Source of the DNA: Ferroacidibacillus organovorans
GTDB lineage: Bacteria; Bacillota; Bacilli; Alicyclobacillales; SLC66
NCBI RefSeq assembly: GCF_001642725.1
Contig: NZ_LSUQ01000006.1
Location: 62,001-101,975 of the forward strand
Direction: 5' to 3'
Length of the DNA stretch: 39,975 nucleotides
The notes below the pieces were generated by a model. The model was not told the DNA's origin. It did not search any database and was given only the letters and a program-made list of their open reading frames with translations. The translations under genes were made by a program, and so were the position numbers. How positions within the stretch are numbered: position 1 is the stretch's first letter; each line of letters begins with the position of its first letter. Shown here piece by piece: positions 1 through 39,975 of the stretch.

Positions 1-735
1 GTTGTGGAAGACACGACGGAGTTTATCCTCAATGTCAAGAAACTGGCATTGAAAATTCACTCTGACGAGTATAAGCGACTGATTATTGACATCGATCAAC
101 CTGGAGAAATTCGTGCAGGCGATATTCGCGGTGATTCGGATGTGGAGATTCTCAATCCGGATCTGCACATCGCGACGCTTGCCCCGGGTTCCCGCATCTA
201 TGTCGAAATGATGGCGCGAACGGGGCGCAGCTACATTCCGGCGAATCTGAACAAAGGCGAAGAGCAGGAGATTGGCGTGCTGCCGATCGATTCGATCTTC
301 TCCCCGATCTACCGCGTGAATTATCAGGTTGAGAACACGCGCGTTGGGCAGATTACCGACTATGACAAGTTGACGCTTGAGGTGTGGACGGATGGCAGTG
401 TTCGGCCAGATGAAGCGGTGAGCGACGCTTCCCGCATCCTGATTGAACAATTGGACCCGTTTCGCCGTTTGACAGATCACGGACGCCCGCTCGACACGAC
501 ACTTGAGCGTGGTGACGAAAAGCATGACAAGGCTTTGGATATGACCATCGAAGAGCTTGATCTTTCGGTGCGTTCCTATAATTGCCTAAAGCGTGCAGGA
601 ATCAACACGGTTGCGGAACTCTGTTCCCGCACGGAAGAAGAAATGATGAAGGTGCGTAACCTCGGCCGTAAGTCGCTGGAGGAAGTGCTTGAAAAATTGG
701 AACGTCTCGAGTTGGGCTTGCGCCCAGACGAGTGA
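1..735 (+). CDS. rpoA: RNA polymerase alpha subunit, 5'-truncated by window edge
   Basis: [24 protein letters not shown] and alpha-[23 protein letters not shown]; frame open from base 1; precedes rplQ. Confidence 0.99.
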
Positions 736-767
736 AACTAGGCTGAGAGGCTGAAGGAGGAGTTACA

Positions 768-1145
768 ATGGCCATGGGCTACCGCAAGCTCAATCGGCGC
801 ACGGGTTCGCGCGAAGCGATGTTTCGCAGTCTCGTCACGGATCTCTTCATGTATGGAAGGATTCGCACGACAGAGGCGAAAGCCAAAGAGCTTCGCAAAC
901 TCGCGGATAAGATGATTACTCTCGCAAAGCGTGGCGATCTGCATTCCCGTCGCCTCGCCGCTGCGTATGTTCGTCCGGAAATGGTGCAAGTCGAGGGCGA
1001 AGCAACGCAAAATGTGCTGCAAAAGCTGTTCACGGAGATTGGTCCGAAATTCGCGGAGCGTCAAGGCGGCTACACGCGCATTCTTAAACTCGGACCACGT
1101 CGCGGCGATGCAACAGAGATGGTTTACATCGAGCTCGTCGAGTAG
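768..1145 (+). CDS. rplQ: 50S ribosomal protein L17
   Basis: GYRKLNR...[12 protein letters not shown]...[27 protein letters not shown] upstream. Confidence 0.99.
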
Positions 1146-1156
1146 TTTGCATTGCG

Positions 1157-1924
1157 ATGACTCGGATCCGTCTCGTCGTCGCCTATGACGGCACAGGGTT
1201 TCGCGGCTTTCAGACACAGGGTTCCTTGCGAACTGTCCAGGGTGAATTGGATCGTGTGCTGTCCCGCGTCTTCTCACGAGAGATTCGTGTTGTCGGCGCA
1301 AGTCGCACCGATGCAGGCGTTCATGCGATTGGGCAGATGATTCACTTTGATGTGGATCATTGCCCGTATTCGGCGGATCATTTGCGCTATATTCTGCGCG
1401 CGCATCTTCCTGTTGATTTGACGGTGCCGCGCGTGGATATCGTGCCTGATACGTTTCATGTTCGCCACGATGTCACGTGGAAGACCTATCGCTATGAGTT
1501 GGACACGCGCGCTGTACCAGACGTCTTTCGTGCGAGGTACGCGGTTCACGTTCCTTATTCACTGAATGTGCGCGCGATGCAGGTCGCGAGTCACTATTTA
1601 GAAGGAATGCACGATTTCTCATCGTTCTGCTATGTTCACGCGCAGCAACCGGATAAGGTTCGAGAGGTCTACGCATTTCACGTAGAAGAGCGATCGGACT
1701 CGCTTCTTCTCACGGTCTCTGGCAACGGGTTTTTGCACAATATGGTGCGCATCATGGCGGGAACGCTGATCGACGTTGGTCGAGGACGTTTTCAAGCGGA
1801 TGACATTCAGACGATGCTCGGTGCAAAAGATCGCGCGAAGGCGGGGCCCACAGCGCCTGCCAAGGGGTTATGCCTCTGGCAGATCTCTTACAAGCCTTGG
1901 CCGTATCTTGACGAAACCCCTTGA
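1157..1924 (+). CDS. truA: tRNA pseudouridine(38-40) synthase
   Basis: AYDGTGFRGFQ, ASRTDAGVHA catalytic motif, GNGFLHNMVRIMAG. Confidence 0.97.
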   Translation: MTRIRLVVAYDGTGFRGFQTQGSLRTVQGELDRVLSRVFSREIRVVGASRTDAGVHAIGQMIHFDVDHCPYSADHLRYILRAHLPVDLTVPRVDIVPDTFHVRHDVTWKTYRYELDTRAVPDVFRARYAVHVPYSLNVRAMQVASHYLEGMHDFSSFCYVHAQQPDKVREVYAFHVEERSDSLLLTVSGNGFLHNMVRIMAGTLIDVGRGRFQADDIQTMLGAKDRAKAGPTAPAKGLCLWQISYKPWPYLDETP

Positions 1925-1937
1925 GGTACGGTACTCT
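1908..1937 (+). promoter_or_regulatory. Putative sigma-A promoter for rplM-rpsI
   Basis: TTGACG (1908-1913), 18 bp, TACTCT (1932-1937), overlapping the truA 3' end. Confidence 0.45.
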
Positions 1938-1989
1938 AAAATTCAATGCGTTGGATCAGCGAATGGAATGACATTTAGGAGGAACACCC

Positions 1990-2427
1990 ATGCGAACGAC
2001 CTATATGGCCAAGCCGGGTGCGGTTGAGAGAAACTGGTATGTTGTCGACGCAGCAGGCAAACGCGTCGGTCGCCTTGCGACTGAAATTGCGTCTGTCTTG
2101 CGCGGAAAGCATAAGCCTGAATTTACTCCGCATACGGATGTCGGCGACTTTGTCGTAGTAGTCAACGCCGAGAAAGTTGTATTTACAGGTAAGAAATTGA
2201 CGGATAAAGGCTATTTCCGTCACTCAGGCTATCCAGGTGGTCTGCGTGAAGTTAAAGCGATCGACATGTTGCGGACTCACCCAGAGCGCGTTCTGGAAGC
2301 GGCCGTCAAAGGTATGCTCCCCAAAAACAGCCTTGGTGCGCAATTGTATACGAAGCTTAAGGTGTACGCGGGTCCAGAACACCCACACCAGGCACAACAA
2401 CCAAAACCGCTCGTGATCAACGAATAA
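1990..2427 (+). CDS. rplM: 50S ribosomal protein L13
   Basis: WYVVDA...GRLAT...[12 protein letters not shown]...HSGYPGGL. Confidence 0.99.
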
Positions 2428-2447
2428 TCGCTGAAAGGAGGAGAACC

Positions 2448-2840
2448 ATGGCTCTCATTCAATATTGGGGTACAGGCCGCCGCAAAACGTCGGTAGCACG
2501 CGTACGATTGCTTCCAGGTGAAGGCGCGGTGCGCATCAACAACCGCACCATGGATGAGTACTTCGGGCTTGAGACGTTGAAACTGATTGTGAAGCAGCCG
2601 CTTCTCGTCACAGAAACGCTAGGTCGCTATGATGTGCTTGTAAACGTTCAGGGTGGAGGTATTTCTGGTCAGGCAGGCGCCATTCGTCACGGCATTGCCA
2701 GAGCCCTCTTGAAAATTGACCCGGATTTACGTCTTGCGCTTAAGCGGGAAGGGTTTTTAACCCGCGATGCGCGCATGAAAGAGCGTAAGAAGTATGGTCT
2801 CAAAGCGGCTCGCCGAGCGCCACAGTTTTCAAAACGCTAA
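2448..2840 (+). CDS. rpsI: 30S ribosomal protein S9
   Basis: [12 protein letters not shown]...[14 protein letters not shown]...[19 protein letters not shown]. Confidence 0.99.
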
Positions 2841-2893
2841 CGTACCGTTTGCCACAGTTGTCAACGTTTATCGAACAAGTGCGTCAGCGTATC

Positions 2894-2930
2894 AAAAAGG
2901 TACTCCTCGACAAGAGAGGAGTACCTTTTT
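2894..2930 (+). terminator. Intrinsic terminator after rpsI
   Basis: Perfect 15-bp inverted repeat AAAAAGGTACTCCTC / GAGGAGTACCTTTTT. Confidence 0.9.
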
Positions 2931-2966
2931 CGTGTTACAATTCATGTCAGATGGAGGTGTTGAGGC

Positions 2967-4061
2967 ATGTCGAGCGAAGTCACGAGAGAAGCGATTCTTG
3001 ACGCGTTAAAGGACGTGCAAGATCCTGAAGTTCAGCGCAGTATTGTGGAAATGGATATGGTGAAGTCGATTGAGATCAAAGGTTCAGTCGCTCATGTTGA
3101 AGTGCTATTAACCATTCACGGGTGCCCTCTGCGCTCGGTGATTGAAGATCAGGTGCGCGATGCGTTGTTACGCGTCGAAGGAATTAGCGATGCGCATGTG
3201 GTGATCGGAACGATGAGCGATGAAGAGCGGCAGCGTTTCGCGGCAAAATTAAAGGGACCTGGCGCGTCTGCGCAACAGACGCCAGACCTGCTAAAACCTG
3301 ATACACTCACTGAATTTGTCGCCATTGCAAGCGGTAAAGGTGGTGTCGGAAAATCGACGGTGACTGCGAATCTCGCGGTGGCACTAGGGCGCTTAGGATA
3401 TCGCGTGGGTGTTATCGACGCGGACATCTACGGATTTTCCCTACCGAATCTTTTTGGCGTGGCGGACGTGAAACCGGCGGTCGTAGAAAATGTGGTGATG
3501 CCCGTTCAAGTGAAAGGGATCAAGCTCATCAGCATGCAGTTTTTTGTACCGGATAATCGACCGATCATTTGGCGCGGTCCCATGCTCGGAAAAATGTTGC
3601 GTAATTTTTTTCAGGAAGTGCACTGGGGCGCCCTCGATGTGGTGTTGCTCGATCTTCCGCCAGGCACAGGTGATATGGCGCTCGATGTCCACGGTATGTT
3701 TCCGCGCAGCAAGGAGTTGATCGTGACGACGCCACAGCAAACGGCGGCGGACGTGGCGATTCGCGCGGGACTTATGGCGCTACACACGAAACATGAAGTC
3801 CTTGGCGTCATTGAAAACATGGCGTTCTATCAGTGTAAAGGCTGCGGTGAACGCGCTTATCTCTTTGGGCAGGGCGGTGGAGCCCAAGTGGCAGACGGAT
3901 TGCAAACGAGTGTGCTGGCACAGATTCCGATGGGTGAACCGATGCCAGGCACGCAGGGGATATTCGCCCGGGATTCGTTGCAAGGCCAGGCGTTTGACCT
4001 CTTGGCGCAACAGTTGGCGACAGAGCTGCGGCTTGAGGCGCTCGCGGCCGCGCGTGATTGA
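2967..4061 (+). CDS. mrp: Mrp/ApbC/NBP35-family ATPase (Fe-S carrier; at the salA locus)
   Basis: N-terminal DPE...TIHGCP domain, deviant Walker A SGKGGVGKST, WRGPM, DLPPGTGD, ENMA..CKGC. Confidence 0.93.
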   Translation: MSSEVTREAILDALKDVQDPEVQRSIVEMDMVKSIEIKGSVAHVEVLLTIHGCPLRSVIEDQVRDALLRVEGISDAHVVIGTMSDEERQRFAAKLKGPGASAQQTPDLLKPDTLTEFVAIASGKGGVGKSTVTANLAVALGRLGYRVGVIDADIYGFSLPNLFGVADVKPAVVENVVMPVQVKGIKLISMQFFVPDNRPIIWRGPMLGKMLRNFFQEVHWGALDVVLLDLPPGTGDMALDVHGMFPRSKELIVTTPQQTAADVAIRAGLMALHTKHEVLGVIENMAFYQCKGCGERAYLFGQGGGAQVADGLQTSVLAQIPMGEPMPGTQGIFARDSLQGQAFDLLAQQLATELRLEALAAARD

Positions 4062-4111
4062 CGGTTGTCTGATGTTTTGTGAGTAACGATAAATTTATAC
4101 AATTCGTGACG

Positions 4112-4146
4112 AAGCATGCCTGAGCGGTTAAAGGGCATGCTTTTTT
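4112..4146 (+). terminator. Intrinsic terminator after mrp
   Basis: AAGCATGCCT / GGGCATGCTT stem followed by T6. Confidence 0.8.
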
Positions 4147-4158
4147 CTATCGATTCAC

Positions 4159-4218
4159 TTGCATGAAATGGGCAACTTGTTATAATGCAAGTACATACTT
4201 ACGCAAGTGAGAGCTTGC
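4159..4218 (+). promoter_or_regulatory. Sigma-A promoter with tandem TetR-type operators
   Basis: TTGCAT (4159-4164), 16 bp, TATAAT (4181-4186) with extended TG; adjacent imperfect palindromes GCAAGTACATACTTAC (4187-4202) and GCAAGTGAGAGCTTGC (4203-4218). Confidence 0.7.
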
Positions 4219-4241
4219 ACGCATCGAGAGGGGGGATTGGT

Positions 4242-4895
4242 TTGGATGATACGCCGCAGAGTTCGCGTGTCTCATCCACTGACCAGGATGCGCATGCCCG
4301 CATCCTGCGCGCCGCCCTGACCGAATTTACGCAGCGCGGCTACAAGGGGGCAAGCACTCGCGGAATTGCAGAGCGGGCAGGTGTGAATGAAGTCACGCTT
4401 TTTCGGCACTTCGGAAGTAAGCTTGACCTGTTGCGCGCTGCCGTGGAGCAGGCATTGATGCAGATGAAGATTCCGCAGGATTTGGAGCCTTATCTTCACG
4501 GAACGCTTGAACAGGGATTGAGTCAGTTTATCTCTGACTATCTCTTGCAGGTGACGGCGCAAAGCGACATCTTAATGCTCGGTTTCTCAGAGGCGTTTAG
4601 CCAGCCTGAAATCTCCGATCTGCTGCGTGAATTTATGTGGAAGATGCGAGGGATGATCGTTCGCTATTTTGAGGCTATGCGCGAACGAGGGGCGATCAAG
4701 GAAGGGGACTACCCGATTCTTGCCCATATCATCATGACCTCACTGCACGGCGCAGCCTCGATGCGAAAGAGAACGCCGATTGAAATGGCGCAGTTGAGCG
4801 ATGAGCGCCTGACGGGCTGCCTTGTGAAGACGATCGTGGATGCATACGCAAGGTACGCGCCTGATTCACCGATTCATGACACGCAATTAACGTAA
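4242..4895 (+). CDS. TetR/AcrR-family transcriptional regulator
   Basis: HTH GYKGASTRGIAERAGVNEVTLFRHFGSK; start moved to TTG 4242 (G-rich SD), because the ORF-track ATG at 4185 lies in the promoter. Confidence 0.92.
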   Translation: MDDTPQSSRVSSTDQDAHARILRAALTEFTQRGYKGASTRGIAERAGVNEVTLFRHFGSKLDLLRAAVEQALMQMKIPQDLEPYLHGTLEQGLSQFISDYLLQVTAQSDILMLGFSEAFSQPEISDLLREFMWKMRGMIVRYFEAMRERGAIKEGDYPILAHIIMTSLHGAASMRKRTPIEMAQLSDERLTGCLVKTIVDAYARYAPDSPIHDTQLT

Positions 4896-4907
4896 GGGGG
4901 GTTCTGT

Positions 4908-5549
4908 GTGGCGAATCCGCGCACAGTCAGTCTTTCGATTATCAGCATTCTTGCCGCAATCGTGGTGATTGGCGGAGGTGGATATTACATCTACCAGCAG
5001 CAAAACTACGTAACAACAGATAATGCAAGCATTCAAGGGACGATGAGTCAAATCACGTCTCCAGCCGACGGAACGCTTGTCAATTGGCGCGTCAATGACG
5101 GTGCTACGGTGCAAAGAGGCACTGTGATTGGACAGGTGCAGGGATTGACCGGTACGACGGACATTACGGCGCCGATTACGGGCACATTTCTCCAAAATAA
5201 CGCTGTTGATCGCGAAATTGTCGTTCCGGGAGAATCGCTCGGCTATATGAGTAACCTGAATAATTTGCAGATCGTCGCCAACGTAAACGAGACGGACATC
5301 AGCAACGTTACGGTGGGTAAACCAGTAAACATTACGATCGATGCGTACCCAGGAACGCTGTTTACGGGAACGGTCAGTCAAATCGGCAGTGCTTCAACTG
5401 TTTTGTCACAAGGAATTCCGAATACGAGTTTGACGGGCAATTTTAATAAAGTGGTGCAACGTGTACCTGTTTACATCTCGATTAACGGTACAGAAGGAAA
5501 ACAGCTCATGCCGGGCCTATCTGCAGAAGTATCCATAAATCGCAATTGA
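4908..5549 (+). CDS. Short EmrA/HlyD-family membrane fusion protein (YhbJ-like)
   Basis: N-terminal TM, YVTTDNA, ITAPITG lipoyl half, GNFNKVVQRVPV. Confidence 0.88.
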   Translation: MANPRTVSLSIISILAAIVVIGGGGYYIYQQQNYVTTDNASIQGTMSQITSPADGTLVNWRVNDGATVQRGTVIGQVQGLTGTTDITAPITGTFLQNNAVDREIVVPGESLGYMSNLNNLQIVANVNETDISNVTVGKPVNITIDAYPGTLFTGTVSQIGSASTVLSQGIPNTSLTGNFNKVVQRVPVYISINGTEGKQLMPGLSAEVSINRN

Positions 5550-5585
5550 CTGTAGAAAGACTTTCTGTGAATGGAGTGAAACGCT

Positions 5586-6317
5586 TTGGCGAACAGCAGC
5601 ATCGTACGCGTCGTCCTCATCAACCTTATCGTGCTCGTCGTCCTGATTGGCGCATTATTCGGCGGATACTTGTACTACACGAATTCGACGAACTTTGTCA
5701 CATCGCAAGATGCGCAGGTCACAGGCACCATTGTCCCGATCACCGTTCAGTATGCTGGACGCCTCAACTCGTGGGATGCGGCAGTCAACACAACGGTCAA
5801 TCAATCTGACGTGCTCGGCACAGAGTCAAACACCTCCGTGCTCGCGATGAACCCGCTTTTGAGCGGGCTGGTCGCGCATAATTCAACGCTGCGCCAGCGT
5901 CTGAACGATGCGGAGTCGATCCAATCGCCGATAAGTGGAACGATCATTCAAAACAACGTGCAGAATGGTCAAGTGGTGCAACCCGGTCAAGTGTTGGCTG
6001 AAGTGGTGAACCTGGGCGACCTGAATGTGACGGCGAATATCTCGGAGACAGAAATACGACACGTCTTAGTGGGGCAGAGTGTAGATGTAACGATTGACGG
6101 CATTCCAAACACGACGTTTAAAGGTACGGTTCAATCGATTGGCAACGCAACGCAATCTGCGTTTTCACTCGTGCCGAACATCTCAGCTGCATCCGGTTCG
6201 TACACCAAAGTGGAACAGCGAATTCCCGTTGTGATCAGTTTGAATGGTGGCTACTCCGGAAAACCGGTCGTGCCTGGGATGAATGCGGTCGTGGCGATTC
6301 ACGTCAACAACAATTGA
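5586..6317 (+). CDS. Second short EmrA/HlyD-family membrane fusion protein
   Basis: N-terminal TM, FVTSQDAQV, IQSPISG, GSYTKVEQRIPV, PGMNA. Confidence 0.88.
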   Translation: MANSSIVRVVLINLIVLVVLIGALFGGYLYYTNSTNFVTSQDAQVTGTIVPITVQYAGRLNSWDAAVNTTVNQSDVLGTESNTSVLAMNPLLSGLVAHNSTLRQRLNDAESIQSPISGTIIQNNVQNGQVVQPGQVLAEVVNLGDLNVTANISETEIRHVLVGQSVDVTIDGIPNTTFKGTVQSIGNATQSAFSLVPNISAASGSYTKVEQRIPVVISLNGGYSGKPVVPGMNAVVAIHVNNN

Positions 6318-6349
6318 TTAGGGTGGATGAATGATAGGGGGGAAAGCGC

Positions 6350-7894
6350 GTGTCGTTTAAAGAACGGTTTGGTATGAGCCCTCTCGCCCTCATCAGCGTC
6401 GTGTTCGGCGTCTTCATGGCGATTCTTGACAATACCGTCGTGAACGTCGCCATCCCAAAAATGATGTCGGTGTTTGCGGCAACCCAGAATGAGATTGAAT
6501 GGGTCATCACGGGGTATCTGCTCGTAACGGGGATGCTCACACCCGTTAGTGGGTATCTCGGTGACCGCTTTGGCCAAAAGCGAATCTATCTTATCGCGCT
6601 CGGAATCTTCACCGCGGGATCGGCGCTGTGTGGGTTATCGTGGAGCACGGAGTCGATTATCACCTTTCGCGTGATTCAAGCGATTGGTGGCGCGATGCTG
6701 ATGCCCGTCTCGATGACGATTCTCTTTAGCATGTCAAAGCCGGAGCGGCGCGGTACGATCATGGGAATTTGGGGTATTGCGCTCATGTTCGCGCCAGCGC
6801 TCGGACCTACACTTAGCGGATACTTTGTGGAGTACCTCAATTGGCGGCTCATTTTCTACATCAACGTGCCAATCGGGATCTTGAGTTTTTTCATGGTCAC
6901 CGCATCGATTCCGAAGATGCCCGCGCGCTCGACAGAGCGTCTCGACATCGCCGGATTTCTCACATCACTTGTCGGATTCTTCTGCGTGCTGTACGCGCTC
7001 TCTGAAGCGCCTGCCGACGGCTGGGGATCAATCACGATCCTTTCCTTTTTGACCGCGGGCATCATCCTTCTGACGTTTTTCGTGGCGATCGAACTCACAG
7101 CAAAAAATCCGATGCTCGATCTTCGTCTCTTAAAGCGCAAAGTGTTTCTGGTCTCGATCATCACGTCAAGTTTACTGAGCGTATCCATGCTCGGTGCGCT
7201 TTTCATCTTGCCGGTTTTTTTACAAAACAGCCTTGGATTCACACCGCTTGAGACAGGTCTTTTGACGTTGCCGGGGGCCATTGTGACAGGTGTTCTCATG
7301 CCGATCTCGGGGAGTCTGTTTGATCGCATCGGCGCGCGCCCACTCGGCATTCTCGGTTTAGCCATCATGCTCGTTGGCTCCCTGCTTTTGATGGGCATTG
7401 ACCTCAATTGGACGTTTGGCACGATTCTTCTTGTTTACATGTTTCGCCAAGCGGGAATGGGGCTCTCTATGATGCCGCTCTCCACGGCTGGCATGAACGA
7501 TGTGCCGCGTGAACTGGTCAGTCGAGCGACTGCGCTGCAAAATACGATGCGAAATGTCGCAGGTTCTATTGGCACCGCGTATTTGAGCACCGTCATGCAA
7601 TCTCAATCTTCGACAAATTTGATTACGTATCTTCAACGTCTGAGCGTTCACAACCTATCGCAAATCAATTTGACGGGGATTCCTTCCGTGTTTGGTGTTA
7701 CAAATTCAACGCAGTTGACCTCGCTGGTCGGGGAGCTTCAGCAAATCGCGTTTGAGCACGGCACACAAACTGCGTTTGCTGTTGCGGCGATCATCTCTGT
7801 CTTAGGGTTTATCTCCGTGCTCTTTATCGGAAAAAAGAAACCGCCGCTCGATATGGGCCAGCGTGGTGGACGTTCCGCGGCGATCATGGAATAA
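6350..7894 (+). CDS. DHA2-family (EmrB/QacA) MFS efflux permease
   Basis: LDNTVVNVAIP, GYLGDRFGQKR, FRVIQAIGG, WRLIFYINVPIG; many TM segments. Confidence 0.95.
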   Translation: MSFKERFGMSPLALISVVFGVFMAILDNTVVNVAIPKMMSVFAATQNEIEWVITGYLLVTGMLTPVSGYLGDRFGQKRIYLIALGIFTAGSALCGLSWSTESIITFRVIQAIGGAMLMPVSMTILFSMSKPERRGTIMGIWGIALMFAPALGPTLSGYFVEYLNWRLIFYINVPIGILSFFMVTASIPKMPARSTERLDIAGFLTSLVGFFCVLYALSEAPADGWGSITILSFLTAGIILLTFFVAIELTAKNPMLDLRLLKRKVFLVSIITSSLLSVSMLGALFILPVFLQNSLGFTPLETGLLTLPGAIVTGVLMPISGSLFDRIGARPLGILGLAIMLVGSLLLMGIDLNWTFGTILLVYMFRQAGMGLSMMPLSTAGMNDVPRELVSRATALQNTMRNVAGSIGTAYLSTVMQSQSSTNLITYLQRLSVHNLSQINLTGIPSVFGVTNSTQLTSLVGELQQIAFEHGTQTAFAVAAIISVLGFISVLFIGKKKPPLDMGQRGGRSAAIME

Positions 7895-7909
7895 GGGATG
7901 TTATCGACA

Positions 7910-7948
7910 AAAAAAGGTTCGCAGGCGATTGCTCTGCGAACCTTTTTT
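7910..7948. terminator. Bidirectional intrinsic terminator between MFS gene and gerD
   Basis: AAAAAAGGTTCGCAG / CTGCGAACCTTTTTT inverted repeat between convergent genes. Confidence 0.9.
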
Positions 7949-8817
7949 CAAGAAGAGGAGCCCTCACTGCCACTTCCCTCTTTTTCTCCGCTAGAGGAGT
8001 CGCTCTGCTTATCTTTCTGAGTATCTTCTTGATCGCTCTTTCCTTTTTCCCCTTTCTCCCCTTTTTCAGACGCTCCCGGTTTTTCGGTTTTCCCCATTTT
8101 CTCTTTATCGCCACCGCCCGCCTGCTTTACTGCCTCTTTCATACTATCCTGAAAGAGCAGTCGAAACGTGGGCAGTTGCAGCGCCTCTGTCATAATCATC
8201 ATGATCTCTTTTCGGTATTCAGGGCTCTTCAAAAGATCAAACTGCATTTTCTGATACTCAGGCGACTTCATGAGAGCGAGCAGATCCTTTTGATACGTAG
8301 GATCGGTCATCAATTGTTTTTGCACGTTCGTCAATTGTTCCTTAGAGGCATTGACGACGGCGGCGGCGAATTGCGGGTCTTTCATTTGCTCGGTCAGCAG
8401 GCTTTTGTTTTTGCCTTGTTGCAACGTTTTTTCCACAGCCGTACTGATATCTGCCTGCGTAACCACTGACAGTCGTTTAAACTCAGGACTTGTCATCGTA
8501 TCGCGAAGTGTCGCCATTCCTTCTTTGCTGTGGAGGATATCCAGCACCATCGCTTTTAGGTCTGGATACGCCGTACCTCCGCTGCTCGCTTGACCTGATT
8601 TACCCGCTGCGCCTTGTGTCCCGCCTTGACCCGTCGCTTGTCCGTCCTGCCCTTGCGGTGAGGAAGAACCACTCTGCGGTGCAGAAGAGCCGCTCTGCGG
8701 TGAAGCGTTAGACACTTCTGCGGAAGTTGAGCCTCCTAGCCCGCAGCCTGCGAGCGTCGCAGTCAATCCCAGGCCGAGCAGCCAGACGTGGGCTGCGTGC
8801 GTTGCTGATTTCATCAC
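7948..8817 (-). CDS. gerD: Spore germination lipoprotein GerD
   Basis: Lipobox LAGC, YPDLKAMVLDILHSKEG, repeated DP/SP helical motifs (LMTDPTYQK, LMKSPEYQK); position near mrp and pdaB. Confidence 0.85.
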   Translation of the reverse strand: MMKSATHAAHVWLLGLGLTATLAGCGLGGSTSAEVSNASPQSGSSAPQSGSSSPQGQDGQATGQGGTQGAAGKSGQASSGGTAYPDLKAMVLDILHSKEGMATLRDTMTSPEFKRLSVVTQADISTAVEKTLQQGKNKSLLTEQMKDPQFAAAVVNASKEQLTNVQKQLMTDPTYQKDLLALMKSPEYQKMQFDLLKSPEYRKEIMMIMTEALQLPTFRLLFQDSMKEAVKQAGGGDKEKMGKTEKPGASEKGEKGEKGKSDQEDTQKDKQSDSSSGEKEGSGSEGSSS

Positions 8818-8859
8818 GATTCACCTTCTTTCTTCAGCGAGCGTGATTAAAAGAAAATG

Positions 8860-9624
8860 TCACTGAACGGTCGAGTGTGTCGCGGCTCCCTTTACCAGTT
8901 CCGTCACGGTCGCAAAGTGGTAACCTTTTTCGCGCAGGCCGTCGATCACTGCGGGCAATGCCAGGTGCGTCTGCTTGCAAGAGTCGCTCGCATGCATCAG
9001 AATGATGTCGCCAGGTACGACGCGAGTCAGCACACGATTTTTGATCGCTTCGACGCCAGGATTCATCCAATCCAATGAATCGGTGTTCCACTGAATCGTG
9101 CTATACCCCATGCTGTGCAGCGTCGACAGAACCTGTTTGTTAAAATCACCGTTAGGCGTACGAATCAAGCGGGTCTTCACGTTCAGTACTTCTTGCAGGC
9201 TCGCATCCGCCTTTTGAACTTGCTCGCGAATCCAGCCTTCGCTGAATTCGGAGTAATTCTTGTGCATATACCCGTGGCTGCCGATTTCAAAACCCATGGA
9301 TTTGATACGTTTGGCAATCTCTTGGTGGTGAAGTACCCATGGTCCGGATAGGAAAAAGGTTGCCTTATCGACGTGTTTTTGGGCTAAGATATCGAGGATA
9401 GGTCCTGGCGATTTCTCGCCCCACGAGATATCGAACGTGAGTGCAACGACCTTCTGATTGGTTTGCACCTTATAGATCGCTTCCGGGGTCTTTGATAAAG
9501 GCGCTTCAGTTTTGGTTTTCGCATACGTGACGTAGGATGAACCGAACGTAAGCGCAGTCAGCAAAAGTGCTGTGCCAATCCGTACAGCGCGTTTAGCAAG
9601 CTTTGGACGAAAGGATTTGATGAT
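8860..9624 (-). CDS. pdaB: Polysaccharide deacetylase family sporulation protein PdaB (start probably non-canonical ATC at 9624 or 9621)
   Basis: VALTFDISWG, ATFFLSGPW, EIGSHG, RTPNG, GDIILMHASD; SD GGAGGTG at 9635-9629; upstream extension supplies the signal-peptide N-region. Confidence 0.9.
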   Translation of the reverse strand: MIKSFRPKLAKRAVRIGTALLLTALTFGSSYVTYAKTKTEAPLSKTPEAIYKVQTNQKVVALTFDISWGEKSPGPILDILAQKHVDKATFFLSGPWVLHHQEIAKRIKSMGFEIGSHGYMHKNYSEFSEGWIREQVQKADASLQEVLNVKTRLIRTPNGDFNKQVLSTLHSMGYSTIQWNTDSLDWMNPGVEAIKNRVLTRVVPGDIILMHASDSCKQTHLALPAVIDGLREKGYHFATVTELVKGAATHSTVQ

Positions 9625-9702
9625 GGAGCACCTCCATTCATTCGATTCGTTTCTCAGTTTGCGCGATGGAACGATTCGGCATACACGAGAGGGGAAATCA
9701 TC

Positions 9703-10284
9703 ATGGTAAAGAGATATCGCAGTTATTTTATCGTCGCACTCATTCTCTTTTTGATCGGCGCCTGGCTCGGAGGCGCGCAGGCGTCGTCGCTCTCAGCGGT
9801 GCTGACGCCTATGATGCACGGACTCAAGCAAGAGGCAGTGACACTGAAACACGAGAGTGTGCTCGCCACAGCGCTTGCGCTCTTTTATAACAATCTAAGA
9901 GTAAGCTTGATCATGATGGCAGGTGGGTTAGTCCTCGGAATCCTTCCCTTTTTGGTGGTCATCGCAAACGGAGCGCTCGTCGGCTATGTCCTGGCGACGC
10001 TCACGGCAAAGATTCATATCAGCCTATGGCTGGCGATTCTCACTGGGATACTGCCGCACGGGATCTTCGAGATCCCGGCCTATCTTCTGGCGAGCGCGTA
10101 TGGTATGCGCATCGGTGCAACGGAGTTTCGCGCGATTGCGCGCGCGGGTAAGCCGGGGATGTGGGCGTATTTGCGGAAGGATTTGTGGACGATCGTGCTC
10201 ATCGTTGCCGTACTGCTTTTGGTCGCGGCGTTTATCGAGTCAAGCATTACGCCCATTCTTTTGCGACTGGCGATTGGCGGTTAG
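9703..10284 (+). CDS. Stage II sporulation protein M-family membrane protein
   Basis: FYNN, NG..VG, ILPHGIFEIPAY, AAFIESSITP motifs. Confidence 0.85.
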   Translation: MVKRYRSYFIVALILFLIGAWLGGAQASSLSAVLTPMMHGLKQEAVTLKHESVLATALALFYNNLRVSLIMMAGGLVLGILPFLVVIANGALVGYVLATLTAKIHISLWLAILTGILPHGIFEIPAYLLASAYGMRIGATEFRAIARAGKPGMWAYLRKDLWTIVLIVAVLLLVAAFIESSITPILLRLAIGG

Positions 10285-10295
10285 CGTTCACTGCT

Positions 10296-10559
10296 TCAGA
10301 TCAAACTCTCGATCTCATCGGCGGGAAACTGGAGAAATTTCGTTTCTTCACGCTCTTTAAAGGAAACCGTATAAAAGGATTCGGCGCGTGCGAGCAGTTG
10401 CAGCTCAGTGGTAGAAAAATCGCGCTGCAAGCGGTTTGCGACTTCGCGTTTTGCGGTGCTCACCGTTTCGTCTGTAGGACTCAGCAGTGTGGCATACTGG
10501 AGTTGAGCCCACGAGAGGATGAAAAGTTGTGCGTCCATGGATAAAGTAGTTTCGTTCAT
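10296..10559 (-). CDS. Small hypothetical protein (~87 aa)
   Basis: Fills the gap between spoIIM-like gene and rocF; AAAGGG SD before ATG 10559; ordinary protein composition. Confidence 0.7.
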   Translation of the reverse strand: MNETTLSMDAQLFILSWAQLQYATLLSPTDETVSTAKREVANRLQRDFSTTELQLLARAESFYTVSFKEREETKFLQFPADEIESLI

Positions 10560-10639
10560 AGAGAGACGTCCCTTTCTGGCGGAAATGCCCACTTGCTTGA
10601 TTTCCTATGGTACCATAAGTTTGAGGAGCGTTGAAACGA

Positions 10640-11551
10640 ATGATAAAAAATCGAAAATCCTTACGTGTGATCGGTGTTCCGTCTGACTTGGGTCAGGGGC
10701 GGCGCGGGGTCGATATGGGTCCGAGCGCGATACGCTATGCAGGATTGTCTGAGAAGCTCGAAGCGCTCGGCTATGACGTCAAAGATCTCGGCAACCTTTC
10801 AGTGGCCCAACCGGAGTCGCGGGTGCAAGGGGATGTGAAGCTGAAATATCTCACCCAAGTGCACGCGATTTGCGATGAATTGCGCGGCATGGTGGCGCAG
10901 GTTATGGCGGATAACGCGTTTCCTATCGTGCTCGGCGGCGATCACAGTCTCGCCATCGGCAGTGTGGCGGGGGCGGCCGAAGCGCTTGGCGGCGAGATGG
11001 GTTGCATCTGGTTTGACGCACATGGTGATATGAACACGGATGAGACGACGCCGAGCGGAAACATCCACGGCATGCCGCTCGCCGCGTCACTCGGTTACGG
11101 ACATGATGATCTGACGCGAATTGGATCGCTTTTTCCCAAACTCAAACCGGAGCGTGTGGTGCTTGTCGGCGCGCGTTCGATTGACCCGCTTGAACGCGAA
11201 TTGATCGCTAAAAGTGGGATGCACGTCTTTACAATGGCGGACGTGGATGAGCTAGGCATGAGTACAGTGATGAGGCGCGCAATCGAGATTGCTTCAAGCG
11301 GAACGAGTGGTGTGCATCTGAGTGTGGATCTCGATGCGCTCGACCCGATGTACGCGCCGGGTGTAGGAACGCCTGTTCACGGTGGATTTACGTATCGCGA
11401 GGGGCATCTCGCCATGGAATTGCTCGCGTCTGCCGGGTGTGTCACGTCTGTCGATGTGGTGGAGGTAAACCCAATTCTTGATTCGGAGAATCGAACGGGC
11501 AAAATGGCCGTTGAGCTTCTTTCTTCTTTGCTTGGACTTACGGTCATTTGA
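10640..11551 (+). CDS. rocF: Arginase
   Basis: GQGRRGVDMGP, LGGDHS, WFDAHGD, SGNIHGMP, DLDALDP, VVEVNP; ATG 10640 fits SD GAGGAG better than TTG 10631. Confidence 0.96.
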   Translation: MIKNRKSLRVIGVPSDLGQGRRGVDMGPSAIRYAGLSEKLEALGYDVKDLGNLSVAQPESRVQGDVKLKYLTQVHAICDELRGMVAQVMADNAFPIVLGGDHSLAIGSVAGAAEALGGEMGCIWFDAHGDMNTDETTPSGNIHGMPLAASLGYGHDDLTRIGSLFPKLKPERVVLVGARSIDPLERELIAKSGMHVFTMADVDELGMSTVMRRAIEIASSGTSGVHLSVDLDALDPMYAPGVGTPVHGGFTYREGHLAMELLASAGCVTSVDVVEVNPILDSENRTGKMAVELLSSLLGLTVI

Positions 11552-11572
11552 CGCGATAGAGAAAGAAAGACG

Positions 11573-11603
11573 AAGGGCTGAGCCGCGTCGCTTAGCCTTT
11601 TTT
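11573..11603 (+). terminator. Intrinsic terminator after rocF
   Basis: AAGGGCTGAGC / GCTTAGCCTTT stem plus T-tract. Confidence 0.75.
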
Positions 11604-11625
11604 ATGGTGCTGGAGGGTGAGACGT

Positions 11626-12717
11626 TTGGAGATGGATCAGACATTCGCGCAACTCGAACGGCGTGCCGATGTTGCGTGGATTGATGTACGTTCGGAGGGA
11701 GAGTATGCTGAATCGCACGTTCCTGGCGCCGTATCGGTTCCGCTGTTTGACAATGAGGAACGCGCGGAGATAGGGACACTGTATAAACAGGTTGGGCCTG
11801 AGAGAGCGCGCGAGCGTGGACTTGAGATCGCATCGCGAAAACTGCCGAATCTGGTGCGCGCGATTCGAGAGCGGGCGGGTGACCGGATCCCTGTAATTTA
11901 CTGTTGGCGCGGAGGGATGCGCAGTCAGTCGGTGACGACCGTTTTAGGTCTGATGGGCATACCTGCCGTGCGGCTCGCTGGTGGGTATCGCGCGTATCGT
12001 GTTCATATCACGGAATGGCTTGCCAGCATGCGCGCGGACAAGCTGCCCCCGCTTCTTGTGATCCACGGCATGACGGGGGTCGGCAAAAGTATGCTCTTGC
12101 AGTTGCTCAAAGAGCGCGGGGAACCAGTTCTCGACTTAGAGGGATTTGCGGGGCATCGCGGTTCAGTATTCGGCGGGATTGGCCTTAAACCGGCGAATCA
12201 ACGGGAGTTTGACGGACGTCTGTACGATGCTTTGCAGCGACAGCAAAATGCGCCGTATTTGATTATCGAAGCGGAGAGCAAGCGTATCGGGCACGTGAAT
12301 ATGCCTGATTTTCTCTACGAGGCAAAACTTCGCGGACACAATCTCCTTCTTTTTGCCTCGCTAAAGACGCGGGTGGTGAGAACGCTTTTGCAGTACCGAC
12401 TCGATGATGAACAGGCGTTTGTGAGCGCGGTCGGGCATGCGCTTGCGCGAATTGAGCGACGCTTTTCGCCGGCATTTCGCACGTTTGTGAGCGAAGCGTT
12501 TTTAGCGCGTGACTGGCACAGCTTGATTGCAGCACTTCTCACCGACTATTATGATCCGCGCTATGAACACGCAATGAAATCGTATACGCATCCATTTTAT
12601 GAGGTAGATGGTGAGGATCTTGAAAAGGCGGCAGATGAGGTTGTGGCGCGCGCCTATTCAGCGTTTGCTGTGACGGATTCCGGTCAGCGTGAATGGATTG
12701 GTGGGAGAACAAATTAA
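11626..12717 (+). CDS. mnmH: tRNA 2-selenouridine(34) synthase (SelU/YbbB)
   Basis: Rhodanese domain IDVRS..EY...YCWRGGMRS...GGYRAYR plus P-loop GMTGVGKS, DLEG.AGHRGS.FG, EAESKRIG, YYDPRY. Confidence 0.94.
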   Translation: MEMDQTFAQLERRADVAWIDVRSEGEYAESHVPGAVSVPLFDNEERAEIGTLYKQVGPERARERGLEIASRKLPNLVRAIRERAGDRIPVIYCWRGGMRSQSVTTVLGLMGIPAVRLAGGYRAYRVHITEWLASMRADKLPPLLVIHGMTGVGKSMLLQLLKERGEPVLDLEGFAGHRGSVFGGIGLKPANQREFDGRLYDALQRQQNAPYLIIEAESKRIGHVNMPDFLYEAKLRGHNLLLFASLKTRVVRTLLQYRLDDEQAFVSAVGHALARIERRFSPAFRTFVSEAFLARDWHSLIAALLTDYYDPRYEHAMKSYTHPFYEVDGEDLEKAADEVVARAYSAFAVTDSGQREWIGGRTN

Positions 12718-12734
12718 CCACCGGGTGATGCGCG

Positions 12735-13484
12735 ATGATCTATGTGGCATTGGGGGACTCCATCACGCATGGCTATGATTCCAGCAAGCCAGCACACCGC
12801 TACGTTGATCAATTGACCGAGAAGTTAAACCAGATGAATGTGACTCACACGTACGTGAATGCTAAACCGGGGTATACTGCGCCGCAGTTGCTTGCAAGTA
12901 TGGAAAAGATTCCTCCGTGCATTCTGGCAGAGTCGACGCTTACGACGGTGATGATCGGGGGCAATGATCTTTTGCGTGTCCTCCCGTGGTACTTGAATGA
13001 CCCTGAGGAGGGACGCCGTCGATTGGAGACGACGGTCATTCCCGTTGTGCGCGAGATTCTCGAAAAGGCGAAACCGAGCTCGCATACGATCTTGCTTCTG
13101 TGCACGATCTATAACCCATTTCCAAACAGCGATCTCGCTGCGCGCGGGGTTGGCGATTATAATGACATGCTCGCGCGTCTCGCCTCAGAGTGCTCATGTG
13201 AACTCGTGCGGATTGATGATTCTTATCAGGGGCGAGAGTCGGAGCTTGTAAATGGATATCGGAGAGGAGCACTCGAAGATTATCGCTTGATCAAGAACCC
13301 GATTCATCCAAATGACCGCGGGCATGCGCGCATCGCGGAGGCCATCTTTCACGTATATAAGAAGAGGGCCCGCGAGATGCTTGTGGCGATGAAGAAAAAG
13401 ACGGGTGATCCAGTGCTTGACGCGCAAAGGAGAAGGCGGTCGCGCAGGAGCGGCGGCGGGGTGCGGGTGAATCGAAAGCGCTAA
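12735..13484 (+). CDS. SGNH/GDSL hydrolase
   Basis: YVALGDSIT, GGNDL, IYNPFP, IHPNDRGH blocks. Confidence 0.92.
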   Translation: MIYVALGDSITHGYDSSKPAHRYVDQLTEKLNQMNVTHTYVNAKPGYTAPQLLASMEKIPPCILAESTLTTVMIGGNDLLRVLPWYLNDPEEGRRRLETTVIPVVREILEKAKPSSHTILLLCTIYNPFPNSDLAARGVGDYNDMLARLASECSCELVRIDDSYQGRESELVNGYRRGALEDYRLIKNPIHPNDRGHARIAEAIFHVYKKRAREMLVAMKKKTGDPVLDAQRRRRSRRSGGGVRVNRKR

Positions 13485-13585
13485 ACATCTCAGCACATTC
13501 TTAGAAATCCGTGCGGCACTGGCACCGTTTGCGATGTATAATAGAGTAGAATGTTTTGATTACCAAAGATTGATGGGGGTCGCGG

Positions 13586-14158
13586 ATGGACCACGTCGCG
13601 CAGGGTGTGCTTGAAGAAGCGCAAATGGGAGATGTCGCGGCGTTTGAGAAGATTGTCAACGCCTACGAAAATCGTTTGTTCACGATGGCCTTTCGAATGC
13701 TTGGAAATCGCACAGAAGCGGAGGACGCGGTGCAAGAAACGTTTTTGCGCGTCTACACGAACCTGCCGCGCTATAACGAGACGTATCAATTCTCGACGTG
13801 GATTTACCGCATAGCGACAAATGTTTGCATTGACGGATTGCGTAAACGTCGCCCACACCAATCGCTTGATGTTGACGATGGCGAAGAAGGAAACAGAGAT
13901 GGGTATGAGCGTCTCGCGAGTGATGAACAAGATCCACTCGATTTCGTCGTTCAGACTGAGCGCTGCGCTGATGTTCAGCGCGCGCTGAACGATCTCCCGG
14001 TTACCTATCGAACGGTGCTCATTTTAAAATACATTCAGGAATTATCTCTTCAGGAGATTAGTGATATTTTGCACGTTCCTGTCACGACGGTGAAGACGAG
14101 AATTCACCGCGGCCGAGAGGCCATGAAAGAACGATTTGTGGATGTGCCTGTATCGTGA
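13586..14158 (+). CDS. sigW: ECF RNA polymerase sigma factor, SigW-like
   Basis: AEDAVQETFLRVY, FSTWIYRIATNVCID, TVKTRIHRGRE; directly upstream of anti-sigma and cdaA as in Bacillus. Confidence 0.85.
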   Translation: MDHVAQGVLEEAQMGDVAAFEKIVNAYENRLFTMAFRMLGNRTEAEDAVQETFLRVYTNLPRYNETYQFSTWIYRIATNVCIDGLRKRRPHQSLDVDDGEEGNRDGYERLASDEQDPLDFVVQTERCADVQRALNDLPVTYRTVLILKYIQELSLQEISDILHVPVTTVKTRIHRGREAMKERFVDVPVS

Positions 14159-14172
14159 AAGAGGGGATCCTT

Positions 14173-14442
14173 GTGACGTGTGAGGAAGCAAAGCAAACGC
14201 TGCATTTTCACCTGGATGGCGACGACCACCACCCTCATGTAAAACTCGCGCATCACCATCGAGTGACGTGCGCGCACTGTGAAGCGCATCTTGATCAATT
14301 GAAGGAAGTCGAGCGAGAACTGCGGAGCATGGTGCAACTTTCGGCCCCGTGTTCGCTTCATGAGCGCATCATGAAGCGTGTGCAGTCGACGCCTCAGAAA
14401 CGCCCTCTCTATGGTTCGGTAGATCGTGGAAAGCTGATGTGA
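14173..14442 (+). CDS. Short zinc-binding (zf-HC2/ZAS) anti-sigma factor with no TM segment
   Basis: CEE...HxxxCxxC (HRVTCAHC); GTG 14173 after SD GAGGGG; occupies the rsiW position. Confidence 0.82.
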   Translation: MTCEEAKQTLHFHLDGDDHHPHVKLAHHHRVTCAHCEAHLDQLKEVERELRSMVQLSAPCSLHERIMKRVQSTPQKRPLYGSVDRGKLM

Positions 14443-14446
14443 GCGC

Positions 14447-15268
14447 ATGCCCTCTCTGCTGATTCTTTTAAATAAGTACATTTTTGATGTTCTGGATATC
14501 GCGATCGTATCGTACGTGTTCTATCGTGTGATTCTCTTGATACGCGGCACGCGCGCGGTACAACTGCTCAAAGGTTTGATCGTGCTGTTTGTGGCGCTCG
14601 GCCTGAGTCGCGTGTTTCATCTGCAAGCGCTAAACTGGCTCCTGACGCAAACCCTCACGGTGGGACTCTTTGCGATCCCTGTCGTGTTTCAGCCTGAACT
14701 GAGGCGTGGACTCGAACAGTTGGGGCGGGCAAGCCTATTCCAGTTGCGCTTGAATTGGCAAGGGACAGGCGATACGACGCATGTCGTACAGGAACTGGTC
14801 GCGGCGACAAAGGTTTTTTCCAAGAATCGAATTGGCGCGCTGCTCGTTCTTGAGCGGGACACAGGGCTGAATGAGTATGTTCAAACCGGGATTGCGATTC
14901 AGGGCCTGCTCAGTGCTGAACTCTTGATCAACACCTTTATTCCGAATACACCCCTTCACGATGGCGCGGCGATCTTGCGCGGCGAGCGGGTTCTTGCCGC
15001 GAGTTGTTTCTTACCGCTTAGCGACAGTGACGCGATTTTGAAGGAGCTTGGCACGCGCCACCGCGCAGGGATCGGTGTAACAGAACAATCGGATGCTGTT
15101 GCGATTATTGTTTCGGAGGAAACGGGCCAAATCTCAATCTCTGAGGGTGGCATTTTAAGACGGGGATTGGATGAGCGCGAATTGACGGAGCGACTCAATG
15201 AGGTTTACGGAACGATGCGCAATCAACGGCCTTTCCGACTCTTTGCTCGAAAAGGTGAACGCGCATGA
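14447..15268 (+). CDS. cdaA: Diadenylate cyclase CdaA
   Basis: Three N-terminal TMs, FQPELRR, PLHDGA, GTRHRAG, VSEETG. Confidence 0.97.
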   Translation: MPSLLILLNKYIFDVLDIAIVSYVFYRVILLIRGTRAVQLLKGLIVLFVALGLSRVFHLQALNWLLTQTLTVGLFAIPVVFQPELRRGLEQLGRASLFQLRLNWQGTGDTTHVVQELVAATKVFSKNRIGALLVLERDTGLNEYVQTGIAIQGLLSAELLINTFIPNTPLHDGAAILRGERVLAASCFLPLSDSDAILKELGTRHRAGIGVTEQSDAVAIIVSEETGQISISEGGILRRGLDERELTERLNEVYGTMRNQRPFRLFARKGERA

Positions 15269-16488
15269 AAAAGGCCAGCGATTTTTTGCAGAGCAATCTC
15301 ACAGCACGACTCGTGAGCGTTCTTTTGGCGGTGATGCTCTGGTATGTGGTGCAGTCTTCTTCGACGCAGTCGATCTCACCTGCCGCACTCACGACGACGA
15401 CGGCCGTTCTACACGGCATTCCGATTCACGCCCGCATCAGCCCTGACATGGCGGTGCTCGGTCAGAATCCTGTCAAGACGGATGTATCCGTCTCCGGTGG
15501 CCTTTTGAGCGTCGCTTCCGTACAGGTTGCGTACGGGAACTTACAAGCGGTAGTCAATGCGCGGGGACTGAAGCCAGGCGTTCATGAACTGCCTGTCACG
15601 ATGATCAATCTGCCAACACACGCGACCACGTACACCCCCCAAGTGAAGCATGTCACACTCGATCTGCGGCCTGTGATTGATCACGCGTTGAAACCGACGT
15701 TACGCTTTCAAGGGGCTGTGAGCGCCGGCGCTCAATTGGCGCACGTCAACATTGGGATCTCGCACGTCGTCGTGCGCGGGCCTGATGTGGATGTTCACCG
15801 CGTTCGCGCGGTCGTGGGGACGATTTCTGTCGTGAATCGCGGTTCAACGTTTGCGGCGCGCGTCACGTGGGTGCCCGTGGATCAAAACGGTGCGGTGGTG
15901 GGCGGTGTGCAGTGCTCGCCGAGTACATCGATGGTAACCGTGCCTTTTCGCCAGACGTCTGTCACTGTGCCACTCGTCGCGAGCACATTTGGCATTCCTG
16001 CGTTTCCTTATTATGTGGCATCTGTGCAAGTGCTGCCGCACACGATCCAGGTGACAGGCGCCTCCGCGGCGCTTGTGAATCTTCCTCCGATTGCGCTCTC
16101 TCCGATGAACGTGGCTGGTCTGCAACAGACGTCGACCATTACGAAGACGATTCCTATTCCGGTGGCGGGCGCTCATTTGTCGAGTGTGACTGCGACGGTG
16201 ACGGTGACGGTCGTCCCAGGTGTGCGAACGGTGGTGCAGCATGTTCCGATCGTCATCCGGGGCGCGACGTCGCATGTGCGCTATCGTCTTTCAACGAGTA
16301 CGGTTGATGTCGCGTTGTTTGGGCCGCAATCCCCAGCGCTCACAGCGCAGGATCTTGAGGCGTCGGTGCAAGTGCAGGGACTGGCGGCAGGGCAATCGAC
16401 ACGTGAAACGGTGACAGTGAGTGTCCCCGCACCTTGGGTGATCCAGTCGGTGACGCACAGCGTCGTTCATGTAAGCGCATTGCCATAG
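15265..16488 (+). CDS. cdaR: CdaR/YbbR-like regulator of CdaA
   Basis: SVLLAVMLWYVV TM followed by beta-rich repeat-like domains; lies between cdaA and glmM. Confidence 0.8.
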   Translation: MKKASDFLQSNLTARLVSVLLAVMLWYVVQSSSTQSISPAALTTTTAVLHGIPIHARISPDMAVLGQNPVKTDVSVSGGLLSVASVQVAYGNLQAVVNARGLKPGVHELPVTMINLPTHATTYTPQVKHVTLDLRPVIDHALKPTLRFQGAVSAGAQLAHVNIGISHVVVRGPDVDVHRVRAVVGTISVVNRGSTFAARVTWVPVDQNGAVVGGVQCSPSTSMVTVPFRQTSVTVPLVASTFGIPAFPYYVASVQVLPHTIQVTGASAALVNLPPIALSPMNVAGLQQTSTITKTIPIPVAGAHLSSVTATVTVTVVPGVRTVVQHVPIVIRGATSHVRYRLSTSTVDVALFGPQSPALTAQDLEASVQVQGLAAGQSTRETVTVSVPAPWVIQSVTHSVVHVSALP

Positions 16489-16605
16489 CGTCTGTGTTCG
16501 CCCAAATCCTACCATTTCCCTTGCACGGCTTGAAAGACGGTGGAGGGTGTGGGAGAATGAGCTAAATAAACGAGGATTTACGTGAATGAGGGGTCATGGA
16601 AGAGC

Positions 16606-17952
16606 GTGAGTCGACTTTTTGGCACAGATGGGGTACGTGGCATTGCGAATGTTGGGCTGACACCGGAACTCGCATTCTCTCTAGGAGTTGCGGCAGCGAG
16701 TGTTTTAAAACTGCAGTGTACAGGGCGACCGAGCATGCTTGTCGGGAAAGACACGAGAATCTCGGGAGACATGCTAGAGTTTGCGCTGATCGCGGGCATC
16801 ACGTCGGCGGGTGTTGATGCTGTGCGCTTGGGAATTTTGCCTACGCCAGGTGTCGCCTATCTGACGAGGCATTCAGAGGCGTGCGCGGGTGTGATGATCT
16901 CAGCGTCACACAATCCGTTTGAGGACAACGGGATTAAATTTTTCGGTGCGGACGGGTTTAAACTTCTCGACGCACAAGAAGACGAGATTGAACGTAGGAT
17001 GGAGCGCACAGAAGCGGCAGACCGTCCGCAGCGTGAGCAGATTGGGCGTGTGTATGATCGACACGATGAAGTTGTGCGCTATCGGGACTTTCTTTCGTCG
17101 ACGCTTAAGGCGGATTTGACAGGGTTACACGTGGTGGTGGATGCGGCAAACGGCGCGGCATATGAACTCGCAAAGGCGCTCTTTGCGGAGCGCGGAGCGC
17201 GTGTGACGCTGTTGTCGGTTGAACCGAACGGGATTAACATCAATGTGGGATGTGGCTCGACGCACCCTGAGACACTGGCGCAAACGGTGAAGGATCTGAA
17301 AGCGGACGTGGGTTTGGCGTTTGACGGTGACGCAGATCGTTTGATCGCGGTAGATGCGAGCGGTGAGATCGTGGATGGGGATCGCATCATGCTGATTTGT
17401 GCGCATCACATGAAAAAGCACGGTCGCCTCCACGATGACACACTCGTGACGACGGTGATGAGCAACGTTGGGTTTGTGCGCGCGGCGCAGGAATTGGGAA
17501 TTCGGCTTGTGCGAACGGCTGTGGGCGATCGCTATGTGATGGAGGCGATGCGCGAAGGACACTTTTCGCTCGGCGGTGAGCAGTCGGGTCATCTGATTTT
17601 CCTCGATCTAACGACGACTGGAGACGGTATGCTCTCGGCGCTGCAACTGCTTGATGTGATGGCGCAGGAGAAAAAACCGCTTCATGAATTGGCGGCGATT
17701 ATGAAATCTTATCCGCAGGTGCTCGTCAACGTACGCGTAAAGGATAAGACGGCGTGGAGGACGAACGGCTCGATTCTTCAAATCATTCGTGAGATTGAGG
17801 ATGAAATCGGCGAGAATGGCCGCTTGCTTGTTCGCGAGTCAGGCACGGAGTCGCTTGTTCGCGTGATGGCAGAGGGACCGCAGGAGTCGCTTGTGCGCGC
17901 ACAGGTGGAACGCATCGTCGATGTGATTCGACGGGAGCTTGAGACAGCGTAA
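16606..17952 (+). CDS. glmM: Phosphoglucosamine mutase
   Basis: LFGTDGVRG, ISASHNP, FDGDADR, GGEQSGH, RESGTE. Confidence 0.98.
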   Translation: MSRLFGTDGVRGIANVGLTPELAFSLGVAAASVLKLQCTGRPSMLVGKDTRISGDMLEFALIAGITSAGVDAVRLGILPTPGVAYLTRHSEACAGVMISASHNPFEDNGIKFFGADGFKLLDAQEDEIERRMERTEAADRPQREQIGRVYDRHDEVVRYRDFLSSTLKADLTGLHVVVDAANGAAYELAKALFAERGARVTLLSVEPNGININVGCGSTHPETLAQTVKDLKADVGLAFDGDADRLIAVDASGEIVDGDRIMLICAHHMKKHGRLHDDTLVTTVMSNVGFVRAAQELGIRLVRTAVGDRYVMEAMREGHFSLGGEQSGHLIFLDLTTTGDGMLSALQLLDVMAQEKKPLHELAAIMKSYPQVLVNVRVKDKTAWRTNGSILQIIREIEDEIGENGRLLVRESGTESLVRVMAEGPQESLVRAQVERIVDVIRRELETA

Positions 17953-18048
17953 GACGTGGTGACTCTGCCTCGTTTTACGCGTCCATCCGCATGGTAAAGG
18001 GGGAATGCGCTTAGAAGAGGATCACACGCACAAAAAGCAGTTGTCGTA

Positions 18049-18195
18049 AGCGCCAGGACTGGACGGGACGAGATGTGCGCTCCAGTTGACGCGGTGGAGG
18101 TTGGCGAAGGACTCGGCGGGTGCCTCCCGGTGTAGATTCACACCGCGAAGATCAATGGGAAAATGGCAAGGTGACTTGCCGGACAGGACTTGATC
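18049..18195 (+). ncRNA. glmS ribozyme (GlcN6P-activated self-cleaving riboswitch) with variant core
   Basis: Cleavage site A18049/G18050 in AGCGCCAGGACT; P1 ACTGGA/TCCAGT; P2 GGAGG/CCTCC; TCGGCGGGTG; P3 CGGTGT/ACACCG; P4 GATCAA/TTGATC with GGCAAG-GTGA-CTTGCC GNRA hairpin; in the glmS leader. Confidence 0.95.
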
Positions 18196-18308
18196 AGAAT
18201 CAGAAGCGCTTGATGCGCTTCTCGCGCGAACGGAATAAAAGAGGGTGACGGAACCCTTGTTTGTCATTTCCAAAAACGCGCTTGAGCCGCGTGGGGAGGT
18301 TTCTTTCA

Positions 18309-20138
18309 ATGTGTGGAATTGTTGGCTATGTTGGACGTCGGCAAGCGCAGGATGTCCTGTTGTCGGGACTTGAAAAGCTGGAGTATCGTGGGTATGACTC
18401 AGCGGGCGTGGCGATTTTTGAAGATGGCGAGGTGCGCGTGGAAAAGTCGGTGGGCCGACTCGCGGTGCTCGGTGACGCGCTTATTGCACACCCTGTACGT
18501 GGAAATCAGGGGATCGGTCACACGCGATGGGCGACGCACGGGCGCCCCTCGAACGAGAATGCGCATCCGCACGCGGATTGCTCGCGCGCGTTTGTCGTTG
18601 TGCACAATGGAATCATTGAAAACTATCAGTCGCTGCGCGAGCAGTTGATGGAGAGCGGGCATTCATTCGCCTCAGAAACGGACACCGAGATTGTGGCGCA
18701 TCTCCTGGAAGAAGCGTGGACGGGCGATCTCTTTTCGACCGTGCTCGCGGTGCTTCCAAACTTGCGCGGTGCGTACGCGCTTGCGATCATGGCGAAGGAT
18801 GAACCAGGGAAGTTAATCGCGGTGCGCAAACAGTCGCCATTGGTCATCGGTCTTGGCGACGGGGAGCAATTCTTGGCGTCGGATATCCCTGCGCTCCTTG
18901 AATATACGCGGGACGTGTACATCCTCGAAGACGGGGAGCTTGCCGTTTTAGAGGCGGATCGCGTAGCCTGTTACGATCTCGCGGGGAATCCGGTTGGCAA
19001 AGAGATCTTCAACGTGACCTGGGATGCGGTTGCCGCCGAAAAGGGCGGCTATGAGCATTTCATGCTCAAGGAGATTCACGAGCAGCCAAAAGCGGTGCGT
19101 GACACGCTCAGCGGGCGGATCGCGGAAGATGGCTCGGCAGTGACGCTTGGCGAGCTTGACTTAAGCGAAGAAGTCGTTCAATCGATTGATCGCATCCACA
19201 TTGTCGCGTGCGGCACGTCGTACCACGCGGGACTTGTCGGCAAAGTTGCGATTGAAACGCTCGCGCGCATTCCTGTGGACGTTGAAATTGCGTCAGAATA
19301 TCGCTATCGCAACCCGATTGTAACGGATCGCACGTTGATTCTGGTCATCTCGCAGTCCGGGGAGACGGCCGATACGCTGGCTGCGCTTCGCAATGCGAAG
19401 ATGGCCGGCAATCGCGTCATGGCGATCACAAACGTGGTCGGCAGTTCAGCGGCGCGGGAGGCAGATCACGTTCTCGTCACGTGGGCTGGGCCTGAGATTT
19501 CCGTCGCTTCGACAAAGGCGTACACGACCCAGTTGATCGCTCTCTACCTGTTTGCGACGTATCTCGGGCAGATCAAGGGAACGCTCGCCTCTGATGAGCG
19601 TGCAAAACTATTGAACGCCCTGCTGGATCTGCCATTGAAGATTGACGAAGTCTTGAAAACGGCGCCGGCGATCGAGACGATTGCGCGCGATTTCTCTTCG
19701 TGGGATGACGCGTTTTTCCTCGGGCGGGGGCTCGATTTTGCAGTCGCCCTCGAAGGCGCGCTCAAGTATAAGGAGATTTCGTATATCCACGCGGAGGCGT
19801 ATCCGGCGGGCGAGTTGAAACACGGCACGCTGGCGCTGATTACGGAGGACGTCCCGGTCATAGCACTCGTGACGCAGGATGAACTCTACGAGAAAACGGT
19901 CAGCAACATTAAGGAAGTGAAGGCGCGCGACGCGCACGTTCTTGCGCTCGCCTGGGTGGGGGACGAAGAGATTGGCAAGAGTGTGGATCGCGTCCTCTAT
20001 GTGCCGCGCACGCTGCCCTTTTTGGCGCCTGTGCTTCTGGTTGCGCCGCTTCAACTGCTGGCGTATTACGCGTCAGTTGCGCGTGGGAATGACGTCGACA
20101 AACCAAGAAATTTGGCCAAGAGCGTCACGGTGGAATAA
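18309..20138 (+). CDS. glmS: Glutamine-fructose-6-phosphate transaminase (isomerizing)
   Basis: Starts MCGIVG (ATG 18309, SD GGAGG); LEYRGYDSAG, GHTRWATHG, SQSGET; ends DKPRNLAKSVTVE. Confidence 0.99.
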   Translation: MCGIVGYVGRRQAQDVLLSGLEKLEYRGYDSAGVAIFEDGEVRVEKSVGRLAVLGDALIAHPVRGNQGIGHTRWATHGRPSNENAHPHADCSRAFVVVHNGIIENYQSLREQLMESGHSFASETDTEIVAHLLEEAWTGDLFSTVLAVLPNLRGAYALAIMAKDEPGKLIAVRKQSPLVIGLGDGEQFLASDIPALLEYTRDVYILEDGELAVLEADRVACYDLAGNPVGKEIFNVTWDAVAAEKGGYEHFMLKEIHEQPKAVRDTLSGRIAEDGSAVTLGELDLSEEVVQSIDRIHIVACGTSYHAGLVGKVAIETLARIPVDVEIASEYRYRNPIVTDRTLILVISQSGETADTLAALRNAKMAGNRVMAITNVVGSSAAREADHVLVTWAGPEISVASTKAYTTQLIALYLFATYLGQIKGTLASDERAKLLNALLDLPLKIDEVLKTAPAIETIARDFSSWDDAFFLGRGLDFAVALEGALKYKEISYIHAEAYPAGELKHGTLALITEDVPVIALVTQDELYEKTVSNIKEVKARDAHVLALAWVGDEEIGKSVDRVLYVPRTLPFLAPVLLVAPLQLLAYYASVARGNDVDKPRNLAKSVTVE

Positions 20139-20139
20139 T

Positions 20140-20194
20140 AAAAAGGCAAGCAGAGAGCGGCTGTTGTAGGTTGTTCTCTGCTTGTCCCGTCTTT
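20140..20194. terminator. Long hairpin terminator after glmS
   Basis: GGCAAGCAGAGAGCGGC (20145-20161) pairs with GTTGTTCTCTGCTTGTC (20170-20186) using G-U pairs. Confidence 0.7.
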
Positions 20195-20282
20195 GGGATC
20201 ACCTATCGATAAAATGATCTTTACCATCGTGGCAATCTCCATAACTGGACAACGAAATTGCGAGTGAGGAACGAGTACATCG

Positions 20283-21092
20283 ATGAACCAGTCAATCGTT
20301 GCGGGAAACCAAGGTAAACGCTATGTAACGAAAGTTCCAGAAATCACGTTCTATTTCTGGATTGTGAAACTCCTGACAACTGCCATGGGCGAGTCAACGT
20401 CTGACTATCTCGTCTACCACATCAATCCTTATGTTGCGGTCATCCTTGGTTTCATCGGCTTTGTGGTTGCACTCATTTTACAGTTTGCGGTGCGCCAATA
20501 TATAGCGTGGATCTACTGGCTTCTGGTCGTCATGGTTGCGATTTTCGGCACTATGGTTGCCGATGTCACGCATATTGTTCTCGGGGTACCGTATTACGCC
20601 TCAACCATCGCTTTTGCCATCCTACTGACCGTGGTGTTTATGACCTGGTATAAGGTAGAGGGCACGTTATCCATCCACAGCATCCATACCCGCCGACGCG
20701 AGCTATTTTACTGGTCGGCCGTGTTGGCTACGTTTGCCATGGGGACGGCATCAGGGGATATGACAGCAACGACCTTTCGTTTAAGGTACTTGGCTTCAGG
20801 TGTTTTATTTATCGTTTTATTTGCACTTCCTGGACTCGGCTACGCATGGCTTCGTCTTCATCCTATCTTTGCGTTCTGGTTTGCATACGTAATGACCAGG
20901 CCGCTTGGGGCATCCATTGCAGATTGGCTTGGAAAGCCAAAAAGCATCACGGGATTAGGTTATGGGGATGGCATTGTTGCGGCAGTATTGACAGTACTCA
21001 TAGTTATTTTTGTAGGGTATTTGACGGTGAGCAAAAGGGATGTTCAACGGCAATTATCGAGAAGTAGGGAGAGTCAGTTCGGACAGGTGTAG
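20283..21092 (+). CDS. COG4705/DUF347-type membrane protein
   Basis: KVPEITFYFWIVKLLTTAMGESTSD, TLSIHSIHTRRRELFYW, FWFAYVMTRPLGASIAD. Confidence 0.85.
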   Translation: MNQSIVAGNQGKRYVTKVPEITFYFWIVKLLTTAMGESTSDYLVYHINPYVAVILGFIGFVVALILQFAVRQYIAWIYWLLVVMVAIFGTMVADVTHIVLGVPYYASTIAFAILLTVVFMTWYKVEGTLSIHSIHTRRRELFYWSAVLATFAMGTASGDMTATTFRLRYLASGVLFIVLFALPGLGYAWLRLHPIFAFWFAYVMTRPLGASIADWLGKPKSITGLGYGDGIVAAVLTVLIVIFVGYLTVSKRDVQRQLSRSRESQFGQV

Positions 21093-21138
21093 GTCAGATT
21101 TGGGTGAAGTGGAGGATTGGAGAAAATGTCTTTTTTTC

Positions 21139-21197
21139 TTGTCGATCGTTAAAAAATGTCGTATTATTACGTTTTACGTAGTAAGTTGAACGTAATA
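21139..21197 (+). promoter_or_regulatory. Sigma-A promoter with PadR-type operator palindromes
   Basis: TTGTCG (21139-21144), 17 bp, TATTAT (21162-21167); TACGT-TTT-ACGTA (21168-21180); TATTACGTT (21165-21173) / AACGTAATA (21189-21197). Confidence 0.65.
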
Positions 21198-21214
21198 CTG
21201 ATGGGGGTAGTGCA

Positions 21215-21535
21215 ATGAGACAGAATGATTTAGGGCGATTCTCGGATGCGTCGTTTCTTATTCTTTCAAGTTTGGCGACCGGTCCAAAACACGGTTATGC
21301 CATGATGGAGGACATTCGTGCATTTAGTGGCACGCAATTGGAACCAGGAACACTTTACGGTGCGATCACACGCTTAGAAAAACAGGGTTGGATCGAAGCA
21401 TTGCCTTCTGAGGAAAGAAGGCGACCATACCGTATGACTGACGAGGGTGTGATGGCGCTTCGCAAGCAGGTTGCAACATTAGAACAAGTCGCTTTCGTGG
21501 GGAAGAACCGGTTGGCCATGATGGGGGGGAATTAA
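21215..21535 (+). CDS. PadR-family transcriptional regulator (short subfamily)
   Basis: ILSSL..GPKHGY, PGTLYGAITRLEKQGWI, RRRPYRMTDEG. Confidence 0.93.
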   Translation: MRQNDLGRFSDASFLILSSLATGPKHGYAMMEDIRAFSGTQLEPGTLYGAITRLEKQGWIEALPSEERRRPYRMTDEGVMALRKQVATLEQVAFVGKNRLAMMGGN

Positions 21536-21963
21536 ATGCGCTTTTTGCTAAAACTCTATCCTCAAGCGTGGCGAGAGCGATATGAAGAAGAAATGTTGGC
21601 AGTACTGATGGAGCACAAAATCACTCCTGCAACGGTTGTGGATCTCTTGATTGGCGCATTCGATGCCCATTTAAACGATAACGGTTTTGCGAAAGGAGCG
21701 AGATTTATGCGCAACCAACTTCGTTCTGGATTGGTTATGACATTCTGTGCGTTCATGGTCTTTGGGGTGGGTTGGGGGGCATTGCAAAGAATCACCGATC
21801 CATTGCCTCTGTTTCAAGCTGTAAATAAGCTATATCCTGAGCTAGGTATTTTACACGATACTGTATTTATTGTTGGTTGTTTTGCGTTTTTAGCTTTCTT
21901 GATCAGCGGACTTCCGATTTTCTTCATTTCTATCAAGCGAGCTTTTGAGAACAAACTATCTTC

Positions 21964-22027
21964 GCAAAAAGCCGATCTATTCCAGCAAAATAAGTTCTAC
22001 TCTGAGTAAAATAAGTTGGTTCCTACA
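21964..22027 (+). repeat. Three contiguous TnsB-like binding sites, 21-bp period
   Basis: GCAAAAAGCCGATCTATTCCA (21964), GCAAAATAAGTTCTACTCTGA (21985), GTAAAATAAGTTGGTTCCTACA (22006). Confidence 0.72.
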
Positions 22028-22028
22028 G

Positions 22029-22075
22029 CACGGGTGGATTCGGGTCAAAAGCCTGAATTAGCCCGTGTTTTTGTG
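22029..22075 (+). terminator. Intrinsic terminator inside the mini-element
   Basis: CACGGGTGGATTCGGGT-CAAAA-GCCTGAATTAGCCCGTG long stem with G-U pairs, followed by TTTTTGTGT. Confidence 0.75.
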
Positions 22076-22246
22076 TTGCAGGGACGAGGCGTTTTGGGAC
22101 AAGGGTAAGGCAAAAACCGAAGGAAATAAGACGCGAAAAAGCCCGATATATCAAGGATTCATGAACCATGCCCGATCAAAAATGAGAAAAAATACATGAC
22201 CAAATCTGCTCTCCCTACGCCCTTCAAGCCGCTCTTGCCCTGTTCT

Positions 22247-22452
22247 TCCACGGAAGCACTTCATTTTACGCAAAATCGATGAATCTGGAAAAATTACGGA
22301 GAAAAATGGGTGGGGAAAGGCGTGATCTACGGAAGAAATTCATTCGACGGTAGAAATTGGGTGAGAGTGAGAAAAGGGCGGGAAAAGCCTTGTGGGGCGT
22401 GGGATTTGGCGGGGTGGAGGCGGGAAGGGTGTAGGGACGAATTTGATTTGAC
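22247..22452 (-). repeat. Three spaced TnsB-like binding sites
   Basis: Minus strand: GTCAAATCAAATTCGTCCCTACA (22452-22430), GTCGAATGAATTTCTTCCGTAGA (22348-22326), GTAAAATGAAGTGCTTCCGTGGA (22269-22247). Confidence 0.78.
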
Positions 22453-23036
22453 GCTCACACAAACAAAAAAATGTATTGATTTTGTTTTGGGTTGCATTGT
22501 CCTGTTTGTTGTTATTTATATTTGAAACCGCTATTCTGGCGAACTGGAACCACATCTCATTCGTCAAGCATCACTTTTATGCATTTTTTCTGAGTTACCT
22601 TGGAGTGGTTGTGATTGAACTCGTCACAGGGGCGGTCTCCGTCTCTTTGACACTTGCGAGAACGGAATATCAATTAAGGGAACTGAGGTTCATGCTCATT
22701 CCTGAAATCATCCTTTGGTTGAGCATGGTGATATCCGTTATTTGTTCAATCGTGCTCATCAGCTTTATTGCTGTTTTCGCGCCACAACTGTTCAACACGC
22801 AGGATGTGGGTAGTCCCATGTTCATCACAGGTCTTATCGGTATGGCGATCGGAACACTCTTTGCTTCGATGGGACTGAAACGCGGAAGGATCATTCGTAT
22901 CAATTGAGAGCAAGGTTTGTTTTTATGTAAATGATAGAGTTAGAGTAGCTATGGGTGGAAGAGGTTGTCCTTGAATCGTATGGATGAATGGGATAACATT
23001 CCATGGAGGGCACATTGATTTACAAATGAAAGGATA

Positions 23037-23414
23037 ATGAAAATGTTACGCGTGAGTTTTGTCAGTATTCCTATATCGGATCAGGATCGCTCTTTAAAAT
23101 TCTACACCGAAAAACTGGGCTTTGACGTTGTGACAGACCAACCGTTTGGCAATGGAACGCGGTGGATTCAGCTTCGACCACCGGGAGCACAGACCGATGT
23201 GGTATTGTTCACACCTCCCGGTCAGGAAGAGCGAATCGGCGGTTTCCAAAGCATGGCATTCACGTGCGAAGATGTCGTGGGGACTTGTAGGATGCTGAAA
23301 GAACGCGGTGTGGAATTTGTGAAGGATGCGGAGCGTGCCAATTGGGGAGGCATGGAGGCTATCTTTAAAGACCCTGATGGGAACACGTTTGTTCTGGCAA
23401 ATCCGAATGAATAG
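23037..23414 (+). CDS. VOC/glyoxalase-family protein
   Basis: SIPISDQDRSLKFYTEKLGF...FKDPDGN. Confidence 0.93.
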   Translation: MKMLRVSFVSIPISDQDRSLKFYTEKLGFDVVTDQPFGNGTRWIQLRPPGAQTDVVLFTPPGQEERIGGFQSMAFTCEDVVGTCRMLKERGVEFVKDAERANWGGMEAIFKDPDGNTFVLANPNE

Positions 23415-23432
23415 AGGCAGGGGTGGGCACCT

Positions 23433-23909
23433 GTGGATGGCTGGGGAGAAGAAAGCACTGTATGGGATTTAAATGAAAAACAGATCATCGTTCTTTACCA
23501 TCAATTGTTGGCTGCATGGAACCACAAAAACGCTCGCGACATGGCCGATCTGTTCGCCGAAGATGGTGAACAGATCGGCTTCGACGGAAGTCTAGCGATT
23601 GGGCAAGCGGAGATCTATTCGCATGTAGCGCCGATCTTCGAACATCACGAGACAGCCCGATTTGTGAGTAAAGTCAAACGCATCCGCTTTCTGTCGACAG
23701 ACATCGCGATCCTTCGGGCTATTGCAGGGATGGTTTCGCCAGGGCAGTCAGACATTAACCCCCAGGTCAATACGCTGCACACATTGGTTGCGGTGCGGAT
23801 GGAAGATACGTGGCGAATCGCACTGTTTCAGAACACACCTGCACAGTTTCACGGTAGAACCGAGTTGGTTGATCAAATGACTGCTGAGTTACGAACGCTG
23901 CTCTCGTGA
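23433..23909 (+). CDS. SnoaL/NTF2-like protein (SgcJ/EcaC family)
   Basis: AWN...ADLFAEDG..IGFDGS...WRIALFQNTPAQFHGR; exact start uncertain. Confidence 0.85.
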   Translation: MDGWGEESTVWDLNEKQIIVLYHQLLAAWNHKNARDMADLFAEDGEQIGFDGSLAIGQAEIYSHVAPIFEHHETARFVSKVKRIRFLSTDIAILRAIAGMVSPGQSDINPQVNTLHTLVAVRMEDTWRIALFQNTPAQFHGRTELVDQMTAELRTLLS

Positions 23910-24003
23910 ACGCGTTTTTTAGATTCTATCGAGTAGACCCCCATGGCGCGAGCGCACCAGTTTGTTCGATGCGATCTTTGAATTATAAAAGAGCATTACT
24001 GGC

Positions 24004-24017
24004 TGTGAGCGGTGACA
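24004..24017 (+). promoter_or_regulatory. Possible CcpA cre site
   Basis: TGTGAGCGGTGACA matches TGWNANCGNTNWCA; about 25 bp upstream of the next -35. Confidence 0.35.
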
Positions 24018-24041
24018 ATGTAACGCGATATCACAACGTGC

Positions 24042-24070
24042 TTGCGAAAACTAATTTGATTAGTTATATT
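24042..24070 (+). promoter_or_regulatory. Sigma-A promoter with TetR-type operator in the spacer
   Basis: TTGCGA (24042-24047), 17 bp, TATATT (24065-24070); palindrome AACTAAT-TTG-ATTAGTT (24049-24065). Confidence 0.7.
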
Positions 24071-24113
24071 ATAAACGCGATTATCCAAATGTCTATTTAA
24101 GTTATCGAGAGGA

Positions 24114-24818
24114 ATGAACATGATGCGCATCATTCACGATGAATTCTTATATCAACTTACGTTTCTTCCAAAAATATTTCCGGTGAATTGTTATTTTGTG
24201 AGGGAGGATGATGGATTAACGTTACTTGATACTGCACTGCCTTATAGTGCAGAGGGCATTGTCACTGCAGCGAAAACGCTAAATATCCCCATCGTAAGAA
24301 TCGTTCTTACGCATGCCCACGGTGATCATATCGGAGCGCTTGACACGTTGAAAAAGGAATTGCCGAATGCATCCGTCTCGATCTCGTGTCGAGACGCACG
24401 CCTGTTGAGAGGTGATCGGACGCTTGATGCAGATGAACCCAATTCGCCAATTCGAGGGGGACTGCCTAAACCGAACACCATTCAAACGACCCCAGACCAT
24501 TTGCTAAAGGATGGGGATCGCATCGGTTCATTGCTTGCCATTTCGACACCTGGCCACACACCGGGTTCGATGTCATTCATCGATACCCGCAACCAATCTC
24601 TCATTGCAGGGGATGCATTTCAGACGAGGGGTGGATTTGCAGTGGCAGGACAATTCAGGCCATTGTTTCCTTTCCCGGCGATGGCAACGTGGAACAAGGA
24701 GGCAGCCATGCACAGCGCTCGTAGAATTCGCGAATTTCGTCCTACACTGCTGGCTGTTGGACACGGGGTAATGGTAAAAAACCCGATAGAATTCATGGAT
24801 CGAGCGATCGAACGCTAG
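24114..24818 (+). CDS. MBL-fold metallo-hydrolase (YobT-like)
   Basis: LTHAHGDHIG, TPGHTPG, AGDA, VGHG. Confidence 0.92.
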   Translation: MNMMRIIHDEFLYQLTFLPKIFPVNCYFVREDDGLTLLDTALPYSAEGIVTAAKTLNIPIVRIVLTHAHGDHIGALDTLKKELPNASVSISCRDARLLRGDRTLDADEPNSPIRGGLPKPNTIQTTPDHLLKDGDRIGSLLAISTPGHTPGSMSFIDTRNQSLIAGDAFQTRGGFAVAGQFRPLFPFPAMATWNKEAAMHSARRIREFRPTLLAVGHGVMVKNPIEFMDRAIER

Positions 24819-24832
24819 GAGAGTGAGGATCA

Positions 24833-25405
24833 TTGGCGCAGGGAGTAAGTGTAAATTTGCAGACCATTTTACAGGCTGCGACAGAGATTGTCGATTCACA
24901 AGGGCTTAAATCCCTCAGTCTCACCTCGGTTGCTCACATGCTCAGTATTCGTCCTCCTTCCTTATACAATCATATCCATGGCCTGTCCGGGCTGCGAACA
25001 GAGATTGCTATCCATGGATGCGATCTCCTGAACTCTGTGATCATGCGGGCGGCGCTTGGAAAATCCGGAGATCGTGCCGTGTACGCCATGGCGGAAGCCT
25101 TTTTAAACTTTGCCCGGATTCATCCAGGATTATATGATGCGGTCCAGGAGATTCATGAATATCAAGATCCGAGGTTGCAGCAAGCTGCAGAGAGGATCGT
25201 TGATACGGTCGTTCAGGTGATGAGGCACTACGGACTTGACGAAGAGAACTCCATTCACACTGTACGTGGTTTTCGTAGTTTGGTGCACGGGTTTGCCTCG
25301 CTGGAGCGTAGTGGGGGATTCAGAATGCCCGTTGATGTGGATCACAGTTTCCGTTTTCTTTTAGACGCATTTTTGACTGGACTTCATGCCATATACAGCG
25401 TTTGA
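24833..25405 (+). CDS. TetR-family regulator (YobS-like)
   Basis: HTH IRPPSLYNH; C-terminal HPGLY...VHGFASLE. Confidence 0.9.
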   Translation: MAQGVSVNLQTILQAATEIVDSQGLKSLSLTSVAHMLSIRPPSLYNHIHGLSGLRTEIAIHGCDLLNSVIMRAALGKSGDRAVYAMAEAFLNFARIHPGLYDAVQEIHEYQDPRLQQAAERIVDTVVQVMRHYGLDEENSIHTVRGFRSLVHGFASLERSGGFRMPVDVDHSFRFLLDAFLTGLHAIYSV

Positions 25406-25435
25406 CAAATGGATAGGGAGCCTTTTACATACTGT

Positions 25436-25480
25436 AAAATACACATGGACGACCGCTGCTTCTATCGCCATGTGTATTTT
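25436..25480. terminator. Bidirectional terminator between convergent genes
   Basis: 13-bp perfect inverted repeat AAAATACACATGG / CCATGTGTATTTT. Confidence 0.75.
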
Positions 25481-25504
25481 CAGATTGCGTAAATATAGAA
25501 AGAA

Positions 25505-26134
25505 TCACATACCGCTCATGGTGGCCATGCCCGAATTCGTGTAAACGTCCGTCTTTGCCACGTTTGATACAAGTGTCATACCGTGAAATGCTGTCCCGAT
25601 ATTCATGTTGGTAGGATTCGCGGCGACAGAACTCGGCGCCGTTCCTGATACGACATAGGCGCGAATGCAAGGCATCGCCAAATTTGAAAACAGCGGTTTG
25701 ACAACATACCAATCTGCGTTGATCACTTCACTGCCGGCAAGGTTCCACCGCACACCAATGATTTGAAAAAGGCCCGCGAGGTTCTTCGAAGCGCCACCCA
25801 CCTTGGCAACCGTCCCCGTATCCGTTACGACAAGCCCCGGAAAGAAGTGACTCGCGCCCGCCTTGAAGTAAGGGCTGGTCGGTGGAACAAATGCGGAAGT
25901 CGCCGGGATTTTCTTGGCGTACGCCGCGGGAATGGTAATCTGGATTTCGACCGTGTAGCCACTCCCCGGTATTTTATCTCCCTGTTGAGGAGAAACCACT
26001 TTCACCTGAGCCATTTGCATCCCTTTTGGCGCGGCCATCGCGCGATGGTGTGTCGCGGCCAACGCGGGAAGCGCCGCCGCCATGGAACTCACCACAAACG
26101 TCGCTGCCAGTCCAAGCTTTGCGATGTTCTTCAT
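25505..26134 (-). CDS. Secreted hypothetical protein with Met/His-rich termini
   Basis: Signal peptide MKNIAK...PALA; SD AAGGAGG; downstream of the ECF sigma/anti-sigma pair. Confidence 0.8.
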   Translation of the reverse strand: MKNIAKLGLAATFVVSSMAAALPALAATHHRAMAAPKGMQMAQVKVVSPQQGDKIPGSGYTVEIQITIPAAYAKKIPATSAFVPPTSPYFKAGASHFFPGLVVTDTGTVAKVGGASKNLAGLFQIIGVRWNLAGSEVINADWYVVKPLFSNLAMPCIRAYVVSGTAPSSVAANPTNMNIGTAFHGMTLVSNVAKTDVYTNSGMATMSGM

Positions 26135-26260
26135 CTGTTCAACCTCCTTAGGATCACCCTCTTTCTAAAGAAACGCGGGCTTTGTACAAACGGTTTTCTC
26201 AGCAACACACAGAATGAGATGTGTCACAAATTGTACAAATCAAAGTCGATTCTGAATGCC

Positions 26261-27091
26261 TCAGGTGACACGGGTTGACGCGTGCAGAATCATCGGTCCC
26301 TGCGGCTTTGGGTCATTCATGTGTGGTTCATGCGAGATATTCACTGCGGAAAATGTCATGTTCTCAGGCACACGGGCTGTTAATACACCTATGCCATTTG
26401 GCTTGACCTGAAGCAGGCCAGCCTTTCGGTGTGTGTGTCCTTGGACAAGCCAAACCGTGTAACACGTGCCAGGTTGAAGTGGATCAAGTCCGTGCACCCA
26501 AACGACCAACTCGCGGGTTCCCTTGTTGTGAATCAGCATCACGACGCCAGTTGTGTGTATATGAGCATTTGCAGGCGCAAAGCTGGCGTAGGTCAGCGGC
26601 GTATTTGACACCGCGAGAGATTGCGGTGGGATGTTGCGGTGCGATGTAGAAACACCAAACCAATAGCCGACGAAAAGGAAGGCGATTGCAGCAAGCGCCA
26701 TTCCGCTTTGCATGAAAGGCGCTCTCTTATCGGCAGAGTGAGAGGAAAAACTTGTCCAGGCGAACCGCTTTACATTTGTGTTGCGCGTTTTAGGTTCAAC
26801 ATCTGCCGCAGGCATTTGAGCGAACGATGGTTCTTCCCATGGGCTGTAAGGCGCGCGCGCCGCGAACGCTTGAGCTAGCGTCCGCATCTTTTGTTCGCTG
26901 GACACGTCAGGTGATGCGTCGATCCTATTTCCAGATAATAGGGCATGGGTCGGCATGAGGTGGTGAAGCTCTCGGTTGCATGATTCACAGCTTCTCAGAT
27001 GCTGTTCAAACGGAAGGCGCTCTTTTTCAGGGAGTTCTCCGAGAAGATAAGCGATGCGCTGATCACACAATGGGAGTTGCGGCATGTTCAT
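26261..27091 (-). CDS. Anti-sigma factor (ZAS + TM + RskA-like C-terminal domain)
   Basis: YLLGEL...FEQHLRSCESC, one TM, YTVWL...AG...ISHEP...PQGP; ATG overlaps the sigma stop codon. Confidence 0.87.
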   Translation of the reverse strand: MNMPQLPLCDQRIAYLLGELPEKERLPFEQHLRSCESCNRELHHLMPTHALLSGNRIDASPDVSSEQKMRTLAQAFAARAPYSPWEEPSFAQMPAADVEPKTRNTNVKRFAWTSFSSHSADKRAPFMQSGMALAAIAFLFVGYWFGVSTSHRNIPPQSLAVSNTPLTYASFAPANAHIHTTGVVMLIHNKGTRELVVWVHGLDPLQPGTCYTVWLVQGHTHRKAGLLQVKPNGIGVLTARVPENMTFSAVNISHEPHMNDPKPQGPMILHASTRVT

Positions 27092-27651
27092 CCCTGCACC
27101 CCTTCCTTCCATTCGTCCATTCGTGCGCGCAGTGCCAAAAGCGCGCGGTGTAACCGCGTTTTCACTGTCCCGATCGGCAGTGACAGGATGCGTGCGACTT
27201 CCGTCAGTGTAAACCCTTCGAAATAGGTTAAACGCACAACCTCGTAATCTTCTTGGCGCAGGTGCGCTAGCGCGTGTGCGAGATCACTGCGCAAATCATA
27301 GGCGTCCACTTCCGAAGTGTGGGCTTTCAATGCATCGCGCGACAAGCGGTCGCTGTAGATCGTTTCGGAAGCAGGGAAGTCATTCACGCGCATTCTTCGA
27401 CGCAATGCATCGATCGTCACGTTTCTGGCAACCGTTGTGATCCAGTGGTAAAAGAGTCCGCGCGTTGGATCGTACGATGTTGTCATCCAAATCTTCGTGA
27501 AGACTTCCTGGACAATCTCTTCGGCAAGCGCAGACTCCCGGGTCATCCGCAGTGCAATGCCGCGCACTCTCGGCGCGTACCGATCGTACAAGACGCTGAG
27601 CGCGTCCGGATCGCCCGTTTTGATGCGTTGCCACAGCTCTTCATCGGGCAT
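27088..27651 (-). CDS. ECF RNA polymerase sigma factor
   Basis: DALSVLYDRY, AEEIVQEVF..IW, YDPTRG, YFEGFT..EVA..LSLPIGTVKTRLHRAL. Confidence 0.93.
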   Translation of the reverse strand: MPDEELWQRIKTGDPDALSVLYDRYAPRVRGIALRMTRESALAEEIVQEVFTKIWMTTSYDPTRGLFYHWITTVARNVTIDALRRRMRVNDFPASETIYSDRLSRDALKAHTSEVDAYDLRSDLAHALAHLRQEDYEVVRLTYFEGFTLTEVARILSLPIGTVKTRLHRALLALRARMDEWKEGVQG

Positions 27652-27813
27652 AAACCCAGCTCCTCTTTAATGAGCTCCTGAGAATGGATAGGATTTCAGG
27701 GTTATCGCGTTGGATTGTCTATCGTTGTTTGAATTCATAGGATACAATTGCCATAGTATCCTACTGGTGATCGAAAGCAAGTCACGAATCGAAAATGTAT
27801 GAGGAGGATTGTG

Positions 27814-28326
27814 ATGCGCATCCGTCCGCTGTCTGATGAATATCCAGAGTACTATGGAAGGTATATCCACTTGGTTCCTGATGGAGAGATTGAAGAGACG
27901 CTTCGCACGCAACAGACGGAGATGATGCACCTGATAAGACAGGTGGTCGAGGAGACGGCTGAGCACTCCTACGCGGCAGGAAAGTGGACCCTGAAAGAGG
28001 TGATCGGGCATCTCGCCGACACGGAGCGGGTGATGTCCTACAGGATGCTCGCCATAGGGCGCGGAGAACGTGCGCCGCTTCCCGTGTTCGATCAGGATGC
28101 GTATGTCGCGGCGGCAACGTTCAACGCATTCCCACTCGCTCGGCTGCTTGATGATTTTGAGGCGGTTCGCGTCGCGACGATCAGCCTCGCAACCACACTG
28201 GATGAGGCGGCGTGGATCAGGCGCGGCACGGTGGGAGAAAACGTTGTGTCGGCGCGCGCGCTTGCGTATATCATCGCGGGCCATGAGCGCCATCACTTTA
28301 CTGTGTTGCGGGACAAATACTTGTGA
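27814..28326 (+). CDS. DinB-family protein
   Basis: YAAGKWTLKEVIGHLADTERV, FDQDAY, IAGHERHH; SD GAGGAGG. Confidence 0.9.
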   Translation: MRIRPLSDEYPEYYGRYIHLVPDGEIEETLRTQQTEMMHLIRQVVEETAEHSYAAGKWTLKEVIGHLADTERVMSYRMLAIGRGERAPLPVFDQDAYVAAATFNAFPLARLLDDFEAVRVATISLATTLDEAAWIRRGTVGENVVSARALAYIIAGHERHHFTVLRDKYL

Positions 28327-28366
28327 GTTTGTGACCGGATTTTCGCTAAAATTAGGAGGTGCACGA

Positions 28367-28852
28367 ATGCAAGTGATTCCAGCGGCAGTGGGGCAGTCGG
28401 ACGGACTTCTCGTGTTTTGGGATGACCAACCAGAACTCGGTCTGCTCTTTCCGCGGTCTGCAGAAGTGGTCGCAGACGTGCGCTTTGGTGCGGGACGGTT
28501 AGATTCCAACGATTGTTTGATTCTCTACTTGTTCATCGGGGAGCAAACGGTGGAATTGTATCTGCCGGAAATGCTCCCGACGCGCTTTGACCAGACGGCA
28601 GCCGTTTGGGTCCTGCTTTGCGCGTGGGATCCTCAGGCGTTAAAAATCCGCTACGGTGAAACGCCGGGTGACCGCTCGAAAGAGTCGATGCTGCTCTTAC
28701 CTAAGCTTGAGGGAGAGCGGTTGCTTGATCGCTTGCGCCAGTTTGTCGCGCAGTCAAAAGGCCAGGCGGAGTCTGACGTGTCAGGTGACGCCGCGCCAGA
28801 GTGGATCGACCGTTTGCAGGAATTGCTAAGTGAAATTGAACATCGTCGTTAG
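28367..28852 (+). CDS. Hypothetical protein (161 aa)
   Basis: Strong SD AGGAGGT before ATG 28367; ends 11 bp before lysR; the longer ORF-track start overlaps DinB and was rejected. Confidence 0.7.
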   Translation: MQVIPAAVGQSDGLLVFWDDQPELGLLFPRSAEVVADVRFGAGRLDSNDCLILYLFIGEQTVELYLPEMLPTRFDQTAAVWVLLCAWDPQALKIRYGETPGDRSKESMLLLPKLEGERLLDRLRQFVAQSKGQAESDVSGDAAPEWIDRLQELLSEIEHRR

Positions 28853-28863
28853 ACGCGCGGGGG

Positions 28864-29763
28864 ATGATCGGGATGCATTTGGAGAGTCACGAAGTATTCT
28901 GTGCGGTCGTCGAGTATGGAAGCGTAACCAAAGCGGCGATTGCGCTGCATATGACGCAATCGACCGCCAGTCGCCATCTCCAGGCACTCGAAGATGAGTA
29001 TGGCGGGCTGCTATGTGAACGGAGCGCGCTGGGTCTTACGCTGACGCCATTGGGGCGTGCGCTCTATCCTTATTCGTGTGACCTCGTAAACTGTCACGCC
29101 CGCTCCAAGGAGGAACTCTTGCGGTTGCGCCAGGAAGGTGGAGATATCGCGGTGGGCGCAACGCAGTCGATTGGCGAATATCTCTTGCCAAGGATTCTTG
29201 GCAGGGTGCGAAAGCAGCATCCGCACGCGAACATCCGCATGCGCATCTCAAACACCGCAGGGATTCTCGAGGATCTTCAACGCCATCGCATCGACATCGC
29301 ACTCGTGGAAGGTGTGGTTCATCAGCCGGGGGATCTCCAAGTGACCCGCTGGCGAACCGATGAGTTGGTGCTGGTCTGTGGACACGATCATCCGTTTGCC
29401 ACGCTTGACGCGATTGTCCTGCAAGATCTTATCGGTCAGCCGCTTTTGATGCGGGAAGAGGGGTCGGGTACGCGTGAAGTAACAGAGGTTGCTCTGGAAA
29501 ACGTGGGACTCTTGTCCTCGCTTTCAGTCGCGATGGAACTCGGGAGCATTCAGGCGATCAAGTCGGCCATTGAAGCCGGATTGGGGATTGCCTTTCTTTC
29601 CAAATTAACGATTGAAGAAGAGTGTGCGAGTCGGCGGCTAAGGGTTCTTCCCATTCGCGACTTTCGTGTCACTCGGCATCTTTCAATTGTGGAGCGGCCT
29701 GAGCGGTACGCCAAGTGGATCGTCAAATCCTTTCTTCATTTCCTCCAGAGTGCGACAGCCTGA
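28864..29763 (+). CDS. LysR-family transcriptional regulator (CysL-like)
   Basis: HTH SVTKAA..LHMTQST.SRH...LEDEYG; TQSIGEYLLP, REEGSGTR, ELGSIQAIKSAIEAGLG. Confidence 0.93.
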   Translation: MIGMHLESHEVFCAVVEYGSVTKAAIALHMTQSTASRHLQALEDEYGGLLCERSALGLTLTPLGRALYPYSCDLVNCHARSKEELLRLRQEGGDIAVGATQSIGEYLLPRILGRVRKQHPHANIRMRISNTAGILEDLQRHRIDIALVEGVVHQPGDLQVTRWRTDELVLVCGHDHPFATLDAIVLQDLIGQPLLMREEGSGTREVTEVALENVGLLSSLSVAMELGSIQAIKSAIEAGLGIAFLSKLTIEEECASRRLRVLPIRDFRVTRHLSIVERPERYAKWIVKSFLHFLQSATA

Positions 29764-29771
29764 ATACCCTC

Positions 29772-29816
29772 ATGCAATCTTTGCATTACCCCGACGTCTC
29801 CCTTCGATGATACGCT
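29772..29816 (+). promoter_or_regulatory. LysR box and extended -10 upstream of the molybdoenzyme operon
   Basis: Palindrome ATGCAA-TCT-TTGCAT (29772-29786, T-N11-A); TGATACGCT at 29808-29816. Confidence 0.6.
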
Positions 29817-29855
29817 GAACAAAGATTCAGCGCATGATTGAAAGGGGGCGCGCAC

Positions 29856-31412
29856 GTGTTGGATGAGCGTGAAGTGACCCTGCCGAAGGAGCTTCCGATT
29901 CGGTGGGGGAAAGTGATCAATCAAGATACGTGCATTGGGTGTCACGCGTGTTCTGTGGCGTGCAAGATGGAGCATGATGTACCGCTTAGTGTCAATCGCA
30001 CCTATGTCAAACAAGTGGAAGTCGGCGTTTACCCGGAGGTCAGCCGACAGTTTCAAATCACCCGCTGCAATCAATGCGAGGACGCACCGTGTGTCCCCAT
30101 CTGTCCCGTGACGGCGATGTTTAAGCGTTCGGATGGCATCGTCGATTTTGATCGCGACGTCTGCATCGGTTGCAAAGCGTGCATGGCGGCGTGTCCCTAT
30201 GACGCGATTTATATAAACCCAGAAGTGCACAGCGCAGAAAAGTGCAATTTTTGCGCGCACCGGATTGATCAAGGCATGGAGCCCGCCTGTGTCGTCGTTT
30301 GTCCCGTGGAGTCGATTGTCGTCGGAAACTTGAACGATCCTGAAAGCGAAGTGGTGCAACTGATCGCGCGCGGCAAGGCGGACGTTCGCAAGCCGGAGAA
30401 AGGCACTCAACCCAAGGTGTTTTATGTCGGAGCCAGTGACTATACGCTCAACCCCTCGAAATCATCCTACGAAGGATCGCACCTCTATTCGCAAGAAAAA
30501 GAAGGATACCCGGTGCACGCGCGAAAATCGCAGAAGGCAAAGCATAGTGTCGCCGCGGCCCGCCTCGCTTACGACGTTCCTCACAGCGCGCCGTGGCACT
30601 GGGAAGTTTCGCTCTATACGTGGACCAAATCGATCGCGGCAGGCGTCTTTCTCATGTTCGCCATCCTCACCTTTGCCGGTCAATCTTTACGTTCATCCTG
30701 GGGACTCGCGTCTTCGTTGACCGGTCTCGTATTCTTAGGGATCACCGGTGTACTTTTGATCGCGGACCTTGAGCATCCCATGCGATTCATCCGCATTTTT
30801 ACGCGCCCGCAGTGGAAGTCCTGGCTGGTGCGCGGTTCGTTTATCATCGCCTTGTACGGGCTTGTCCTGCTGGCACAGCTGGTTGCCAGTTTGCTTGGTC
30901 ACACGGGGCTGAACCTCGCGCTCTCGATTCCAGGCGCCTTGCTTGGCGCACTGACTGCGATGTACACCGCCTTTTTGTTTGCGCAGGCAAAGGGGCGCGA
31001 CCTGTGGCAGAATCCCGCGTTGCCGCTTCATCTTCTCTCTCAGGCCATTCTCGCAGGCGCCGCATGCTTCTCGATCGGCGGTCTATGGCTCCCGCTGTCC
31101 CATGCGGCGCTGCAGATTGTTCATCTCACGCTGCTCGTTGCGATCGCGTTTCACACGGTTCTGATCTTGAGTGAGATGGTGATCCCGCACACCATCGCGA
31201 GCGCGAAAGACGCAGCGCATCAGATGATCTACGGTGCGTACAGAGGATTCTTCTGGACGGGATTGATCGGTGGCGCACTGCTTCCGCTCGTGCTGAGTCT
31301 TTTCGTGAGTTCGTGGGTCGCACTCGTCGCGGCGTCTGCACTGGCGCTCCTTGGACTGCTCGCCTACGAACACGCCTACGTGCAGGCGGGTCAGTCCATT
31401 CCGCTGAGCTGA
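29856..31412 (+). CDS. Fused four-cluster ferredoxin (DmsB/PsrB-like) and NrfD/PsrC membrane anchor
   Basis: CIGCHACSVAC, CNQCEDAPCVPICP, CIGCKACMAACP, CNFC..PACVVVCP, then about 8 TMs with DLEHPMRF and SWLVRG. Confidence 0.93.
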   Translation: MLDEREVTLPKELPIRWGKVINQDTCIGCHACSVACKMEHDVPLSVNRTYVKQVEVGVYPEVSRQFQITRCNQCEDAPCVPICPVTAMFKRSDGIVDFDRDVCIGCKACMAACPYDAIYINPEVHSAEKCNFCAHRIDQGMEPACVVVCPVESIVVGNLNDPESEVVQLIARGKADVRKPEKGTQPKVFYVGASDYTLNPSKSSYEGSHLYSQEKEGYPVHARKSQKAKHSVAAARLAYDVPHSAPWHWEVSLYTWTKSIAAGVFLMFAILTFAGQSLRSSWGLASSLTGLVFLGITGVLLIADLEHPMRFIRIFTRPQWKSWLVRGSFIIALYGLVLLAQLVASLLGHTGLNLALSIPGALLGALTAMYTAFLFAQAKGRDLWQNPALPLHLLSQAILAGAACFSIGGLWLPLSHAALQIVHLTLLVAIAFHTVLILSEMVIPHTIASAKDAAHQMIYGAYRGFFWTGLIGGALLPLVLSLFVSSWVALVAASALALLGLLAYEHAYVQAGQSIPLS

Positions 31413-31479
31413 CGCGCAATGAGGAGCGCCGGATGAGCCAGACATTTTGTTCATCCGGATTTTGATGGAGGGGATCGAA

Positions 31480-34473
31480 ATGAGCATTCAGGAGAAACAC
31501 GCGCAGCTCACGAAAGGGTTTGGGCATCTCCGCTCGCATCCAGAGCCTGCCCACTGGGACGATTGGTCGGAGCTTGACGCAAAAGCATGGCCGAAGCGCG
31601 AGACGCACCACTATGAATTGATTCCCACCGTCTGTTTTAACTGTGAAGCTGCCTGCGGATTGCTCGCCTACATTGACAAGGAGACGGGGGAAGTCAAGAA
31701 ACTGGAGGGTCATCCACTCCATCCGGCGAGCCGCGGCCGCAACTGCGCCAAAGGTCCCGCGACGGTCAGCCAGATGACCAATCCGGAGCGCATTCTCTAT
31801 CCGCAAAAACGGGTAGGGGAGCGTGGCGATGGCAAGTGGGTGCGCGTGACGTGGGATGAGGCGCTCGACGATCTTGCGGGCCGCATTCGCGCGAGCCTGA
31901 CGGAGGGGCGCAAAGACGAGATCGTGTACCACGTCGGGCGTCCGGGGGAGGATGAGTATACGGAACGGGTGCTCAAGGCGTGGGGGATCGACGGGTTGTC
32001 GAGCCACACTAACGTCTGCTCTTCCGGCGGGCGCACAGGGTACGCCTTTTGGATGGGGATGGACCGTCCGTCGCCGGATTATGCCAACGCCCGGTTCATC
32101 CTGATGATGAGCGCGCACCTCGAGTCTGGTCACTACTTCAATCCGAACGCGCAACGGATCATCGAGGCGCAGCAAAAGGGAACGAAGATTGCGGTGATCG
32201 ACACGCGGCTTTCAAACACGGCATCGAAAGCGGACTACTGGGTTTCGCCGTGGCCCGGGACCGAGGCGGCGCTGCTTCTGGCAATGGCCAATGGATTGTT
32301 GCAGAGTGACCGCTTCAATCGCGAGTTTGTGGAGCAGTGGGTCAACTGGCGAGAATTTCTCGCGGATCGGCAGTATCTCAATGACTTGAAGATGCGCGGA
32401 TTTCTGACGGAGATCCCGTCGACGCAAACGTTTGCCGATTTTGTCACCGTATTGAAAAATCTGTACCGTCACTACACGCCAGAGTGGGCGGCGGAAGAAG
32501 CGGGCGTATCTGCGGCGATGATTCGCCAGATTACGGATGAAATCGCGCGCGCGGGAACGGCCTTCTCCAGCAACATCTGGCGCAATGCCGCGGCGGGCCA
32601 TCGCGGCGGCTGGATGATCACGCGCTGTTTGATGTTTCTGAATGTGTTGATGGGAGCGGTGGGGGAGCCTGGCAGCATGATCCCCAACGCATGGGTCAAG
32701 TTCGTGCCTGCGCGCAACTCGGCGCCGGCGCCCATTCGCGAGTGGAATGAAAACCACTGGCCGCGCGAGTTTCCGCTCTCGTATTTCGAGATGAGCTTTT
32801 GTTTGCCGCACATTTTAAAGAAGCGAGACAAACGTCTTGAGGTGTATTTCACGCGCGTCATGAATCCGGTGTGGACATTTCCCGACGGGTTCTCGTGGAT
32901 CGAAATGTTTAAGGAAAAGGATCGCGTCGGCTGTCACGTGACACTTTCGCCGGTGTGGTCGGAGACCTCCCAGTTCTCGGACTATGTGTTGCCGATGGGA
33001 CTTGGGACGGAGCGGCACGATCTGCACAGTTACGAGACGCACGCGTCGCAGTGGATTGGTTTTCGGCAACCGGTCGCGCGCGTGTCAAAAGAGCGCAAAG
33101 GGGAGCGCGTCGCAGACACGCGGGATACAAACCCTGGCGAGGTGTGGGAAGAAAACGAGTTTTGGATTGAACTGTCGTGGCGCATTGACCCAGACGGGAG
33201 TCTTGGCATCCGCCAACACTTTGAGTCGCCATACCGCCCTGGGGAAAAGATCACGGTGCTTGAGTATTATCAGTGGATCTTTGAGAATTCAGTTCCCGGA
33301 CTCCCCGCGGCGGCCGCGGCGGAAGGGATGACACCGCTTCAATACATGCAGCGCTACGCTGCATTTGAAATCACTAGCGATGTGTACGCGGTGCACAAAA
33401 AGCCGGTGGATGAAAAAGTACTCGAACACGCGGTGCTGGTGCCTGAACCTTCGTCTGATCGAATACTTGTTGATCAAGAGCCTGGCGTATGGGTTGATCA
33501 GTTGCCGCGCTCGGCCAATCACGCACCCTTACCGGGGCCGTTCAAGAATGCCCATGGGAAGCTGCGGGCGGGCGTCATGGTGAATGGCCGGGCTGTCAAA
33601 GGGTTCCCGACGCCATCCGGGAAGCTGGAGTTTTTCTCGACGACGTTGCGCGACTGGGGATGGCCTGAATACGCGATTCCGATCTATCCGCGCAATGAGC
33701 GGGAGCGCGAATCGATGGTGCACATCGTGAGTCAGGTTCACCATAAAACGATCGATCCGTCACAAGGTGAGTACATGTTGTTGCCGACGTTCCGGTTGCC
33801 AATGCTCATTCACTCGCGAACGAACGGGGCGAAGTGGCTGCATGAGATCGCGCATACGAATCCGGTGTGGATCAACCCGAAAGATGCAAAAAGACTCGGC
33901 GTGACCACAGGGGATGAACTCAAGATCTCGACGGAGATCGGGTCGCTCGTCGACAAGGTCTGGGTGACGGAGGGGATTAAACCGGGGGTGATTGCCTGTT
34001 CGCATCATCTCGGCCGCTGGCGATTACACGAAGAGACCGGGAGTGATCGGTGGAACTCGTCGCTCGTGAAAATGGAGCAGGGGTCTGCTGGGACGTGGCA
34101 GATCAAGCAGATTCACGGTCCACAACCGTTTGCGAGTTCAGACCCCGACTCGGAGCGAATTTGGTGGACAGACGGCGGGGTGCATCAGAATATCATTTTC
34201 CCTGTGCAGCCCGACCCGATCAGCGGCATGATGTGCTGGCATCAGCGTATTCGCGTCGAAAAAGTGGCGAACGGGACGCGCTATGGGGAGATCGAAGTGG
34301 ATACTGAGAAAGCGTATCAGGTGTTTGAGAAGTGGCTGACCCTTACACGCCCGGCGCCGGGGCCGGGAGGACTTTACCGCCCGTACTGGATGTTGCGGGT
34401 ACTGAAGCCTCACCCCGACGCGTACATCGTGCCACAAGAGCAAAAGGGAATGCGCGACGTGAACGAAGCTTGA
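31480..34473 (+). CDS. Molybdopterin (DMSO-reductase superfamily) catalytic subunit, Psr/Phs/Arr/Ttr-like, no Tat leader
   Basis: FS0 motif CFNCEAAC...C, R(I)LYPQKR.GERGDGKW..VTWDEAL, HTNVCS, ADYW..P.PGTE, FPTPSGKLEF, VWINPKDA..LG; ATG 31480 after SD GGAGG. Confidence 0.93.
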   Translation: MSIQEKHAQLTKGFGHLRSHPEPAHWDDWSELDAKAWPKRETHHYELIPTVCFNCEAACGLLAYIDKETGEVKKLEGHPLHPASRGRNCAKGPATVSQMTNPERILYPQKRVGERGDGKWVRVTWDEALDDLAGRIRASLTEGRKDEIVYHVGRPGEDEYTERVLKAWGIDGLSSHTNVCSSGGRTGYAFWMGMDRPSPDYANARFILMMSAHLESGHYFNPNAQRIIEAQQKGTKIAVIDTRLSNTASKADYWVSPWPGTEAALLLAMANGLLQSDRFNREFVEQWVNWREFLADRQYLNDLKMRGFLTEIPSTQTFADFVTVLKNLYRHYTPEWAAEEAGVSAAMIRQITDEIARAGTAFSSNIWRNAAAGHRGGWMITRCLMFLNVLMGAVGEPGSMIPNAWVKFVPARNSAPAPIREWNENHWPREFPLSYFEMSFCLPHILKKRDKRLEVYFTRVMNPVWTFPDGFSWIEMFKEKDRVGCHVTLSPVWSETSQFSDYVLPMGLGTERHDLHSYETHASQWIGFRQPVARVSKERKGERVADTRDTNPGEVWEENEFWIELSWRIDPDGSLGIRQHFESPYRPGEKITVLEYYQWIFENSVPGLPAAAAAEGMTPLQYMQRYAAFEITSDVYAVHKKPVDEKVLEHAVLVPEPSSDRILVDQEPGVWVDQLPRSANHAPLPGPFKNAHGKLRAGVMVNGRAVKGFPTPSGKLEFFSTTLRDWGWPEYAIPIYPRNERERESMVHIVSQVHHKTIDPSQGEYMLLPTFRLPMLIHSRTNGAKWLHEIAHTNPVWINPKDAKRLGVTTGDELKISTEIGSLVDKVWVTEGIKPGVIACSHHLGRWRLHEETGSDRWNSSLVKMEQGSAGTWQIKQIHGPQPFASSDPDSERIWWTDGGVHQNIIFPVQPDPISGMMCWHQRIRVEKVANGTRYGEIEVDTEKAYQVFEKWLTLTRPAPGPGGLYRPYWMLRVLKPHPDAYIVPQEQKGMRDVNEA

Positions 34474-34480
34474 AAATACG

Positions 34481-34517
34481 ATCACACAGGTTGTCACTGC
34501 CTGTGTGATTCGTTTTT
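34481..34517. terminator. Terminator between molybdoenzyme gene and nadA
   Basis: ATCACACAGG / CCTGTGTGAT stem followed by TCGTTTTT. Confidence 0.75.
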
Positions 34518-34530
34518 GTGTGGCGACACG

Positions 34531-35493
34531 TTAGGAGCCGATGGCGATCATGCGGTCGATGGGCGTTTTCGCGCGCGCGCGGATTTCGCTTGGCACCTCA
34601 ATCACGTGGTTCATCTCCTGGAGTGCTTCAAGCACATTGTGGAGCGTGATTTTTTTCATGAAGGGACAAACCGCGTGTGGATTGGCCGCGATGAACTTCT
34701 TGCCAGGATTGGCTTTTTCCATCTGATGAAGGATCCCGGTTTCTGTCGCTACGATAAACGTGTTCGCTGAGGAAGCTTTTGCATAGTTGAGCATGCCGCC
34801 CGTTGAGAGAAGGTGCGTCTTGTCCTGCGGCAGGAGACCGTCAGCCAGCATGTACATGCTCGACGTTGAGCAGCCACACTCCGGGTGAATCAGCAGATCG
34901 GCGTCTGGGTATTCTCTTGCCACGCTGTTCACGTCGGTCGGCGTGATGCCTGCGTGTACGTGGCACTCGCCCATCCAGATGTGCATATTTTCGCGACCGG
35001 TGACGCGCTGAACATAGGAGCCGAGGAACATGTCGGGCAAAAAGAGGATCTCTTGATCTACTGGAATGGAGTGTACGACTTGCACCGCGTTTGAAGACGT
35101 GCAGCAATAGTCACTCTCTGCCTTGACTCCCGCTGATGTGTTCACATAAGAGACGACGACAGCTCCCGGATGCTCCGCTTTCCACGCTTTGAGTTGTTCG
35201 ACGTTGATGGAGTCTGCCAGTGAGCAACCGGCCTCGAGATCAGGGAGGAGAACCGTCTTTTCCGGGTTTAAGATCGCTGCCGTTTCCGCCATAAAATGGA
35301 CACCACAAAAGACGATCACGTCGGCGTCCGTTTTTGCGGCGGCGCGTGCGAGCGCGAGGGAGTCTCCGAGAACGTCGGCGATGTCTTGGATCTCTGGGAG
35401 TTCGTAATTGTGGGCGAGAATGACGGCGTTTCGCTTTTCTTTCCACAGGCGGATTTCTTGCTGGAGCACGGTGTCATGACGGAGTGCGGACAT
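34531..35493 (-). CDS. nadA: Quinolinate synthase
   Basis: ILAHNY, GDSL, FCGVHFMAE, AGCSLA, YVN, CHVH, HPEC, CPFMK. Confidence 0.97.
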   Translation of the reverse strand: MSALRHDTVLQQEIRLWKEKRNAVILAHNYELPEIQDIADVLGDSLALARAAAKTDADVIVFCGVHFMAETAAILNPEKTVLLPDLEAGCSLADSINVEQLKAWKAEHPGAVVVSYVNTSAGVKAESDYCCTSSNAVQVVHSIPVDQEILFLPDMFLGSYVQRVTGRENMHIWMGECHVHAGITPTDVNSVAREYPDADLLIHPECGCSTSSMYMLADGLLPQDKTHLLSTGGMLNYAKASSANTFIVATETGILHQMEKANPGKKFIAANPHAVCPFMKKITLHNVLEALQEMNHVIEVPSEIRARAKTPIDRMIAIGS

Positions 35494-35548
35494 GGCGAAT
35501 CCTCCCTTTCCCGGGATGTGCAGGCTGCTTCCATAAAAGGTCTTTTGT

Positions 35549-35687
35549 TCTGTATATACAGATGAACATACTATGATGAATAGATGACGTCAAGGGTTGC
35601 TTGATTGCTGTAGGAACTGAAGAGATGATGAAAGCGGTCTCGTTGATTTTGGCTGATTTAATTGTACAATCACGTGTATATACATGT
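35549..35687. promoter_or_regulatory. Two palindromic operators in the divergent nad promoter region
   Basis: TCTGTATATACAGA (35549-35562) and ACGTGTATATACATGT (35672-35687) share the core TGTATATACA. Confidence 0.7.
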
Positions 35688-35713
35688 ACGAATCATAGAA
35701 GGGAAGATGGATC

Positions 35714-36550
35714 GTGATCCTGGAATCGACACGCGAGCTCATTCGCTTGGCGCTCTCGGAGGACATTGGGCGCGGAGATTGTACGACGGAGGCGATCATT
35801 GATCGAAATCTCCAGGCTACGGCAACGGTGTATGTCAAACAGGCAGCAACACTCGCAGGACTCCCGCTCATTCAAGATGTGTTTGCGGCGCTTGATGCGC
35901 GCGTTACGGTTGTGCCTCTCGCAGAGGATGGACAAACCATCGCTGGAAAGACGGCTGTGTGCGGCTTGGAAGGTCCGGCGCGTTCGATTCTTACCGGTGA
36001 GCGCACGGCACTTAATTTTCTCGGGCGTCTCACAGGGATCGCGACACTTACGCGCCAAGCGGTCGCGCAATTGGAAGGAACGCGCGCAAAGCTGCTTGAC
36101 ACGCGAAAGACGACGCCAGGTTGGCGGATTCTTGAGAAGTACGCGGTGCGTATGGGCGGCGGGCATAATCACCGCTTTGGGCTCGATGATATGGTGCTGA
36201 TTAAAGATAATCACATCGCGCTGTGCGGGGGTGTCGCCCTGGCGGTCTCCCTTGCGCGCGCCCGTATTGGTTTGTCGCAAAAGATCGAAGTCGAAGTCGA
36301 CACGATGGAACAACTCGTCGAAGCGTTAGAAACGAGCGCGGATATGATCCTTCTTGACAACATGAATCAAGACCAGTTGCGCCAGGCTGTCCAGTGGTCG
36401 AAAGGTCGTGTTCCGCTTGAGGCTTCTGGCAATCTTACACTACAAACGATCGCAAGCGTTGCCGCAACGGGCGTGGACTACCTTTCGATGGGAGCACTCA
36501 CACATTCTGCGACAAGTGTCGACGTAGGGCTTGATATTGTCTTTTCTTGA
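35714..36550 (+). CDS. nadC: Nicotinate-nucleotide diphosphorylase (quinolinate phosphoribosyltransferase)
   Basis: EDIGRGD, ERTALN, DTRKTTPG, NHRFGL, IKDNH, EVEVD, LLDN, EASG. Confidence 0.97.
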   Translation: MILESTRELIRLALSEDIGRGDCTTEAIIDRNLQATATVYVKQAATLAGLPLIQDVFAALDARVTVVPLAEDGQTIAGKTAVCGLEGPARSILTGERTALNFLGRLTGIATLTRQAVAQLEGTRAKLLDTRKTTPGWRILEKYAVRMGGGHNHRFGLDDMVLIKDNHIALCGGVALAVSLARARIGLSQKIEVEVDTMEQLVEALETSADMILLDNMNQDQLRQAVQWSKGRVPLEASGNLTLQTIASVAATGVDYLSMGALTHSATSVDVGLDIVFS

Positions 36551-36566
36551 GTGAGGCGATGCTGGA

Positions 36567-38105
36567 GTGAAAACTGTCGTTGCGGATTTTGTGATTATTG
36601 GCAGTGGCCTTGCCGGAAGTGTCGCAGCGTATGCGCTGAGTAAGTTTGGGGACGTGTTGTTGCTCTCAAAAGAGCCTTCCACAAAGAGCAACTCGTTTGC
36701 CGCGCAAGGGGGTATCGCCGCGGCGGTTGGACTTGATGATGCTCCGGAGCTTCATCAACTCGATACGCTGTTGGCCGGTGGGGATCTCTGCGATCCAAAG
36801 GTTGTCTCGCAGGTGACAGCGCGCGCACCGGAGATCGTGCGCTGGCTCGCAGAACTCGGCGTGCCGTTCGATTGCACTCCGTCGGGTGTGTGGAAGTTAG
36901 GACTAGAAGGCGCGCATTCGCGCAAAAGAATTCTTCACGCGGGGGGCGACGCGACAGGACGGCGCATCATGGAGACCATGCGTAAAGCGGTTGAGGCCAT
37001 TCCGAACGTTGTTCGGATACCGCGTGTCCGCATTCTCTCGCTCCTGGAGAATTCGAACGCTGAAGTGATGGGCGCGCGCGGATGGGTTTTGAATGACGGG
37101 AAGGAGCCTCACCGCTTTTTTGCGCGTCGGGCTACGATCCTTGCAACCGGAGGCGCTGGTCAGTTGTTTTTGCGCACCACCAATCCCACCGGCACGACAG
37201 GAGACGGGATCGCGCTTGGATATCGCGCGGGCGCGCGGCTGCGCAATCTGGAATTTGTCCAGTTTCATCCGACGGCGCTTGACGTAGACGGCGCGCGCGG
37301 TTTTCTCATTTCTGAGGCGGTGCGCGGAGCGGGGGGCGTAATCGTCGATGAGAATCAGCGCAGGATCATGGCGGATTATCCGCGGCTTGATCTTGAACCG
37401 CGCGATGTGGTGTCACGCGTCATCTACACGGAGATGGAAAAGGGGAAAACGATTTACTTAGACGGCCGCTCGATTCAGGACTTTTCATTGAAATTCCCGA
37501 CAATCGATCAGGTTTGCCGCACGCTTGGCTTTGATCCTGCTGTGGATTTGTTGCCCGTCTCACCTGCGGCGCATTTTATGATGGGCGGAATTCACACAGA
37601 CCTTTCTGGACAGACGTCCGTTCCCGGTCTCTATGCAACGGGGGAAGTGGCGTGTACGGGTTTGCATGGCGCGAATCGACTTGCGAGCAATTCTCTTTTA
37701 GAATGTGCAGTGATGGGACATGCGCTCGCAGAGTCGCTGCATCGCGCAGGGGATGAGCGCAGTTTGTTTCATGATGAAGCGTGCGCGGCGGTGCGCGATG
37801 GAGAAGAGGCGGATCTTGCGGAAGATGTGCTGATCGATGTGCAAGAGATCCTCTGGAAAACGGCGGGTATGGTGCGTGAACAAAAAACGATGGAGCAGGG
37901 ACTTCACGCACTGCGCGCATTGGCAGAAGAGCACGGCATGTCTTTCGCAGTAGAGACAGCCACGCTGATCTTGCAGTCGGCGCTCTCCCGAAAAGAGAGC
38001 CGGGGCGCGCATTATCGCAGCGATTATCCGCGCGTCGATGGAATGTTAAACGGAGTGGACACAGAGATTTCGCAAAACAGGATCGACCGTGTAAGGAGCT
38101 TTTGA
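36567..38105 (+). CDS. nadB: L-aspartate oxidase
   Basis: IIGSGLAG, AQGGIAAA, EGAHS..RILH, QFHPT, SEAVRG, HGANRLASNSLLE, ESRGAH. Confidence 0.96.
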   Translation: MKTVVADFVIIGSGLAGSVAAYALSKFGDVLLLSKEPSTKSNSFAAQGGIAAAVGLDDAPELHQLDTLLAGGDLCDPKVVSQVTARAPEIVRWLAELGVPFDCTPSGVWKLGLEGAHSRKRILHAGGDATGRRIMETMRKAVEAIPNVVRIPRVRILSLLENSNAEVMGARGWVLNDGKEPHRFFARRATILATGGAGQLFLRTTNPTGTTGDGIALGYRAGARLRNLEFVQFHPTALDVDGARGFLISEAVRGAGGVIVDENQRRIMADYPRLDLEPRDVVSRVIYTEMEKGKTIYLDGRSIQDFSLKFPTIDQVCRTLGFDPAVDLLPVSPAAHFMMGGIHTDLSGQTSVPGLYATGEVACTGLHGANRLASNSLLECAVMGHALAESLHRAGDERSLFHDEACAAVRDGEEADLAEDVLIDVQEILWKTAGMVREQKTMEQGLHALRALAEEHGMSFAVETATLILQSALSRKESRGAHYRSDYPRVDGMLNGVDTEISQNRIDRVRSF

Positions 38106-38106
38106 A

Positions 38107-39858
38107 ATGTTCGGGGTAGAACGGAATCCGTATTTTATGTTTCATTTCAGCGATCCACGCGGTCAGATCCGGCCGCGCGTTTTTACGGATCCGAAAACGG
38201 TGTTGATCGCTCACTCGCTCGCAGAGGTGCGACAGGCGCTTGAGCAGGTTGACTCTTGGGTCAAAAAGGGATATTACGCGGCTGGGTATTTGTCGTATGA
38301 GGCGGCGCCAGCGTTTGACCCGGCGTATGACGTGACGGAAGACTCGAAAATTCCGCTCCTCTTTTTTGCCATTTTTGAGCGTGAAACGAACGCTTTGTGT
38401 CATGCTGATTCCGCGCGATATGAATGCTCGCCTTGGCGAGCCGACACTTTGCCTGAAGTCTATGACGCGCATCTGGCAAGGATTAAACACGCGATCGCGC
38501 AGGGAGATACCTACCAAGTTAACTACACCATGAGGTTGCGGGCGCAATTTGCCGGAGACGATCTCGCCTATTATCACGCTTTGCGCGAGGCGCAGCAGGC
38601 GAATTACTGTGCCTATCTGAATATCGGACGGTTTCGCATCCTCTCGGCGTCTCCCGAACTGTTTTTCAGATTGGAGGGAAAGCGCGTCATCACACGCCCG
38701 ATGAAAGGGACGGTCCGACGCGGACGATGGCTGCAAGAAGATGAACAATTGGCCGCGTGGCTCCATGCGTCTGAGAAAAACCGCGTCGAGAATGTGATGA
38801 TTGTCGATTTGCTGCGAAACGATCTGTCAAAGATTCCGGGGGCTTGCGAAGTTTCTGTCCCATCGCTCTTTGCGCTGGAACGTTATCCGACGGTTCATCA
38901 GATGACTTCAACCGTTTCTACGAAAATTGGCGAACATGCGACGTTTGTCGATGTGCTCGCCGCGCTGTTTCCGTGTGGTTCGATCACAGGCGCGCCAAAG
39001 ATCAGCACGATGCGCTTGATCGCAGAGCTCGAAAGTCAGCCGCGCGAGATTTATTGCGGCGCGATTGGCTTGATTGAGCCGGGGGGAGATGCGACGTTTA
39101 ATGTGGCCATCCGAACACTTTTGCTCGATCGTGAAACAGGTGAAGCGCTGTATGGTGTCGGGGGCGGTATCACGTGGAATTCAGAGCCGCGGGATGAGTA
39201 TGCAGAGGCGTTAACCAAGGCAGCGCTTCTCGATGTGCATTCGGGCGCGTTTGAGTTGCTGGAAACGATGCGCCTGGAGTGCGGTGCGTATATGCTGCTT
39301 GAGCGGCATCTTAAAAGGTTGTCTGAGTCTGCGAAGTATTTTGGGATGGCCGTTGACCTTCTGGAGGTGCGCCGACGTTTAGCCGAGCACGCATTGCTTC
39401 ACGGTGATGAGCGGCGCAGGGTTCGCCTCTTGGTTTCAAAGGATGGGGATCAACGCATCGAGAGCACCCCTTTCCAAGCGTTTCAAAATGGGCCGTTGCA
39501 AGTGGCGGTGGCGAAGGTGCCGATCTTGTCTTCTCTGCGGTTTCTCTACCACAAGACGACGCAGCGCACGGTTTATGAAACGCAGCAAAAGGATAACCCT
39601 GGCTGCTTTGATGTGCTCTTGTGGAATGAACGCGGGGAGCTTACGGAGTTTACCAATGGGAATCTCGTTTTGGAAATGGATGGGCGTCTCGTCACGCCAG
39701 CGCGTGACAGTGGACTGCTTGCGGGCACGTTTCGCGGGCTTCTTCTTGACGCAGGGATTCTTGAAGAAAAGGTCTTGACGATTGCAGACGTTCGCCGTGC
39801 GTCGCAGGTGTGGTTGATCAATTCCGTACGCGGGTGGGTGTTGGTCCACGTTGAATAG
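38107..39858 (+). CDS. pabB: Aminodeoxychorismate synthase component I fused to a class IV aminotransferase (ADC lyase-like) domain
   Basis: YQVN, SPELF, PMKGT, ENVMIVDLLRNDL, FPCGSITGAPK, NVAIRT; C-terminal LLETM, HKTT, GLLAGT, NSVRGW. Confidence 0.92.
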   Translation: MFGVERNPYFMFHFSDPRGQIRPRVFTDPKTVLIAHSLAEVRQALEQVDSWVKKGYYAAGYLSYEAAPAFDPAYDVTEDSKIPLLFFAIFERETNALCHADSARYECSPWRADTLPEVYDAHLARIKHAIAQGDTYQVNYTMRLRAQFAGDDLAYYHALREAQQANYCAYLNIGRFRILSASPELFFRLEGKRVITRPMKGTVRRGRWLQEDEQLAAWLHASEKNRVENVMIVDLLRNDLSKIPGACEVSVPSLFALERYPTVHQMTSTVSTKIGEHATFVDVLAALFPCGSITGAPKISTMRLIAELESQPREIYCGAIGLIEPGGDATFNVAIRTLLLDRETGEALYGVGGGITWNSEPRDEYAEALTKAALLDVHSGAFELLETMRLECGAYMLLERHLKRLSESAKYFGMAVDLLEVRRRLAEHALLHGDERRRVRLLVSKDGDQRIESTPFQAFQNGPLQVAVAKVPILSSLRFLYHKTTQRTVYETQQKDNPGCFDVLLWNERGELTEFTNGNLVLEMDGRLVTPARDSGLLAGTFRGLLLDAGILEEKVLTIADVRRASQVWLINSVRGWVLVHVE

Positions 39859-39868
39859 CATCGCGATC

Positions 39869-39898
39869 ATCGTGTATGCGCATACGCGTGTTTTTTTA
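39869..39898 (+). terminator. Intrinsic terminator after pabB
   Basis: CGTGTATG / CATACGCG stem followed by T8. Confidence 0.6.
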
Positions 39899-39901
39899 TG
39901 T

Positions 39902-39930
39902 TTGACACATGGGGTAGGGGGGTATAGTAT
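39902..39930 (+). promoter_or_regulatory. Sigma-A promoter with G-tract (CsoR/RcnR-type operator half-site)
   Basis: TTGACA (39902-39907), 17 bp, TAGTAT (39925-39930); spacer contains GGGGTAGGGGGGTA. Confidence 0.6.
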
Positions 39931-39949
39931 GTACTGAGGTGGTGATGAA

Positions 39950-39975
39950 ATGCACGGGTACCAAAAGGATGCAGA
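39950..39975 (+). CDS. Start of a probable CsoR-family metal-sensing regulator (3'-truncated by window edge)
   Basis: MHGYQKDA after SD GAGGTG; G-tract operator; only 8 codons visible. Confidence 0.4.

Follow-up and report, generated by a model that had tools for sequence, protein, structure and literature searches.

A glmS ribozyme of Ferroacidibacillus organovorans carries a rare compensated C-G core pair and most likely functions like an ordinary glmS ribozyme

The glmS ribozyme is, to our knowledge, the only natural ribozyme that needs a small-molecule coenzyme, and its studied representatives are those of T. tengcongensis (Tte), B. anthracis and B. subtilis. The bases of its pocket are usually treated as invariant. 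We take O4 of U51 (Tte numbering) to contact the amine of GlcN6P, and presume a contact for A50 likewise. In the 66-nt Tte core construct, in which the Tte number of a residue is its core number plus 8, the strands of P2.1 are residues 28-30 and 43-45, the latter (Tte 51-53) contributing to the cofactor pocket (PMC7125110). The homologous A40 of B. subtilis belongs to a network that positions the scissile phosphate, and adenines of the P4 internal loop dock into the minor groove of P2.1 (PMC11602151). G40 has been named as the general base (PMC8495972, PMC5311495), and adenines at positions 49, 51 and 65 give a coenzyme-independent ribozyme, position 65 being the most important of the three (PMC5311495). 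In the consulted part of a 2007 survey, P2.1 is reported to lack significant covariation because its bases hardly vary (PMC2258182).

We analyzed a 39,975-nt stretch of DNA from F. organovorans, hereafter the window, and found that positions 18038-18205 of its forward strand form a full-length glmS ribozyme (Rfam RF00234, 83.4 bits against a gathering cut-off of 37, E = 6.7e-18) with P1, P2, P2.1, P2.2, P3, P3.1, P4 and P4.1. The match spans model positions 1-167 of 167 and is the sole RNA family match of the Rfam scan in the window. None of 100 shuffles of the window matched the core pattern; by both measures, the assignment as a glmS ribozyme is far beyond chance.

All elements of the ribozyme lie on the forward strand. 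Aligned to the consensus AGCGCC, the cleavage site A(-1)/G1 falls at A18049/G18050 (18049-18050). It is followed by the 5′ strand of P2.2 at 18051-18056 (C2, G3, C4 and C5, the unpaired A6, and G7), and a core-parsing script that follows the pair assignment of PMC7125110 joined the cleavage-site sequence A/GCGCC to the 3′ strand CGGCG at 18114-18118 with five of five pairs Watson-Crick. The P1 hairpin occupies 18057-18087, with one non-standard pair marked in the Rfam alignment, and P2 pairs GGAGG (18096-18100) with CCUCC (18123-18127) at all five positions. Downstream of P2, the P3 hairpin (18128-18145) carries a loop, GAUUC at 18135-18139, that by eye could form P3.1 through five Watson-Crick pairs with GAAUC at 18197-18201. 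P4 and P4.1 (18150-18195) include a GUGA tetraloop (18171-18174) and an adenine-rich internal loop made of AAAA (18160-18163) and GACA (18182-18185), whose AAA and ACA are invariant across the seven C-G ribozymes described below. The script also found the A54-U59 pair in the core of the window. The active-site guanines are intact, namely G1 (G18050), G40 (G18094, in the G39-G40 pair of residues at 18093-18094) and G65 (G18119).

The core itself departs from the consensus. It reads GACGCGG at 18088-18094 and GGAGGTTGGCGAA at 18096-18108, in the order GACGCGG, U, GGAGG, UUGG and CGA, whereas the consensus of the RF00234 alignment for this stretch is GACGAGGAgGaGguUuAuCGA (spaced, GACGAGGA gGaGg uUuAu CGA). 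The two differ at C18092, G18103 and G18104, and additionally at U18095, where the consensus has A. In Tte numbering, the 5′ strand of P2.1 is C36, G37 and C38 (18090-18092), with C38 in place of the usual A, and the 3′ strand is G51, C52 and G53 (18104-18106), with G51 in place of the usual U. The script paired C18090 with G18106, G18091 with C18105 and C18092 with G18104 (36-53, 37-52 and 38-51), all three Watson-Crick. Position 50, usually A, is G18103. The consensus pocket bases A50 and U51 are thus both absent and replaced by G18103 and G18104, whereas U49 and G65 are retained and position 51 is base-paired. The initial annotation had reported C18092, G18103 and G18104 in place of A38, A50 and U51, a compensatory change of the P2.1 A-U pair to C-G, and an intact G40, G65 and cleavage site; the sequence, the Rfam alignment and the script confirm all of these, and the Tte numbers given there agree with the core construct of PMC7125110 and with the residue names A35, G40, U49, 51 and G65 of PMC5311495. 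A50 and U51 characterize the consensus without being universal, as six other Rfam-positive ribozymes carry G51 and three of these also carry G50.

The same replacement is contained in a study that measured every single and nearly every double mutant of the minimal core (PMC7125110). Its data file numbers residues six higher than the paper, and the row A36C,T49G is core A30C/U43G, or Tte A38C/U51G. This double mutant has a kobs of 1.86e-3 per s at 10 mM GlcN6P, and its rate tracks the ligand, being 8.5e-4 per s at 2.5 mM, 4.2e-4 per s at 0.64 mM and 6.2e-5 per s at 40 uM (kcat 2.2e-3 per s, KM 2829 +/- 1589 uM). A36C alone (Tte A38C) lies at the detection floor (1.43e-6 per s) and T49G alone (Tte U51G) has 1.13e-3 per s; the second change rescues the dead A36C 1303-fold, and because of this rescue the pairing of 38 with 51 is shown experimentally. 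The consensus core has 6.4e-2 per s and a KM of about 2.0 mM. These kinetics therefore indicate that the C-G pair restores a GlcN6P-dependent ribozyme of unchanged apparent affinity, which in the minimal Tte core is ~34-fold slower than the consensus. At position 50, A48G alone (Tte A50G) has 1.03e-4 per s, ~620-fold down, and A36C together with A48G (Tte A38C/A50G) is dead. Among the source-data rows of that study examined here, the triple combination of the window occurs 0 times, and the G50 and G51 double occurs only together with a third mutation.

The species genomes were scanned with the conserved core letters fixed, a base other than A required at 38, and positions 50 and 51 left free. 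The scan returned at least 120 loci, and 114 of the 120 listed were chance matches in high-GC genomes. AGCGCC was present upstream in 10 of the 120; these ten, and ten more titled Bacillota, Clostridia, Chloroflexota or similar, were checked against Rfam, which confirmed glmS ribozymes at 6 of the 20 (70.8-94 bits, all full length). An nhmmer profile made from the alignment and run over the 120 listed loci returned the same six (E <= 3.7e-28), the next-best values, 0.024 and 0.19, belonging to two Rfam-negative loci. We found C38 and G51 in all six ribozymes among the matches listed, and G38 or U38 in none of them. Position 50 is G in three (L006, Alicyclobacillaceae; L020, Alicyclobacillus sp.; L049, a Bacillota MAG) and A in three (L059 and L012, Bacillota MAGs; L096, a Chloroflexia MAG). 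A GlmS N-terminus is encoded just downstream of each of the six, and the end of glmM lies upstream of five, L096 being stored with short flanks. The occurrence of the variant in at least six other species is a lower bound with no denominator. The ribozymes of the C-G carriers have a GC content of 0.56-0.66. A blastn search of the window ribozyme in distant mode against the plasmid collection gave no match. A pyrimidine at the P2.1 position in question is expected in PMC11602151 to disrupt core tertiary contacts; as judged from their sequences, the natural C-G lineages show that one is apparently acceptable when its partner also changes.

Because the GlmS N-termini have only 45-65 of 85 residues in common, among the six and with the window (53-76% identity to the window), the seven C-G carriers represent well-separated lineages. 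A tree of the first 160 GlmS residues (12 rows, with L096 omitted as only 27 aa were available) grouped only L006, L020 and L049, with support of 94/97, and left the other branches unresolved; the variant may have arisen once or several times. G50 is present in this group and in the window, whose nearest relative by GlmS N-terminus, L059, carries A50.

A control set was chosen independently of the core, through comparison of the GlmS protein with the plasmid collection (325 records). The comparators were the six Bacillota or Fusobacteriota among the 60 matches listed (H1, H2, H3, H4, H7 and H32, from the genera Paenibacillus, Acetoanaerobium, Subdoligranulum, Cetobacterium, Pusillibacter and Fusobacterium); a further record of Cetobacterium somerae, H5, was left out. 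A glmS ribozyme precedes glmS in all six (55.7-94.6 bits), each with A38-U51, and position 50 is A in five and U in one. When all 13 ribozymes are taken together, positions 38 and 51 form A-U in six and C-G in seven, and none has a mismatch; this tally is not a frequency, because the seven C-G ribozymes were selected for lacking A at 38. The U50 is that of Paenibacillus cellulosilyticus (L121 159-358, NZ_CP054613.1), where it accompanies the canonical A38-U51 pair (GGAGGCGUUCGA); position 50 therefore varies naturally outside the C-G lineages too. A 5-nt loop between CGA and UCGG, present in 7/7 C-G ribozymes, was considered as a variant-linked feature and rejected, since four of the six canonical comparators also have 5 nt there. 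The ribozyme of Subdoligranulum variabile (L123 12-253, OY725846.1) has an insertion of ~50 nt between P2 and position 50, and its Rfam score, 55.7 bits, is low. Three of the PLSDB plasmid records with glmS and its ribozyme (NZ_CP054613.1, NZ_CP154629.1 and NZ_CP084075.1) are 2.1-2.7 Mb long with 1-4 annotated features, and look like chromosomes or chromids filed as plasmids.

Located in the glmS 5′ leader, in the same orientation as the gene, the ribozyme ends at 18205, and glmS starts at 18309. The regulated gene is intact (18309-20138, forward strand, 609 aa) and matches NCBIfam TIGR01135 end to end with 830.7 bits; upstream lies glmM (16582-17952, forward strand; TIGR01455, 593 bits). Between 13586 and 20138 the order is sigW, a small ORF, cdaA, a YbbR-domain gene, glmM, the ribozyme and glmS, which we take to be the sigW-cdaA-cdaR-glmM-glmS order of Bacillus subtilis. 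Elsewhere, the window holds rpoA, truA, gerD, a SpoIIM-family gene, an arginase gene and NAD-synthesis genes, a content that suggests a chromosomal stretch from a spore former of the Bacilli. A simple scan found no match to a sigma-70-like promoter between the glmM stop and the ribozyme (17953-18048), and its only match in 17850-18400 falls within the ribozyme itself, at 18137-18164. The ribozyme may share a transcript with glmM, or may have a promoter of a type that a simple scan misses.

Two further features of the leader were observed. A terminator-like hairpin (GAGGGT...ACCCTT, then GTTTGTCATT) stands at 18241-18267, downstream of the ribozyme and ahead of the glmS start codon; its stem is weak, with 6 pairs of which 3 are G-C, and the match may be fortuitous or the hairpin may act as a minor attenuator. 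The distance from ribozyme to glmS is 103 nt in the window and ~250 nt in L059, and ~16 nt separate the ribozyme end from the glmS start in the Alicyclobacillaceae-like C-G carriers L006 (716-733), L020 (718-735) and L049 (716-733).

These comparisons bear on whether the three substitutions are real and whether the RNA is still active. A sequencing or assembly error would have had to introduce three specific substitutions, two of them complementary, and the same bases stand in the independent assemblies L006, L020 and L049; recurrence effectively refutes an error, the probability of which we regard as negligible. A relic in decay, no longer active but still recognized by the Rfam glmS model, would explain why three conserved core positions have changed, two of them in ways that are severe as single mutations, A38C being dead and A50G strongly impaired. 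The change at 38 is, however, exactly compensated at 51, the remaining core and the peripheral elements are intact, and C38 with G51 has been kept before glmS in six other diverged lineages. As decay would not repeatedly yield the same compensated pair, we consider a relic very improbable. The proposal that selection, rather than decay or error, accounts for the compensation is upheld by these data, since C38 and G51 occur together before glmS in 6/6 other ribozymes recovered with position 51 left free; the same result contradicts the idea of a one-off variant, as at least six other glmS ribozymes carry C38-G51. The suggestion of a shifted ligand affinity found no evidence in its favor: the double mutant responds to GlcN6P, and its KM of 2.8 +/- 1.6 mM compares with ~2.0 mM for the consensus.

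A bolder reading is that the ribozyme has been retuned, such that C38-G51 and G50 would alter coenzyme handling and these lineages would regulate glmS with different set-points, for example through another rate ceiling or pH profile, a changed discrimination against GlcN or Glc6P, an altered metal dependence, or cleavage that is partly ligand-independent. In favor of this reading, the substitutions lie in or next to the pocket strand (PMC7125110), position 51 is among the three positions of glmS-AAA that remove coenzyme dependence (PMC5311495), and the C-G double mutant is slowed in the minimal core. Moreover, G50 is found in four of the seven natural C-G ribozymes despite the large cost of A50G alone, which implies epistasis. 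Against retuning, the double mutant keeps its apparent KM and a rate that follows GlcN6P, and most mutations in that data set barely move KM (PMC7125110); G65, whose change is reported to matter most for the loss of GlcN6P use, is retained, as are G40 and G1, and the glmM-glmS gene context is ordinary. We therefore regard retuning as unlikely. It is similarly doubtful that C38-G51 marks a natural sub-class with a rebuilt pocket, in which G50 would be tolerated or needed only beside G51 and the catalytic set-point would be altered. If such a sub-class exists, its pocket would change the maximal rate, the pH profile or the discrimination among amino sugars, and it would represent a natural three-way epistatic solution beyond the reach of the published single- and double-mutant map.

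We infer instead, with good confidence, that the element is a working GlcN6P-activated glmS ribozyme in the glmS leader that happens to carry a compensated C-G pair. It would be the usual feedback device, because every defining part of a glmS ribozyme is present and located where such ribozymes act. Accumulated GlcN6P would bind the preformed pocket and serve as the catalytic coenzyme, and self-cleavage would follow between A18049 and G18050; degradation of the downstream glmS message would then lower GlmS synthesis, the feedback and mRNA-decay steps being those of the Bacillus literature (PMC6273943, PMC5473149). The compensated third pair of P2.1 would keep the helix and probably the ligand-facing chemistry too. 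In this orientation, a C-G pair should show the central major-groove pattern of A-U, with an amino donor on the side of 38 and a carbonyl acceptor at 51, and O6 of G51 could stand in for O4 of U51. A G-C or U-A pair could not substitute in this way, as its base at 51 (C or A) would offer an amino group instead. The argument, drawn from base-pair chemistry and from the presumed contact of U51 O4 with the amine, fits the occurrence of C-G as the only alternative in 6/6 recovered ribozymes and the unchanged KM. Mutational pressure toward GC in the GC-rich carriers may have favored the swap, which would also strengthen the three-pair helix. G18103, at position 50, would be an additional substitution, tolerated in these lineages alongside the C-G pair: G50 is harmful alone in the canonical core yet occurs in four natural C-G lineages, which suggests that it depends on the neighboring G51.

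Together, the sequence comparisons suggest that C38-G51 is a rare compensated core pair in a ribozyme that most likely functions like an ordinary one. The C-G lineages supply the missing natural covariation for the third pair of P2.1. That the sole alternative among the six recovered keeps a carbonyl at 51 fits a ligand-facing constraint, albeit in a small sample. The natural combination of G50, G51 and C38 also offers a cheap test case for epistasis beside an active site, and apart from the variant pair this is an ordinary element controlling the synthesis of cell-wall precursors. In the portions of the sources consulted, our literature search met no description of a natural C-G variant.

Compared with canonical glmS ribozymes (RF00234), the window RNA agrees in its full architecture, in the cleavage site and P2.2, in G40 and G65, and in its peripheral domain and position before glmS, a layout that the six comparators share; it differs from canonical ribozymes in having C-G rather than A-U at 38-51 and G rather than A at position 50. 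In the laboratory A30C/U43G mutant of the Tte core, the third pair of P2.1 is likewise C-G, although that mutant is a minimal core without P3 and P4 and keeps A50, whereas the window RNA has the peripheral domain and G50. Like glmS-AAA, the coenzyme-independent ribozyme evolved in vitro (PMC5311495, PMC6273943), it is changed at pocket position 51; unlike glmS-AAA, which has A at 49, 51 and 65 with G65A as the key change, it keeps U49, G65 and a paired base at 51. Its closest counterparts are the six natural C38-G51 ribozymes, with which it has in common the C-G pair, an otherwise canonical core and glmS downstream; it shares G50 with L006, L020 and L049, and differs in this base from L059, L012 and L096, which carry A50.

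Follow-up and report, generated by a model that had tools for sequence, protein, structure and literature searches.

A 503-bp gene-less element with Tn7-like ends interrupts a membrane-protein gene of Ferroacidibacillus organovorans

The PadR-linked membrane-protein gene of Ferroacidibacillus organovorans is split by a short segment without genes, which raises the question of what this segment is and how it came to lie there. We analysed a stretch of 39,975 nucleotides (contig NZ_LSUQ01000006.1, positions 62,001 to 101,975; referred to as the window), in which the segment occupies 503 bp at positions 21957-22459 and is bordered on both sides by CAAAC. The original prediction had read it as a non-autonomous element of the Tn7 family that consists only of two transposon ends. 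This reading gained support from homologous Alicyclobacillus copies of about 500 bp, all of which have 5-bp duplications of their own. Very probably, the element is non-autonomous and MITE-like and derives from a Tn7-like transposon that targets glmS and is in circulation among Alicyclobacillus-type Bacillota. The coordinates of all features are collected in the table.

Table. Features of the element and its surroundings (positions in the window)
Feature	Position	Strand	Basis or remark
glmS	18261-20138	+	SIS and GATase domains
PadR regulator gene	21215-21535		Upstream neighbour of the split gene
5' part of interrupted membrane-protein gene	21536-21956	+	Downstream of the PadR regulator gene
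Left target-site duplication CAAAC	21952-21956		Read directly; removal of the element and one copy restores the gene
Left (glmS-facing) terminus TATCTTC, 7 nt, without the usual TGT	21957-21963	+	Sequence, cross-copy site table
Left array, three abutting putative transposase sites, period 21 nt	21964-22027	+	L1 21964-84, L2 21985-22005, L3 22006-27
Hairpin of 19 pairs, then a T-run, read inward from the left end	22027-22073	+	Resembles an intrinsic terminator
Non-coding middle segment	22074-22246		Partly conserved, notably ~22130-22215
Right-end site s3, innermost, 23 nt	22247-22269	-	56-nt gap to s2 in 3/3 full copies
Right-end site s2, 23 nt	22326-22348	-	81-82-nt gap to s1 in 3/3 full copies
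Right-end terminal site s1, 23 nt	22430-22452	-	
Right terminus TGTGAGC read inward (GCTCACA on the + strand)	22453-22459	-	
Right target-site duplication CAAAC	22460-22464		Read directly
3' part of interrupted membrane-protein gene	22460-22907	+	

The interrupted gene encodes a membrane protein of the 287-aa class. In its present state, the 5' open reading frame enters the element and meets an in-frame stop at 22007-22009. We aligned the N-terminal (21536-21955) and C-terminal (22467-22907) pieces with 12 full-length homologs, taken from 29 homology matches. All 12 intact homologs were matched end to end without any indel, and the single alignment column between the two pieces is the codon that straddles the duplication. 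Removal of the element therefore restores a reading frame, as had been predicted, and the insertion inactivates the PadR-linked gene. The predicted 5-bp direct repeat was read directly from the sequence. Taken from the window alone, it leaves a 1-nt ambiguity, because it reads as 6 bp (ACAAAC) if the last A of the element is counted. Its length was set at 5 bp by the A. mengziensis copy described below, which is free of this ambiguity. Among the findings that would have spoken against the original prediction were a gene that does not read through the junction and ends that map to another family; neither was made.

The two ends of the element are organised differently. Both arrays begin 7 nt from their terminus, but the left sites are 21/22 bp long and contiguous, whereas the right sites measure 23 bp, are spaced and lie in inverted orientation. 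We saw the predicted pattern of three contiguous left and three spaced right sites at a 7-bp offset again, and found it conserved across copies: the asymmetric arrangement of ~22-bp sites, abutting on the left and spaced on the right, keeps its spacing in all three full copies. Of the left sites, L3 matches the terminal right-end site most closely in inverted orientation. L1 is weak in the window, yet well formed at the same position in other copies. Tandem Repeats Finder independently reported a 21-nt period at 21976-22017, a repeat search paired 21984-96 with 22005-17, and the left-array end is 91-93% identical between full copies. For the right-end site pattern we obtained three matches against a shuffle mean of 0.28, a circular comparison since these very sites had served to define the pattern. 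By their arrangement, the repeats at both ends would represent TnsB binding sites.

As predicted, the element is gene-less: no open reading frame of at least 50 aa lies wholly within its 503 bp, and indels between copies break any reading frame in it. The hairpin next to the left array folds with -29.3 kcal/mol (z -4.2), and none of 200 shuffled sequences folded as well. It is present in five of five copies. Since none of its 19 pairs shows a compensatory change, this is conservation without covariation. A simple terminator scan did not list the hairpin at 22027-22073, which from its shape may nevertheless terminate transcription. The middle segment is 76-89% identical between full copies in a mosaic pattern, with the window copy nearest to that of Alicyclobacillus sp. 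ALC3 (88.8%). An Rfam scan of 21500-23000 at E values up to 1 returned no family match inside the element. A sub-threshold match to CrcZ (E 0.42), at chance level, lies in the right flank and touches only the last base of the element. As this was all that Rfam gave, we dropped a structured-RNA or intron reading.

We scanned species-representative genomes for relatives with one exact 22/23-nt pattern and one genome per species, a design by which copies and parents are easily missed. The scan yielded four loci, all in Alicyclobacillus. The three full copies, in the window, in A. mengziensis and in Alicyclobacillus sp. ALC3, measure 503, 503 and 501 bp, are 82-84% identical, and show an identical site order with right-end gaps of 56 and 81-82 nt. 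They occupy three different sites with the duplications CAAAC (window), CCTAT (A. mengziensis) and CTAGC (ALC3). The further copies with different 5-bp duplications that the original prediction had proposed to look for are thus present in A. mengziensis and ALC3. In ALC3 there are two identical copies, and the CTAGC duplication is split across the pair. By the exact-match pattern, we counted one copy in the 40-kb window, two in ALC3, one plus a relic in A. mengziensis, and one relic in A. tolerans. A right end for the A. mengziensis relic was considered near L001 2870 and rejected by eye, since a site at the expected offset and a matching duplication are both missing there. Motif searches of the 40-kb window for further copies or relic ends returned only the element's own sites and chance-level matches; in one such search, 67 of 100 shuffles equalled or exceeded the number of matches. 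Distant-mode blastn gave no match, either for the window element against plasmids or for the ALC3 copy against phages.

These copies bear on how the element arose. Precise restoration of the gene, together with length, site order and site spacing conserved in two other species, excludes a chance origin. Because the same deletion could not have arisen three times, the short form itself must have transposed, and we regard it as mobile on the strength of this comparison. Between the window and ALC3, the element is 84% identical but glmS only 68.8% at the nucleotide level, which fits horizontal spread rather than vertical relics.

Termini of the type TGT/ACA are near-universal, but the left terminus of the window copy begins with TAT. 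The right-end TGT is present in three of three full copies (TGTGACC in A. mengziensis, TGTAGTC in ALC3), and the left terminus reads TGTGTTC in the ALC3 copy and TGTGGCG in the A. tolerans relic. However, the full copy of A. mengziensis, with its intact CCTAT duplication, carries exactly the TATCTTC of the window. The left terminus of the A. mengziensis relic starts with AAT and shares bases 2-7 with TATCTTC. A mutation of TGT/ACA has been used experimentally to immobilise mini-Tn6022, according to the parts of PMC11014353 that we consulted. The original prediction had left both options open for TAT, a family variant or an immobilising mutation. The former stood and the latter did not: a second, independent insertion with the identical terminus, and a relic with the same bases 2-7, support TAT as a variant inherited within a lineage and not a private immobilising mutation.

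Placement relative to glmS also links the family to Tn7. The A. mengziensis copy starts 23 nt past the glmS stop, its duplication is centred 21 nt past the stop, and its contiguous-site end points toward glmS. Directly behind it lies the relic, which was 25 nt from glmS before the later insertion and likewise turns its contiguous end toward the gene. This placement and orientation are the signature of Tn7/TnsD. In the window, by contrast, the 3' end of glmS and the ~25 nt past its stop, the equivalent of attTn7, are unoccupied and contain a hairpin but no element end; this att region matches that of A. mengziensis at 48 of 80 positions. Instead of occupying the att site, the window copy lies 1819 bp beyond the glmS stop, and its flanks match the glmS 3' att region at only 16 of 80 positions. 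The statement that the flanks do not resemble the glmS 3' TnsD site thus holds. Unrelated pairs of insertion-site flanks gave 12-27 of 80; the ALC3 flanks included 4 nt of the element in this comparison, with the result unchanged. Reading of the DNA directly behind the window glmS, and of the distal margin of the low-GC stretch, showed no relic ends. Downstream distances from glmS are 23, 879 and 1819 bp for the full copies, which all turn the same end toward the gene.

We did not find an autonomous element with the same ends in the four scan loci, the window, plasmids or phages. No cas or tns genes were detected among 40 large window ORFs scanned for domains, and there is no CRISPR-like array in the window, where Tandem Repeats Finder gave just two short 21-nt repeats. 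Nothing in the window points to RNA-guided (CAST) targeting. Behind glmS, ALC3 carries a gene resembling tnsA (NCBIfam NF033179, E 3.5e-11, short of the curated cut-off) and another whose product is homologous to Tn6677 TnsB (E 2e-23). Judged by these homologies, the genus Alicyclobacillus does host Tn7-type machinery. The ALC3 mini-element sits inside tnsA of this other Tn7-type element, which we rejected as its parent because the glmS-side end bears no evident likeness, by eye, to the mini-element end. As the searches gave no autonomous element of this kind, we infer mobilisation in trans by an autonomous partner. Besides this negative result, the TAT in place of TGT, the position of the window copy away from the glmS site and the low copy number speak against the favoured reading.

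Could the element be something other than a mobile Tn7 derivative? The most serious competitor, although an unlikely one, is a miniature of another DDE family (Mu-like, Tn552, IS21 or the tnsA-less Tn5053/Tn402) rather than of a Tn7-type TnsABC+D transposon. A 5-bp duplication, TG…CA ends and asymmetric site arrays also occur in Mu and Tn5053, and no cognate transposase gene was found in the window or the scan loci. However, both A. mengziensis insertions share one orientation and a position 21-25 nt after the glmS stop, and to our knowledge insertion at a fixed distance and in one orientation behind glmS is known only for TnsD/TniQ-directed Tn7-like elements. The TGTG terminus with its 7-nt offset to the first site also parallels the 8-bp end of Tn7.

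Still less credit can be given to the idea that a full-length Tn7-like insertion lost its genes by internal deletion on the spot, so that the short form would never have transposed. Deletion and decay are frequent among Tn7-like elements, as far as the consulted parts of PMC11837452 go, and the window holds a single copy. Against this stand three copies of 501-503 bp with the same internal junction and spacing, which occupy unrelated sites in three species and have their own duplications. We give almost no weight to the notion that the segment is not a transposon at all, but an intron-like or regulatory RNA or a recombination scar with a chance short repeat. Its strong conserved hairpin and its position within a coding region, on the coding strand, would suit such an origin. 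But Rfam found no match within the element, the in-frame stop truncates the host ORF, and there are other copies in intergenic DNA behind glmS. Three different 5-bp duplications at three sites and inverted repeat arrays at both ends are likewise at odds with it.

As a mobile derivative of a Tn7-like transposon, the element would have kept the cis-acting parts only. The left 7-nt terminus with its three abutting 21/22-bp sites would be the equivalent of the Tn7 right end, and the 7-nt TGTG terminus with three spaced 23-bp sites that of the Tn7 left end; the terminator-like hairpin just inside the glmS-facing end would also have been retained. An autonomous relative could supply a TnsB-type transposase that binds the six sites and pairs the ends. 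The 3' ends would then be joined to the target at positions staggered by 5 bp, which would generate the CAAAC duplication. A TnsC/TnsD-type targeting module may direct family members to ~20 nt behind glmS, and the window copy may have reached its site via a second targeting route or an untargeted event.

Comparison with known systems, for which we relied on parts of the cited papers, shows likenesses and differences. Tn7 has an 8-bp end sequence and 22-bp sites that overlap in the right end and are spaced in the left (PMC9308760), and glmS-directed insertion is described for TnsD-encoding Tn7-like elements (PMC2918618). The element shares with Tn7 and its TnsD-encoding relatives the 5-bp duplication, a TGTG terminus and arrays of ~22-bp sites after 7-8 nt, as well as sites that abut or overlap on the side of glmS and are spaced on the opposite side (PMC9308760). 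As in Tn7, family members insert ~20 nt past the glmS stop in one orientation (PMC2918618). Unlike Tn7, the element lacks tnsABCDE or any other gene, is just 503 bp long, has three instead of four glmS-facing sites, and shows gaps of 56 and 81 nt versus 31 and 42 bp (PMC9308760). In addition, one of its lineages has a TAT terminus, and the window copy lies away from the att site. Partly degraded Tn7-like elements with intact ends have been suggested to be mobilisable by the proteins of another element (PMC11837452). The degraded cyanobacterial array-targeting elements described there keep tns remnants and tnsD, whereas ours consists of ends only and its short form is conserved across species (PMC11837452). 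Engineered mini-Tn7 vectors likewise contain only two cis-acting ends, placed around a marker, with the transposase (TnsABCD) encoded elsewhere (PMC2918618, PMC11014353), and can land behind glmS (PMC2918618). In contrast to these vectors, the element is natural and cargo-free, has diverged by 16-18% between species with its architecture kept, and carries a terminator-like hairpin.

Bacterial MITEs and Tn3-derived TIMEs are short, non-coding ends of a parent transposon that make target duplications and are mobilised in trans. The element resembles them in being short and non-coding and in having two transposon ends and target duplications. It differs in that its ends are asymmetric site arrays instead of simple terminal inverted repeats, in its low copy number by the exact-match count, and in that part of the family is site-specific for glmS.

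In the literature searched, of which we saw parts, we came across neither a natural miniature element that derives from Tn7 and lacks genes nor any account of Tn7-like elements in Alicyclobacillus. The supplement text of PMC8649781 and PMC10293859 contains no mention of Alicyclobacillus or of two accession roots. In ALC3, in the region from 1.989 to 2.067 Mb of NZ_CP066784, CTAGC flanks a whole unit of copy, ~73 kb and copy, inside a tnsA gene, and the two copies are directly repeated. A more far-reaching proposal, which we put forward as speculative, is that this is the first described natural gene-less 'mini-Tn7' family, in which a lineage with TAT/ATA termini transposes, two direct copies form a composite transposon in ALC3, and insertions are drawn to the few kb behind glmS off the exact att site.

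Interest in Tn7-like transposons stems from targeting that is tightly controlled and programmable, and all engineering with them relies on artificial mini-elements made of two ends. The natural mini-element family shows which minimal cis-acting unit is kept, namely arrays of three sites at each end, their fixed spacing and a terminator-like hairpin. With its TAT lineage, the family also provides a natural experiment on whether the TGT terminus is strictly required. It further indicates that Tn7-like elements have non-autonomous parasites, which are able to disrupt genes of the host and even the tnsA of a different Tn7-like element. What follows in practice for this genome is that a PadR-linked membrane-protein gene is inactivated.

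The window element is a real and precisely bounded insertion into a protein-coding gene. The open reading frame following the PadR regulator gene (21536-22009) and a second one at 22476-22907 represent the two halves of one membrane protein. When its first 140 aa were searched against longer proteins, 29 of 284 candidates matched; 26 of these matches are 283-295 aa long and cover 99-100% of the query, and they derive mostly from Alicyclobacillus species or metagenomes. We aligned 12 of the 29 homologs with both window pieces, which were entered as separate fragments. Relative to all 12 homologs, the N-terminal piece ends at column 140 and the C-terminal piece begins at column 142. The lone intervening column is the codon straddling the duplication, and none of the 12 shows a gap there. 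Therefore, the insertion consists of exactly 503 bp plus the 5-bp duplication, and the reading frame is restored by removal of the element without any indel, as originally predicted. This off-site insertion inactivates the membrane-protein gene.

The anticipated CAAAC repeat, termini, and three contiguous left and three spaced right sites were all recovered by inspection of the sequence, a repeat search, and Tandem Repeats Finder, the latter independently reporting the 21-nt period of the left-end sites. The best inverted match of the terminal right site in the repeat search was the innermost left site; on reading, the two differ by a 1-nt deletion. No ORF of at least 50 aa lies wholly within the 503 bp. 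From the window alone, the repeat could be 5 or 6 bp long, since an A precedes the left CAAAC and an A also ends the element, but its length is settled as 5 bp by the sequence of the A. mengziensis copy. The site plan of Tn7 (PMC9308760) is reproduced, with three sites at each end and larger gaps between them.

Positions of the element, its parts, and related copies
Feature	Location	Basis
Target-site duplication CAAAC	window 21952-56 and 22460-64	read from sequence
Left terminus TATCTTC, then abutting sites	window, starts 21964, 21985, 22006	
Right terminus TGTGAGC (read inward), then 23-nt repeats	window 22430-52, 22326-48, 22247-69	
glmS	window 18261-20138	Pfam
Full copy, 503 bp	A. mengziensis L001 1952-2454	blastn and alignment
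Two identical copies, 501 bp	Alicyclobacillus sp. ALC3, 1571-2071 of L002 and of L004	blastn and alignment
Left-end relic	A. mengziensis L001 2462 to ~2724	blastn and alignment
Left-end relic	A. tolerans L003 1881-2072	blastn and alignment

The stretch just inside the left sites (window 22027-22069) folds into a 19-pair stem-loop (-29.3 kcal/mol, z -4.2), and a T-run comes next. This hairpin was found in 5/5 copies examined and none of its 19 pairs shows a compensatory change, so that its support consists of energy and sequence conservation. Read inward from the glmS-facing end, the predicted structure looks like an intrinsic terminator, which would block transcription arriving from glmS or, at the window site, from the PadR operon. 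A simple terminator scan did not flag it. A sigma-70-like promoter match (9/12) is located inside the right end (22263-22291, minus strand) and directed toward the left end; with one match found versus 0.6 expected, it may be due to chance.

Species-representative genomes were scanned with one degenerate 22/23-nt pattern fitting the innermost left and terminal right sites of the window element. The scan identified four loci, all in Alicyclobacillus: one each in A. mengziensis and A. tolerans, and two in Alicyclobacillus sp. ALC3. Further copies with different 5-bp duplications, for which a search had been proposed, are thus found in this genus, with CCTAT in A. mengziensis and CTAGC in ALC3. 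The three full copies (window, A. mengziensis, ALC3) are about equidistant (82-84% identity), their left end being most conserved (91-93%) and their middle mosaic. All of them keep the same layout: each terminus is 7 nt long, the left end has three abutting sites, and the gaps between right-end sites measure 56 and 81-82 nt. The mosaic is seen at columns 128-200 of the alignment of element copies, A1 (window 22074-22130). The window and ALC3 have one version in common (88.8% over the middle); in A. mengziensis, the full copy carries another, which also occurs in the A. tolerans relic. Such a pattern points to recombination among variants of the element. For the window and ALC3, element identity exceeds the nucleotide identity of glmS (68.8%; GlmS protein 68%), indicating that the copies spread horizontally or recently and not by descent with the chromosome. 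In A. tolerans, an NmrA-like ORF (L003 1023-1925) abuts and, with its 3' end, overlaps the 192-bp relic, which lacks the remainder of the element.

The A. mengziensis copy occupies the Tn7-type landing position (att). In this genome (NZ_CP071182), the glmS stop codon is located at L001 1926-28 and the CCTAT duplication occupies 1947-51 and 2455-59. With its first base at 1952, the element begins 23 nt past the stop, and the duplication is centred 21 nt past it. The abutting-site end points toward glmS; the glmS-proximal end of Tn7 is its right end. It is directly followed by the left end of a copy inserted earlier, which lay 25 nt past the stop until the newer insertion. In this tandem (L001 1947-2724), the full 503-bp copy thus lies between glmS and the relic; target immunity was either not conferred by the relic or somehow overridden. 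In the window, the att position behind glmS is empty. Over the 80 nt preceding the insertion, 16/80 positions are identical to the window's own att region, which is within the range of unrelated pairs (12-27/80) and compares with 48/80 for two glmS regions (ALC3 flanks being taken 4 nt off), in agreement with the claim that the flanks do not resemble the glmS 3' site. The distance behind glmS could be measured for four insertions, namely the A. mengziensis relic and the three full copies; the values are 23, 25, 879, and 1819 bp, and in each case the same end faces the gene. For the A. tolerans relic alone, 2 kb of surrounding sequence contain no glmS. In these few cases, the arrangement may reflect regional targeting, local hopping, or survival of insertions in dispensable island DNA. 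For Tn6022, PMC11014353 describes internal or proximal insertions that overcome target immunity.

The three ~500-bp copies share their internal structure and occupy unrelated sites: in the window the membrane-protein gene, in A. mengziensis the att site of glmS, and in ALC3 the interior of a tnsA gene. The 5-bp duplication differs at each of them. A relic of in-situ deletion, i.e., an element shrunk in place, cannot explain the same short structure at three sites with different duplications and was therefore rejected. Judged from these junctions, the short form itself transposes. The left terminus TATCTTC, for which the original prediction had offered an immobilising mutation or a family variant, is identical in the A. 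mengziensis full copy, while the relic behind it has AATCTTC, ALC3 TGTGTTC, and A. tolerans TGTGGCG. Two independent insertions with intact duplications hence carry the same two differences from TGTG, so the TAT variant was already present in a transposing ancestor. This favors the family variant; given the A. mengziensis insertion, TAT is not an immobilising mutation confined to the window copy. According to a section of PMC11014353, changing TGT/ACA was used to immobilise a mini-Tn6022, and transposition of the TAT lineage is mildly surprising given this precedent.

Behind ALC3 glmS, we found a TnsA-like gene (Pfam PF08722, E 6e-5; NCBIfam NF033179, E 3.5e-11; both below cut-off) and a TnsB homolog (E 2e-23 to Tn6677 TnsB, 3.8e-8 to Tn7 TnsB). 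On the strength of these matches, Alicyclobacillus also hosts Tn7-type machinery. The tnsA/tnsB element begins 2 nt past the glmS stop and was itself struck by the mini-element, which sits in its tnsA. By eye, this tnsA/tnsB element has a different-looking end. This end begins with TGTGAAC (L002 2676-2950, minus strand), the TnsA-like gene following ~275 bp later; its duplication would overlap the glmS stop codon. An autonomous partner with the ends of the mini-element was not found in the window, the four loci, plasmids, or phages. The two identical ALC3 copies (NZ_CP066784) lie ~73 kb apart in direct orientation. CTAGC is present on their outer flanks (L004 1566-70 and L002 2072-76), whereas TAGAA and TACTA on the inner sides differ from each other, and the tnsA frame broken at L002 2072 resumes at L004 1569 for 50 codons. 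Judged from the 4-kb loci, the simplest interpretation is a composite transposon in which both copies and the 73 kb between them entered tnsA together, using one outer left end and one outer right end; alternatively, a circle may have integrated by recombination between copies.

The window comes from the chromosome of a spore-forming bacterium of the Bacillota, with rpoA, rplM-rpsI, gerD, spoIIM, cdaA-cdaR-glmM-glmS, and nadABC assigned by Pfam. No transposase, tns, or cas domains were detected by Pfam among the 40 large ORFs scanned. The G+C content is 53-57% across most of the window and 44-50% from ~20 to 25.5 kb; this low-G+C stretch (20139-25500) begins right after glmS. It contains genes for DUF347, PadR, the split membrane protein, glyoxalase, SnoaL, metallo-beta-lactamase-fold, and TetR proteins. 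Identity to ALC3 is higher for the DUF347 gene (75.8% nt, 81% aa) than for glmS (68.8% nt, 68% aa), suggesting that the glmS site harbors an island exchanged horizontally. Relic transposon ends were not found at the edges of this stretch. A 21-nt tandem repeat at 8654-8705 (2.5 copies, 83% matches), within a GerD-like ORF (7948-8817), is unrelated to the element.

A search of open-access full texts retrieved neither a natural gene-less Tn7-derived miniature element nor Tn7-like elements in Alicyclobacillus, and the supplement text of PMC8649781 and PMC10293859 contains no Alicyclobacillus entry. Provisionally, a natural gene-less mini-Tn7-type element has apparently not been described before. 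For partly degraded elements, possible mobilisation in trans is suggested in PMC11837452. The ~500-bp copies, their 5-bp duplications, and the insertion at the glmS site support the original non-autonomous Tn7-family reading, and the element is very probably a Tn7-like MITE. Its family is small, occurs in Alicyclobacillus-type bacteria, and makes use of the classic glmS site.
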